Assembly: GCA_004431415.1 (NCBI GenBank) | Contig: QPMI01000551.1 | Span: 62,001 to 126,000, forward strand | Length of the DNA stretch: 64,000 nucleotides | Source of the DNA: Cyanophora paradoxa CCMP329 | Taxonomy: Eukaryota > Plantae > Glaucophyta | Direction: 5' to 3' | Shown: one piece after another, positions 1-64,000 of the stretch | Numbering within the stretch: the stretch's first letter is position 1 | Layout: every line of letters starts with the position of its first letter | Notes under the pieces: generated by a model | The model's input: the letters and a program-made list of their open reading frames with translations, nothing else | What the model was told of the DNA's origin: nothing | The model's database searches: none | Program-made: the position numbers and the translations under genes

Positions 1-45
1 CCCGCCCGGCCCGGCCCGGCGCGGCGCAGCTCACCGCGCTCGCAG

Positions 46-3000
46 AGACGCCCTGATCTCGCTGTTTCGCCTTCTGGCGCTCGAGCCGCGGCGCTGCGAG
101 CTGGGTCGCACGCTCGCCCTGCTCGGGCCCGGGGCCGGCGCAAGGCAGCAGGCGGCGCTGCAGCAGGCCAAGCCGCCCGCCGCTGCCCCCGCGGCCGCCG
201 CCGCGCCGGCGGCGGGGCCCAGCTCGAAGGGCGAGGCGGCGCCGGCGCCCGGGGCCGACGCTCCGGAGGAGAAGGAGATGAGCGAGGAGGCCGTCAGCGC
301 ATTGTACGCCGAGCTCGAGAAGTGCGCGTACCCCCCCGGCACCTCGCGCCGCCCGGGTACGCGTTCGATCCGTCCGGCGCCGATCCGTTCTTTCCGCAGG
401 GCCGACCACGCCCTCGAGGAGGCGGAGCAGCCGCGGGCGCTGCAGAGCGAGCTGCGGGGGTACCAGAGGCGCGCGCTCGGGTGGATGCTGCGGCGCGAGT
501 CCGGCGCCGGTCGCGAGCCGGGGGGGTACGGCGGCGCGCGGGCCGGCCGGCTGCACCCCCTCTGGGAGGAGTACAGGCGAGAACCCGTACCCCTGCCCCC
601 CCCCCCCCCCCCCCAGCGCACCCCCCATCCCCCAGTCTTCCGTCCCTTTCCCCCCCCTTCCCCCCCCCAATTCTCATCCCCCCCCCCTTCCCGTCAGGCT
701 CCCGAGCGGGCAGCCCCTTTTCTTCAACATCATGTCGGGTACCCCATCCCCCATCCCCCCACCCCCTCCCCCCGCCCTCGCCTCGCCCACGCGGCCCCCC
801 CTCCCCCTCCCCCCACCTTCCCCCCGCCCTCGCCCACGCGGCCCCCCGCAGGGGCCCTGTCTCTGCGCTTCCCGGCGGCGGGCCCGGGCACCCTCGGCGG
901 CATCCTCGCCGACGAGATGGGCCTAGGTAAGATGCCGAGGAGAGGAAGAGCTAATCAAGAAGAACTTAGAGCTGTAGGGGAGCTACTAAGAACCAAAAAC
1001 AAAGGCCCGGGCACCCTCGGGGGCGTCCTCGCCGACGAGATGGGCCTAGATGAGCTAAGCTAAGCTAAGAAGAGCTAAGAAGATCTAAAACTAAGAGCTA
1101 GGGCTGTAACAAAGGGCGCCCCGGTGAGGCGCCGTCGAGTAGAGGAGGGAGAGCCAGATAGAAGAACTAAGAGCTGAAAAAAGAACCGAAAGATCTACTA
1201 GGATCTACTAATAGAACAAATAGGGATCTACTAAGAACCGAAAACAAAATGAGGGCTGTAATGAGATAGAGAAGGAAGAGCCAAGAAGAACGCTATCTAA
1301 GAGCTCTAGCTATAGCCCTCCGCCCGCCCGCGCACCGCCCTTCGTCTTCTCACCGTGCGCGGGGCAGGCAAGACGGTCGAGGTCATCGCGCTGCTCGTGG
1401 CCGGCGGCGCCCGGGGCACCCCGAAGCCCCGGCCCGTCCCCTCCGCCCCCTCCTCCTCCGCCGCCGCCGCCGGGAGGCTCTGGACGGGGGGTACCCTCGT
1501 CGTGGTGCGCCGCATTCCCTCCCTTCATTCATTCCTTCCTCTCTTGGGCCCGTCTCGACCCGCCTCCGCCTCCTCGGCAGCTGCCGATGTCGCTGCTGGG
1601 GCAGTGGGAGGGCGAGCTGGCCCGCCACGCGCCCTCCGTGCGCCCCCGCCCCGCCCCGCCCCGCCCCGCCCCTCTACCTCGCCTCTGACTTCGCCTCCTC
1701 CGACGCCTTTGACCTCTTTCAGCTCTCTGTGGGGACGCACTACAGCGCGGGGCGCACGGCCTCCCCCGAGCACCTCGCCCGCTACGGTGCGACCCGCCCC
1801 CGCCCAAGATACTAGATACTAGATGCCGTCTCCTGAAGATACTAGAGCTCCTTACCGTCTCCTTAAGATAACAGAGCGAGCGGGCGTGCAGAGGCCCCGC
1901 CCCCGCCCACCCCGCCCCGCCCCGCCCCGCCCCGCCCCGCTCGCCTCGCCCCGCCCCTCCCCGCTCCGCCCCGCCTGTCGGCTACCGTCTGACTCTCTTT
2001 CTTGCACCTCGCTCAGACGTGGTGCTGACGACGTACGGGGTCGTCTCGAGCGAGCACGCCACCCGCGCCCTGTGCGAACAGGCCCCCCCCCCTCATCCCC
2101 CCCCTCTCTCCCCCCCCCGGCCCCCGCCCTTTCTTCCCCCTCTTTTTCTAGGCTCCGGCTCGTCGCGCCATGAGCGAGGCGCCCCGGCCCGCGCCCCCTC
2201 CCCCGTTTACTTCCCCCCCCCCCCCCCCCCCCCTCTTCCCGCACTTTTTCTAGGCTCGTCGCCCCCTGTGCAACGCCCGCTCCTCTTTCCCGTCTCGTCT
2301 CTCCTTCCCGCTCCGTGACAGGCGCCGGCTGCGGCGCAGGTCGGGCGACCGCGCGGCGCTCTTCGCGGTCCAGTGGCACCGCGGTGCGCCGGCCTCCGCC
2401 GCGCCCCCCGCGCGCCCTCTAAACGCGGCCTGCCCGATTCGGCGTGCACCGGCGGGAGCGCGCCCGCGCACGCCCCTGCACGATTTAGTCCCCCTCCGTC
2501 CACGGCGCACCGCCTTTGCCTTGTCCTGAGCGCGCGCAGCGGTGCTGGACGAGGCGCACGCGATCAAGGGGCGCGCAACGGCCACCGCCAAGGTCCGAAA
2601 GGCCCCGCGCGCCCCCGCGCCCCGGCGCCCATTAGCCCATTATACAATCACGAGCGGAGGAATCGCCCCACCTAGCCTTCTTAGCGCACCGCGGCCGCGC
2701 CCCCGACCGACCGCCGCGTCCCTCCTGAGCCGCCCGGCAGGCCGCTAACGGCTCTAGAAGCTTCGAGAGCTCTCATAAACTCTACTCTTGTTATTATGGT
2801 TATAAATCCGGCCCGGCAGGCGTGTATGGCGCTGGAGGCGGGGCGCCGGTGGTGCCTCACGGGGACCCCCATACAGAACCGCGTCTCCGACCTCCACTCC
2901 CTGGTCCGACATGATTCGATCCGATCATGATTTGATATGATTGTGATGTCTGGCGCGGGGGCAGCTGGCGTTCCTGCGGTACGAGCCGTGGGCGGACGTG

Positions 3001-3153
3001 CGCTTCTGGAACCGCTTCGTGCAGCGGCCGCACGGCGAGGGCGACCCCGCGGCCCTCGAGCGGCTGCGCGCCATCGCCGGCGACCTCGTCCTGCGCCGCA
3101 CCAAGGCCATGCGCGACCGGTGCGAAAGGGGCTAGGACGCGAGTTGGCTAAAA

Positions 3154-3189
<36 letters not shown>

Positions 3190-6100
3190 CGGCCGTGCGC
3201 GACGGAGCTAGAAGGCTATGGCGAGGTAGAGGGGGCCGCTCCGGAGGCTCTGCTGACGCGGTGTGGTCGCAGGGACGGCGCGCCGATCGCCGCCCTGCCC
3301 CCGCGCACGGTGCGCCGCCCTCTGAAAAGAATATTATAAAAGCCTGCACTAAAAGAATGTTATTAAAGATTGCAGTATGCTATATATAAGCTTTTAGTGC
3401 GGGCCCGCGCCGCCCGCTGAAAAGACGGCGCCGCAGGTGGAGACGGTCCTGCTTGACCCCTCGGAGGAGGAGCGCGACTTCTACGAGGCGCGCCCGCCCG
3501 CCCAAACTCTATAGCTTACATAGCATGCCGCAACCTTTTATAGCAATCTTAGTGCAAAGCTCATTATCTCTTTATGAAGCCCTCGACTTCTACGAGGCCG
3601 GCCCGCCCGCCCGCTCGCCCGCCCGCCCGCCCGCGGCCGCTCCCACTCCGCTTAGGCAGACGGCTGACTTGCAGCCTCGTCGCCTCAGGCGCTGTGGGCG
3701 AAGAGCCGCTCGACGGTGCAGAGCTACGCGGCCCAGGGGTGCGCCTAATTAACGAACCTAATGGAATCCTAATTAACGAACCTGTTCCTCGTGATGGGCG
3801 CCTAATTAACGAACCTAATGAAACGACCAACCGGCCAAAATACTTTTGATTTAGACAGCTACTTCAGACACCTGAAGCTAGTTTAGAGACCTTTAGAGGC
3901 TAGTTTAGCTACTTTAGAGCTACGCGGCCCGGGGGTGCGCGCGCGCGCGCGCCCCCGCCTCGAGCTCCCGCCCCGCTCCGCCACTCACGCACGCGCCTCC
4001 GCGCCCCGCAGGAAGCTCATGCAGGCGGGCCGATCCCCGCCCCCGCCCCCGCCTCGAAGAATCTGCCCCGCGGCTGACGTGGAGACGCGTGCGCACATAT
4101 ACACAGCAATTCGCGACGGTGCTGGAGCTGCTGCTTCGCCTCCGCCAGACCTGCGACGTGCGCCCGCGCCCGCGCCCGTGCCCGTCCCGCCCGCCCGCCC
4201 GCCCGCCCGCCCGCCCCCTGAGCCCCCGAACGGCTGCTCGGCACCTAATTAACGAACCTAATGAAACGATAAACCGGCCAAAATACAGACAGCTAATTTA
4301 GACACCTGAAGCTACTTTAGCTACTGTAGAAACCTGAGCCCCCGAACGGCTGCGCAGCACCCGTTCCTGGTGATGGGCGCCCCCGGCTTCGAGGGGGGCG
4401 TCGCCGGGTCCGAGGCGGCGGCGCGCTTCGCCGGGGGCCGCCTCTGCGCCGCCTGCTCCGAGGTCCGCCTCGAGAAACCGTAACCATAACATAGAATCAT
4501 AACCGTAGCCGTAACCGTAACAGCCAAGCCCGGAGCCATAACATAGAATCATAAATCATAAATCGTAAATCGTAAATCAACTTGTACAAGCCCTCATGCA
4601 AGGCCCCGTGCACCGCCCCTGCGCCGCCCTTTCCGAGACCCCCTGCCCTAGGCCTTTGCGCTCTGCCCTCATCTTAATCTCTCAATCTCACGTTCGACCT
4701 TGGCAGGCCCCCGAGGCCGGCGTCCTGTTGGGGTGCGGCCACGCCTGCTGCCGCGAGTGCGCCGAGTCTGCCCTCGAGCGCCCCGCCGGCCCCGGCCCCG
4801 GCCTCGGCCTCTGCCCCGGTCCGCCCGCCCGCCCGCCCGCCCGCGCTTCCCCCCTCGGATTCGGTGCACTGATTTAACGTCGGGCCGCAGCCGCGGGGTG
4901 CGGGAGATCCTTCTCGCGGCAGTCCCTGTCGAGCATGCCGCGGCCGTCCCTTGACCTCCGTAAGGCGCGCTGGCGCCCGTCCCTCTGGCCGCGTGCTGCC
5001 GCTTACTTTGCCCACGCCCCCTCCGCAGAACTGGCGGCCGAGCGCCAAGGCAAGGAAGGGGGTCGCGCCGCCCAAGCGCGCCCGAAGAGCCCCGCGCTGA
5101 CCGCCGCCGCCGCCCCCGCCGCCGCCGCCGCCGCAGATCAAGGCGCTGATGGAAGACCTGCGGTCGGACTTCGGAGGCGGGGCGGCGACCGCCGGCGCGC
5201 AGCCGCCGCCGCCGCCGCCGCCGGCGCCGGCGCCCAGCTCGAAGGGCGATCGCGATGTCGAGGAGCGGAGTTCCAGCGGCGGCGGCGCCGCCGTCGCCGG
5301 CGCCGGCGCCGGCGTCAAGCGGGAGCCGGAGGAGGTCGAGGTCGAGGGCGAGGGCGAGGGCGATGAGGAGGGCCCGCCGCGGAAGGCCGCGCGCGCCTCG
5401 CGCTCGTCGGACGCGAGCAGCTCGGGCGGCGGGGGCGCGGGCCGCGCCTCCGCCGCCTCCGCCTCCTCCTCCGCCTCCTCCAAGGCGGCGGAAGTCGAGG
5501 TGCGCACGTGCCAACGGCGTTTTGTTGGGAATCGCCGTTCCCAACAAAGACTCCCAACGTGGGTCTCTAGAGCTGGCACTCAGACTCGAATTCAAACTCA
5601 GGTGATCGACCTGGGGGACAGCGACGACGAGGAGGAGGAACGGCGCGCCCGAGAGCCCCCCGCCACGGCGCCGCTGGCACCGGCGCCGGCGCGCCCCGCG
5701 CCGGCGCTGCACCCGCTCATGCGCAAGGCGGCCGAGTCGAAGCGCAAGTCTCCCGCGCCGGCGGCTGGGCGCAGCAAGGTCATCGTCTTCTCGCAGTGGA
5801 CGGTGCCCCCCACGAACCGAAACTCAAACTGCTTAAGCTTTAATGGTCTTAAGCTTAAGCTTATCTTAAGCTGCTTAAGCCTTAGTGGTCGGGGCCGGCC
5901 GCGCAGGGGATGCTGGACATCGTGGAGGAGGCGCTGCGGAGGGAGTCGCTCGCCTTCCGCCGCCTCGACGGCAGCCTCTCCCAGGTCCGAAGAGGAAGAA
6001 GACCACGGGCTTAGGCCTAGCCACTCTCCCCCTTCCCCCTTCTGAGCGCCTCTCCCAAGTCCGCAAAACCTGAGCCTAGGCCCAGCCGCTACCCCCCCCC

Positions 6101-7939
6101 CCTTTCCCCCCCCAGCCCCCACCCCCCCACCCCGCGGGAGCCTCCCCCTTGTCCGGTTTCGAAGACCCCGGGCCGCCCGCCCGCCTGCACTGGGCCCCGA
6201 CCTCTCCTGGCGCCGCTCTCGCTCTCTCTCTCTCTCCCTCTCTAGCTCCCGCTAGCTGTAGAGAGCTCCCGGCCACCGGGCGGGCCCTCGTGATTCCGCC
6301 TCCTCGCGCGGCTCTCCCTGAGCGCCGCGCATGCGCAGGTGCAGCGGGAGCGGGTCCTCAAAGAGTTCGCCGAGGACCCCGCCGTCGCCGTCTTCCTCGT
6401 CTCCCTCAAGGTACCCAAGGGCAGCGCGCGGCCGAGGCCACCACTACCTAAGCACCCGAAGCCTTCTAAGCCACCTGAAATCGGAGGGTGTGCCCAGTGC
6501 TAGTGCTAGAGGCCCAAGACTTGGAGTCGCACGTGTTTGTCTGCCTTTACAGAGGCCCCTCAGCCCTCTGGCGCCGCCCCGCTGCTCCCCCCTGACGCCG
6601 CCCCGCCCCCGCCCCGCCCCGCCCCGTGCCGCCCGCCCCGCCCCGCGCCGCCCCGCGCCGCCCCGCCCTCGCATGCACATGTGTTCAACTGCAAGTAGAG
6701 GCCTCTCGGCCCTCTGACGCCGCCCCGTCCCGCCCCGCCCCGGCAGGCCGGGGGCGTCCTTAGTTGCTTACAGTCAATTCCCTTAGTTGCTTAGTTACTT
6801 AGTTGCTTACTACGCGCCGGCAGGCCGGGGGCGTCGGGCTGAACCTCGTCGCCGCCTCCCGCGTCGTCCTCCTCGACCCCTGGTCCGCCCCCGCCCCCCC
6901 CCCCCCCCCCCCCCCCCCCCGGAACGCCTAGGGCTGGCGGAGATCGGCCCCCTCGCCTGTCCTGTCTCTCCTAGACCCCTGCCTTGGGCTATCTCTCCTC
7001 AACCCCTGGTCCGCCCCTCCGGGGGCCCGGCGGCCCTTGCCTATCTCTCCTCGAACCCTGCCAAATTAAACCTAAGCCACCTCGGGCTATCTATCCTCGG
7101 CCCTTGGTCCTCGCCGAGTCCTTGCGCTTGCTCTCGAGCCGCGAGCCACGGGCCGCGGGCCGCGGCCCCGCCCGTCTGACGCGAGCGGGCGGCGGGCGGG
7201 CGGGCAGGTGGAACCCGGCGGTGGAGGAGCAGGCCATCAACCGCGTCCACCGCATCGGCCAGGTCCGCCCCGCCCGCCCCAGCCCGAGCCAGGCCGGGCC
7301 AGGCCGGGCCAGGGCCAGGGCCGGCTCGAGCTTGGACCTATGTGCATAGAGCCGCCCCGAGCCGCCCCGGCCCAGCTAGCGCTGGCCAGGCCAGGCTAGA
7401 GGCGGGGGACAAGAGGGGCGGCAGGGGCGGCCCCCCCTGGGACCCCCCCCCCCCCCCCCCCTCTCCATCTCGCCCCGGCGTCCCTCACGCTGGAGGCCGG
7501 CGTGCGCAGGCGGCGTCGGTGCGGGTGCGGCGGTACGTGGTCCGGGGCTCTGTCGAGGAGCGCGTCCTCACCCTCCAGGTCCGCCCCTCAGCGGTCTTAG
7601 CAGCGGCCCTTCGCAGCGGCCCTTGCATATATTAGCAGCCCTTATATCCTCCAGGTCCGCCTTAGATCCTATTTGGGCCTTAGCAGCGGCCCTTTTATTT
7701 TTAGACTAGGCCTCATTAAACTAGCAGCGGCCTTTAAAGAAGGCCCTTGAAATAGCGGCCCCAGATCCGTCCACTTCAGGTTCTAGCAGCGTCCACGTGC
7801 ACTGAGGCGGCGGCGGGGCGGGCCGGGGCGGCGCGCGCAGGAGCGGAAGGGGGCGCTGGCGGAGAGCGTGCTCGGGGGCGGCGGGGCCGGCGGGGCCGGC
7901 CTCACCGCCGACGACCTCGCGTTCCTGTTCCAGCTGTAG
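46..7939 (+). CDS. RAD5: SNF2-family DNA helicase/E3 ligase of the RAD5/RAD16/HLTF group (SNF2_N + C3HC4 RING + HELICc), multi-exon, 5' end outside window
   Basis: Exons spliced by eye give, in order: LRGYQRRALGWM, GGILADEMGLG|KT (Walker A), VVLTTYGVV, VLDEAHAIK (DExH), RWCLTGTPIQN, LVLRRTK, LLRLRQTCD|HPFLV, RING CAAC..CGHACCREC..CRAC, KVIVFSQWT, RLDGSLSQ, AGGVGLNLVAASRV, WNPAVEEQAINRVHRIGQ and GSVEERVL. Stop TAG at 7937-7939. Confidence 0.92.
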
Positions 7940-9065
7940 TGTATATATGTAAATTAAATGCGTAGCCTGCAGCTGGGCGATGAGAACTTGTTTCGCTCGA
8001 AATAAACAGACTTCCGAATAGATCATGATTCAGGCGTCACTGATCATGAAGGACTTGAGCTGACGCGTCCTCGCGCGCGATCGAGTGGATACTTTAAATT
8101 TTGCATGGCACGCGGCGCGGACATGGCCGATCAGTGCATGGCATGCGCACGCGGCCATGGCCAATTATTAATTGCAGACTCTCTAATAAGTTACTAAGTT
8201 TCTTTCAAGTTTGATTGCGAAGTTCATGATCAGGGTCTCGAGCAGCGTCACGGCCGCGGGCGTACTAAGGTAACCACGGTCACCGGGTATTTTAACAAAG
8301 CGACTGCAACTAAAACAATTAATATTGTAACTTGTACTGCATTGTATATATATTATAGTAAGTACCTGCTGCTTGATCATGCTCTGTTGCTGTACTACTA
8401 GACTAGTGTCACACGGTGACCTCATAAGCTGCATCTGCTGCTGTAACTGAGTGAAGGTGACAAGTAGGAAACGATCGCGATAGGAAAGAACTGTACAATA
8501 TTAATTTGCCATAAGCGTCCATATGAGTCCTTGCGTCTAGATCTCTGACATGAGCTTGCGGTTATCTAGCGCATGCGAAACTTGAAAGTAAAACTAGTAC
8601 TACTGCGGATACATGGAGATACGCAGCGACTCGGCTTATACATGGAGATACGTACGTATGCGTAACGTTAACCCACATGTGCATGTACAACTTGGCAATT
8701 GCAATTGGCAAGCGAAACCCGAAAAGAAAAGCTAAGAGAGGTACTAGTGCTGCAGCAACTCAACTCGCTAAGGAGAGGAGTTCGAATGGACGAACTCAAT
8801 GCCGGCTCCTTGGGTACTACTTGCGACGCTTCTACACATCGGACTCGGGGGAGGTACAAGGAGGCTAGGATCGGAATATTAATGGCGCTGGAAATGAGAG
8901 ATCGGTACACGGCCGCATGAGCATGAGCATTGTGCCAGAAAGATATTCAGTCCGAAATCGAAACGGAACAGCCTGCAGCTGGCCCAGTGGGACCGCCTTC
9001 CTGGGGGGACCGCCGGCGTGGCGCCGGGACCTCCCCGCTCCGGTTCCCGGCCGCGCCGGTCATGA

Positions 9066-11505
9066 TCAAGCCGCGCCATCCTCGAGCTCGCTCAAGCTCC
9101 TGCGGCGGATGCGGAGCAGGTGCCCCATTCTGTTGTTCAGCGCGATGCGCCGGAGATCGACGCTGCAGAGGGGCTCCGCCAGGGGCTCCGCCAGCTCGGG
9201 CGGGGCGCTGCCGGCCCGCGGGGGCGCGTCGCGATCGCCAGCGCCGGCCCCGTCCCGCCTCGAGCTCCCGAGCTCCAGGTCGGCCTCTGCAGAATTCAAA
9301 TTCAAATTCAAAATTTCAAACTGAACCGCATTCGCTCTGACTCGGTGAACTCGGGCGGGCGCACCGGAGTGGGGCCTGCGGAGCTCGCTGGCGCCAGCGG
9401 CGCGGGCGGCGCGGGCGGAGAGGAGCTTCAGAACATCCGATCCGTGCGCGCTGCAGCACCCGATCGGCACCTCTGCGGGCAGGCATAAATTAATAAGCTT
9501 ATATAAACAAGAACGAAGCTCGATCGCGAGCTCGAGCTCGAATATCAAATTCGAGGCGAGCGCACCGAACCAGGGCTTGAGGGCGGCGCGCATGGGCGGG
9601 CAGGCAGGCCGGACGACGGAGTCGCAGAGGGCGGCGAGGAAGACGACGCAGAGGTCGTCCCCCAGGCCGGCGTCGAGGGCGAGGAGGCGGAGCCCGGCGA
9701 CCGAGCGCCGCGTCGCGACCTCGCCGGCCCAGTTCCGCGCCACCTCGCGCAGGGAGGCCTCGAACGCGGCCCGCTCCATGCCGGGCCGGCCCCGCGAATC
9801 CGCCGCCTGGCGCGGCGAAGCGTGAGCCAGGCCGAGGTGCAGAGACGAGGCGAGCGAGGTTGCAGGGGGTGGCGCATGCGCACCCAGTTCTGCCGTGCGA
9901 GGGCACGCCCCGCGGACAGGCTCCAGGGGGAGCCAGAGGGAGTGAGCGCCCTGCGAGCACAACCGCCTCAGAAACAAATGCAAATTCTAACTTCAAGCGA
10001 AAAGAGCGGCTGCTTTAATGTTCTATTTGACGAAATAATCGAACTCAAGTGCGCACTTGTGCAGTGCGAGGTGGAATAGCTGCGCGAAAAGAAGCCGCCC
10101 GTTAAAACCGGATCCGGGCAAGAAAAAGGCGGCGCCCGATTCGGATTCCCGGGGTACCTCGTAGCTGCCGAAGTCGAGCTTGATGCTCGGGTCGAGTTGG
10201 TCGGGCGGGCTGACGCGGCCTGTACATGTCTCCGAGCCGCGGTTGACGCTGGGGCTCGAGCTCGCGGTCGCGTTCAGGGGCCTCGGCGACTGCAGCTGGC
10301 CATGGCGCTGGATCTCGGCGACGCGCATCGGGCACGAGGGCGAGGGCGGGAGCATGAAGGGCCGCGCGACTGCGGACTGGGCGGCCGCGGCCGCGGGCGC
10401 CGGCGCCGGGGCCGGCGCCGATGTCGATGTCGGGGAGGGTCCGGATCGGGGCGCGGGCGTTGGAAGGGCGTCCAGTGCGGGCGCGGGAGCCCCCGAAATC
10501 GAATTCGAACCCGGAGGGGGCCGGCGGAAGCTCAAGCTTCGCGGCCGCGGCTCGCGGTCGATGTCGGACCCCCGGGATGACCGCGATTCTGCGCCGCTGG
10601 ACTTGGCGTCGTCGACGTCGACGTCGTCAATGGCGAACGAGAGGACAGCGTTCCACAGCTGCGCATGCGGGAGTGTTTAGCGCAAATAAAATCATTGAAT
10701 TTTGACAGTGAGTTTGAATGTTTAACGGCCGGCGCCGCGGTCACCTTGCCGATGAGCTCAGAGGCAGTGGGCGGGATCTGCCTCGGCCGGCGCGGCCGCC
10801 TCGCCTCCACGCGCTGCAGCTCCCCCTCTTCAACAAGGGAGCCGGTGCTGCCGCGCCGGTGGGGCAGTAGGCCTTGCCCGAGGCCAGTGGCCGCGCCCGG
10901 CCGCGCCCGCGGGAGCACAGCATTTTCGCACGCCGCAGCGGGCTCTCTATCTGGATGGCCGGCGCCAGGGGCGATGTCGAAGATTGTGATGAAGGCCGCG
11001 GGCGCGGTGGGAGTGTTCTGTGGGAACAGCCCCAAACGGGTGAGAAACCGTTGGTAAAGCTTAAGCATTTGTTATAATAATTATAGTGTCAAAGGATGAT
11101 CGCAATGCGCAGCACCTGAGACAGCAGTTTCGACTCCACGAGCGGCTTCAGCTTCAAATCGAAAAGCGGTGTTGGCGTAGGCGATGTCGATGCATGTTGA
11201 CGCGTGCGTGCTCCTTCATTGACATTCAAGCTGAAGTCGGCAGCTACGCATGCTGTGACATCGACGGCTGCCGGCTGATCTGCCCGCGCTGCACCGCGGC
11301 CGCGAACGAACTCCGCGGCCAGATAGCTGCAGCGGGCCATGGCCGAGGCTGGAGCGCTGCCACACGCGAACAACTTTGGCCCAGGGAGTGCTGGAAACCC
11401 AGGGCTGCTGCAGCTCAGCATGAAGAGGTCGGACAATCGCAATGGCGACGTCCGACGGTTGTTGCGAGATTGATGGGACGCGTATATAAGCGCGACTGCG
11501 CGCAT
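9066..11505 (-). CDS. Hypothetical multi-exon protein (one gene or two), no recognised domain
   Basis: Chain of minus-strand ORF segments with protein-like composition (e.g. MERAAFEASLREVARNW..., LWNAVLSFAIDD..., FNGRLLFAQLFHLALHK) separated by intron-like stretches. Boundaries are uncertain. Confidence 0.35.
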
Positions 11506-12504
11506 GCAGCTTAATGTGGGTCTACAGCTCAGCGGCTAGAGCACGCGCGCACGGCCGCCGAACTCGGAAGATCAGCGCTCTGATCCAAACTTAAGCTTGA
11601 GCGCGCGAGCCGGCGCGGCTACTCGGCTGCGCGGGCTGGGATTCCTGGTCCCGCGTCCGCGGCCGGTGGGAATCGGACGCGGAAAGCTTAAGCCTAAGAA
11701 AGAAAGAGAGCGAAGGCGACCGCGGCCCGGCGGCCGTCGGACTTCAGCTTGGCGACGGAACGCCGGCGTAAACGTGCAACCGTTGTTCGCGCATGCGGCG
11801 AGTTGGCGCGGGCCGGGCCGCGCGGCGCGCGCGGCGATCGCAGCGGATCGCTTTACTAAGTTAGCTAGCTGGAGCCTGGAGGGCCAGTGGCCCAGTGGAA
11901 CTGTGGAAGGCGCGCACTGGAGGCTGGCAGTGCCTGGCACTCATCAGGCTGCAGCCTGCAGCAGCAGCCGTTGACTTAATCCCCGCTACACATGGGGTAC
12001 ACCGTCACCGCGCCGAGCACTGATCCGGACCAGTGATGGCTACGTGTTCGGACAACTTCGGACGTGTTCGGACGTTCGTTATATCATCGTGAACGTTCCG
12101 GTTAACCGGTTCGTTACCGGACTCTAACCGGAGTAACCGGACTGCGGGCCAGTCTGCAGGCTGCAGCTGCGGCGGACACCGCCGGACTCCGGGACAGTCC
12201 GACGGTCGACTGTCGACGTCGCCGCGGGCCGCGGACTCCACAGCCCGGCCCGGCCCGCCCGGGAGTCCGGGACTCCGCGACACTGTGACAGTCGGCGGCG
12301 ACTCGGCGCGACTATCATAGTATATATACCGTAATAATATACGTAGCAGTACTATATATACTTGCTATGATATGGTCATCATATGGAACTTTTTCATTCT
12401 ATGGTACTACGGTAATGATCTTGCAAAATTGATTCACGATCGAGCACTAGTCGACGTCTGATTCGCCATTAATTATAAAGGAGCGGCCCGCAGGCCCCCA
12501 TTGC

Positions 12505-14285
12505 CGCCCTAGCCCCCCTCAATCTATTTTTGATGCGAGCTTCTTTTCTGTGCGCGGAGCTATCCCTCTACAGCGCTCGGGCCCCCCAGCAGTCGCGGTC
12601 CCGGGCCCCCCTGCAGTCGCTACCCCTAGGCCTGCTGCTACAGTTAATGGCGTCGGCGTGAATCCTCAAGTTCAGCACATTGCGAGGCCATCTGCTAGCG
12701 CTGATACAGCTTCGGTCCCGGCTCCCTCGAGTTCTCGTTTGAGCTCGTCTGCCGATGCTAGCGCTAGCGCCGCTTCTGCCTCCACATTAATATGCCCTAT
12801 TTGTGGGAAGAACTTTCAGTCTTCTGCTGATCGTGACCGTCATGTTCGGGCTGATAAACATCCTGCTAACGCCCGTGGCGTTCGCCGACCTCGAACCCCC
12901 TCTAGTTCAGAGAATCCTCCAGATCCTGTGCCTCCTGCCCAGCGCCCCCGCCTCCAGTCTCCGGATCCGGCACCCCCAGTGCTTGCTCCAGCTCCTGCAG
13001 CTGCGGCTACATATGCCGAGCCCCGTCAGCCTGTTCCGACTTTGCGACGGATTCGCTCCCCTGCACCCTCACCGTCGCCACCTGCTCAGCGGCTCCGTAC
13101 TTCCCTGCCCCCCCTAGTCCTTCTCTGATACCTTCCGTTTCACGAATCCGCCGCCCCGGTCTCCGTCGAATTCAACCTTGCCTCCCGATGCCGATCCGTC
13201 CCCTGTCCATGTGTCTCGGCGCCTGCGGCTTTCCTCTCCTGTACCTTCGGCTTCCCCTCTGGCTGTCCCGCCAGATCCACCTCGCCCGCCGGTTCCTGCA
13301 TGGCCCCCTTTGATTCATGATAGTCTTGTATCAATCTTCGCTTCACCTCAACTTAGTTTACCCTCAGTTGTTTTGCCGTCACCTCCATCAGATGCTTCAT
13401 CGATGTTAGTTAGGAGCACTGGCCCCTCCACCTTCCAGTTCCTCGTGTATTCCATGCCTTCCCTGTACCTTTGATTCCGTTCCCTTTGTCGTTAGCTCTG
13501 CCTCTTCCTCCTCCATCTCTCACTGTTAGCCCTCAGGCAGTTCCGCCTCTTTATCTTCAGCGACCGTCAGACCGTATAGTTTTTGGCAGCGAGTATTTTG
13601 TGTATGGTGACGTTCCTCGTGTGTACCCTTCTCTCTCTTCTACTTCGCTATATTTGCCTCTCCCGCCTGGTTCAGCCCCATCGTCTGCCTTCCCTGTCAC
13701 TACTGGCTTGCGTTTCGCCCCTCCTCTTATACTGCCGATTCCGAGTCTGCACCCGAGCTCTGCCCCTTTCCTCGTGTCGTCCCCAGTTCCTCAGATTAGT
13801 CTTCAGCCGTCCATTGTTTTACCAACTCTACAATCTCGATTCCGTTTAGACACTCCGCCAGCTTCGACTTTCCCCTCTAGTGGTGTCCTACGTTTCGCCT
13901 CTCCTACTGTTCTACCGCCTTTGCCTCCTGCGACTACGTCTTCTAGTTCTGCTGTTAGCTCTGTCTTGTCGTCTTCGTCTAGATCTTCGTCTTCGACTGT
14001 AGTTCCTCGTGCTCGTTCTCCTTATTTGCTGCGTCCCCGTGCTCCTCGTCGTTCTAGTGTGACTAGTACTTCTGCATCGACGCCCTTGAGCTCTTCTACT
14101 CCTTCTCCTCGTGCTCGTTCTCCTTATCTTTTGCGTTCTTCTGATCGTGTCCCTTCTCGTGATCCCTCTTGATTCTGTATATATTTTGTGCTAGTTTACT
14201 GTATCTTTGATTTGTGATTGCTTTGTTGTCTTTAATATCACTACCTACGGGGGGTTCGCCCCACCGTAGTCTCTCAAAAAAAAAA
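12505..14285 (+). mobile_element. 5'-truncated non-LTR retrotransposon (LINE) copy: decayed Pro/Ser-rich ORF tail with a C2H2 finger, 3' UTR, 3' stem-loop and poly(A)
   Basis: Ends CTACGG-GGGTTCGCCCC-A-CCGTAG-TCTCTC-(A)n. The last ~535 bp are near-identical to 56381-56915. Candidate TSD ATTGC at 12500-12504 and 14285-14289. C2H2 motif CPICGKNF...HVRADKH at ~12792-12861. Shares the motif F-x-V-R-G-x-[IV]-P-L with the LINE at the right end of the window. Confidence 0.8.
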
Positions 14286-15237
14286 TTGCAAATTTGCAAT
14301 CTGAATCAATATTTGGGGCGGCTGGGCGCGGCCGGGCGGCGGCCCGCATCAATTGGCTGGGCTGCATTCACGAACTTTCGGAATCACATGCACTGGTAAC
14401 CTTTCGGAATTCGAAGCGGAACCTCCGGTCCGGACTCCGGACTCCGGAGTCCGGGGACTCCGGCCCAGTCTCCGGGCCGCCGGGCCCCGGGGGCCGGGGC
14501 GCGGTCCGGCGCCCGAGGCAGAGGCAGAGACGTAATTCTGCGCTACAAGTTATTTGGAACCGTACGGCTTTCCGCCAGTGGTACAAGGTCGTGCTACGAC
14601 CTCCCGGATTTCCGGGTTCGGTTCCTACTGTTTCCGCTTCGTTGTACTTCGAATCCCCGTGATTCCTGATACCGTGACTTGTATCCTCGTTGTGTACTAC
14701 GAGTGGGTACGCCCGCCGTAGATCTTTAAAAAAAAAATTTCCGCCATAGTAACTTTTCCCAGCCTAGAAACTCGGCGGCCCCGGCCGCGGAAAGTTTGTA
14801 CCGTAGTACGGGGCAAACTTGAAAACTCGGAGACCGCCCACAGGATTTTCTGCCGAGTCGCGATGTACGGTGTTGGTGGCATGTAGTCAAGCCTTTGGCA
14901 AGGTACCGCTGGCAGCCTCCTAGCTTTAGCTAAGAGCTCGAAAGTACTACTGCGGCACAGGCATTTGGCTCGTAGCATGCTCGAGTGTATATGCATATGA
15001 TATAGCACTCGGAAATGGACCAACGGGTGCATTTGGACATATGATATAGCACTTGGAGAGTGACCAATGGGTGCAAATCCTTGACTTGCCAGTACCTGCC
15101 ACACGCAACTGGTACCTGAGTTGGAAACTCTAGCGGCAGCTTGGCTGAGAAAACCAGCTCCCACAGGAAATTTGAAAAAGTCCTAACGGCTCCGAAAGAA
15201 ACCGAACCGTAAAAAACTTGTAGCGCTGATTGGTCCG

Positions 15238-16305
15238 TCAAGTCTGCCTGCAGAATTTAACTTGAAAATAGGCTCTGGACCGGCCTGCCTCGATCTGCCT
15301 CGACTTGAAACCCCGGACCGGCACCTGCCTTGCCTTGCCTTTTTCTGCCTCGGCTGCCTGTGCTGTGCCGGGCGCATCGACCTCTATCTCGTCAATGTCC
15401 TCCCTATAGGGATCGAAATCAGTATCATCCTCTCTATCGATAAGGACATTGTGAAGAGTCACGCAGGTATCTACCAGCTTCACTACATTCTCGAGCTTAA
15501 GGGAGCCGCAGTGCTGAAGGGAACGGAACCGACCCTTAAGTGAACCGAAAGCCTGCTCTATAATCTGACGGAGAGAGCACAGAACCTCATTGTAGTAAAT
15601 CTGCTCGGCAGAAAGAACACCTACCCTACGGAAAGGGGTAAGAAGCCAGTTCTGGGGCCAAAACCCGCCGTCGGCTATGATAAAGAAAGGGACGGGCGAG
15701 ACGGGGAACCAGGCGGCGAAGTTCTGGATGAGGGACGTGTTCCTGAGGGGCCCCCAGTCGCTGTGCCGCCCCACCTCCCCCACATCCGTCCATCTGCTTA
15801 TACGGGTCAAACCGCGGGGCGGGGCGGGGCGGGCCGGGGCGGGGCGGGCCGGGGCGAGGCGGGCCCGGGCGGGGCGGGCCGGCGCGGCGCGGCCGCGACC
15901 GGGGGCGGGGCGGTGCGGGGGGCGGGCGCGCGGGGCGGGGCGGGGCGGGGGCGGGCGGGGCGGGGGCGGGCGGACGCACAAGAAGCGGCCGACGGAGTCG
16001 CAGATCGCTAGAAGAATCACCGAGTGGAAGCCCTTGTGGCAGTAGTAGGCCGACTCGTCAGTGCCCGGCGGCACGTTGATCGGGATGTGCGAGCCGTCCA
16101 GCGCCCCCACGACGTTCGGGAACCGCGCGAAGCCCCTTTCGACGCATTTCTGCGCGGGGCACGCGCGGCGGGTCAGCGGCAGCTGCAGGCGCGCGGGGCG
16201 CGCGGCGAAGGGCGAAGTCCTGAGCCCAACCTTGTTGAATCCTGCGGCGACGAGCGACTTAGCGTCCGTGTCGGCGGGCCACTTCTTATGCAGCGCGAGC
16301 TGCTC
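15238..16305 (-). CDS. PIF/Harbinger (HARBI1-like, DDE_Tnp_4) transposase/nuclease with spliceosomal introns; N-terminus not resolved
   Basis: FPNVVGALDGSHIPI, YYCHKGFHSVILLAICD, IIADGGF, LLTPF, RQIIEQAFGSLKGRFRSL and CVTLHNVLI are the canonical Harbinger motifs, with an intact D-D-E triad. A GT..AG C-rich intron lies at ~15796-15978. Confidence 0.9.
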   Translation of the reverse strand, partial: EQLALHKKWPADTDAKSLVAAGFNKVGLRTSPFAARPARLQLPLTRRACPAQKCVERGFARFPNVVGALDGSHIPINVPPGTDESAYYCHKGFHSVILLAICDSVGRFLCVRPPPPRPPPPRPAPRARPPHRPAPGRGRAAPARPARARLAPARPAPARPAPPRGLTRISRWTDVGEVGRHSDWGPLRNTSLIQNFAAWFPVSPVPFFIIADGGFWPQNWLLTPFRRVGVLSAEQIYYNEVLCSLRQIIEQAFGSLKGRFRSLQHCGSLKLENVVKLVDTCVTLHNVLIDREDDTDFDPYREDIDEIEVDAPGTAQAAEAEKGKARQVPVRGFKSRQIEAGRSRAYFQVKFCRQT

Positions 16306-16874
16306 TGCAGCACAACGTTAACTCCTCGCCTAAGTGTATTCTCTCTGAGTAGCCGCTGATCATGAGCCCTCCCGGCCACTCCCCTCTCCTTGCCCGGCCG
16401 GGCCCTCCGCGCCAGAAATCCACCGAAACGTGCTCGCGAGGACGCCCGCGATCGCGATCGCGAGGCTTCGCCGTACTTGGTGCTCCGGCGTAGGAGCACG
16501 GGACTTGTCCGATCCTGACTCCTGGGCCATTGATATATCGATAATATTAATATTTCATGCTGCCAACGTTGGCACCTAGCTGTGTGGGCCGTGGTTATGG
16601 GCCCGTGGCATCCCCCAGAATCCCCCTATATATATAGCTGGCTAGGCCTGCCGCCCTGATCATGACATGAATCTAGAACTCCGAGATCTTTCGCCGGCCG
16701 TATACCGGTAGCTAGCGGCGAGGCGCGCGACGCGGACTGTTAATTGTAGAAAGCCTATCGGCATCGATATATATATATATCGCAACCGGCGCGGCGCCGG
16801 CTCGGCTCGCGCAGCCGGTGGCCGGGCTGTAAGCAATCCTTTTAGAATATTATGAATAACAACCGAGGAACAAC

Positions 16875-19800
16875 TCAAGCTGCAGGCGCTTCTCCCTCGA
16901 GTTCTTCTGCGTGCTCTTCATGATCATGATCAGGCGCCGGCGTGCCAGCGCTAGCGGCGTCCTCGTGCTCGTGCTCGCGATCGGGCGGCAGGAACGACGA
17001 GAAGACCTTAAGCTCCCTGCGGGCGGGCCGGGGGGCCGGGGCGCAGGGCGATTTCAGAGGGGGGGCGAAGCGCCAACGAACCGCACTCTGAATAATCCCA
17101 TTATTATTTGAACTGCGCCGTCGCACCGGATGGCCGGAGTGACGTAGTCATCGAAGGCGATTGCGTCCAAGCCTAGCAGCTGGTACGAGATTCTGAGCTC
17201 CTCTGTTACAGTCCGAGCCGCGATGTACGCCTGCAAGCAGTAATATATAAGATGGGTTGAATAGGAAAATTAAAGCAGCGCTAGCCATAGCAGGCGGGAC
17301 ATGCTAGCTAGCGGGCCGCACCTTTTGGACGGACTGCACGAGGCTCTCGCGCTCGGCCTCGGAAGGCAGAAAGCAGCTGATGCCCTCGAGCCGCAGTCCC
17401 ACGACCACCGCCGTCGACCGAGCCTTGATCTCCGCGTACACCCCCGCGACTTCGTAGGCCAGCGAGCCCCGGCAGTCGTCCAGCTCGTCTGTCGCGGCTC
17501 CCTGCGCGCGCAGAGACGCTCGAGGGAAGCTAGCGGCTCTAGAGACGCATCGTGAGAAATTCATCGCTCACCCACGGGAAGCGGAGCACCGTTTCGATCA
17601 GCAGCCGCGCAAGGGGGCCTCCCAGGAGGCCGAGGGAGTAGAGGCGACGGTCGCTGCGCATGTGGTCGGGGCGGAACCACACGCGGGGGCACACCCTGCA
17701 GTTCGGCTCGTCGCATTCGTGCAGGAACTGGTGCCGGATGATCTGCTCGCCGAGCGACTCCAGCTCCTCGACGCTGTACCCGTCTTCCGCCGCGTCCGGA
17801 GCGGGCACGTAGCTGGGGCGCCCGCCGTTCTTAAACAACTCGGCGAGCTGCAGCAGGTCCGTGTGGGGTGCCCTTATCGCCTTCAGCGCATATTGCGAGA
17901 AGCACACGACGGGCACTTCCATGTCCGCTGTGCGCGTCCCGTGCCAGTCGTTGGTGGCTGCATCGTGGTCAATGCTCCCCTCGCGCGGGTCGCTGCGAGA
18001 TTCGAGGCATTCCATGCCAGGATCAGCCGCATTTTGTTGCGCAGAACTCATGCGACGCCGACGCGGACGGAAGGAGCGCACTCGAGCGAGAAGCGAGCGT
18101 ACTCCGCCAGCCTGGCCCAGCGCGCGAGCACCATGACCAGAGGCACGAAGCCTTCTTGTCGCGAGGTCAAGTCCAGCCGCAGCGCGGTTTCGACTCCGAC
18201 CCGCTCCAAAGATTCGTCCTCTTCACTGCGGCCGGGTTGTCGCGATCAGAGCGCGCCACCGTACGCGCAATTCGCAGGAGGGATAGGGTCGCCCGCATGC
18301 GCACTCGGACAAGAGAAGCGCGCCGGCGGCCAGAACCAGGCGGGCGACGCGCCTGCTCTCCTCGGACACACTGTCCTGTTCGTTCTTTCGAGAACCTTGC
18401 CCCCACGTGCACTCGTGCTTTGTGGGCCTTGCCGAACTCCACTCTAGATCTGGCAAATTCGAAAGCACACGAGCGTTCAGAAGACTGGGCAGAGATCAAC
18501 CCCGGCGCACTCACCTCCTGCCAAAACGAGGTGAAAGTTCCGCTTCAGCTCGTCCAGCCTCGCCTGCGCGGCACTCGCTAAAGCGAAGACGACCTGCTGC
18601 GCGGGGCGCAGCACTCGAGTTCTCGAAAGAACGTTAGCGGAGAGACGGACCTGCAGCCATGCCGCGTAGCTCGCCCCCGATCCGGTCCCTTCTCCCTCGT
18701 CGCCGGCGCCGTCGCCGTCGGCAGTGAGGACGTCGCGGATGACCCAGACGGCCTGGACGCAGGGGCAGGCCTCCCAGACCAGCTCCGCCAGCCGCAGAGC
18801 GTCGGCCCGGTCCTCCTCCTCTGCGGCGCGTGCGCGCGTCAGCTCGAGCTGAGGGCTCCAAGCGGCTTCAAGCCGAGACGAGCCTGCGCCGCCCGCGGCC
18901 GATTGGAGCCGGACGTGTATCTCCCCGAGGACCGCGCGCCAAAACGCGACGGAGGCCAGGTCGAATTTCCTGGAAAAGTACTGGCGGGCCCGCGCGGAGG
19001 AGAAGGCGGCGACGCCGAACTTCGCCGCCAGGAAGATGTCGAGCGGGTACGGCTCCCGCTCCTGAGTGAAGAAATTGACGTATCTGAACTCAGCGCCCGC
19101 GAACTTCGCGGCCAAGGACATGAAAGGCCCCCACGGATCACTGGGCTCTCTCCGATCTGAGTACGGCTTCGGCGCCGGCGCAATGTCTTTGAAGCGCTGG
19201 AGAAATCGCCCGAAGATGCGGCGCCGCAGCCATGTAGCTGCAGGGCCGGCGCCCGCGCCGTTGTTGTCCGGAGGCACGTCGATGCCCCACTGCTCCGCGA
19301 GGAGCGGAGCTGCTTCGTCGAAGAAGCGGAGCTGTGAACGCGGGCGGCGGTCAGTTTGCTCGGCGAGCGCGTCCAAGTCGCGACGGTGCGCGGCCCGGCC
19401 CGGCCCGCACCGCGAATTCGAAGTGCTTGTACTCGTACTGGCTACTGCTGAGCATCGCAGAGAACACGAAAGCAGCGGCGCTCTCTACGTCCCCGTTCGC
19501 TTTCAGTAGGATGGCGAACCGAAGATACTGGTCGGCGCAGCTGCACGTCTGATCGATCAATGTCGAACTGCCAAATCTGGAGAGCGCTCGGAGAACGAAG
19601 CCAGCCGATGCGCAGGCCAAGGAGCCGTCGTCGCGGCGGCTGGCGGCGAGGAGGGTCTGCGCGGCTCGAGAGACGCTCTCCTCCTTGCCCGCATCTCCGA
19701 TGAAATTCTCGCGCTCACAGAGCACAGGGCCGCCATGCGCGGCGAGACGGGTTAGCAGGAGACACTCGGCGAGTTTCAGATGGAGCGAAGCCGGAGGCTC

Positions 19801-22800
19801 ATGATCGACGCCGCCGCGGAGGCCTGGGGCCCCGTTCCCGATGGCCTCGACGCTGTTGAGGAACGCGCGAACTGCATCCTCGCTCGCAACCACGATCTGA
19901 TCTCGAAACGTCAGAGACAGCCAGAGTAAAGTAGTGCTCATGATCCGGCTGATTAAATTTGTGAGCACGTATATTATCATTATCACATATCTAGACAATT
20001 GCAATAGAAAGAAGGCGTACCAAGGATCCGGATCTGGTCGTAAGCTCCTCGAGCACCGCATTTAAATCGATATCTGCATATCTTCTCGAGGACCGGAAAG
20101 GGGTTGCAGCAGGTCCCTTGACCACCAGATTGAGACACAGCTTCTTGCGCTCGCTTGCGCCCGCATCTGCATCGCCGGACTCCACAACCATCTCGAGAAG
20201 GACCGCGAGGAGTCGCAGCGCATCATCGTAGTTGTGTAGAGTGTACAGGCGAAGAACACAAGCAATCATGAGCGTCTCGTACTGCTGGGCGGAAGCGGGC
20301 TCGGACTCGCCGAGCTCGCTGAGCGCCGTCCCCTGTCGGGCGGCAAGGAGCGACGCGGCCACTTCGAGCACGCGGGCGGGGCTGGCCATCGCTGCGGGGT
20401 CGGTCGAGACGGGGCCGAAGAGCGCGTCTCCGATTCTGCCGAGGTAGCTGTCGAACGGCTGGGGGTCCGCCTTGTCGTAGCCACCGGAATCCGAGCACAC
20501 TTTGTCGAGGTTTGTGTTCTTCAAATAGAATCTGCTTGGGCAGATTAAAGATCACACTCCGAACTGGAACTGAATAATATTCAACTGAAACAAATGAGTG
20601 GGTGGCAAAAGCACCTTGCAGCAAGAACACCGAGCTCGAGGCCGGCATCCCGGAGCGGCGCGCACCAACCTTGCCGGCGCCGCAGAGGCAGCCGTGCGCC
20701 TCCGTCCTCTTCCGCGCGGGGCAGGGCCCCCATGCGGGCGAGGCGGATGAGGGCCGCCTCGAGGGCCACATCGGGTCGCTCGCGGCAAGCGGCGAAGGCC
20801 TCGGCCAGTGGAAGTCCCGCCACGCGCAGCGCCTCCGTCGACTCGCGCTCGACCGACGGCGGAGGCGAGGGCAGAGCCGAGCGGAGGGCGAGCCCAGAAC
20901 GGATGGTGAGATGGAAGACATCGGCTTCCCTGACGTCTGAGGACTCCCGTAGATGGCGATAGAACTTGTCGAGTGGAACCAGTGCGAGGCTGAGCGCCAG
21001 GCTGCTGAGGTGGTCGCAGGCGGCGACCCGCTGCCGCCGCAGGTTCTCGATGGCTCTTCCGGTCTCGACGATTGAGCGCTGGAGCGCCACTAGCCATTCG
21101 CGCTGCCTGTGATCGCCACGCGCGTGAAGACAAGTGCTAGCGTTGTAGTCGTTGACAACCCGCTGGCAACGTTTCCAGAAGCAGCTTGGACTGTGGAGGT
21201 GGGCGATGCCTTGCAACGTCGACGCGGCCGCTTGACCTCGGTCGCGAGCTCCGCACTCGCACGCCCACTGAAGCTTGCTTGGAACAGCGTCGTCAAAAAG
21301 GGCGGCCGCCGCATCGAAGAGACGCGGGAGGAGTCCGTCCACGATCTCGAGGAGGGCGGATACGGCGTCCTCGGGGCGGCCGCTCTGCATCGAGTTCAGA
21401 GCTGAAACGCCCGAGACGTGGCAGGCGTTCAGCTTGAACGTAAATATATACACGCACCAGCGCTTGCGCTGCAGCTGCAAGCGTGCTGGCGACGCATGCG
21501 GTACGTGATAGGTTCAAGCACTCCCGCACGCAGCCTGCACATCGACGTGAAAATAGGCCTTCAGAAAATAAAACAAACACTGCCAGTTTATAATTACACG
21601 AGACAACACTCGCGATCGCACCGCGTTCAAGCAGGTAGCGGCAGCGGATCTCGAGATCCAGAGGCGGTTCCAAGCTGAGGAGTTCGACCGAAGCGTTCGG
21701 CGAGGTTGCTTCACCATCGATATCTTCAGATCTAGACAGTGCAGCCATAGCCATCGTGTGAGGGCGGCCCCACGGCGTGCGAGCCTGAGCGGGAGCACGG
21801 CCGTAATTTAGAAGCCTCAAGCAATCGCACGCAGCGAATGTATGACAAACGGACCAGGCGAGCTGCCCGTAGAAGAGCACGACGCGTTTTTTCAAGGGTG
21901 ATGCTCTTATTGTAAGGGCTCCAACGGAAACGGTGAAGAGAGGGGTCGTCCAGCAGGCGGGACTCGAACTCTTCCGCACCCGCACGCGTGCGGTCGCGCT
22001 GAAGGCCATAGCTGTCTGCAATGTCGAGGGCGGCGGAAGCCAGGAGGCCCCGCTGCTGGGCGTCGAGCCGCTCGTCCACGGCAACCAACTGCTCGCGGTT
22101 GCGGTCGGTAGGGCGGGAGACTGAACGTCAGAGCCCGCTTCTGCACGGCTCGCAGAGGGAGGGCGCACGCAGAGGCCGGACGCGCTCCGCTCCGTGTGGT
22201 CCGCGCTCGCTTGCGCGCGATGCTGGACCGCCACGACGGCCGGTGACATCGAGTGCACGGGCGCTTCCCGTTCGACGTCGATCTCGTATCTCCAGAGGAA
22301 CGTCGGGTCGCCTTTGAACGCCGCCAGCGACGCCGCGAACTGCAGGAGCACGGCCGCCGACGGGAGAAGATGGCCCGCCGCGCGGAGCTGCTCGGAGAAC
22401 GCGCGAAGCCGAGCGACGAGCCTGCGGCGAGAATGGACGCCGATCGCGAGGAGGTGCGATTGGAGTGCGCAAGAAGGAACGCACGCATCGAAGCACTCCG
22501 AGTCGCCGCCGTCTTCGATCTGATCCTCGGGGTACACCTGGTGACCGCAGGCCAGGGAGTAGTAGAGGGGTACGACAGACTCGGGAGCGTCCTTCACGGG
22601 CTCCAGGGCTCTCGGCATGCCGTGGTCTGAACCCCATCCGCATCCGCCTTCGTACAATGCCGTGTGCGGGACGCTGGTCTCCAGCACGCCGCGCGACTCG
22701 AACGGAAAGCGCCTGTTGTCGCTGCAGCCCGCCACGTTGCAGCGCCACATGGGCTTCCGCGTGCGGCGGAAGGCGCCGAGCCCGGCCGCGACGGCCCGCC

Positions 22801-24148
22801 CCGCCAGTCCCTCCCCGAGCTGGTTCGCGCCCTCCGCAGGCGACGGCGTTGCCCACGCCGGCGCCTGCGCGCGAGTGCACGTCAGCGTTCGAAGTAGATG
22901 CACGAAACGTGAGCAAAACTAAAGAATTTATAGCTGGGATGGAAAAGTCGCGGGGGAGGGGAGGGGGAAGCTTGGGAGAGGGGTGGGCGGGCGTGCACGG
23001 GCGAAAGCTCGAGAGGGGGGCCTGGGGAGAGGGGGGGGAGGGGGGGGCCCGGAGGGCGTGAAGGGCAGGGGGGGGAGGGAGGGGAGGGAGGGAGGGAACA
23101 GAGAATAGAAGGGGGAGGGGAGGGAACAGGGGGGGGGGGGGGCGCGCATGGGAGGGGAGGGGGGAGAGAGAGAGCGGGGGGGGGGGGGGGCGTGCAGGGC
23201 AGGGGGGGGGGAGGGGGGGGGGGCGGGGCGGGCGGGAGTCGGGAACAGAGGAGTAGAAGGGAAGGCCTAGATGCGCGATCCAAGGAAGGATGAGGGTTCG
23301 GGGACTTCGGGCGTAAGCGGAATCTGGTGCAGGATTCTAGTGGGGGTACAGGATGCGAGAGGGATACAGGATGCTGCGTGCTATCCGGCAAGACGCGGAA
23401 GGCAGCGTGGAAGGAGGGCTGAACTAGAGTCTATAGAGGGCCCCGGCCTGTCTAAGTAGGGGGGGTACCTGATCATCGAGGCCGGGAAGAAGGCCTGGCG
23501 CGGCGGCGAGGCGGAGGAGGCAGGCGGCTGCGTGAGGACAGAGGCCGAGCGAATCCCGACAGGCCGCGGCGGTGCAAGCGATGGCTGTGCACACGAAGTC
23601 GCCCCGGGCCTGGCTCTCCTGCTGTGGCAGCGATCGTGTTCTCAGTCATTGGACGCACGCGCGCGCGCCGCGCGCCGCGGCTCCGCAATGGTGGCGTTCG
23701 CACCCGCAGGGATGCGTGGACGACGATATCACGACCATCAGCATCGCTGCCTCGAGCTCTGAAGCGCGCCGCAAGCCGCAGAGCGCGCTGCGGCCCATCG
23801 CCAGCGCTAGCTGCAGCTGCCGCAGTGTCGTGCTGGATCGCGAGCTCAAGCTGCAGCTCGTCCATCGCTCTCCTTGCATCCCTCGACGCTGCACATGCCG
23901 CTGCGAGCAGCGCCTCGCTCCGGCTGAAGACATCCGCTTCCGTGAAAGCTCGCACGCCTTCCGCGTTTACGGGGACGACCGCCGAGGCCGAGAAGACCGC
24001 GCGCCAGTCATCTTCTGCCGGGAACGACGTCAGCGACCGCGATGAGGCCGCGCCCCCGCTCCCGCCATGCGAGCGCACCCGGTGGCGGCGTCGGATCGTC
24101 CGCGAGGCGAGAACGCTTCGCGCGCCTCTCCTCGCCTTCTTCCTGCAT
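16875..24148 (-). CDS. Large multi-exon hypothetical protein, no recognised domain
   Basis: Start MQEEGEERRAKRSRL at 24148, followed by a clean GTGCGC..CTGAC..GCAG intron. Successive long minus-strand ORFs (21293-22903, 20581-21480, 19991-20524, 19351-20061, 18477-19376, 17539-18081) are joined by intron-like gaps. The last exon ends EGEAPAA* at 16875. Confidence 0.65.
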
Positions 24149-24278
24149 TGGTCGCCGAGCGGCGACGCTGGGCACGCTTCTCAGAACTCCGTCCGGGGCA
24201 GGGAACAAGCCAGAGTGGGGTACACATACACACCCTTGCAAGCCAAACAAGGCGCTCACCCGCACACAGCAGACAGCG

Positions 24279-27200
24279 ATGCCGAGCGGCAGCAATGCCG
24301 CTGGCATGGCACTGGCAGCAATGCCTGCCTTCTACGACCGCCCGGGCGGCTTCCAAGCGCACGTCCAGGGTCGCTTGCCCCAGATGGGGCAGCTGGCCCA
24401 GCAGCAGCCGAAGTTCCCAACGCACGTGCCCGGGCGACCACCGAGCGGCAACGCGCGCTTCCCTCCTATAGGGTTCCCGACCAACAGCAGGCCAGCGTCC
24501 GCGTCAGCAGGGCGCGGCGGCCTGCCGTCCGCGCCAGACCCCACAGAGCTGCTAGAGGTGCGCGGCCTGCCCCCCTGCGCGCTTCAGGCGCTGAGCTGCG
24601 CCCGCCGCGAAGTTCGCCCGCTATATCGGCCTGGACCCCATCCACGAGATGAAGGTGCGCGCTGCGTCCCCGCCGCGCCGGCGCGCCTGGCTGAGCGCCC
24701 GCAGTACGCGTGGGTGGCCGCCGAGGCGATGACTGCGGCCCTCCCCGGTGCGCCCCGCCCATCCGCGCCTCCCGCTCTGCTCCTCACCGCCGCGTGCAGA
24801 GCCCTGGGAGGAGTATTCTAGCGAGAAAGGCATATTCTACTACAACCCGTGCGCCCACCCGCGCCCCGCCCCGCCCCGCCTCGCCCCGCGCCGCGACGCG
24901 CCGCGACGCGCCAGCTGCCGCCGCCTCCGCCGCCGCATCTGCTTAGGCGCCCGCGCGCAGCCGCACGGACCAGTCGACGTACGAGCACCCGGCCGACGAG
25001 AAGTATCGTCGGATCCTGGACACGCTGCGCGACCTGGAGCGGGATCGCGCGGTGCGAATGCGCGAGCGGCGGGCGACCGGCATCCGCCCGCCCGCGCAGC
25101 GCGCCCAACCCGCCCCCGCCTGGCCGTGAGCACTCCCCTTCCTCCGCGCTCGCCCCGCGCCGCGCCGCCCGCCCACCTCCGCCTTCGCTCGCAGGCCCGT
25201 CACGCCCGAGGAGACTATGGCTATGGCTGAGTACATGGGCATCGATTTGAAGCGGGAGCCGATGCTGGCCTGGATCGCCCGCGAGGCCGCCGCCGCCTCC
25301 CTGCCCCCCGACTGGACCGAGTGCGCGGGGTCTGCGCGATCGTGTACCCCCCGAGGCTCACTTCTTCCCCCCCCCCCTTCCCGGGTACCAGGGTCGCGGA
25401 TCCGGACGGGTCCCCCATTTTCTACAACACGGAGACGGGGGAGGCCTCCCGGGAGCACCCCGAGGACCGGAAGTTCCGCGCAGCGGTCCGCCCACGTACC
25501 CCGTTCCCGCTCGTTCCCCCCTGTCCTGATGCGCCGTACCTCCAGCTGAGCGAGGAGCGGTCGCGGATCCTGGCGGGCTTGGCCAGCGAGGGGCCTTTTC
25601 CGGACGGTGCGATTCCCGTACCCCTCGCCGCCCTTCCCCCCGAATCCTACTTAAAAAAGCGCAGCGTGGGCGCGGCAGCGGGCGTCCCACGGCTGGTACG
25701 ACTTTGTTGACATGGAGGGCAACGCCTACATGGTGCCGGCCCCGCTTCTACGTACCCCCCGCACGCTCCCCCCTGACGCTCCCGCACCCCTCCCCCACAG
25801 TTCAACTTCATCACGAACCAGCGGTCGTACAACGCGGCGGGGCGCACCTCAGAGGTCGCCGCGATGAAGATCCAGGTGCCCTCGGCCTGCGCCATCCGAC
25901 AAAGCTGTTTTACTTCAAATCTATTAAGAGCCTATGGAAGAGCTCTAGTGCCGGCCTTCCATTCGAAAGAGCCGCAGAGCGAGCGCCGAGTCCGCTTACC
26001 GCTTGGCCCGCCCGCAGGCGGCGTACCGGGCGCGGCTCGCGCGGCTCGACCGCGACGACCTCCGCACCCTCCACCGCATGGCCGCCACCATCCAGGTGCG
26101 CGCGAGCGAACGAAGCCTGCGCCACGCGAACAAAGGCCGTGGCCGACGGCTCGCTCGCTTGGGCAGGCGGTTGTGCGGCGGCGGCTGGCGGCGCGGGGCG
26201 CCGCTCTGCTCGCTCGCCTCGACGCGTCCGCCGCCGTAGTCCAGGTCCGTTCTACGACCTTCTTCTCCTTCTTCTTCTCCGCCCACGACCTTCTTCTCCG
26301 CAGGCGGCCTACCGGCGGCGCCTCGCGCGGGCGCTGCGGGGCGCCCTGCGCGAGAACGCGGACATGGCCGCGCGCTACGCCGCCGAGCGGATGGGCGAGC
26401 TCACCAATGCCGCGACGGTCCTGCAGGCGCGTCAAACCTTCTTCTAAGGTCGAGCTCGCCGCCTCTGAGCTCCTTTGGCTTCGGCAGGCGGCGTACCGGG
26501 GGCGGCTGGCGCGGAGGGCGCGGGCGGCGATGCGGGAGGCCCGCCGGCGGCGCGAGGCCGAGGCGCGGGAGACGGCGGCCCGCCTCGCCGCGCAGCAGGT
26601 CCCCGCCCCGCCCCTCCCCTCCGCTCCGGCCGCCCGTCCGCCCTAGTCGCCCGCCCCCTTGCTCTCCCTTGAATCTCCCGTCCCGCCGGCTCCGCTCCGC
26701 CCCGCCCCTCCGCTCCGGCCGGCCGCCTGCCCGCCCGCCCGACGCGCCACGAGCGCCCTAGCCTCTCCTTCATCCTCCGCCCCGCCCGCTCGCTTGACGG
26801 GCGCCCTAGCTAGCTCTCCCCTTGCTCTCCTCTCTATCCTTTCGCTCCGCCCGCCCGCCCCCACGCCCCCCCCGCCCGCCCGCCCGCCCGCCCGCTCCCC
26901 CACGAGCGCCCTAGCCGCCCGCCCCCTTGCTCTCCCCTGGCCCTCGGCTGAGGGAGCCTGGCTGGGCGCAGGCGGCGGCGCACGCGGAGGCGGCGTCGCT
27001 GGCGGCGCAGACGGAGGCCGAGGCGGCCTCCCTCCGCGAGTGCGCCGGCGCTCTCGCTCGCTTCTGTCATAGGCTCAGCTCAACGTGCGTCCCGTCTCGT
27101 AGGGAGGAGGCCCGGCTGGCGGCGGAGGAGGCGCGCGTGCGGAGCCGGACGGTCCGCGGGGCGAGCAAGCGGCAGCGGCGGCGGGCGCGGCCGCCGCCTG

Positions 27201-30200
27201 CAAGCGCGGCGGAGGCGGCGCTGGTCGTCCAGTGCGCCTTCCGGCGGCTGCTGGCGCGCAGGATCTTCCTCTCCTACCGTCTCATCGCATCCAAGCGCCA
27301 GCGGGTGCGCGGCAGCGCCCCGCGCCCTCGGCTTTCAAGTCGGGTGATGGCATCCCCCGCAGATGGCGGCGGCGGCCTCGCGCCCCGGGTCGCAGGCCGG
27401 CGGCTCCCGCCCCGGCTCGCAGGGCGCCGGCGCCGCCGGCTCGCGGCCCTCCTCGCGCCCCGCCGGGCTCTACGTCGACCCGGGCACGCCCGAGTGGGGC
27501 GCCGCCCGCAAGATCCAGACCCTCTACCGAGCCGCCCTCTGCCGCCGCCTCCTCGCCCGCTACCAGTGCGCCGACGGCGTGGCGTCGCGCCCTCTCGCTT
27601 GCTTATGTTCTCACTTTCTACTTCTCCGCAGCGCGGTATTGGAGGCGGAGCGGCACCTCCCCGGGGGCGACATCTACAGCGCGACGGTCGTGCAGGCGGT
27701 GTTCAGGCGGTACCGCGAGCTGTCTCGGGCGGGGACGCCCCAGCGCCCGCGGAGCGCGGCGAGCACGGGCTCGGGCAGCCGCCGCCGCGAGAACGAGCGG
27801 CGGCGCGGCGAGCAGGCGGCGATACGGCGGGACCTGGCCCGCGCCGCGTCGAGCCTGGCGGAGCGGGCGGGAGCGGCCAAGCCCGGGACGGCCGCCGGCG
27901 GGGCGCGGCGGGGCGGGGGCACGCCCTCCACCACCAAGCGGGGGGGCACCCCCTCGGAGTCCGTCCGCCGCCTCGGGGCGCTGTCCGCTCAGGTCCGCGA
28001 AAAGTCCCCTCTTAACTTCTTTAAATGCATTAGTGGTTCTTATAAGCGTCTTTTGCAGATGTCGCCGGCGGAGGAGTTCGAGATGGCGATGGCAGAGGCG
28101 GCGGCGCTGCTGCGGAGGCGGGCGCAGGACGACGTGGGGCGGGCCGCGGAGGTCGAGGCGCGCCGGCGGCAGCTGGAGGAGGCGAAGCGCGAGCTGGAGC
28201 GGAGGCGGGCGGAGGCGGAGCGGCGGCGGCGGCGGGCGGAGGAGGGCCGCGCCCTCCTCGCTCTGCAGGAGGAGGCCCTGCGCGCCGGCGACGAGCGCCA
28301 GTTCCGGGCGGCGCTGGAGGCGATGCAGGCCGGTGCCGCGACGGTCATCCAGGTGCGAGCTCGAACGAATTTTCTCGGGATTTCCGGCCCGGCTGTGCCT
28401 GAGCGGGCGGCCGGGACTGCAGGCCGCCGCGAGGCGGAGGCTGGCGGACCGGCGGGCGGACGAGGCTGCGATCGCGGCGCTGGCGTCGGTGGGGCTGGCG
28501 TCCCTGTTCCCCGCCCTCGCGGCGGCGCGGGCCGCGGCGCGGGAGGCCGGCGCCCCGGGACCCTCGGCGCTGGCCGCGATGGCTCGGGCCGTCGCCGAGC
28601 AGCGCGGCGCCGCCCTCGTTCAGGTGCGAGGATCCCTTTCAAGAAGAATAAGGGGCGGGGTCGACCGACCTGACTGGCGGCCCGCAGACGGCGTACCGGG
28701 CGCACATCGCGCGGCGCATCCGGCGGCTGCTGGCGGAGGCGGCCGAGGCGGCGCGGCGGGAGGGCCAGACGCGCGGCGCGGCGACGGCGATCCAGGCGGC
28801 GTGGCGGCGGGCCCTCGTGCGGCGCTTCCATGGGCGGGCGGCCCGCTGGCACGAGCGCATCGTCCAGAACTCGGCCGCGCGCTGCATCCAGGCCGGTGCG
28901 CGCGCGCTCCCGGCAGCCGCGCCGCGCGCCCCGCGCGGCTCACGGCGCGTGGCAGCGGTGCGGCGGCGCGTGTACCGCGAGCTTCGGGCGGCGCGGCGGG
29001 CCGAGCTGGCGGCGGCGGTGGAGGCGCACCAGGCGGCCACTGCCATCCAGGCCCGCCCGCGCCCGCCCTAAGGAAGGCTCGCGGGCCTCGCCTCACACTC
29101 GGGCGGCGGCAGGCGTGCGTGCGGGCGCGGGCGGCGCGGCTCGAGGCACTCGCGTCCCTCCGGTACCGCGAGTACGAGGTGCGTCCTGGCGAGCAAAGCA
29201 GACAAAGCAGAGCAAAGCGATCTGGCTCCTAGCCAGCCAGCCAGCTAGCCCCGCGGCTATGGCCCTGCCTTAACCATCCAGCCCGCCTCGGCTTCGCTCC
29301 GCCTCAACTCGGCCGGCGCGCAGGTGGAGGCGCGGGCACGGCTGCTGTTCGGGGAGGAGGGCGAGGAGCTGCACCGGGCGCGCCTGGAGGCCGTCTGGGC
29401 CCCGCACGACGCCGACACCGGCCGCTTCGTCTACGACGCCCTCAACCAGCTCGCCGAGCAGGTGCGCGGGGCGGCGCGGAGGCGCGTCGGGCAATGGAAG
29501 AAGCTAGAGCGCCCAGCACGGCGGCGCCAAGCGGGCGCCAAGGGGGGGAGGAGATCGAGGGCGTCGTTCTGGGGGCGTCTCTGGCGGGGCCCTGCCCGCC
29601 CGCCGGGTCCCGGAGCGCGTCTAGAGCTAGAGAAGAAGCTAGAGGGCGTCGCTGTAAAGCGTCGTTCTAGGGCAAGCCTGACGGGGCTCGTTATTTCTTC
29701 CTCAGGGGCGGTGGAACGAGTGCGTGGACGTGCTGGAGGAGATCCTGCGGCAGCGCCTCCTCCAGTTCGGGGCCGCCCACGAGGAGGCCCACCGCGCCGC
29801 CGAGACCGTCGCCCTCGCCGCCAACTCGTGCGCCCGCTCCGCTCCGCTCCGCTCTGCCCGCTCCGCTTCGCTCCTGACCGCCGGCTGCCGGCTTGTCGGC
29901 CAGGTTCGCGCTGCGGTACCTGCGGCTGGGCAAGTACGGCGACGCCCTCGCCTTGCTCCGCAAGGTGCGGTGGGGACGGGAAAGAGAGCTTTTTAGCCTT
30001 ACACGAAGAAAACCACGCAAGCTCTGTCGAGATCCTTTCCGTTTCGTTCGTCGCTCACGGGCGCCGGGACGGCAGGCGGCGCTGCACACGGAGCGGGACC
30101 GGATGCTCTTCCCGCTGCGCGCCGAGCTGCGTGCCGTCACGATGGACAACCTCGCCGCGTACTACTACCACAGAGGTGCCCCCGGTCCCGCCGAGGCCGC

Positions 30201-32263
30201 CTCCGCAGGCAGAGAACCTAGCTATAATAACCCAACCTAGTCCAGTCTATCCTAGCTTAGTCTAAACTAGTCTGACGAGCAAACGAACGAGCAGAGAACC
30301 TAATGATATATAACCCAACCTAGTCCAGTCTATCCTAGCTTAGTCTAAACTAGTCTGACGAGCAAACGAACGAGCAGAGAACCTAATGATATATAACCCA
30401 ACCTAGTCCAGTTTATCCTAGCCTAGTCTAAACTAGTCTGACGAGCAAACGAACGAGCAGAGAACCTAATGATATATAACCCAACCTAGTCCAGTTTATC
30501 CTAGCTTAGTCTAAACTAGTCTGACGAGCAAACGAACGAGCAGAGCACCTAATGATATATAACCTAACCTAGTCCAGTTTATCCTAGCCTATAGTCTAAA
30601 CTAGTCTGACGAGCAAACGAACGAGCAGAGAACCTAATGATATATAACCCAACCTAGTCCAGTTTATCCTAGCCTAGTCTAAACTAGTCTGACGAGCAAA
30701 CGAACGAGCAGAGAACCTAATGATATATAACCTAACCTAGTCCAGTCCAGCCTAGCCTAGTCCAAACCAGTCTGACGAGTTTTGAACGCGGACGAGCAGA
30801 GAAGTACAGTGCGGCGCTGGAGTGCGCGGAGAAGGGCCTGAAGGTCGGCCGCCGCTGCGAGGGACGCCAGCTCTACTCCGTCTGCCTCGGCGAGACGCAC
30901 CTCTCCGCCGTCCTCGGCAAGCTCGCGTGCGCTCTCTCTTATCTGAGGTTTAAAAATTTTGTGAGCCTAGAAAGCTATACTTCGGGATGCGAGTTCTAGG
31001 CTTGTAGGCTGCGTGCGCACTGCTCTCTTGTCGAGTCGACGTTGTTGTGGGTCTAGGACGCTATACAATTGGGATGCTAGTTCTAGGCTCCTCGTCCTTA
31101 ATGCTACAGTAGGATGCAAGCCTAGAATGCTACATTGGATGTTCGTTCTAGCTTTTCGTCGGTTCAGTAGGGCGATTTGGCGGGGACTGCGTTGGGCGCT
31201 CTCCCGCTGCCGTCTCTGCCCCTCCCGCCCCTCTCTGACGCGGCGCGGCTCGGCAGGCGGCCCGAGGAGGCGGTGCAGCACGCCCGCGCGGCCCTCGACG
31301 CGTTCCTCGGCGAGACCGTCAACTGGCAGGTGCGACTCTGTCAAAGTCTCAAAGCTTTCTACAAGAAGTCTGCGATCCGATCGATCCCTGACGCGCCGTC
31401 TGCGCAGTTCATGTGCGACCTGTCGGAGTACGGCCCCGGGTGGCGGGCGCCGTGCCCGCCGGGGGCCGCCCCCTCCTGGGTCGTCGCCCTCGTCTACCAC
31501 AACATCGCCGTCCAGCAGGCGCGCCCCATTTTGAACACGTTTCCTGCCTCTTTCTCTTTATTTTCTACCTCTTTCTGTGCACCTACCTATTTGTCATACG
31601 GATTCCGTTATACGAACTGTATACGAACTGCCCCGCCGCCGGGATCCCGCCGCTGATTCATTCGTGCCTCCCCTTCTTCAGGTGCGGCTGATGCAGCTGC
31701 GGCCGGCGCTGGAGGTCGCCGCCAAGGCGCTGCACGTGGTCCACGGCACGATGGACCCCAGGCACCCCTGGCTCGCCCAGTTCCAGAAGGCATTCCTCTA
31801 CTGCCGCATGGTAAATCAATCATTAGTTCCTCTAAGCTCTTAACTGTTTGAATTGGCGCTGACCTGACCTCGCTTGCAGGCCCTCTTCCACTCCGTGCAC
31901 CCCAAGTCCCTCGTGGGCCGCTACGCCGGCGCCACTCGCGCCAAGTCCACCTCCACAATCCACGCCCACGGCCCCTCCTTCCCGGGAGCGCCCCGTCTCC
32001 TCCCGGGCCCCCTCGGCCCCCTCCGCGCCTCCAAGTCTGGACCTGCCGGCGGCGCCCCCGCGCCCCGCCCCTCCGCCCCCTCCCCGGACCTCTCCCAGAC
32101 CCTCCCCGGCCCCGCCTACCCCTCAAAAGCCCTCCTCCGGGAGTCGAACTCGATGCCCGCCCTGGGCCTCCGGCCCTCCGGAGCGCACCACACCTCCTCC
32201 GTCCCCACGCTGCCCCGCATCTACGAGAAGCCCGGCCGGCAGGCCCAGGCCTGGGCCGAGTAG
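24279..32263 (+). CDS. Protein with CEP164-type N-terminal WW modules, many IQ motifs/coiled coil and C-terminal TPR-like repeats (probably ciliary/basal-body)
   Basis: AEYMGIDLKREPMLAWIAREAAAASLPPDWTE|..IFYNTETGEASREHP and WVAAEAMTAALP|EPWEEY..FYYNP|..STYEHPADEKYR match the CEP164 N-terminal WW region. There are at least 10 IQ-like motifs (IQAAYR, IQTLYR, IQAAWRR, VQAVFRR). TPR-like helices include TMDNLAAYY, EEAVQHARAAL and LVYHNIAVQQ. Stop at 32261-32263. Confidence 0.8.
30211..30779 (+). repeat. Intronic minisatellite, ~83-bp unit x ~7
   Basis: Units start at 30211, 30293, 30376, 30459, 30542, 30627 and 30710. Consensus AGAGAACCTAATGATATATAACCCAACCTAGTCCAGTYTATCCTAGCYTAGTCTAAACTAGTCTGACGAGCAAACGAACGAGC. 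Confidence 0.95.
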
Positions 32264-32789
32264 CGAGCAGCCTCGTACTAGTGCGCCAGTGCCCTTATAA
32301 TTAGCCTCTGCTAGATACATGTAGATGTAGATCCTCTGTTCATATGATCCGAGCCTTTCACACGAGCATCCGATGATCTCGCCTTAGCTGGCGCGCGCCT
32401 GCACGCCCGCAGTACGAGCATAGCTCAGTACTTTGATTTATTCATGATCATTATAATCGTTCACGGAAGCGAAAAGGAATCAAGGTACTGACTTACTCAT
32501 CTGACTTACTCATGAGCATCAATCACCCCGGCCTCCCCCACAACGTTAACAGGCTTTAACCCGCCCCAAAGCACTCGCTTTAGAGAGTTGGGAGCGTTAG
32601 CAGAGTAGGTGCGTAGCGCCTTGAAGCTGTGCAGAATTAAGCGTATTTCCTCTCAATTTCCACCGTCATCGACGGACCGCCACCGGGGGGTAACTGTCAG
32701 CGGGCCCTGCAGCGACCGGGTGGGGGACGAGGGCCGCCGGGCCACGAGGCCGACTGTGCCAGACTCCATTGTATACTAGTACGTACATA

Positions 32790-33888
32790 TTGCAAGGGGG
32801 GAAGGGGGCCCCCTTGCTTCCCGTTCCCTCGCTTCAGCCATGATGCCGTTTTCGAGGTCCAGTTTGCAACACCGGAAAAAAATGACGGGTTATTCGCGTT
32901 CGGATTGGCTCGGTGGACCGGTCAGCTCTCGACTTTCGAGCGTCGAATTCGAGGGGAAAAAGTGGTTTTAATTTCGAGGGGAAAACTAACTTCTCTCTAA
33001 CTCCGGTACCGGTCTTCGAATTCCTTGCGCGGTTCTGCATGGAACCAGTTCTCCCTAGCTGTCTCCTCTAGATTTCGGCTTCCTCGCACTGCGCCGCGTA
33101 CGCCGCACGGTACCCGTGCCGCCTGGACTACTTTTCACTGCATCAAGCTTGCACCGCAGCACTGCGTACCGTGTGGTACCGAGCACGCGCCGCTGCCCGC
33201 AGCCGAGCACGCTGCGCGGCACTGCGGCACTCGTGCTTGAGCGTGGTACGCGTACTGGTTTTCGAATTCGAGGGGAAACCGCAAAAACCGCTTGCGCCGC
33301 CCGCTGCCTGCGCCGCTGATCGCAGCCGGGCACGTCAGGCCGTCCAGACCGTAGTCTGTTGCTGCGGTCAGCAAGCCGCCGACATCGAGCTTATACCGCA
33401 GAATCGCGCGCGCCACTGCCCGCAGGCGATCGCGAGCACGCCGGCCGGGCCGGGCGCTCGGCGCTCTTGTTAACGTTGCGATCGGCACCCGGACAGCAGA
33501 CTAGCTATAGTTCGTGTCCTGCGCACGACGTGGCGCTTGTCCGCTCATTCGGCACCCCGCGTGCGCCCTGTACATGTGTTGCACCGCGTGCACGTGCGTG
33601 CGCCCCCGCCGCCTGCCACCCGGCCTGGGCACTGTCTCCGGACGCGCCGCTGCACGCCGCTTTCCGGTCGTTACGGATCCAGCTTCTGTTAGCTTTCGTC
33701 GCTCCGAGCCTTGCCGGGCCAGAGGCCGCTCTGTGTCTATCTTTAATTTACTACTTCAACCTGCCGCGCGCGCTGGGCCGGGGTCGATCTACATCTGCCC
33801 CGTGCATGTTCGTGCCACTACTACTCTTTCATTAGATCCCGATTCCCCCCTTGCACCCCCGGCGCGCCAAACGCGGCCGGGCCCCTAG
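32790..33888 (+). mobile_element. Non-autonomous Helitron-superfamily (proto-Helentron/DINE-like) element, copy 1
   Basis: 5'-TT start. Perfect 13-bp asymmetric inverted repeat (TGCAAGGGGGGAA 32791-32803 / 33843-33855), a partial IR beside the 5' copy, a GC hairpin at 33858-33881 and a 3'-CTAG end. Inserted at A^T with no TSD. Near-identical to 39830-40927. Confidence 0.8.
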
Positions 33889-34799
33889 TAGCATATGCAT
33901 GTTTTCTTGCATGATCATGATTAAGCTATGCAGTGATCATGATCGAATGCGCATGAATGCGCATCAAGAGGGGCAAATCCATTTCATGAATGGAGTTTGA
34001 ATGATATCGATTGAGAAGGTTTCATGAAAAAAACATGATTCATAAAACATGATTCATGCCATGATGCACATGGTGCATTATTAAAATAGTATATGCCACT
34101 ATATATCATATTATCATATTATATAATTATCATATTAATTGCCAGCTGAGTTGGAAACTGTTCAAAAAATGATTGGAAACATGATTCCTTTTTTTCCGTA
34201 GCTTTATTACTATAATGACAGCCACGTGGCTTGGACTTGGGCTTGGGCCTGAGCCGCCTGACTCGGCGCGCGAGGGAGCGGATCCCTTCAGTCAAGTCAG
34301 CGCGGGCACTAGTACTGCGTAGTGTGCATGCGGAGCGCGATCAGCCGGGAAGCTTCAGTTCAGGGCCGGTCGAAGCAGCGAGGCAGAAGGCGTCAGCGCA
34401 TGCGCCGATTCTGAGACCCGTCGACGTCCAGCTTGCGGCAGCCCGGCCGCACACGGCCCGGCCCCGCGGCGCACAGCCGCAATTTAAGCCGCACGCGACC
34501 GTCGGACGACGACCCGCGGCCGCGTGCGTACGAGCACGGCCGAACCACGTACCGTAGTACGAGCACGGTTGCGCGCCCTCGCGCGCACACTATAGCTAGC
34601 TACAGTATACGTACGTCGTACTACAACACTTGGCCGCGGCGCACGCGCGCACTGCGCATGCGGTACAGCAGCTGGGCCCGGCCGGGAATTCGAAGCATAT
34701 AAAATTGAAGTTCAGAAGACTACGCGCCAGGCGCGTGCACGGCGGTCTGAACCTGCGTGCCTCGTATACACCGCCGACTAGACTGGATCATCTTCAGCC

Positions 34800-38687
<3,888 letters not shown>

Positions 38688-39829
38688 CGTCCACGTTTAG
38701 CACATGTACACCGCTATATATATAGCTAGGCCGCGATCATTGCCCTATCATTAATGTAATATTGTTCGACGACGAGGATCATGCCCATACTCGGTCCGCA
38801 GAGCTCGAGGAAATCGGTGCAGCTGTCTCGGAGGTCTGGCCATGGAGCTGGCATCGGCCAGATCAGCCCTGAAAGCGCCGCCGGCTCCAGGTCTCTTCCC
38901 GGCAGCAATATCTCGACGCACCGGTACGCTTACGGCATCGGCCGCCAAAAACTGTCAACGTTCGGAGAGGCGCCCGCGCTTAGCGCCGCGCACACAGGTC
39001 CGAAAGCGGGGCCTTGGCTACCTTCTTGCCGTCGGCCGCGGCCCGCAATGGGGTCTGGGGCGAGCCCGACGGCGAGGGCGTCCACGCGTCCTTGCTCGCG
39101 CCGCCGTTTCTGATCGGTCCCGATCCCAACCACGGAGATGGCGTCGGAAGCAGCAGCAGTGCTATCCAGGCCTTTGTTCGGGTGCAGTGAACTTTAAATG
39201 CCGTCTCTGCTGCTCGGCTTTAAAAAGAAATGATAAATTCTCACGGACTCGGGACTGGGGCGCAGCGGCACTCCGAGTACGGCGACTACGGACAAGGCCG
39301 AAGCGTCGAGCTGCACGTGCGCACGCGCGAGTACAATCCGATATCGATGCTCTACTCGATATAGTTGAATCTCTCATATTTTTCCACTCGTGAATCGCGC
39401 TGATACCTATATATGTAATATATAACAGGTCCCTGTCGTCGAGGGCGCCGGGGAGGGGACTGGCGTGGCAGAGTGCACCATCCGAGTGCCGGGCCGGGCA
39501 CCGAGCTGTAGATCTATAGCTAGAGTCAATTAGCACGACGGCATTCATATAATACGTGTAGATATCGACCTGGTATACTGTACATTTTCAAGCCCGTTAA
39601 CGTTCGAACTCGGATTCGAATTCGCGCAAACCAAAGCAAATACCTCGAGCTCTGCGGGTGCAGGAAGGAGCAGCCTTAAGCTGGTCACCAGGTTCGTGAA
39701 TGGGCCGGGGCTGAGGGGGTTGGGGAGGAGACGTGGCGCCGGCGCCCCCGGAAAGGATGCAGAGGGGTTGTGGATGGTGGTAAGGGGGAGGAAGGGGCGG
39801 GGGCACTTCGCGCGCTCGATTCCGGCATA

Positions 39830-40927
39830 TTGCAAGGGGGGAAGGGGGCCCCCTTGCTTCCCGTTCCCTCGCTTCAGCCATGATGCCGTTTTCGAGGTCC
39901 AGTTTGCAACACCGGAAAAAAATGACGGGTTATTCGCGTTCGGATTGGCTCGGTGGACCGGTCAGCTCTCGACTTTCGAGCGTCGAATTCGAGGGGAAAA
40001 GTGGTTTTAATTTCGAGGGGAAAACTAACTTCTCTCTAACTCCGGTACCGGTCTTCGAATTCCTTGCGCGGTTCTGCATGGAACCAGTTCTCCCTAGCTG
40101 TCTCCTCTAGATTTCGGCTTCCTCGCACTGCGCCGCGTACGCCGCACGGTACCCGTGCCGCCTGGACTACTTTTCACTGCATCAAGCTTGCACCGCAGCA
40201 CTGCGTACCGTGTGGTACCGAGCACGCGCCGCTGCCCGCAGCCGAGCACGCTGCGCGGCACTGCGGCACTCGTGCTTGAGCGTGGTACGCGTACTGGTTT
40301 TCGAATTCGAGGGGGAAACCGCAAAAACCGCTTGCGCCGCCCGCTGCCTGCGCCGCTGATCGCAGCCGGGCACGTCAGGCCGTCCAGACCGTAGTCTGTT
40401 GCTGCGGTCAGCAAGCCGCCGACATCGAGCTTATACCGCAGAATCGCGCGCGCCACTGCCCGCAGGCGATCGCGAGCACGCCGGCCGGGCCGGGCGCTCG
40501 GCGCTCTTGTTAACGTTGCGATCGGCACCCGGACAGCAGACTAGCTATAGTTCGTGTCCTGCGCACGACGTGGCGCTTGTCCGCTCATTCGGCACCCCGC
40601 GTGCGCCCTGTACATGTGTTGCACCGCGTGCACGTGCGTGCGCCCCGCCGCCTGCCACCCGGCCTGGGCACTGTCTCCGGACGCGCCGCTGCACGCCGCT
40701 TTCCGGTCGTTACGGATCCAGCTTCTGTTAGCTTTCGTCGCTCCGAGCCTTGCCGGGCCAGAGGCCGCTCTGTGTCTATCTTTAATTTACTACTTCAACC
40801 TGCCGCGCGCGCTGGGCCGGGGTCGATCTACATCTGCCCCGTGCATGTTCGTGCCACTACTACTCTTTCATTAGATCCCGATTCCCCCCTTGCACCCCCG
40901 GCGCGCCAAACGCGGCCGGGCCCCTAG
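39830..40927 (+). mobile_element. Non-autonomous Helitron-superfamily (proto-Helentron/DINE-like) element, copy 2
   Basis: Same orientation and termini as 32790-33888. The only differences seen are about three homopolymer-length changes. SubTIR at 40882-40894, CTAG at 40924-40927. Confidence 0.8.
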
Positions 40928-42502
40928 TACGTAGCGGCCCACGAGAGACGTCACGACTCGGGGTGCACGACCGTCGAACGTGGATCGGAGATCACTGCAG
41001 CTGCAGCTGCAGCTGGAGAACATGTACAGCGTTATATTATTAGCCTGCAAAAGATACATCAAAATTAAACATCAACGAGGCAGGCTCGAGCTCGATTTAT
41101 GCTTGCATTCCTGCACATCTTCAGACTGCGTGCATTTACTACTTCAACTATTGATCACTAGTACCACCACATCTAGATCTACTAACAATGTATTGGAGGC
41201 AGCTCAGCGGATTTGAGGTAAGCTGCGAGCGAGTACATCATAGAGGCCTCTGAGACGTCCCGCCTCACATAGCGATTTCCATGACACCGTGGCACTGAAG
41301 ACTTCTATCCTGGTGCGAGCCTCGGAGCTCGAGCTTGATTGAACAAAGCGGGCACAGAAAAGAAATAATATCAAATGAAAATAAAAAAAAAGCGAAAGCA
41401 ATCGTGACGTCGACGTCACATCTATCATTACCACAAGCTGAATTGCCGAAGGGGGCAAACTTTGAAGCTAGTACAAGTGAGCTAAAGCTGGACGGTGAGG
41501 GTCGAGCTTGAAATTGTAATTGGGGGGATGATACTGGGGACGGGGCAGCCGGCGGTGGGGGAGGCGGGGAGGGCGGCGGGCCCAGCCACGGAGGAGCGGC
41601 GCATGGCCGCAGGTCCCTCCCGGGCGGCGGCGGGGGGCCCGCGCGGGCCGGCGGGGCCGGCGTCGCGTCAAATCCCACGGAGGGGGGCTGACCTGCGCGC
41701 GCGCGGAGGGGGCGTCAAGCGAGGCCGCTCGGCAGCGCCGCGCCCCACAGGTCGCCGGCCGAGGCGGAGGCGGACGTCGACCGACGCGATCACTTCGAAT
41801 TAGAGAAATTCGATTTCGAGCCGCCGGTGAGCCGCCTTCAATTAAAGCAGCGCCCCAAATTAAAGCTTTCAGTAGAGCGAGGTTGGGCGAACCGAGAGCG
41901 ACATGCTGATGGCGGCCGGCTTGACGTGGTTCGCGATCGCCCAGTCCAGCCCCGCCAGGATGGGCGCCTGCGCGCCCGCGCGGCCGGCCCGGCGCGCGGC
42001 GTTACGGAAGAAGCACGATCTCGCAGTTTGCGTGGGATCTAGAGCCATGCTTGCTTGTATAATTATATAATTAATTTTAACCTACTAAACTGCGAATTTA
42101 CGCACCGCCGAGCCGCGGCCCTCGCAGCTGAAGACACGCACGCCGAGGAGCGTCGCCTGCTTGGCAACGCCGTACGTCCGCGAGCCGATCGTGCCTGCCA
42201 CCTGCGCAGGCGCGCGCCCCGCCCGCCGGCGCCGTCAGCGGAGCTCCGAGCGGTAGTCTTCAAAGCACGCTCACGTGCGTCCCGTGCCCATGGCAGTCCC
42301 CGAGCATGTTCTCTGCGGGAAAGAAATACGCATATTAAACGCTTGTCGTAAAACTCAAGGGAGTCGAGGCGCTGGGGCCGGGCGGGACAATTGAAGGGAG
42401 GCGCAGGCCGCGGTAGGAATTAAGCGGAAGCGGCGGGGTCCCCCGGGGCGGGGCGGGGCGGGGCGGGGCGGGGCGGGGCGGGGCGGGGCGGGGTTTAAGC
42501 AC

Positions 42503-43969
42503 CGCCGGTGGCGTCGAGGACGTTGCGGGCGCGCCCCTCGAACTCGGGGTGCTCCGTGAAAATGCCCGTGTCGATCACGTACCTGCGCCCCCCTCTCCGG
42601 TCGGCAGCGGGGAGGGGGTCGGGGGGGTCGGGGGGGGGGGGTGGGGGGGGGGTCGGGAAGGGGGATGGAAGCGGGGAGGGGGGTGGGGGAGGGGGGGGGT
42701 GCGAGCGGGGAGAGGCGGGGCGGGGCGGGCGGGGCGGGGGTGGGAAAGGGGAGGGCGGGGCATGGGGGGGGACGGGTGCGGGAGGGGGGTACGCGGCACG
42801 CACACGTTGACGCCGCAGCCGGAGATTGTACCGGTTGTCGGGGGCGCCCCCCGAGTTGGTCCAGGCGTCCTGCGCCCGGCCAGCGCCGGCGTCAGTCGGC
42901 GTCGACGTCGGCGGGCGCGGGGGCCGGGCCGAGGCGGGGTCGGCTGGCGCGCACCTGGTCGATGCGGTCGAGGTTCCAGGGCGCTGCGCATGCGGGCGAC
43001 GCGGCCGGTGTTAGAAAGCGGGGCGGGGCAAGGCAGGGCGGGGCGGGGCGGTGCGGGGCGGGGCGGACGGGAAGCCTGCTCGAGGGCGTCGACCCAGGCC
43101 GGGACGTCCCGCCAGACGTCGCGGACCGACTCGTCCGCCTCAGCCGCCGCCAGAACGGCCGCCGACATCCGCGCCGCAAAGCCCGGAAAGACGGCGCGGT
43201 AGACGTCCCGGACCTGGCGGGATGCGGGGTCGGCGGCGGGGCGGGGCGGCGGTGCGGGGCGGGGCGGAAGCTTAAGGGCGCACCTCGAGGAGGAGGGGCG
43301 CAGGGCCGGAGTCGGCAGCGGCGCCGGCACCGGCCTTGGCGGAGGGGCCGGAGCCGGGGGCGAACGGGGGGGCCTTGGCGGCGGCGCGGGGGCCGGCGAG
43401 CTCGAGGCGCCTGCGGAAGAGCTCGAGGAGGGTCTGCGAGGCGGCGCCCAGGTCCTCGTCCGCCAGCAGACGCCGGCCCAGCGCGCGCTCCGCCGCCTCC
43501 GGCTTGAACCGCTGCGCCCGCCGGGCAAGGCGTCCGACGGTCAGCGCGGGGGGCAGATTATCGGAAACGGGCCCACGCCGGGCCGGGCGAGACTAATATA
43601 ATGCTAGGGACGGAGAGGGGAAGCGCGCCCTTGGGATCGGGGCCCGGGGCGCGCCGGGCACGTGCGGGGCCGGTCAACGCGCACCACGACGTAGAGGTCG
43701 GGAATCGGCGGCTCGGCGGAGGCAGACTGCAGCTGGCGCTGCTTAGGATTGCCCGCCATGGCGCCGTCGGCCGCGGGCGTTGGCGGCTCGGCGCCGGAGA
43801 CGGCCGACGCGAGGAGGGTGAGGAGCGCCACCGCCAGCAGCGGCGCGGCAAGCGCGCGGGCGGTCCGCGACCGCCCAGCTGCAGCGCCCGGGCCCGAGCT
43901 CCCGCGGCCGCGGCCGCCGCCGCCCTGGCCATGGGCCGCGCCGCCGCGCGCCGCAGCGTGCGCGACCAT
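42503..43969 (-). pseudogene. Truncated subtilisin/proteinase K-like (S8) protease: signal peptide, I9 propeptide and N-terminus of the catalytic domain only
   Basis: LAAPLLAVALLTLLASAVSG (signal); IPDLYVV|RFK and VYRAVFPGFAARMS (I9); APWNLDRIDQ; GCGVNV|YVIDTGIFTEHPEFEGRA (catalytic Asp). There is an apparent frameshift near 42825, and no His (HGT) or Ser (GTSMA) exons were found downstream. Confidence 0.75.
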
Positions 43970-44724
43970 GGACCGTACAACGTACAACGGCTGCATGCGC
44001 AGCTGCCGAAGCTGCGCACAAGCCGCGCGCGGGCGAAGCTTAAGCTGCGCGGCCGCGGCTTCCACCAAGCTTGAGTCCCGCCGCGCGACTCCCGCACACA
44101 CGCTCTCCCGTCGACGCCGAGTCGAGCGGGCGCGTCGCCGAGTCGGAGAAGCACTGCGAGCACTGAGAGCCGAGTCGCCGCGTCGCGAGTCGAGTCGAGC
44201 ACTGCGCTCAAGCCTTGAAGGCAGCTGCCTGATGAGATTCGCGCCCAGCCGTCGATTCGCGCTGCATGTACATGTGCGACCGAATCACACCCCTGATCGC
44301 TGATCATCGCTCCCGAGTCCCGATGTCGACGTCGACGTCGACCCTCGATATCGGACTCCGGAGTGCCGACTCTCCCGACGAGGCCGGTGAAGCGGCGCAT
44401 GCATTTCTGATATGCGCGCGCGCTTGCGCCAACGTTAACACCGCGGCTGCGTGCCAGTGCGTGCCACTGCGTGGCTTTCGGGGGGTACACTCTGACGCTT
44501 TTCGACGCTTCCCCGTCCCGCAATCGACGCGAATCTCCCGCAGCGAAAGCTCCCGCGTGACCGCCGCCCAGGCGGCTGCTGCCGCGTGACCGCCAGGCGC
44601 ATCCGCCTGCCTTCCCAAGCCTCCAAGCCCCTTCCCCCTGGTGACTGCAGTCGAACCTCCTTCCGCTCCGTCTGACATTGCGCATTCACAGGGACACCAG
44701 CGGTGCGGGACCCGCGCGAGATGC

Positions 44725-44940
44725 GCGCGCGTAGCCAACGTGTCTGCCGGATCTGCCTTTCTCGAGGACCGTGTTCCTGTCTTCGAGAAGCATCGCGTGA
44801 AGGGCAAGACTCTCCTCAAGCTCACGGTGGCCGAACTTGCGCGATGATTTCGACGACGTGCGGATTCCTTGCACCTTGGAGACCGCCCGACGATAGCGCG
44901 CACTTGGAACGCTCTACAGCCGCTCTTCGAACTATTTAGT
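44725..44940 (+). pseudogene. Possible SAM-domain fragment, disrupted
   Basis: FLEDRVPVFEKHRVKGKTLLKLTVAEL..LHLGDRPTI resembles the SAM consensus (F..H.I.G..LL.LT..EL...LG.R). There is an in-frame TGA or frameshift at ~44845. Confidence 0.4.
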
Positions 44941-45139
44941 TGCAGCCAACTTGCAGGCGAGGCGCCCCGGTGCCCACGCCGTGCCCGAGCGCCGACCCCC
45001 GCGCGCCACAGTTTCATGGCCGCGCAGCCGCATCCGTGCGCCCCCGCCCCAAATTCCCCCAATCGCTGCGCATTGCCGTGATCCTCGCCTCAGACGCTCG
45101 CGAAACGGCCACGCGGGAGCGTGTCCCTCGCCGCTATCC

Positions 45140-46070
45140 GATGGAGGAACTCGCCCTCGCCGATCGCGAGCTCGCCCAGGTCCGCGGGGTCATAAGGGGG
45201 CGGAGAGCCGACTTTCAGCCGACCACATTGACTTCTAGTCTCGGGCCCGAGAGCTCACTTCTAGAAAAAACTTTCTGGGAGCTTTGCCGGGCCGCTGAGC
45301 CACGGGAAGCGATGCTGCCAGCCCGCTCTCTTTCCCCTCGCACTAGTCTGCATCTAATCTCGATCCCGGAACTCGCAGATCTCGCAGGCGAGCTCCCCAC
45401 GCGAAACGGCTGAGGAGCTCCGGGCGTTTCGGGTGCGCGCTCGCCAGGGCGGCGGTTGCTCCCAAAATTTTCTTAGCACGATATCGCATCTGAGGGAGTA
45501 GAGTACGGGGAAGCGCTTTTCGACTCCCTTCGATTCCGTGAGGAACTTCCTTTGCGGATCTAGCGCCATGGCCAGGGCGCCGCTCTTAAGCCCCATGAAT
45601 CATCTTAAATGTCTCTTCAATGCGCATCTCACATATTTTTGCCTCCCAGATTGTCGGGGATCGATCTGGCGCCCTCGTGGAGGCCGTGGAGGTCGAGGAC
45701 GACGTCCGCCGCCTCCAGGTACGAAGGTCCCCCTGGGGGGCAGAAATCAACTTTCGGCCGACCACGTAGGCTTATAAAGGGCTTCAATACGAGTTAAGCG
45801 AGCATAGTGACGGGCCCGGCAGCTCACTTTTAGAGGCGGCTTTCTGAAAGCGTTGCCCGGCCGCTGGGCCACGGGAATTTATGCTGCCAGCCCGCTCTCT
45901 TTCCCCGCGCACTAGTCTGCATCTAATCTCGACTTCCGCTCGTCCAGATTTCGCAGGCGAGCTCTCCACGAGAAGCTACAACGAAGCTCCGCGCTTTTTT
46001 GGTGCGCGCTCGCCAGGCCGCGGCGCCGCTCTTAAGCTCTATGCATAATCTCAAATGACTCTTCAATGCG
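45140..46070. repeat. Two diverged direct copies of a ~300-400-bp unit (~45140-45630 and ~45680-46070), probably a TE remnant
   Basis: Shared blocks such as ATGCTGCCAGCCCGCTCTCTTTCCCC-CGCACTAGTCTGCATCTAATCTCGA, GGTGCGCGCTCGCCAGG and GGCGCCGCTCTTAAGC. Confidence 0.75.
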
Positions 46071-47330
46071 CGCTGCGACGTGCTTCTAGATCGCCCGGTT
46101 CTGATCACCCCTCGCCTGACCTTATTCTGACATTATTCTGACACTATCCCCTAGGACGGACCTCCCGACCCGTCCCGGGCCACCGGAGGCGCGCCGGACC
46201 GCCGGACTTGCGCGGCCCGACGACGCCGGGTACGGGCAAGCGGTGCGTACCCGCACCGGGGGGTACATGATTTCTTAGTGACCTTCCATCAGGTCCTCAT
46301 ATCTCGGCACGGCGGCGGCGACGGGCAGCTCCGCGCGGCTTCCCGTGCGCGTCTTGGCATGGTCCATCCACACGCCGAGCGCGGCGTCCGGCGCCGCGGC
46401 CAGCGAGGAGCGCGGGCCCGGAATCTCCCGTGGAGAACCCTTTGGGCCGTGGCGCAGCTCGCCGGGCGGGGCGGAGGCGCGGCAGCCGGCGGCGGGGCGG
46501 AGGCGCGGCGGGCGGCGGCGCGGCCCGCCGGGCGGGGCGGAGGCGCGGGCAGCGGCGCGGCTCTCCGCGCGGGGCGGATCCGAAGGCGCGGCGGGCGGCG
46601 GCGCGGCTCGCCTGCTTCTCTTCTCAAAATCTACATCTCGTCCTCTAGTTAGAGATCCTTCCCCTCCAACAGGGGCAGTGCAACTGCAGTCACTGAGTGT
46701 CCCTAGGCCTGTTCAGCTCATATATAATTACATGTTCCAAAAGTCCGATGATCACATCATGGCATCTCTTGCAGCTCTCGTATTGAGAGCCTTGCTAGCT
46801 AGCTTCACAAATCGAGTAGAGGCGGCTCATGATCACTGAGTTGGGGCTCTTGCTAGGCCACAACTGAGTTAGTCATGAGTTAGTCATAACTATAGCTAGG
46901 TCCCGCCGCATCACTGAGGACAGAGTACCACAGACCTGACAGAGACTACAGAGTCAACATCACCGAGTTGTCACTTAGTTACGCCGTAACTCAGTGGACT
47001 ACAGCTCTGTAGTTGGGGGTCGATTCTCCTATAGCTAGTATATATACTATAGCGCTAGCTAGCTATAGTAACGCTTTTGCAATTCAACTAGAAATTAGTT
47101 CTCGCGATCGAGCTCGATAATGCTAGTGCTAGCTAGCGCTGGAGGTGGGGGCGGATGCAAGGCGGCAGCGGCTCGCGCGATCGGCACTGCGGCGCAAGGG
47201 GCGGATTCAGAGAATCCAAATTAAAAGCACTGCGGCACACGCAAATATGCATGCGCACGAGCTCGAGAAGCGCAATATTAATATCGATCTTGATCATGGG
47301 ACAATTGATAGATACTGGAATTCGAATATT

Positions 47331-50300
47331 TCATGTGCATGCTTGGAGCTCATGATCACTACAGTTCGAGTAACTTGTTTGTATGGTTGACAGAGCTCGA
47401 GTAACGAATTCAAGCTCTGGCCTTGGAGCCTTCACGCTTTTGAGCGCGCAAAGCGGTGGCCCTGTGGAAGCTCCCCACAGCGGTGGCCGCAAGGGCGACG
47501 GGCGCGGCGACTGTGATAGCGCCGATGGCGAGCGTGAAGCAGCGGGCCCCGCCACCCTCAACGTGCCTGCGATAGTGGCGGCGCGCGCTCTGAATCTGTG
47601 CACGCTCGAGGGGTACGGGTACCGGTGTACGTACCTCGCAGAGGTCTGGGGCAGCTCGCGGTCGCGGCCGGCGACGGCCTCGTCCAGACGCGCCAGAGTC
47701 TTGTCCAGCACGTCGGGCCATGTAAGGCTCGTGCCCCGGTTTTCCGAATTCTTCATGCACCCCAACACGCACGCTCAATCAGGTTTAAAGAATTCACGTT
47801 CGTATCAGCATGATCGGTATTATGATCAGCATTGTTTTTCGACGCACTGACCTCGAGTTTGAAAGAGAAGCGAAGTGCACGGTTCTCTTCGCCATTAGAG
47901 GACTCGCATGAGATGCACATGCGCAAACCGCTGCAGTCCGGATCCATGCGAAGCCACTGGCCGACCTGCTTGTTCAAACTCTCCATCGCCTTTGCGAGCA
48001 TGATGGGCACGACGAGCGACTCGCCCGACTGCTCCTTGTACGCAAACGCAATGACAATGCGCGCGCCACGACTCTGCAGCGCATTGGCCCGTTGCAAGAC
48101 GGCCTCCAGATCGGCCTCGCGAATTGTCGTCGGGAGGACCAAGACGGCGGCGGCGCCGGCGGGGACGTGTCCATCGATGGCGTCGAGAGAATCCTCTGCC
48201 CCGTTGGCCGTGACCTCCTCCAGTTGGGTGAGGCCGAACCGCACAGAGAGGCGCCGGCCGCCCTCCGGCCTCTTGTGCGAGCTGCGAACACGCAACTTCA
48301 GATTTTAGGGCATCCAATTGCAAGTTATTGCGGCGACAGGGCGCACTACAAATCTACGTTCTTTCTATTCTTGACGGCTGTCAGGAACGCCTCGCAGCTC
48401 TGTGGCGTCAATGGTACAGCGGGCCCAAAGACGGGAATCTTCTTGACGAGCTGCAGGGTCGCGACGTGCTACGTGTACGCGCAGCATTAAAGTGGCGTTT
48501 CAACGCTTCATCTGTCAGGCACACCTCAAGCCGATCGAACTCTGTCAAAATGACGAGGGTTATCGTTTCGTCTGCGCCAATGACATCTCCGAAGTCGATC
48601 TGACAGTCGAGGGTGGGCAGCTGTTGTTCGGTCCGGTGGCATGCGATTGGATTGCTCGCACGTGAAATGTGAGCATGTGCTCTGGCGCGGTGATATTTCC
48701 TTTCCACGCCAGCCCCTCTCTCTCTCCTTTTATCTTGTCCTCGTAACTGCCGCAGCGTGTATAGGATGTGAGTGTATATGTGGTGACACAATCACGGGCC
48801 ATGGCCACCATGCACGCACAATACGTGAACTGCAGTCGCGAGAAAGAGCCGTTCGCCGCGAATCGCGAAATCGATTATGCCGCCCGTATGCCGCGCGATA
48901 GCTCGAATGTCAGTGATCGAGGGCGGTGACGGCGCCACCAGTCCGTGTGACACCTCTGCAGCTGGCACCACGGGCAGGGGTCTGCTGGCACGCTTCGTCT
49001 CGCACTTTGTGATCCTACGCGACAATTGAGGATTAAACGGAATGCGCTCAATTCATCGAGGAATCGAAGAGGGACTAGAACTGCGCGAGCGGCGCACTGG
49101 CAGATAGACTCCAGGTACGACGACATTTTATGTTCCGAAACAGCCAACAGGTCCAAGGACGAGAAATTTGACTGCCCACAAGTCAAGATCTTTTTGCAAG
49201 GCGCAGCAATATAATAGCGCACTCGCACACTAGTCCCGTGGCGGCGATCCACGTCGACGACCACCACAGGCGAGTCGGATTGATATCGGCAGCGGGTCTC
49301 ACTGTAGCTGAACCAATTGAATGGCCATGACGGATTTGCGCACAGTTCTGGGCTCTTGATTACCTGCCAGGCTGAGGTCAGCAGGCCTACGTGCACGTGC
49401 ACGTTGCCGGGAGCTGCAGGCCGGGAGGGCGCACGAGAGTGGGGACGACGGGGGCGTAGCGCATCGGCAACAGGGGGAGCTTCGGCACGGGGTCATCCTC
49501 GCGTGCGAACGCATAGACGCGCTGCCGCGAGGGCCGGGGAGCTCCCTATTAGTATGATACACAGTGGCGCAAATTAAACTACAGGCGATCGCGAGCGTGG
49601 AGCGCACATCTTTCCACCCGTACCGACCGAAAGCGAGCTCCTGTGAGTCTGCAAAGAGCGGCTGGCCGAAGGTGACGCAGAGCGCCGTCTCCGCGACGCC
49701 CGACCAGGCTCGGACATCGGGATCGTCCGGCCCCTGCTCGCCCTCGAGGCGGGCCGCCTCCAGGAGGAGGCGGGCGAGGACGAGGCACGCCACCGCCCCG
49801 CCGAGCGAGTGCCCGCAGAGCACGAGCCGCTTGCCCTTCGAGTGCGCCGCATACACGATTGACTCCAGCTGAACCTTGCACGCCCGCTTCCAGAATCCCT
49901 GCATCGCACACTTAAGTGAGCCCGAGCATCTGGCAGCGGGCTTGCAGCTGGCACTGGCGAACAGCGAACCACGTGAACTTTGCCTAGGCCGGGAACGTCT
50001 GCCTGCACCATATTCGCGTCGACGCCTGCGTCCCGGAAACTGTCCGTCCCGCGGAAGGCGACATATAAGCGCTCCCTGTCCTCCGCCCTGCGCATGCACG
50101 GGACCGATTGAGCTTCGGAAAGCTCGACGTCGAGCTTGCGTGCGCAATGCAGTGTGGGACACGCGCCAGAGAGCATCCTGGAATACGTCGGGGGCCACTT
50201 TTGTGCTCCGCGTGCGCTGGATGCTGAGGACGTCCAGCTCGATCTTGTCCTCCTGAAAAAGATTTAAAAAGATGAGAAACGATTCGAAGAAGCCTTGAAG

Positions 50301-53300
50301 TCTTCAAGGGCAGAGTACGCGGATTGGCGTGCGGACCTGTCGAGCGAGCTCGAGCAGCCTCCGAAGGCATTCCTCCGCAGAGTTCTCGTAGCATGCCATG
50401 CAGAGGTGCGCTGATCGGATGAACATCGTCCTGGAGGTGTCTTCTTTGATTCGAAAGACTGGCGATTTGCCACCGTGGACCATGTTGCCCCTCAAGCAAG
50501 GAGCCGCGCCCGTTGCAATCTTGATGCCCCCCAGAGCGTTTCCGTAGATGTCGTTGTCCTCGACCGTGCCTCGCCCGCTCTCGTGCACGTAGATGCCGGC
50601 ATCCTTGCCGTCGTGGACCTTGTTGCGACGCACGACGGGGTCCGCGCCGGTAGTGATTTCGATGCCCACCAGTGCGTTCCCGTAGATGTCGTTGTCCTCG
50701 ACCGTGCCCCGCCCGCTCTCGTGCACGAAGATGCCGAAAAACTTGCCGTCGTGGACCTTGTTGCGACGCACGACGGGGTCCGCACCGGTCGCGATTGCGA
50801 TGCCCACCAGTGCGTTCCCGTAGATGTCGTTGTCCTCGACCGTGCCTCGCCCGCTCTCGTGCACGAAGATGCCGGAACACTTGCCGTCGTGGACCTTGTT
50901 GCGACGCACGACGGGGTCCGCGCCGGTAGTGATTTCGATGCCCCCCAGAGCGTTCCCGTAGATGTCGTTGTCCTCAACTGTGCCTCGCCCGCTCTCACAC
51001 ACGAGGATGCCGACGTCGCAATCGTCACACTTGCCGTCGTGGACCTTGTTGCGACGCACGACGGGGTCCGCACCGGTCGCGATTGCGATGCCCACCAGTG
51101 CGTTCCCATAGATGTCGTTGTCCTCGACTGTGCCCCGCCCGCTCTCGTGCACGAAGATGCCGAAACACTTGCCGTCGTGGACCTTGTTGCGACGCACGAC
51201 GGGGTCCGCGCCGGTAGTGATTTCGATGCCCGCCAGTGCGTTGCCGTAGATGTCGTTGTCCTCGACCGTGCCCTGTCCGCTCTCGTGCGCGACGATGCCG
51301 CCCTGCTTGCCGTCGTAGACCTTGTTGCGACGCACGACGGGGTCTGCGCCGGTAGTGATTTTGATGCCTGCCAGTGCGTTGCCGCAGATGTCGTTGTCCT
51401 CGACCGTGCCTCGCCCGCTCTCGTGCACGACGATGCCGGCAATCTTGTTGTCGTGGACCTTGTTGCCACGCACGACGGGGTCCGCGCCGGTCTGGACCGC
51501 GATGCCCGCCAGTGCATTGCTGTAAATGTCGTTGTCCTCGACTGTGCCTCGCCCGCTCTCAAGCACGAAGATGCCGGCACTCTTGTTGTCGTGGACCTTG
51601 TTGCCGCGAACTGCGGGGTCCGCGCCGGTTGACATCTGGATGCCCGCCAGTGCGTTGCCGTAGATGTCGTTGTCCTCGATGTTGCCTCGCCCGCTCTCAA
51701 GCACGAAGATGCCGGAACTCTTGCCGTCGAAGACCTTGTTGCCACGCACGACGGGGTCCGCGCCGGTTGACACCTGGATGCCCGCTAGTGCGTTGCCGTA
51801 GATGTCGTTGTCCTCAACCGTGCCACGCCCGTTCTCGCACACGTAGATGCCGGCGTTTTCGCCATCGCGGATTTTGTTGCCGCGCACGACGGGGTCCGCG
51901 CCTGTATCAATCGCGATACCTGATCGCGTGTTTCCAAACACATCGTTGTCCTCCGCGACACCCTTGGCCGACGCGTGGAAGGAGATGCCCCTCTCGCCAC
52001 AGTCATGCACCGCATTTCCTGCAGAGGGATCGGATAATTTATAATTAGCGGAGGGATGAATGAAATAATTTGCGAGTCGTGCTCACCGCGCAACGTCGCG
52101 GACGTCCCCTCGCCACTGACGATAATACCACTGTAGAGAGTGCAAGACACGTCGCAGCCCTCCAAGACCGCCCGGCTCCCCTCCGTGATTCGCACCGCCG
52201 GTATGGCACCGGTGGGCTCGCCATCGGGGACGATCGTGGAATCAGAACCGCGAATCGTGATCCCCCTCACGCTTGGTGCTGCCGGCCCCTTGAAGCGCAG
52301 CGTCTCGCCCTGGTTGTACTCAAGGATGGCCTCCCGCGATCCGACGATGTGCACTTCCTTCTCCAGCAATATCGCCTCCTTGTACCTGCAAGATCGCCTC
52401 CTTGTACCTGCAAGAGCGATCGCAAATTGGCCCGACGAGTTTATCTGTCACTGGAGGAGGGTGCATATGCATGCGCACCGGCCGGGGAAGAGGCGGATGG
52501 TCTGTCCCGGGGTGGCCCGCGCGACAGCGGCCGCGATGCTCTCTCCAGGTCGCACCCACAGTTGCGAATCCCCGCCAGCAATGTTCGATGCCTGCATAAA
52601 TACGCGCAGAGTCTCGATTAGGTACGCTGTACACGTAATTAGGCGCGATTACATGTGTGCTAGATTAGGCGCGCTGCACGCTTTTCCTTTATAGCATAGT
52701 ATAACTTGCTGGTATAGCTAGTTACAGCTACAGCTGTATGCATGGGCGCCAACCTCGAGCTCGTCGTCATGATAAGGTGCGCCGTGTGGCCCGTTGTCGA
52801 CGGACGGAGCCGATATCGATGCTTCTGCAGCTGGGCCAGCCCCGGCGCACTCACAAGAAGATGGGGGGGGCGCCCAGGACGGCGGCTGCACTGTAGCGAT
52901 CGTCTGCATGCGCAGCTCAACGATATCAGCTTTTATCGCGAGAGAAGCCAATGTATCTATTTCTAAATCTCTCGTATACGTAGCGGCGACATTGACGCAC
53001 CTTCGGCTTGAGCTTATGATCATGTGCAGATATAGACGAGAGCCGCTCCGTCCACCCCTCTAGATCTGTCACAGGCTTGGGCTCTGTTTCGAGCGACTTG
53101 CGTCCATTATCGCGCCCCGATATTCTGCGCATTCGCACCATGTAAGCAGGCAAAGGCATAGGGCGGAGGAAACGGCCGAGGCAAATCGCGACGTCAAGAC
53201 GGCGTCGACATTTAGGGCGGCCGAGTGCGGCCGCGGGCTGCGAAATTCAAGCGGCTCACTTGCGGATCTTGCCCAAATACGAGGACATAGCGCGGCCCAG

Positions 53301-55011
53301 CACAAGACGCGGGTCAAATGACGAAACATTGCGATCACGATCGATCTGAACCTGCCCATGCCGCAGTGCATCACGTTTGTGAAATCTGCACAGCGCAGGG
53401 ATCGAGAGCGCACAGGGGCACGCACTGGCGCGCATACGCCAGCGCTAGCCATGTGGCCAGGACGGTGATCTTCATCGACGACGCCCTCGAGCTCGGACGA
53501 GCCGGACCTGCGCGAGCGATCCCAGTGTTAACGTTGACTTAGGCGGTGGGTCACGAGGATCCGGAATATTAATGGTTTGAATATTAATAGCAAAGCTGCG
53601 AACGGTTCCGAGCACTTGATCACCTGCGCATGCCGTGCTACAGTCAGCATGCCCACGTGCACGCTGCAAGGCTTACGCAGCGGCGCACGAAGGTGGGGGC
53701 TGCGTCAAAGGGAGCGAAGTACGGTGTCAGGACTTGAGCCACAGTGTCGTCCTCTGTCATGAAAGCAATAAGGTGCTGCCGCTCGGCAAGTCAGCTGGGC
53801 CGCACGCGTACGAGACCAGATCAAGATATGCATGCAGTGACACACCTCGTCCCATGAATACCGGCCAGCAATCGGCCCGTCCGACTTGACGAGCTGCAGC
53901 TGGCCAAAGGTGACGCAGAGCGCCGTCTCGGCGACGCCCGACCAGGCTCGGACGTCGGGATCGTCCGGCCCCTGCTCGCCCTCGAGGCGGGCCGCCTCCA
54001 GGAGGAGGCGGGCGAGGACGAGGCACGCCACCGCCCCGCCGAGCGAGTGCCCGCAGAGCACGAGCCGCTTGCCCTTCGAGTGCGCCGCGTCAATGATCGG
54101 CCGAAGCCGAACTCTGTCTGCCCAAACGCACAAGTCCTGTACGTACACGAAGAGAGCGGATCAGAGAGGCACGCTACAATTTGCACATGTACAAGCCGCA
54201 CGCGGCCCGGCGGACCTCGTTGACTTGGCCTATGCCGGGGAAGTCGCGCGATGCACTGGAAAGGCTGTACATGTCGAGCTCGAGGCGTCCGTGGCACTGA
54301 TCATGATGCATCACACGCAACGCGACGAACAAGCGCTCCTTGTCCTCCGCCCTGCGCCGAGTATACGTAGTTTAAGCACAGTGTGCACTCGCAACGCTAG
54401 CGTGAGACATGTACACATGTACACACCAGAGAGCCGCCTGAAACCAGCTGCGATGGGGTTCGTAGCAACTTATGTGCCGGATGCGGAGGCCTTCGAGCTC
54501 GTCCGCGTCGGTCTCCGCCTGCAAGGCGACCAGGTGCATGCACATGCGCAGGTTAGACATGCATATGTGCCGCCAGCAGCAGATCTAGATTAATATTGGC
54601 ACACGGACCGCTTGCTTGAGCAGGGCTTGAATAGCCTCGCGATCGGCAGAGCTCGAGGCCTCGTAGCTTGCGGCGGCGAGGTGCGCCGAGCGGATGTACA
54701 TCTTGGGGTCGCTTTTAATTCGAAGAAGCTGGAGATGCAGTGACGATGCGCAAGGTAGAAGCTGGTCGCGATCGGTGACAGATCGCGACGGAACGTTAAC
54801 GATGCGGCTGCCCTGATGAAGCCGATCGTGATCATGAGGCGGCTGCGGTGCTGGTGGACGTCGCGACACTGCAGCCTGATCAGGAGCATCCGATGCCTGC
54901 CGCGCAAATCATGTGTGGAGGCCTGCATGGCGCGCAGGACCCTGACTCAGTGACCTTCTCAACCGCGGCCGCGGCCGGCAGCAACCCGCCGACACCTGCG
55001 CCATCGTCCAT
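47331..55011 (-). CDS. Multi-exon locus: degenerate class-3 lipase + FBXO11-like parallel beta-helix (PbH1) array + intact class-3 lipase + unknown C-terminal region (single transcript inferred)
   Basis: Lipase B (~49100-50430): LYVAFRGTDS, GKVHV|GFW, LVLCGHSLGGAVA, CVTFGQP, EDDPVPKLP, EHKMSSY. Lipase A (~53300-54730) has the same exon pattern and GHSLGG. The beta-helix cap is WVRPGESIAAAVARATPGQTIRLFPGR|YKEAILL, followed by 11 x 46-aa GIxVxESGRGTVEDNDIYGNALxGIxIxTGADPVVRxNKVHDGK repeats that run in frame into lipase B. Confidence 0.78.
50475..52010 (-). repeat. Coding tandem array, 138-bp unit x 11 (beta-helix repeats)
   Basis: Read directly from ORF 50304-52010. One unit carries a 4-aa insertion (KCDDCDVG). 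Confidence 0.95.
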
Positions 55012-56200
55012 GTCCACGGCCGACGCCTGCAGACGACAGTCAAGTTGTGCCGAGCCGGCGCGGGCGCGGCGATGCCGGCGCTGGCGCCGTGCCGGCCCAC
55101 GAGCCGCGGCCCACGGCCCCATGAGCATGGCCAGGCGCAGGCCTAGATGTGGCGGCGTGCAACCCGCACCATGATCTGGCAAGTCTCCTCGAGCTCTCGG
55201 CCGCGGATCACTGCATCGGAGGGCGCAGCCTTGACGTCGCATGCCTGCGGTAATTATATAGGCTCGATCTTAGTTCGCCAGCTGCAGACGATTGGGGGCG
55301 CACGCGCGGCGCCGACCTCATGACCATCATCATCAGATACGCCAGATGACGAGGCCGAGAACGCCAGGCCAGTGCCAGTGCAGTCAAGCTCGCTCCCGGT
55401 CGACGTCGGTCGCGACAGCCTGAGTGCGTCCGATGCCTGCCGGGCCGCAGCGCATATCCGGCGGGCTCAGATCCTGCATTCGCAGTCGGCAATGCGGGCG
55501 CCGACCTCATCCGCTGACGATCCGAGCCCGACGTCGACGTTGACGGACTCCTTAAAATTAAAAGCGGCACGTCAACATCAACGCGTACGGGCGACGCGGG
55601 GCACGGAGTGCTGATAAATCTCGCATGCGCACCTTCGTCTGCAGCTGAACCTGGTCGTTTGATGCACATTCCGGCCTTGAGCTCGCCACCTGCGCATGCG
55701 CATATATGCATACGGGCTCTGTTAGCATTTAATTTGACAATTGCAGCTGCACGCCGCGGGTGCGCCGCGCGGCCGCCCTATACGCGGCAGCTGTGTGCTG
55801 CAGCTGCGCGGCCGCCCTATACGCAGCAGCTGCGTGCGGCAGCTGCGTGCTCACCGCGCGGGTCATGGTTGCCTTTACCCAGGCCTCCGGAGGAGCCGGC
55901 GCCAAAGGAGCCCAGAGGAGGTCGATGTCCGTGTCGGACGCGTACGGAGAGCTGGCGCTGCGGCTGGCCATGGTGCCGGTCGTGGCGCTAATCATGAAGC
56001 TCGATCCCGCGGCGCCGGCCGCGGCCGGGCGCGGAGTTGACGTCGACGTCGGAACGCAGCTGACTGGTCGTCGGCCGGTACGACCTAGACCGCTGAGCCT
56101 ACAACCGCTGAGCCTACAATCGTCGGCCGCGCGCGGCCGCGGCGGCCGCGGTCGTCGTCGGCGCGCGGGCGCGCGGTCGTACGCGTCGCCAGCTGCAGAT

Positions 56201-56265
56201 CTGCTGCCGCAGTGCTGCTGCTGCTGCTGCTGCCGCAGTGCTGCTGCTGCTGCTGCTGCTGCTGC
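56201..56265. repeat. Interrupted (CTG)n microsatellite
   Basis: Two CTG runs separated by CCGCAGT. Confidence 0.9.
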
Positions 56266-56380
56266 CGACTCTGTAGACAGGCAGTGACAGTGTGACACGT
56301 ACTGCGGTCAAATGAAGCCTCCGGCCTGCTGCAGCTGCGGCCGCAGCGCGCGCCGGGTACCGCGCGCGGCCGGTCACCTG

Positions 56381-56915
56381 CCCGAGCTCTGCCCCTTTCC
56401 TCGTGTCGTCCCCAGTTCCTCAGATTAGTCTTCAGCCGTCCATTGTTTTACCAACTCTACAATCTCGATTCCGTTTAGACACTCCGCCAGCTTCGACTTT
56501 CCCCTCTAGTGGTGTCCTACGTTTCGCCTCTCCTACTGTTCTACCGCCTTTGCCTCCTGCGACTACGTCTTCTAGTTCTGCTGTTAGCTCTGTCTTGTCG
56601 TCTTCGTCTAGATCTTCGTCTTCGACTGTAGTTCCTCGTGCTCGTTCTCCTTATTTGCTGCGTCCCCGTGCTCCTCGTCGTTCTAGTGTGACTAGTACTT
56701 CTGCATCGACGCCCTTGAGCTCTTCTACTCCTTCTCCTCGTGCTCGTTCTCCTTATCTTTTGCGTTCTTCTGATCGTGTCCTTTCTCGTGATCCCTCTTG
56801 ATTCTGTATATATTTTGTGCTAGTTTACTGTATCTTTGATTTGTGATTGCTTTGTTGTCTTTAATATCACTACCTACGGGGGGTTCGCCCCACCGTAGTC
56901 TCTCAAAAAAAAAAA
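56381..56915 (+). mobile_element. Short 5'-truncated copy of the LINE at 12505-14285
   Basis: Matches ~13752-14285 with one substitution seen by eye. Has the same 3' hairpin and poly(A). Candidate TSD ACCTG at 56376-56380 and 56915-56919. Confidence 0.9.
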
Positions 56916-57255
56916 CCTGACCGAAATTGCAATATTATATATATATAATTAATAATTTGACGATGAGGGGGGTACGGCCCCGGGTCGCGGCCCTCGCGGG
57001 GCCGCGGGCCTGTACATGTGACTCAGGCCGCGAGTCTCCGCCCGCATCCAGCCTGGCAGCGCTCTTGCTCTCTTGCTGCTCCTGAGTCCTGACAGCTCGT
57101 CGCGCTGCTCTCGGTGGCAGCGGAACGACCGAATTGCGCGGCTACGGGCAGCGCGGTGGCAGCGTGGCAGCTCTCGACTAGTACGACGACTACGGGCAGC
57201 GCGGCGTCAAAGGTGGGACTTTGGGCGTCGGGCGCGAGCAGGAGTCTCCTTCGCG

Positions 57256-60060
57256 ATGGCCGCGCTGGCATATGCATACATGGGCGTCTTCGAGGTGCGA
57301 GGTGCTGCAGCTGCGCCCTCGCTTCTTAAGCTTCGAGGTGCGAGGTCGACGTCGCTGCAGCTGCGCCCTCGCGGGGCGGCGTCTGACGCCCCCGTTCGCC
57401 AGTTCGGAGTCGCGGAGCAAGCGTTCGCGCGGGCGCACACGAACGGCGACTCAGCGATCTGCGCCGCGCCGCAGGCCCCCAGCGCGCCTGCCCGCCCGCC
57501 CGCCCGCGCGAGCGCGCCGCGGCGTCCCGAGCTCGAGCGGGCCTAGCCTTCCGCCGCAGCCGTCCCGTCGACTTGGCAGTCCTGCGGCGAGGGCGCCGAG
57601 GAGCGCCTGCGGGCCCGCCCCGCGTACGACAAGCGGGTCGGGGCGCGGCCGACCGCGGGCCGCCTCGACGCCGGCCTGGTGGCCGCCGCGCTGCGGCTCT
57701 TTCCTCAGGGCCTCCCGGCCATATTCAGGAGCCCGATCCCCGCGGCCGCGGGTCCGACCCCCCCCTCCGCCGTCGAGTCTTCGACTTTGATCCGAATTTG
57801 ATCCAGGCACGGAAGGAGCGCGCGGCGCTGGAGGAGCCGGCGGGTGCTGCGGGGGGCGCCCGGGGGGAGCTCGTCGCCCGGCTCGGCGTCGCCCTCCTCG
57901 CGATCCGCGCTGCCCGCTCCGAGTGCGCCCTCAGACGGACCCGAGCCTGCGCGGGAAGCTCGGCCTCACTTCGAGTCCAATCCGTGTTCTGATCTTTCTG
58001 ATCTGATCTCCCACCCCAGGTACGCGGGGTACACGCACACGGAGGGCGCCCCCGCAGCCTCCAACGGCTCCAGCGCCGCGTGCGCCTGTACCCCTCTCCT
58101 AGCCTAGATTCGATCGGGCTCGATTCGATCCGGGCCGCGGCCTGCAGGGCGCTGCACCCGAGCCTGCACGGCTACGCGGGCCGCGCCCGCCCCCTCGGCC
58201 CCGGGGAGCTCCCCCGCCCCGCCCGCCGCCTCGCGCGGTGCCGCCCCCTCTCCACTCTCGCCTTCTCTAGCCGCCTCCCTCCATAAGAAGGCGAGCGGGC
58301 CTCGAGGGCGCCGCCCCTTCCCTCGAGCTCGCCCCCATTAGCGCCTTCTTGGCAGGCGCCGCCCCTTTCTCTGAGATCTCGAGGAGACCGCCCCTTTCTG
58401 AGATCTTCTTGGATCTTCTTCTTCTCAAGCTCTGGTCTCCGGTCTCAGCCTCTCAGCCTCTGGTCTCCTCCCCCCGCGCCCTCTTACCTCCTCCCCCGGG
58501 AGCAGAGCCACGCCTCGCCGCCGCTCTGCGAAGCCCCCTTGAAGCAAGCCCCCTAGCCTCTGACCTCTCCTCGCGCAGGACCGGACCTGGGATCGATCGC
58601 TGGCGGCGGCGGAGGACGGGGCGCTCGGCCGCCACGCCGCGCTCGTCGGCGCCAACGCCAGGCACTCCTCCCGTGCGAACAAAGGGAGGGAGGAAAGATA
58701 GCATGCTCGAGGGGGTACAGGGGGCGGAAGTCGTCCCCAGTCCGCGCCCCCCCTCCCCTCCCTCCCCCCCCCTCCCACCCCCCAACTCCCGCCCGCCCCC
58801 TCTGCAATACGCGGAGATGGCGCGCCCCGCCCGCCCGGGCCGCTGGGCGCCGCGCCGCCGTCGACCGCGCCGCGGTCCGCGCGGCCCCCGCCCGCCCTCG
58901 CTTGCTCGGCTCCACCTGTTCGGCTCCATCTGTTTGGCTCCTCTATCCTCCCCCGCCCTCCCTTCCTCCCCCCCCTCCCCCCCCCACCCCCCCCCGGGCC
59001 CCATCTACAGGACCTCCCTTCTTCTTTTCGTCGCGTTCCGCCTCGCCCTCCTCTCCGCCCGCTGGGCGCGCTCCGCCGCTCGGAGGGTCGGCCTCGCTTC
59101 CGCCTCCTCTACCCCCCTCCGCGCCCCCCTCCCCTCCCCCATCCGCCTCCCGCCATCCCCCCTCGCCCCCTCGATCTGGCGCTAGAGCTGACCCCGGGCC
59201 CCCCTCTACAGGACCCTGGGGGTAGGACCTCTTCGTCACGCTCCGCCTCGTCCCCGTCCGCGAGGTGCCGTACCCTCCAAGGGGGGGAAGGAGAAGGGGG
59301 AAGAGAGCCAGCGTCGCCGCATAGCTAGCGCCCCCCACCCCACCCCCCACGTGCACCCCCACCCCCCCCGCGCGCCCGCTGAGCTCCCCTAACTCCGCGC
59401 TCGGCGTGCGGCGGAAGGACCCCCCGCCCCCGCCCCCGCCTGGCCCCGCCCCTCCTCGCCGACCCCGCATCCCTCCCCTGCGCACGTCTTCCCCGCCTTG
59501 GCTGGCTGGCTGATCTGAGTGCAAGCAAGTCTTGCCCGACAGGGCAGAGTCTTAACTCTACCGCCACACCTAAGCCACCTTAGGCCATTTCTCCGGCTGG
59601 CTGACTGATCTGCGGGCGGGCAGAGGGGGTCGGGGCCGGCTGCAGGGTGCGCCTGGTCCGCCCTCCGCCCCCCCCTCCCCCAAGATTCGATCACGCCGTC
59701 ACTCAAGCTTGTCTTCTCGGTTCCGGGCGTGATCTTCGCGGCGGCCCTCACGATCGCGGAGGCCTGCGTCTTTCTTGAGCCTCGAGCTCTGCCGCTTTCC
59801 TGCGCTCTGCCGGTGAGGCTGAGCTGGCTTTGGCCCAGTAGCCTCCGGCCCCCGGCCGCGCGCCGGCCGCTGGACTCGGCTGAGGCGGCGGCGGAGCGGC
59901 TCGCGGCCATCGACAAGGCAGTGCGGGGCGCCCCACGCGCCTCTCGCACGCGCCGTCGAGGCGGCCAGGCTCCAGGTCCGCATTCCATCCGAGATTTAGA
60001 TGCGAGCCAGATCAAATCTGAATTCGATCCGGGCTGGTCTGCAGAGCGAGGGGACGAACT
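57256..60060 (+). CDS. Possible hypothetical multi-exon gene (poorly resolved)
   Basis: MAALAYAYMGVFE|gt..ctgac..cag|FGVAEQAFARAH, then further small exon-like blocks separated by C-rich intron-like DNA. No recognisable domain. Confidence 0.3.
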
Positions 60061-62016
60061 CGCCCGCCGCAGGTCGCGCGCGCCGCGTACCCCCCTTGAC
60101 TTTCCCCCCTCCCCCCCCTCCCCCCCCCCCTTAGGAACGAGGCCCCCGCCGGGGCCCAGGCCAGCTGAGCCTCGGAGCCGCGCCGAGATGGGGGGGGGGG
60201 GGGGGGGGGGGGGGCTGGGGGTACGACGCCCTCGCCCGGGCCCCCGCTGGGCCCTTTCAGGCCCTCCCTGCGCCAGGGCGCCCACCGGCAATCGCGAGGC
60301 CCAGCCGCCACGGCCGCGAAGGCTCGGCCCGCGTGTGCCGCTAATCGTCCTCCGCGCGGGCCCTGGCCGCGAGGGCTGCCAGCGGGCCCTCCCAGCGCCC
60401 GCAGCGGCATCCCAGCACCCTCTTCCCCCCTCCCCCCCCCCCCGGCCTCGTTCCAGGCCCTCGTCCCCTCTTCTTCTCCGGTCGCGGGCCTCGCGGCCCG
60501 CGCCGGCCCGCGGCGGCGGCGGGCGGCGGCGCGGCGCGGCGTACGCGCCGGTTCCGCAGTGCTGCAGCTAGCGCTGCCGGTGCCGCCGCCCGCCCCGGCC
60601 CGCTGCGCCGCGGCTCGCCCCCGAGCCAGGGTCGAGGCCTCGTTTTTTCACTAGCTGCTGAGTTGCTTTGCAGGCGGGGCCCGCCCGGAGCGGGGCCTCT
60701 GACCTCCGACCGACCTCTGATCTCTGGGTCGCCCGCTCCCCTTCCCCCCCCCCCCCCCCCTCCCCCCCCCCCTCACCCCCTCCCTCCGGGGGAAGAGCCA
60801 CGGGAGCAGAGCGGCGCCTCGCTGCGGACGGCGGGCCGCATCAACGCCGCCGCTGAGCAGGTCGGGCGGGCAGGACCCGACGCCCGCACCCTGAAGCACC
60901 CTGAAGCTCCCACCCGCCCGCGCGCCCGCCGGCCCGGCCGCTGACCGCTCAAACCGGGCACCGGGCCTCGGGTCCCGAGAATACATGTACAGTTCCTACC
61001 GGGTCCTGGGTCCCGGGTCCCAGAGGGGGTGCGAGGCGGCTGGGCGCGCTCTGCCGCCCAGCGGGTCGGCTTCGCTTCCGCAACCTCTACCCCCCCCCTC
61101 TATTGCCCCCTCCGCCCCCCGCCATCCCGCCCCCGCCCCCGCCCCCTCGATCTCCGCCCTGGCGGTAGAGCTGACCCCGGGCCCCCTTCGAATTCTACGA
61201 GCTCGAGATATCGATCCTGGGGGTATGGGTCGGTCTGTATACGTAGTGAACCTCACAGTTAAATCGCCGGCCGCATCACATTGTAAACCTCATCACTACA
61301 TGTACAGACCGACCGGCATGGCCCTCTTTGCCACGTTCCGATCCGCCCCGCCCTCCTCTTCGCCCGCGAGGTACCTTAGCTTACCCTCCAAGGACAGGGG
61401 GGAATTCGAAGCGCGGCTAGCGTCGCCGCATGCGCACAGCTAGCGTCGGGAGCGGGAGGGCTCGGGCCCCCCTCCTCGCCCCTCTGGGCCATGGGCCCCC
61501 CTAACTCCAAAGCCCCCCCCCCCTTCCTCCAGGCGGCGGAGGGCCGGGAGACCTCCCCCTCCTCCTCTCTGCGTTCGGCGTGCAGCAGGAGGACACCGTG
61601 GCACCCCCGCCCCCGGCCCGCCTGGGCCCCGCCCCTCGATCCTCGCCGTCCCCGCATCCCTCCTCGAGCTGCAGGCGCCTCGCTGCTGGTCTAGATCTAG
61701 ATCTAGATCTAGCGGCTGCAGTAGCGGCAGCTGCAGCAGGTGCCTCCTCGGGTCACGATTGCATGCTCGCGATCGGCGCGCACGCCGTGACGTCCTCTAG
61801 GTCTGCGCCCTTTAGTTATCTCTGAGCCTTGAGCCGCTGAGCGGCCCAGGTCTTTACGGCCCAAGCCGCTGAGCCTTGAAGGCGGCTCCAAGTTATGGGT
61901 CGACGTCGTCGCGTCCCGACGGTCCGACGGTCCTGTCAGGACTCTGTGGAGTCTAGATTTACCCCGGACCCCGCTAGATATTAGGCGGCATTTAGGCCCC
62001 CTATAGGCTATAGCCG

Positions 62017-64000
62017 AGCACGGCGGCGGAGGAACTCCGCAGACAGCGGCAGGCGGAGAGTCCAGGGTCGATGGAGAGATCCGACGACGGGAACGCAGCG
62101 GAGGCCTACGAGACGGAAGAGGCGAGGAGGGAGCCGAGGAGGTGTCGGAGGCAGGGGAAGGGCCGCGAGCAAGTGACGGGGATCGCTGGCGGCGCCGAAG
62201 AAAGGGCAGCGAAGCAGGAAGAAGGTCGGGTGGCGCCGGATCAGACGACACGGGGGTCATGGGTGGCGCAGAGAGAGACGAGCTCGAGGGCGCAAGGGCC
62301 CGACGAGGGCGCCGGCGGCGAATCTCACGAGCGCCAGGAAGCGGGACAGGACCCGCAGATGGGACCCGAGGCGCCGAAGGGGGAGCAGGGAGCCGGAATG
62401 ACGGGGAGACCGAAAAAAGGACAGTCTCGCCAACACTCGGAAGCGGGGCAGAGGCCGAGGAGCTCGAGGGGGGGTGGGAGGGCGGAGGAGGAGAGAGAAG
62501 GCGGCTATTCGAAGGGTATGGAGAATCGAGAACGGAGGCGAGGGAGGCCGAAGTGATGGCGAGCTCTGGAGGCGAGGGGGCCTGCAAGCGGACCCGGGAA
62601 AGTGGATGCAGACGCAGAGAGACCGGGGACGTAGTGGCGGGAGGGGCATGCAAAAAGATAGTGCCGCCCGCCGTCACAGTTGCACAAGCGGGGGCAAGAA
62701 GGATGGGCTGAAGAGGGGGCTGAACCAGGAGGACGTCAGAAAGAGGGCCACGCGGGGGCGGAAGTGGAGGAGCAAGGGGAAGAGGTAAGAAGGGGTACGG
62801 AGCTGCAAGATGACCAGGGACCTGCCGGGGAACAGGCAAGCGAAGAGGCCCCGTGACAGCAAGCTGTAAGGAGGGAGGAGGTAGAGGCGGGGCCAGTGGG
62901 CCAAGGAGCACAGGGATCGGGACGGCAGGGAATGGGGGAAAAGGAGCGTCGAGAGGGGAAGCGAGAGCAGGAATGGAGACGGGCCCAAGGGTCACTACAG
63001 GAGCCAGAGCAGGAGGGGACGGCGCAAGAAGTGGGCGACCACCAGGGACCCCCAACGGGACAGTCCCACGGACGGCGAACTCCGAAGGATTCCGGAGGAC
63101 AGAATCAACGTCACGCGAGGACACGAGGTCGTCAGCACCGCCCGAAGAAGGAGCGCCGGACGAGTCAGAATCAGAGCTGAAATTAGACCGATGAGAGCCG
63201 GCACCAGACTCTGAGTCACGTTCGTCAGCATCCAAGGCGCCGGCATCCTGATCAGCAGCGTCAGCAGCAGCCAAACGAGCGCGCCGCTCCTCCAATAAGG
63301 CAGAAGCCTGAGGAAGGGTGAATTCTAGGTAGGACATATTTCTGTCCCAGGCGGCAACAAGGGCGGCGCGGTTGTAGGAAGGTGCATCAACGTCAGCTTC
63401 CTCGAGATCGCACCGAGCGCGAGCAACCTGCTGGATGGAAAATACGCCAGCAAGGATTGCTCCAAGTGATCGAAGGCAGAAGGCGGGGTTAACTGGACTG
63501 CGCAAAATAGGCCCAGATAAATCTGGAACCGAGAGGATGTGGAAGAGAGAGAGATCAGGCACTGCGACCGTCGGACCTCCTCACGCTCATCAGGTGGAAG
63601 GGCAGACGTCCACAGCTGCAGGCGCTCACGAATGAAAGCCCAGAACGAACGAGAAAGGGGGCACTCAGAAAAAACATGCGCGTGAGAGCGAGCGGAACCG
63701 TCATTACAAACGCGACAGAAACGACGGCGGGGCGACTGTTGCTCGCCCAAACGATACAATTTGAAATGCAAGCGATAAAGAGCATCGATCCAAATCATCG
63801 GGATATAGATCTGGACTGGACTGTCTGGCCATGGACTGAGAATGATGGACACCGGTCACACATGCACCGCCGCACCGCGGCTAAGAGGCATGAAAATTCA
63901 CGTACCTGCCAGGCTGGTGATTTTGTTTTTCTCAAATCCATGATCAGGTACCAAGTTAGTTTTTTTCGGCGGTCCGGCCGGTAATTCACCAAAAACAATT
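62017..64000 (-). mobile_element. L1/Tx1-like LINE, C-terminal ORF2 region (zf-RVT) plus long Pro/Ser-rich extension; frameshifted, continues beyond window, 3' end lost
   Basis: Intronless. CRVCNDGSARSHAHVFSECPLSRSFW (~63640-63720) is the CCHC zf-RVT motif found after RT in L1-clade ORF2. Three overlapping frames imply frameshifts. No poly(A) at the left junction. Confidence 0.8.

Follow-up and report, generated by a model that had tools for sequence, protein, structure and literature searches.

A beta-helix of the FBXO11 type lies between two class-3 lipase modules on one contig of Cyanophora paradoxa, which raises the question of whether these parts make up a single protein and, if so, what such a protein would do. 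The alga is a glaucophyte and so belongs to one of the three lineages with primary plastids, a lineage whose cell-autonomous defense is, to our knowledge, almost entirely uncharted. A reading of the DNA letters by themselves (here, the sequence-only reading) had taken the locus for a candidate sensor-effector system and had asked whether its parts share one mRNA. We examined that proposal in the window, the whole 64,000-nucleotide stretch of DNA that was analyzed.

One gene and one transcript

Positions 55971 to 47413 of the minus strand hold a single gene of 34 exons, tig00021105_g18254, encoding 1955 aa. The exons of its database model, P0121, were placed on the window by exact-match mapping, and the parts of the product follow one another in the order low-complexity head, lipase_3 module A, FBXO11-type beta-helix, lipase_3 module B, and an orphan tail (~390 aa) with a hydrophobic end (Table 1). 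Residues 1 to 162 contain neither a signal peptide nor a domain, the linker between module A and the helix is also domain-free, and no NTPase, death-fold, or other signaling domain was found among the Pfam matches of P0121. Elsewhere in the window, the long open reading frames (ORFs) had no Pfam match except for one transposase.

Spliced RNA contigs from three runs (X4, X5, and X6, all from one study) contain both the A-to-helix and the helix-to-B junctions; on one side the last exon of A continues into the exons of the linker and the helix, and on the other the 1682-nt exon continues into those of B, which bears out a shared mRNA. The introns at RNA-backed joints are all GT-AG or GC-AG (the intron at 50088-50166 in module B is GC-AG), and none of these joints occurs in a DNA run. 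Among coding exons 1 to 6, RNA backs the last junction only (intron 54897-54954), where a loose end at 54898 matches 54957-54986. The four inner borders of A between 54136 and 53351 were deduced from contig-length arithmetic, GT-AG, and frame, and they agree with P0121. For the 3' third of the gene the basis is annotation alone, and RNA mapping reached down to 48950. The gene begins upstream of the span first proposed (47331-55011), which left out the first five coding exons (55971-55170).

Table 1. Features of the helix-lipase gene, in order of transcription (all on the minus strand)
Feature	Position	Residues or detail	Basis
Coding exons 1-6	54955..55971	Start codon 55971; residues 1-162, low-complexity	Exact P0121 mapping
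Lipase_3 module A (predicted pseudo-lipase)	53260..54896	Residues ~219-525	Pfam Lipase_3, RNA joints
Module A exons	54896-54609, 54518-54427, 54351-54216, 54136-53846, 53775-53689, 53623-53604, 53507-53426, 53351-53260		
Gene-conversion tract in A	53900..54088	B partner 49662-49850	
In-frame TAA	53528..53530	In the A stretch matching B's 141-nt exon	Sequence, exon solution, agreement with P0121
Two linker exons	53124-53001, 52903-52754	Residues 526-616	RNA joints, translation
Beta-helix N-cap exon	52479..52591	Close likeness to the P0006 N-cap	RNA joints, translation
22-nt tandem repeat	52366..52415	2.3 copies; spans the splice acceptor	TRF, sequence
First beta-helix coils exon	52087..52407	In-frame form 52385-52087	
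Premature stop of the observed RNA form	52320..52322	ORF1, 682 aa	
1682-nt exon	50337..52018		RNA joints at both ends, Pfam PF13229, unit analysis
Rest of lipase_3 module B	49098..50252	Residues ~1298-1563	RNA joints, frame walk, Pfam
Module B exons	50252-50167, 50087-49970, 49898-49608, 49521-49435, 49363-49223, 49171-49098		
Seven C-terminal exons, orphan region	47413..49014	Residues 1564-1955	Annotation mapping only
Hydrophobic segment, putative tail anchor	47476..47532	Residues 1916-1934; Kyte-Doolittle mean 2.12	

An intact lipase and a degenerate one

Module B carries the motifs FRGT, VHVGF, GHSLG, DDPVP, and HKMSSY. Its triad is complete, consisting of Ser1396 (GHSLG), Asp1472 (DDPVP), and His1552 (HKMSSY), with FRGT as the oxyanion motif, and in an alignment of relatives the columns of the Ser and the Asp hardly vary. 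The Lipase_3 profile (PF01764) scores 76.3 bits on P0121 against a cutoff of 22, with its best stretch at residues 1334 to 1479, and the closest PDB sequences to B are fungal MAG/DAG lipases (5xk2, E 2.8e-11). Judged by its catalytic residues, module B is an intact class-3 lipase.

Module A, 46% identical to B across 340 aa, retains Ser365 and Asp441 together with GHSLG and has DDTVA, ALRV in the place of FRGT (Val302-Met303 for Gly-Thr), and VNE|DL in the place of VHxGF (Asn333 for His). The columns of Val302 and Asn333 are Gly and His in at least 90% of relatives. Its His motif reads GRAMSSY, in which Arg514 is aligned with His1552 of B, leaving no catalytic His; A thus has neither a full catalytic triad nor the oxyanion motif. 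In an alignment-based AF2 model of A, the core has pLDDT values of 85 to 97, and Rhizomucor miehei lipase is the closest structure in the PDB, followed by EDS1. We therefore predict that module A is catalytically dead and keeps the lipase fold. Module A also includes a micro-exon of 20 nt (53623-53604) and an in-frame TAA, which is spliced out because it lies within an extra intron (53508-53603), so that the ORF stays open.

The sequence-only reading had described much of this correctly: Lipase_3 matches ORFs on either side of the helix (49299-50198 and 53705-54148), every motif that it listed for A and B was found as given, and the absence of a clear HxMxxY from A corresponds to the Arg in GRAMSSY. 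It had also pointed to the GHSLG kept by A, and here its account needs to be divided. Sixty-three residues around this motif are identical in A and B, with 3 synonymous differences over the 189 nt, whereas the flanks of this tract, within one and the same exon, show 51 mismatches in 102 nt. On this pattern, the GHSLG of A is explained by a recent 189-nt gene conversion with B. The motif is present, as claimed, and because it lies inside the shared tract, it is no evidence of selection.

A beta-helix of near-identical units

The array had been likened to FBXO11, and the Beta_helix profile (PF13229) matches it with an E value of 7.6e-162 (ORF 50304-52010, minus strand). RNA also gives exactly the long exon that had been proposed, within which the N-terminal helix of lipase B is in the frame of the array. 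Ten two-coil units of 46 aa occupy positions 51902 to 50511 (repeat finders count 10 copies at a period of 138 nt); unit 7 is longer by an insert of 4 aa, and an eleventh unit is degenerate. The units are 78 to 97% identical at the nucleotide level, and the upper end of that range marks a recent expansion.

Amino acid change among the units is concentrated in 8 of the 46 columns, namely 12, 16, 17, 20, 22, 40, 43, and 45. The scaffold columns have a pN/pS of 0.23, which indicates purifying selection, and the variable columns, which were picked for being variable, have a pN/pS of 1.03, about 1 and not above it. These columns give no indication of positive selection, and since they were chosen as variable, diversifying selection is not proven. 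The idea of a variable beta-helix holds insofar as change is focused in a few columns and is not supported insofar as it implied positive selection.

A splice acceptor inside a 22-nt duplication

Each of the three RNA runs yields contigs in which the exon with the first helix coils opens at 52407, inside the 22-nt duplication, and the frame is shifted; the in-frame AG of the annotation is 22 nt downstream, at 52385. The X4, X5, and X6 contigs run gap-free from 52405 to 52086, 52097, and 52275, respectively. ORF1 of this form contains the head, lipase A, the linker, and the helix N-cap, and the frame break sits within the helix domain, between the N-cap and the remaining coils. An in-frame 52385 junction is not among the junctions listed, beside which two further joints exist. 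The duplication is also found in a 2012 DNA run.

When acceptor 52385 is used, the ORF is open through all exons and is identical to P0121. Because the contigs of every RNA run break the frame at this point, the full-length protein may be scarce in this strain or not made at all. The full protein would then come from a minor splice form only, and the duplication would be either an off-switch or the mark of a copy that has been newly crippled in this strain.

An orphan tail with a putative membrane anchor

The full ORF ends at a stop codon at 47410-47412. For its C-terminal tail, the predicted order is a beta-sandwich, an alpha/beta part, and a long helix; the single-sequence AF2 model (396 residues) is unreliable, with a pLDDT of 38.8. 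The tail had no match in PDB sequences, the ESM Atlas, or Pfam at an E value of ≤1, and a homologue search that covered proteins of ~210 to 670 aa returned no relatives. The lipase-GTPase fusions P0179, P0180, and P0187 suggested that the tail might be a degenerate GTPase; we rejected this idea after BLAST found no similarity to them beyond the lipase.

Residues 1916 to 1934 form the sole strong hydrophobic stretch, ending 21 residues short of the C terminus in a protein that has no signal peptide, and a paralogue, P0123, has a similar hydrophobic segment that is also C-terminal. The 1955-aa product of the in-frame acceptor is probably cytosolic and tail-anchored.

Relatives and known systems

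A second paralogue, P0006, has a TIR_2 head and a helix 58% identical to that of P0121. In bacterial and metagenomic relatives, a TIR, caspase, kinase, or TPR head (placed by Pfam) is N-terminal to the same helix of 46-aa units, and P0121 can be aligned with P0006, P0007, and P0001 in both the N-cap and the units. Pairings of this array with other effectors, which the sequence-only reading had recommended looking for among paralogues, occur in Cyanophora (TIR) and in bacteria (TIR, caspase, and kinase). P0121 has the N-cap, the 46-aa two-coil units, and an N-terminal enzyme domain, here lipase A, that define this group with interchangeable heads. It resembles P0001, P0002, P0013, P0004, and P0006 in N-cap and unit (43 to 58% identity) and in having a single enzyme or effector head before the helix and no NTPase. 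It differs from them in its head, a dead lipase, and in the live lipase, orphan tail, and anchor that follow the helix, with lipase B in place of the usual helix C-cap.

No other protein with the dead-lipase/helix/live-lipase architecture was found in database searches, and nothing relevant to it, or to TIR with an FBXO11-like helix, turned up in the literature searched. The claim that the locus is unlike any described family accordingly held among the proteins and literature searched. The combination is new in this sense, and it is reminiscent of immune sensors built as a single piece. In the two neighborhoods examined, the bacterial TIR-helix genes had no clear defense island.

The array is ~40% identical to animal FBXO11 (DRE-1) over 80 to 90% of the 1682-nt exon, and the PF13229 and NosD profiles match both. 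The helix of FBXO11 is a protein-substrate-binding domain. However, P0121 shares only the helix of the FBXO11 set (F-box, CASH beta-helix, and UBR-type zinc finger): it lacks the F-box (PF00646/PF12937) and the UBR zinc finger (PF02207), both of which the animal matches have. Its helix is placed between lipase modules, its units are far more alike, and no 46-aa GADP-spaced units were found in FBXO11.

Fungal class-3 mono-/diacylglycerol and triacylglycerol lipases are small and secreted. They (5xk2, 5ch8, 1tia, and Rhizomucor miehei lipase) share with the locus the Lipase_3 domain, Ser-Asp-His, FRGT, and the DPVP Asp strand, and they rank first in sequence for B and in fold for A; here, in contrast, the modules are embedded in a cytosolic multidomain protein of 1955 aa, and one of the two is inactive. 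EDS1, PAD4, and SAG101 are lipase-like plant immune regulators, some of them noncatalytic, that work in pairs. The locus has Lipase_3-fold modules like theirs, with fold matches and weak sequence matches (EDS1, 4.4e-06; PAD4, 7.8e-06) that are weaker than those to fungal lipases. The likeness is confined to the lipase fold: the EP domain that completes this family is in none of the matches of P0121, and residues 1560 to 1955 were negative at an E value of ≤1. We use the comparison as an analogy only.

Fungal NLRs are alike in combining near-identical repeat units that have a few variable columns with a lipid-hydrolase-type effector. Their N-terminal effectors include alpha/beta-hydrolase, patatin, TIR, and kinase domains (PMC9815663). 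In P0121, however, the array is built of beta-helix coils rather than WD40, ANK, or TPR repeats, the lipase is Lipase_3 rather than SesB-like or patatin, and the live effector is C-terminal to the array. The central NACHT, NB-ARC, or other STAND NTPase that marks an NLR is missing, there being no P-loop NTPase among its Pfam matches.

Discussion

We propose that the locus is one gene with one transcript, that it encodes a 1955-aa tail-anchored helix-lipase protein of a family with swappable heads, and that this protein is a sensor-effector in defense or cell death; we give this reading as a whole a probability of about 0.4. Because the same helix occurs elsewhere with TIR, caspase, and kinase heads, a sensor-effector role is plausible by analogy. 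The eight variable columns of the helix would make up the face that binds a ligand, whether a protein or something else, binding would release or localize lipase B, and lipase B would hydrolyze lipids of the membrane that bears the anchor, with a defense or cell-death response as the outcome. Module A may be a noncatalytic partner or decoy. On the role of regulator that the sequence-only reading had given to A, a complex prediction for the two modules (B 1255-1575, A 215-605) scored 0.01, which counts neither for nor against contact. The analysis establishes the architecture, the splicing, the catalytic residues, the paralogy, and the gene conversion, and from there we infer ligand binding, control of the lipase, the lipids that it attacks, and an immune function, if any.

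An alternative hypothesis, which we consider rather unlikely, is that the protein is a membrane lipid-remodeling enzyme, a tail-anchored mono-/diacylglycerol-type lipase for which the helix is a docking site or scaffold and the dead copy is left over from tandem duplication. The kinship of B with fungal MAG/DAG lipases fits this account, as do P0123, a plain lipase that ends in a hydrophobic segment, the nearest long relatives, which are lipase-GTPase fusions with no immune signature, the lack of an NTPase or death-type domain, and a pN/pS that is never above 1. It accounts poorly for a fusion found in no other organism searched, for the recent expansion of the units, and for the other heads on the same helix, and an out-of-frame main RNA form would be unexpected for a housekeeping gene. 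That RNA form, with its frame-breaking acceptor in every run and its duplication already present in 2012, speaks instead for a gene in decay, that is, a transcribed chimera from local duplication whose full protein has been lost in this strain through a fresh loss-of-function duplication. The dead module A and its ancestral in-frame stop point the same way; yet the remaining 33 exons give an unbroken 1955-codon ORF, the scaffold columns are under purifying selection, the catalytic residues of B are intact, the stop in A is excised by a dedicated intron, and a usable AG is present 22 nt downstream. We judge decay, too, to be unlikely.

It is very improbable that lipase A and helix-lipase B are two genes joined only by read-through transcription. 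In the observed RNA form, the ORF of A does stop at 52322, which leaves the helix in a frame of its own, but five consecutive spliced junctions connect the parts with no unspliced gap, and the frames all agree when the second AG is used. In addition, the translated helix frame has no Met in the linker between A and the array, and the break falls inside the helix domain, past the N-cap, not between modules.

A wider version of the sensor-effector reading is that Cyanophora and many bacteria have NTPase-free one-piece immune receptors, in which an FBXO11-type helix is the variable sensor and TIR, MLKL-like, caspase, or lipase domains are the executioners. To these the locus would add an EDS1-PAD4-like pair of a live and a dead lipase and a duplicated splice site that holds the killer in check as long as the downstream acceptor goes unused. 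Taken together, these propositions strike us as speculative and improbable.

The locus is a clean example of how gene conversion can maintain, in a pseudoenzyme, a motif that looks catalytic, and of how a 22-nt duplication at a splice junction can silence a large gene at the RNA level. If the sensor-effector reading is true, repeat sensors whose TIR, kinase, caspase, and lipase modules can be exchanged, common to bacteria and this glaucophyte, would have met independently the problem for which NLRs are the known solution, and the locus would be a second case, beside EDS1/PAD4, of live and dead lipase folds paired in a defense-like setting.

Gene structure and transcript

The window is eukaryotic DNA, rich in GC, and its minus-strand gene tig00021105_g18254 encodes two class 3 lipase modules (A and B) flanking a right-handed beta-helix array, followed by a C-terminal tail; this architecture and its single transcript are solid. 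Using the GHSLG exon of lipase B as a HMMER query, we found a 1,955-aa protein with two matching stretches, the EukProt model tig00021105_g18254.t1 of Cyanophora paradoxa, which maps exactly onto the window and matches all RNA junctions except one. Another isoform carries 4 additional aa. Four lipase A borders obtained from contig-length arithmetic, GT-AG dinucleotides, and frame coincide with the model.

None of the three runs from one study (X4, X5, and X6) is recorded as RNA, and their status was deduced from splicing. Their contigs skip at least 15 stretches that, after shifting within ambiguous letters, are minus-strand GT-AG introns, except for one GC-AG intron. A DNA run from 2012 (X1) is continuous across these stretches and contains none of the X4 to X6 joints; thus, X4 to X6 are RNA. 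An X5 contig (1,146 nt) and one X6 contig join the big exon to a series of exons that reaches lipase A, and further contigs link its other end with pieces of lipase B. A contig loose end at 54898 matches 54957-54986, which adds one upstream intron. Short-read assemblies are broken by the array and by the 190-nt tract common to A and B, where continuity is that of uninterrupted exons.

The RNA joints place the big exon exactly where the sequence-only reading had put it, and the array does run into lipase B in a single frame within that exon, as it had proposed; the frame stays open through all six of the next exons. The motifs that it had named are present in a three-frame reading. In lipase A, the counterpart of B's 141-nt exon holds an in-frame TAA (53530-53528), which an extra intron removes, leaving a 20-nt micro-exon.

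Features of tig00021105_g18254 and its surroundings (window positions)
Feature	Position	Strand	Remarks
Gene model tig00021105_g18254.t1	55971-47413	-	34 exons
Big exon	52018-50337	-	array and start of lipase B
Exons joined to big exon by X5 and X6 contigs	52405-52086, 52590-52477, 52903-52753, 53124-53001, 53349/53351-53260	-	last is lipase A His-motif exon
Pieces linked by further contigs	50571-50336 with 50251-50166, 50086-49969, 49897-49774	-	lipase B
GC-AG intron in lipase B	50088-50166	-	backed by RNA contigs of three runs
Lipase A counterpart intron	54352-54426	-	GT-AG
Isoform difference, 12 nt (4 aa, VRAP)	53414-53426	-	alternative donors of exon starting 53507
Annotated in-array intron, 51 nt (17 aa)	50754-50804	-	public gene model; GT start, AG end, in frame
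Right-handed beta-helix PF13229 (Pfam)	50304-52010	-	568-aa ORF; E = 7.6e-162
ORFs with class 3 lipase matches (Pfam)	49299-50198, 53705-54148	-	either side of helix ORF
138-nt period (repeat finders)	50523-51906		ten copies
228-nt direct repeat (repeat finders)	49658-49885, 53896-54123		92%
39-nt tandem repeat	55767-55847		2.1 copies; inside first intron of gene
CTG/CAG microsatellite	56201-56265		22 copies; immediately upstream of start codon
DDE_Tnp_4 (Harbinger/PIF-type) transposase domain	15238-16110	-	position of ORF; E = 1.5e-23

Helix units

The array consists of ten complete 46-aa units of two coils apiece, and a single unit has 4 extra aa inserted. The units are 78 to 97% identical in nucleotides (units 6, 8, and 9 at 95 to 97%). 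Within this protein the units resemble each other (0.77) somewhat more than they resemble the units of paralogues (0.63 to 0.70). Amino acid variation is concentrated in columns 12, 16, 17, 20, 22, 40, 43, and 45, which, judging from the periodicity, would be the loop preceding each Gly-Ile strand and alternate residues of that strand, on one face of the helix. The pN/pS ratio is 1.03 in these eight columns and 0.23 in the others; because the eight were picked for their variability, the former value is no proof of positive selection. The pattern shows a scaffold under constraint that has free positions.

Lipase modules

Lipase B retains Ser1396, Asp1472, and His1552 as well as FRGT and VHVGF. 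Among solved structures, it is best matched by fungal mono- and diacylglycerol lipases (5xk2, E = 2.8e-11); EDS1 and PAD4 rank below these at ~1e-05. Lipase A is 46% identical to B across 340 aa. In A, Arg514 stands where B has its His, the Gly-Thr of FRGT is replaced by Val-Met, and the His of VHxGF is replaced by Asn; the altered FRGT and VHxGF columns are at least 90% conserved among relatives. A structure predicted for A from an alignment of 22 sequences is confident in its core (pLDDT, 85 to 97; pTM, 0.68); its first fold match is Rhizomucor miehei lipase, with EDS1 further down the ranking. Given these substitutions, the modeled core, and the fold matches, A is predicted to be a folded pseudo-lipase.

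A block of 189 nt (63 residues) differs between A and B at only 3 positions, all synonymous, while the remainder of its exon has 51 differences in 102 nt and no alignment is possible in the flanking introns. The block is a recent gene conversion tract, and the GHSLG of A is no sign of constraint.

Frame break at the helix acceptor

The acceptor of exon 52407/52385-52087 sits within a 22-nt tandem repeat (2.3 copies) that is also present in the DNA run. Contigs of all three RNA runs use the first AG and continue without a gap, so that an extra 22 nt is retained. In this form the ORF from the start codon has 682 aa and stops at 52322-52320, directly after the helix N-cap, with at least 14 exon junctions remaining downstream; with the second AG, chosen by the annotation, it is open all along. 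The main RNA form, in the strain and samples available, cannot yield the helix or lipase B. No in-frame splice form was seen among the 15 joints listed from the three RNA runs. Since two more joints exist and assembled contigs retain the commoner path, such a form may exist.

Relatives and possible roles

Residues 1564 to 1955 have no detectable relatives, and a single-sequence structure model of this tail is unreliable. The only strong hydrophobic segment of the protein lies at 1916-1934, 21 residues before the C terminus, and there is no signal peptide, which together suggest a tail-anchored cytosolic protein.

The closest long relatives of lipase B are lipase-GTPase fusions (P0179, P0180, and P0187). 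That family, of ~1,100 aa, combines an N-terminal class 3 lipase with a C-terminal MMR_HSR1/dynamin-like GTPase and has one member from the stramenopile Pinguiococcus. Cyanophora encodes at least two further lipases of B's subfamily, a 217-aa fragment with 68% identity to B's GHSLG exon (P0122, tig00000411_g530) and a protein of 592 aa that likewise has a hydrophobic segment at its C terminus (P0123, tig00021374_g21128). No second protein with Lipase_3 and Beta_helix was found among the helix matches, the long proteins with this lipase, or 30 of the closest lipase relatives.

The big exon is best matched by metagenomic and bacterial proteins and by two paralogues from Cyanophora; animal FBXO11 (~40% identity) comes next. 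In the metagenomic, bacterial, and paralogous proteins, Pfam places TIR, caspase, kinase, or TPR domains N-terminal to the same helix. One of the paralogues, P0006, combines a TIR_2 head with an N-cap that is almost the same as the one here. Two bacterial TIR-helix genes were examined, and both are single genes. Macro-domain, SIR2, and PT-HINT genes lie less than 8 kb from one of them, a Streptomyces TIR-beta-helix gene (L002:8001-9944); these surroundings, suggestive only, may mark an NAD-related conflict region.

That lipase A and the helix with lipase B are two separate genes is very improbable: contigs join them, and the stretch from A to the array has no Met in the proper helix frame, which means that the part downstream is no gene of its own. 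A gene in decay, a reading with the frame-broken main RNA form in its favor and the open frame of the annotated form against it, seems unlikely to us. We are similarly doubtful of a plain lipid enzyme. The sequence-only reading had proposed a non-NLR receptor in which the beta-helix is a sensor, lipase B an effector, and the degenerate lipase A a regulator. We hold such a defense-type role tentatively, at a probability of about 0.4; the pattern of the repeats and the paralogy with helices that carry TIR, caspase, or kinase heads lend support to a sensor-effector arrangement.
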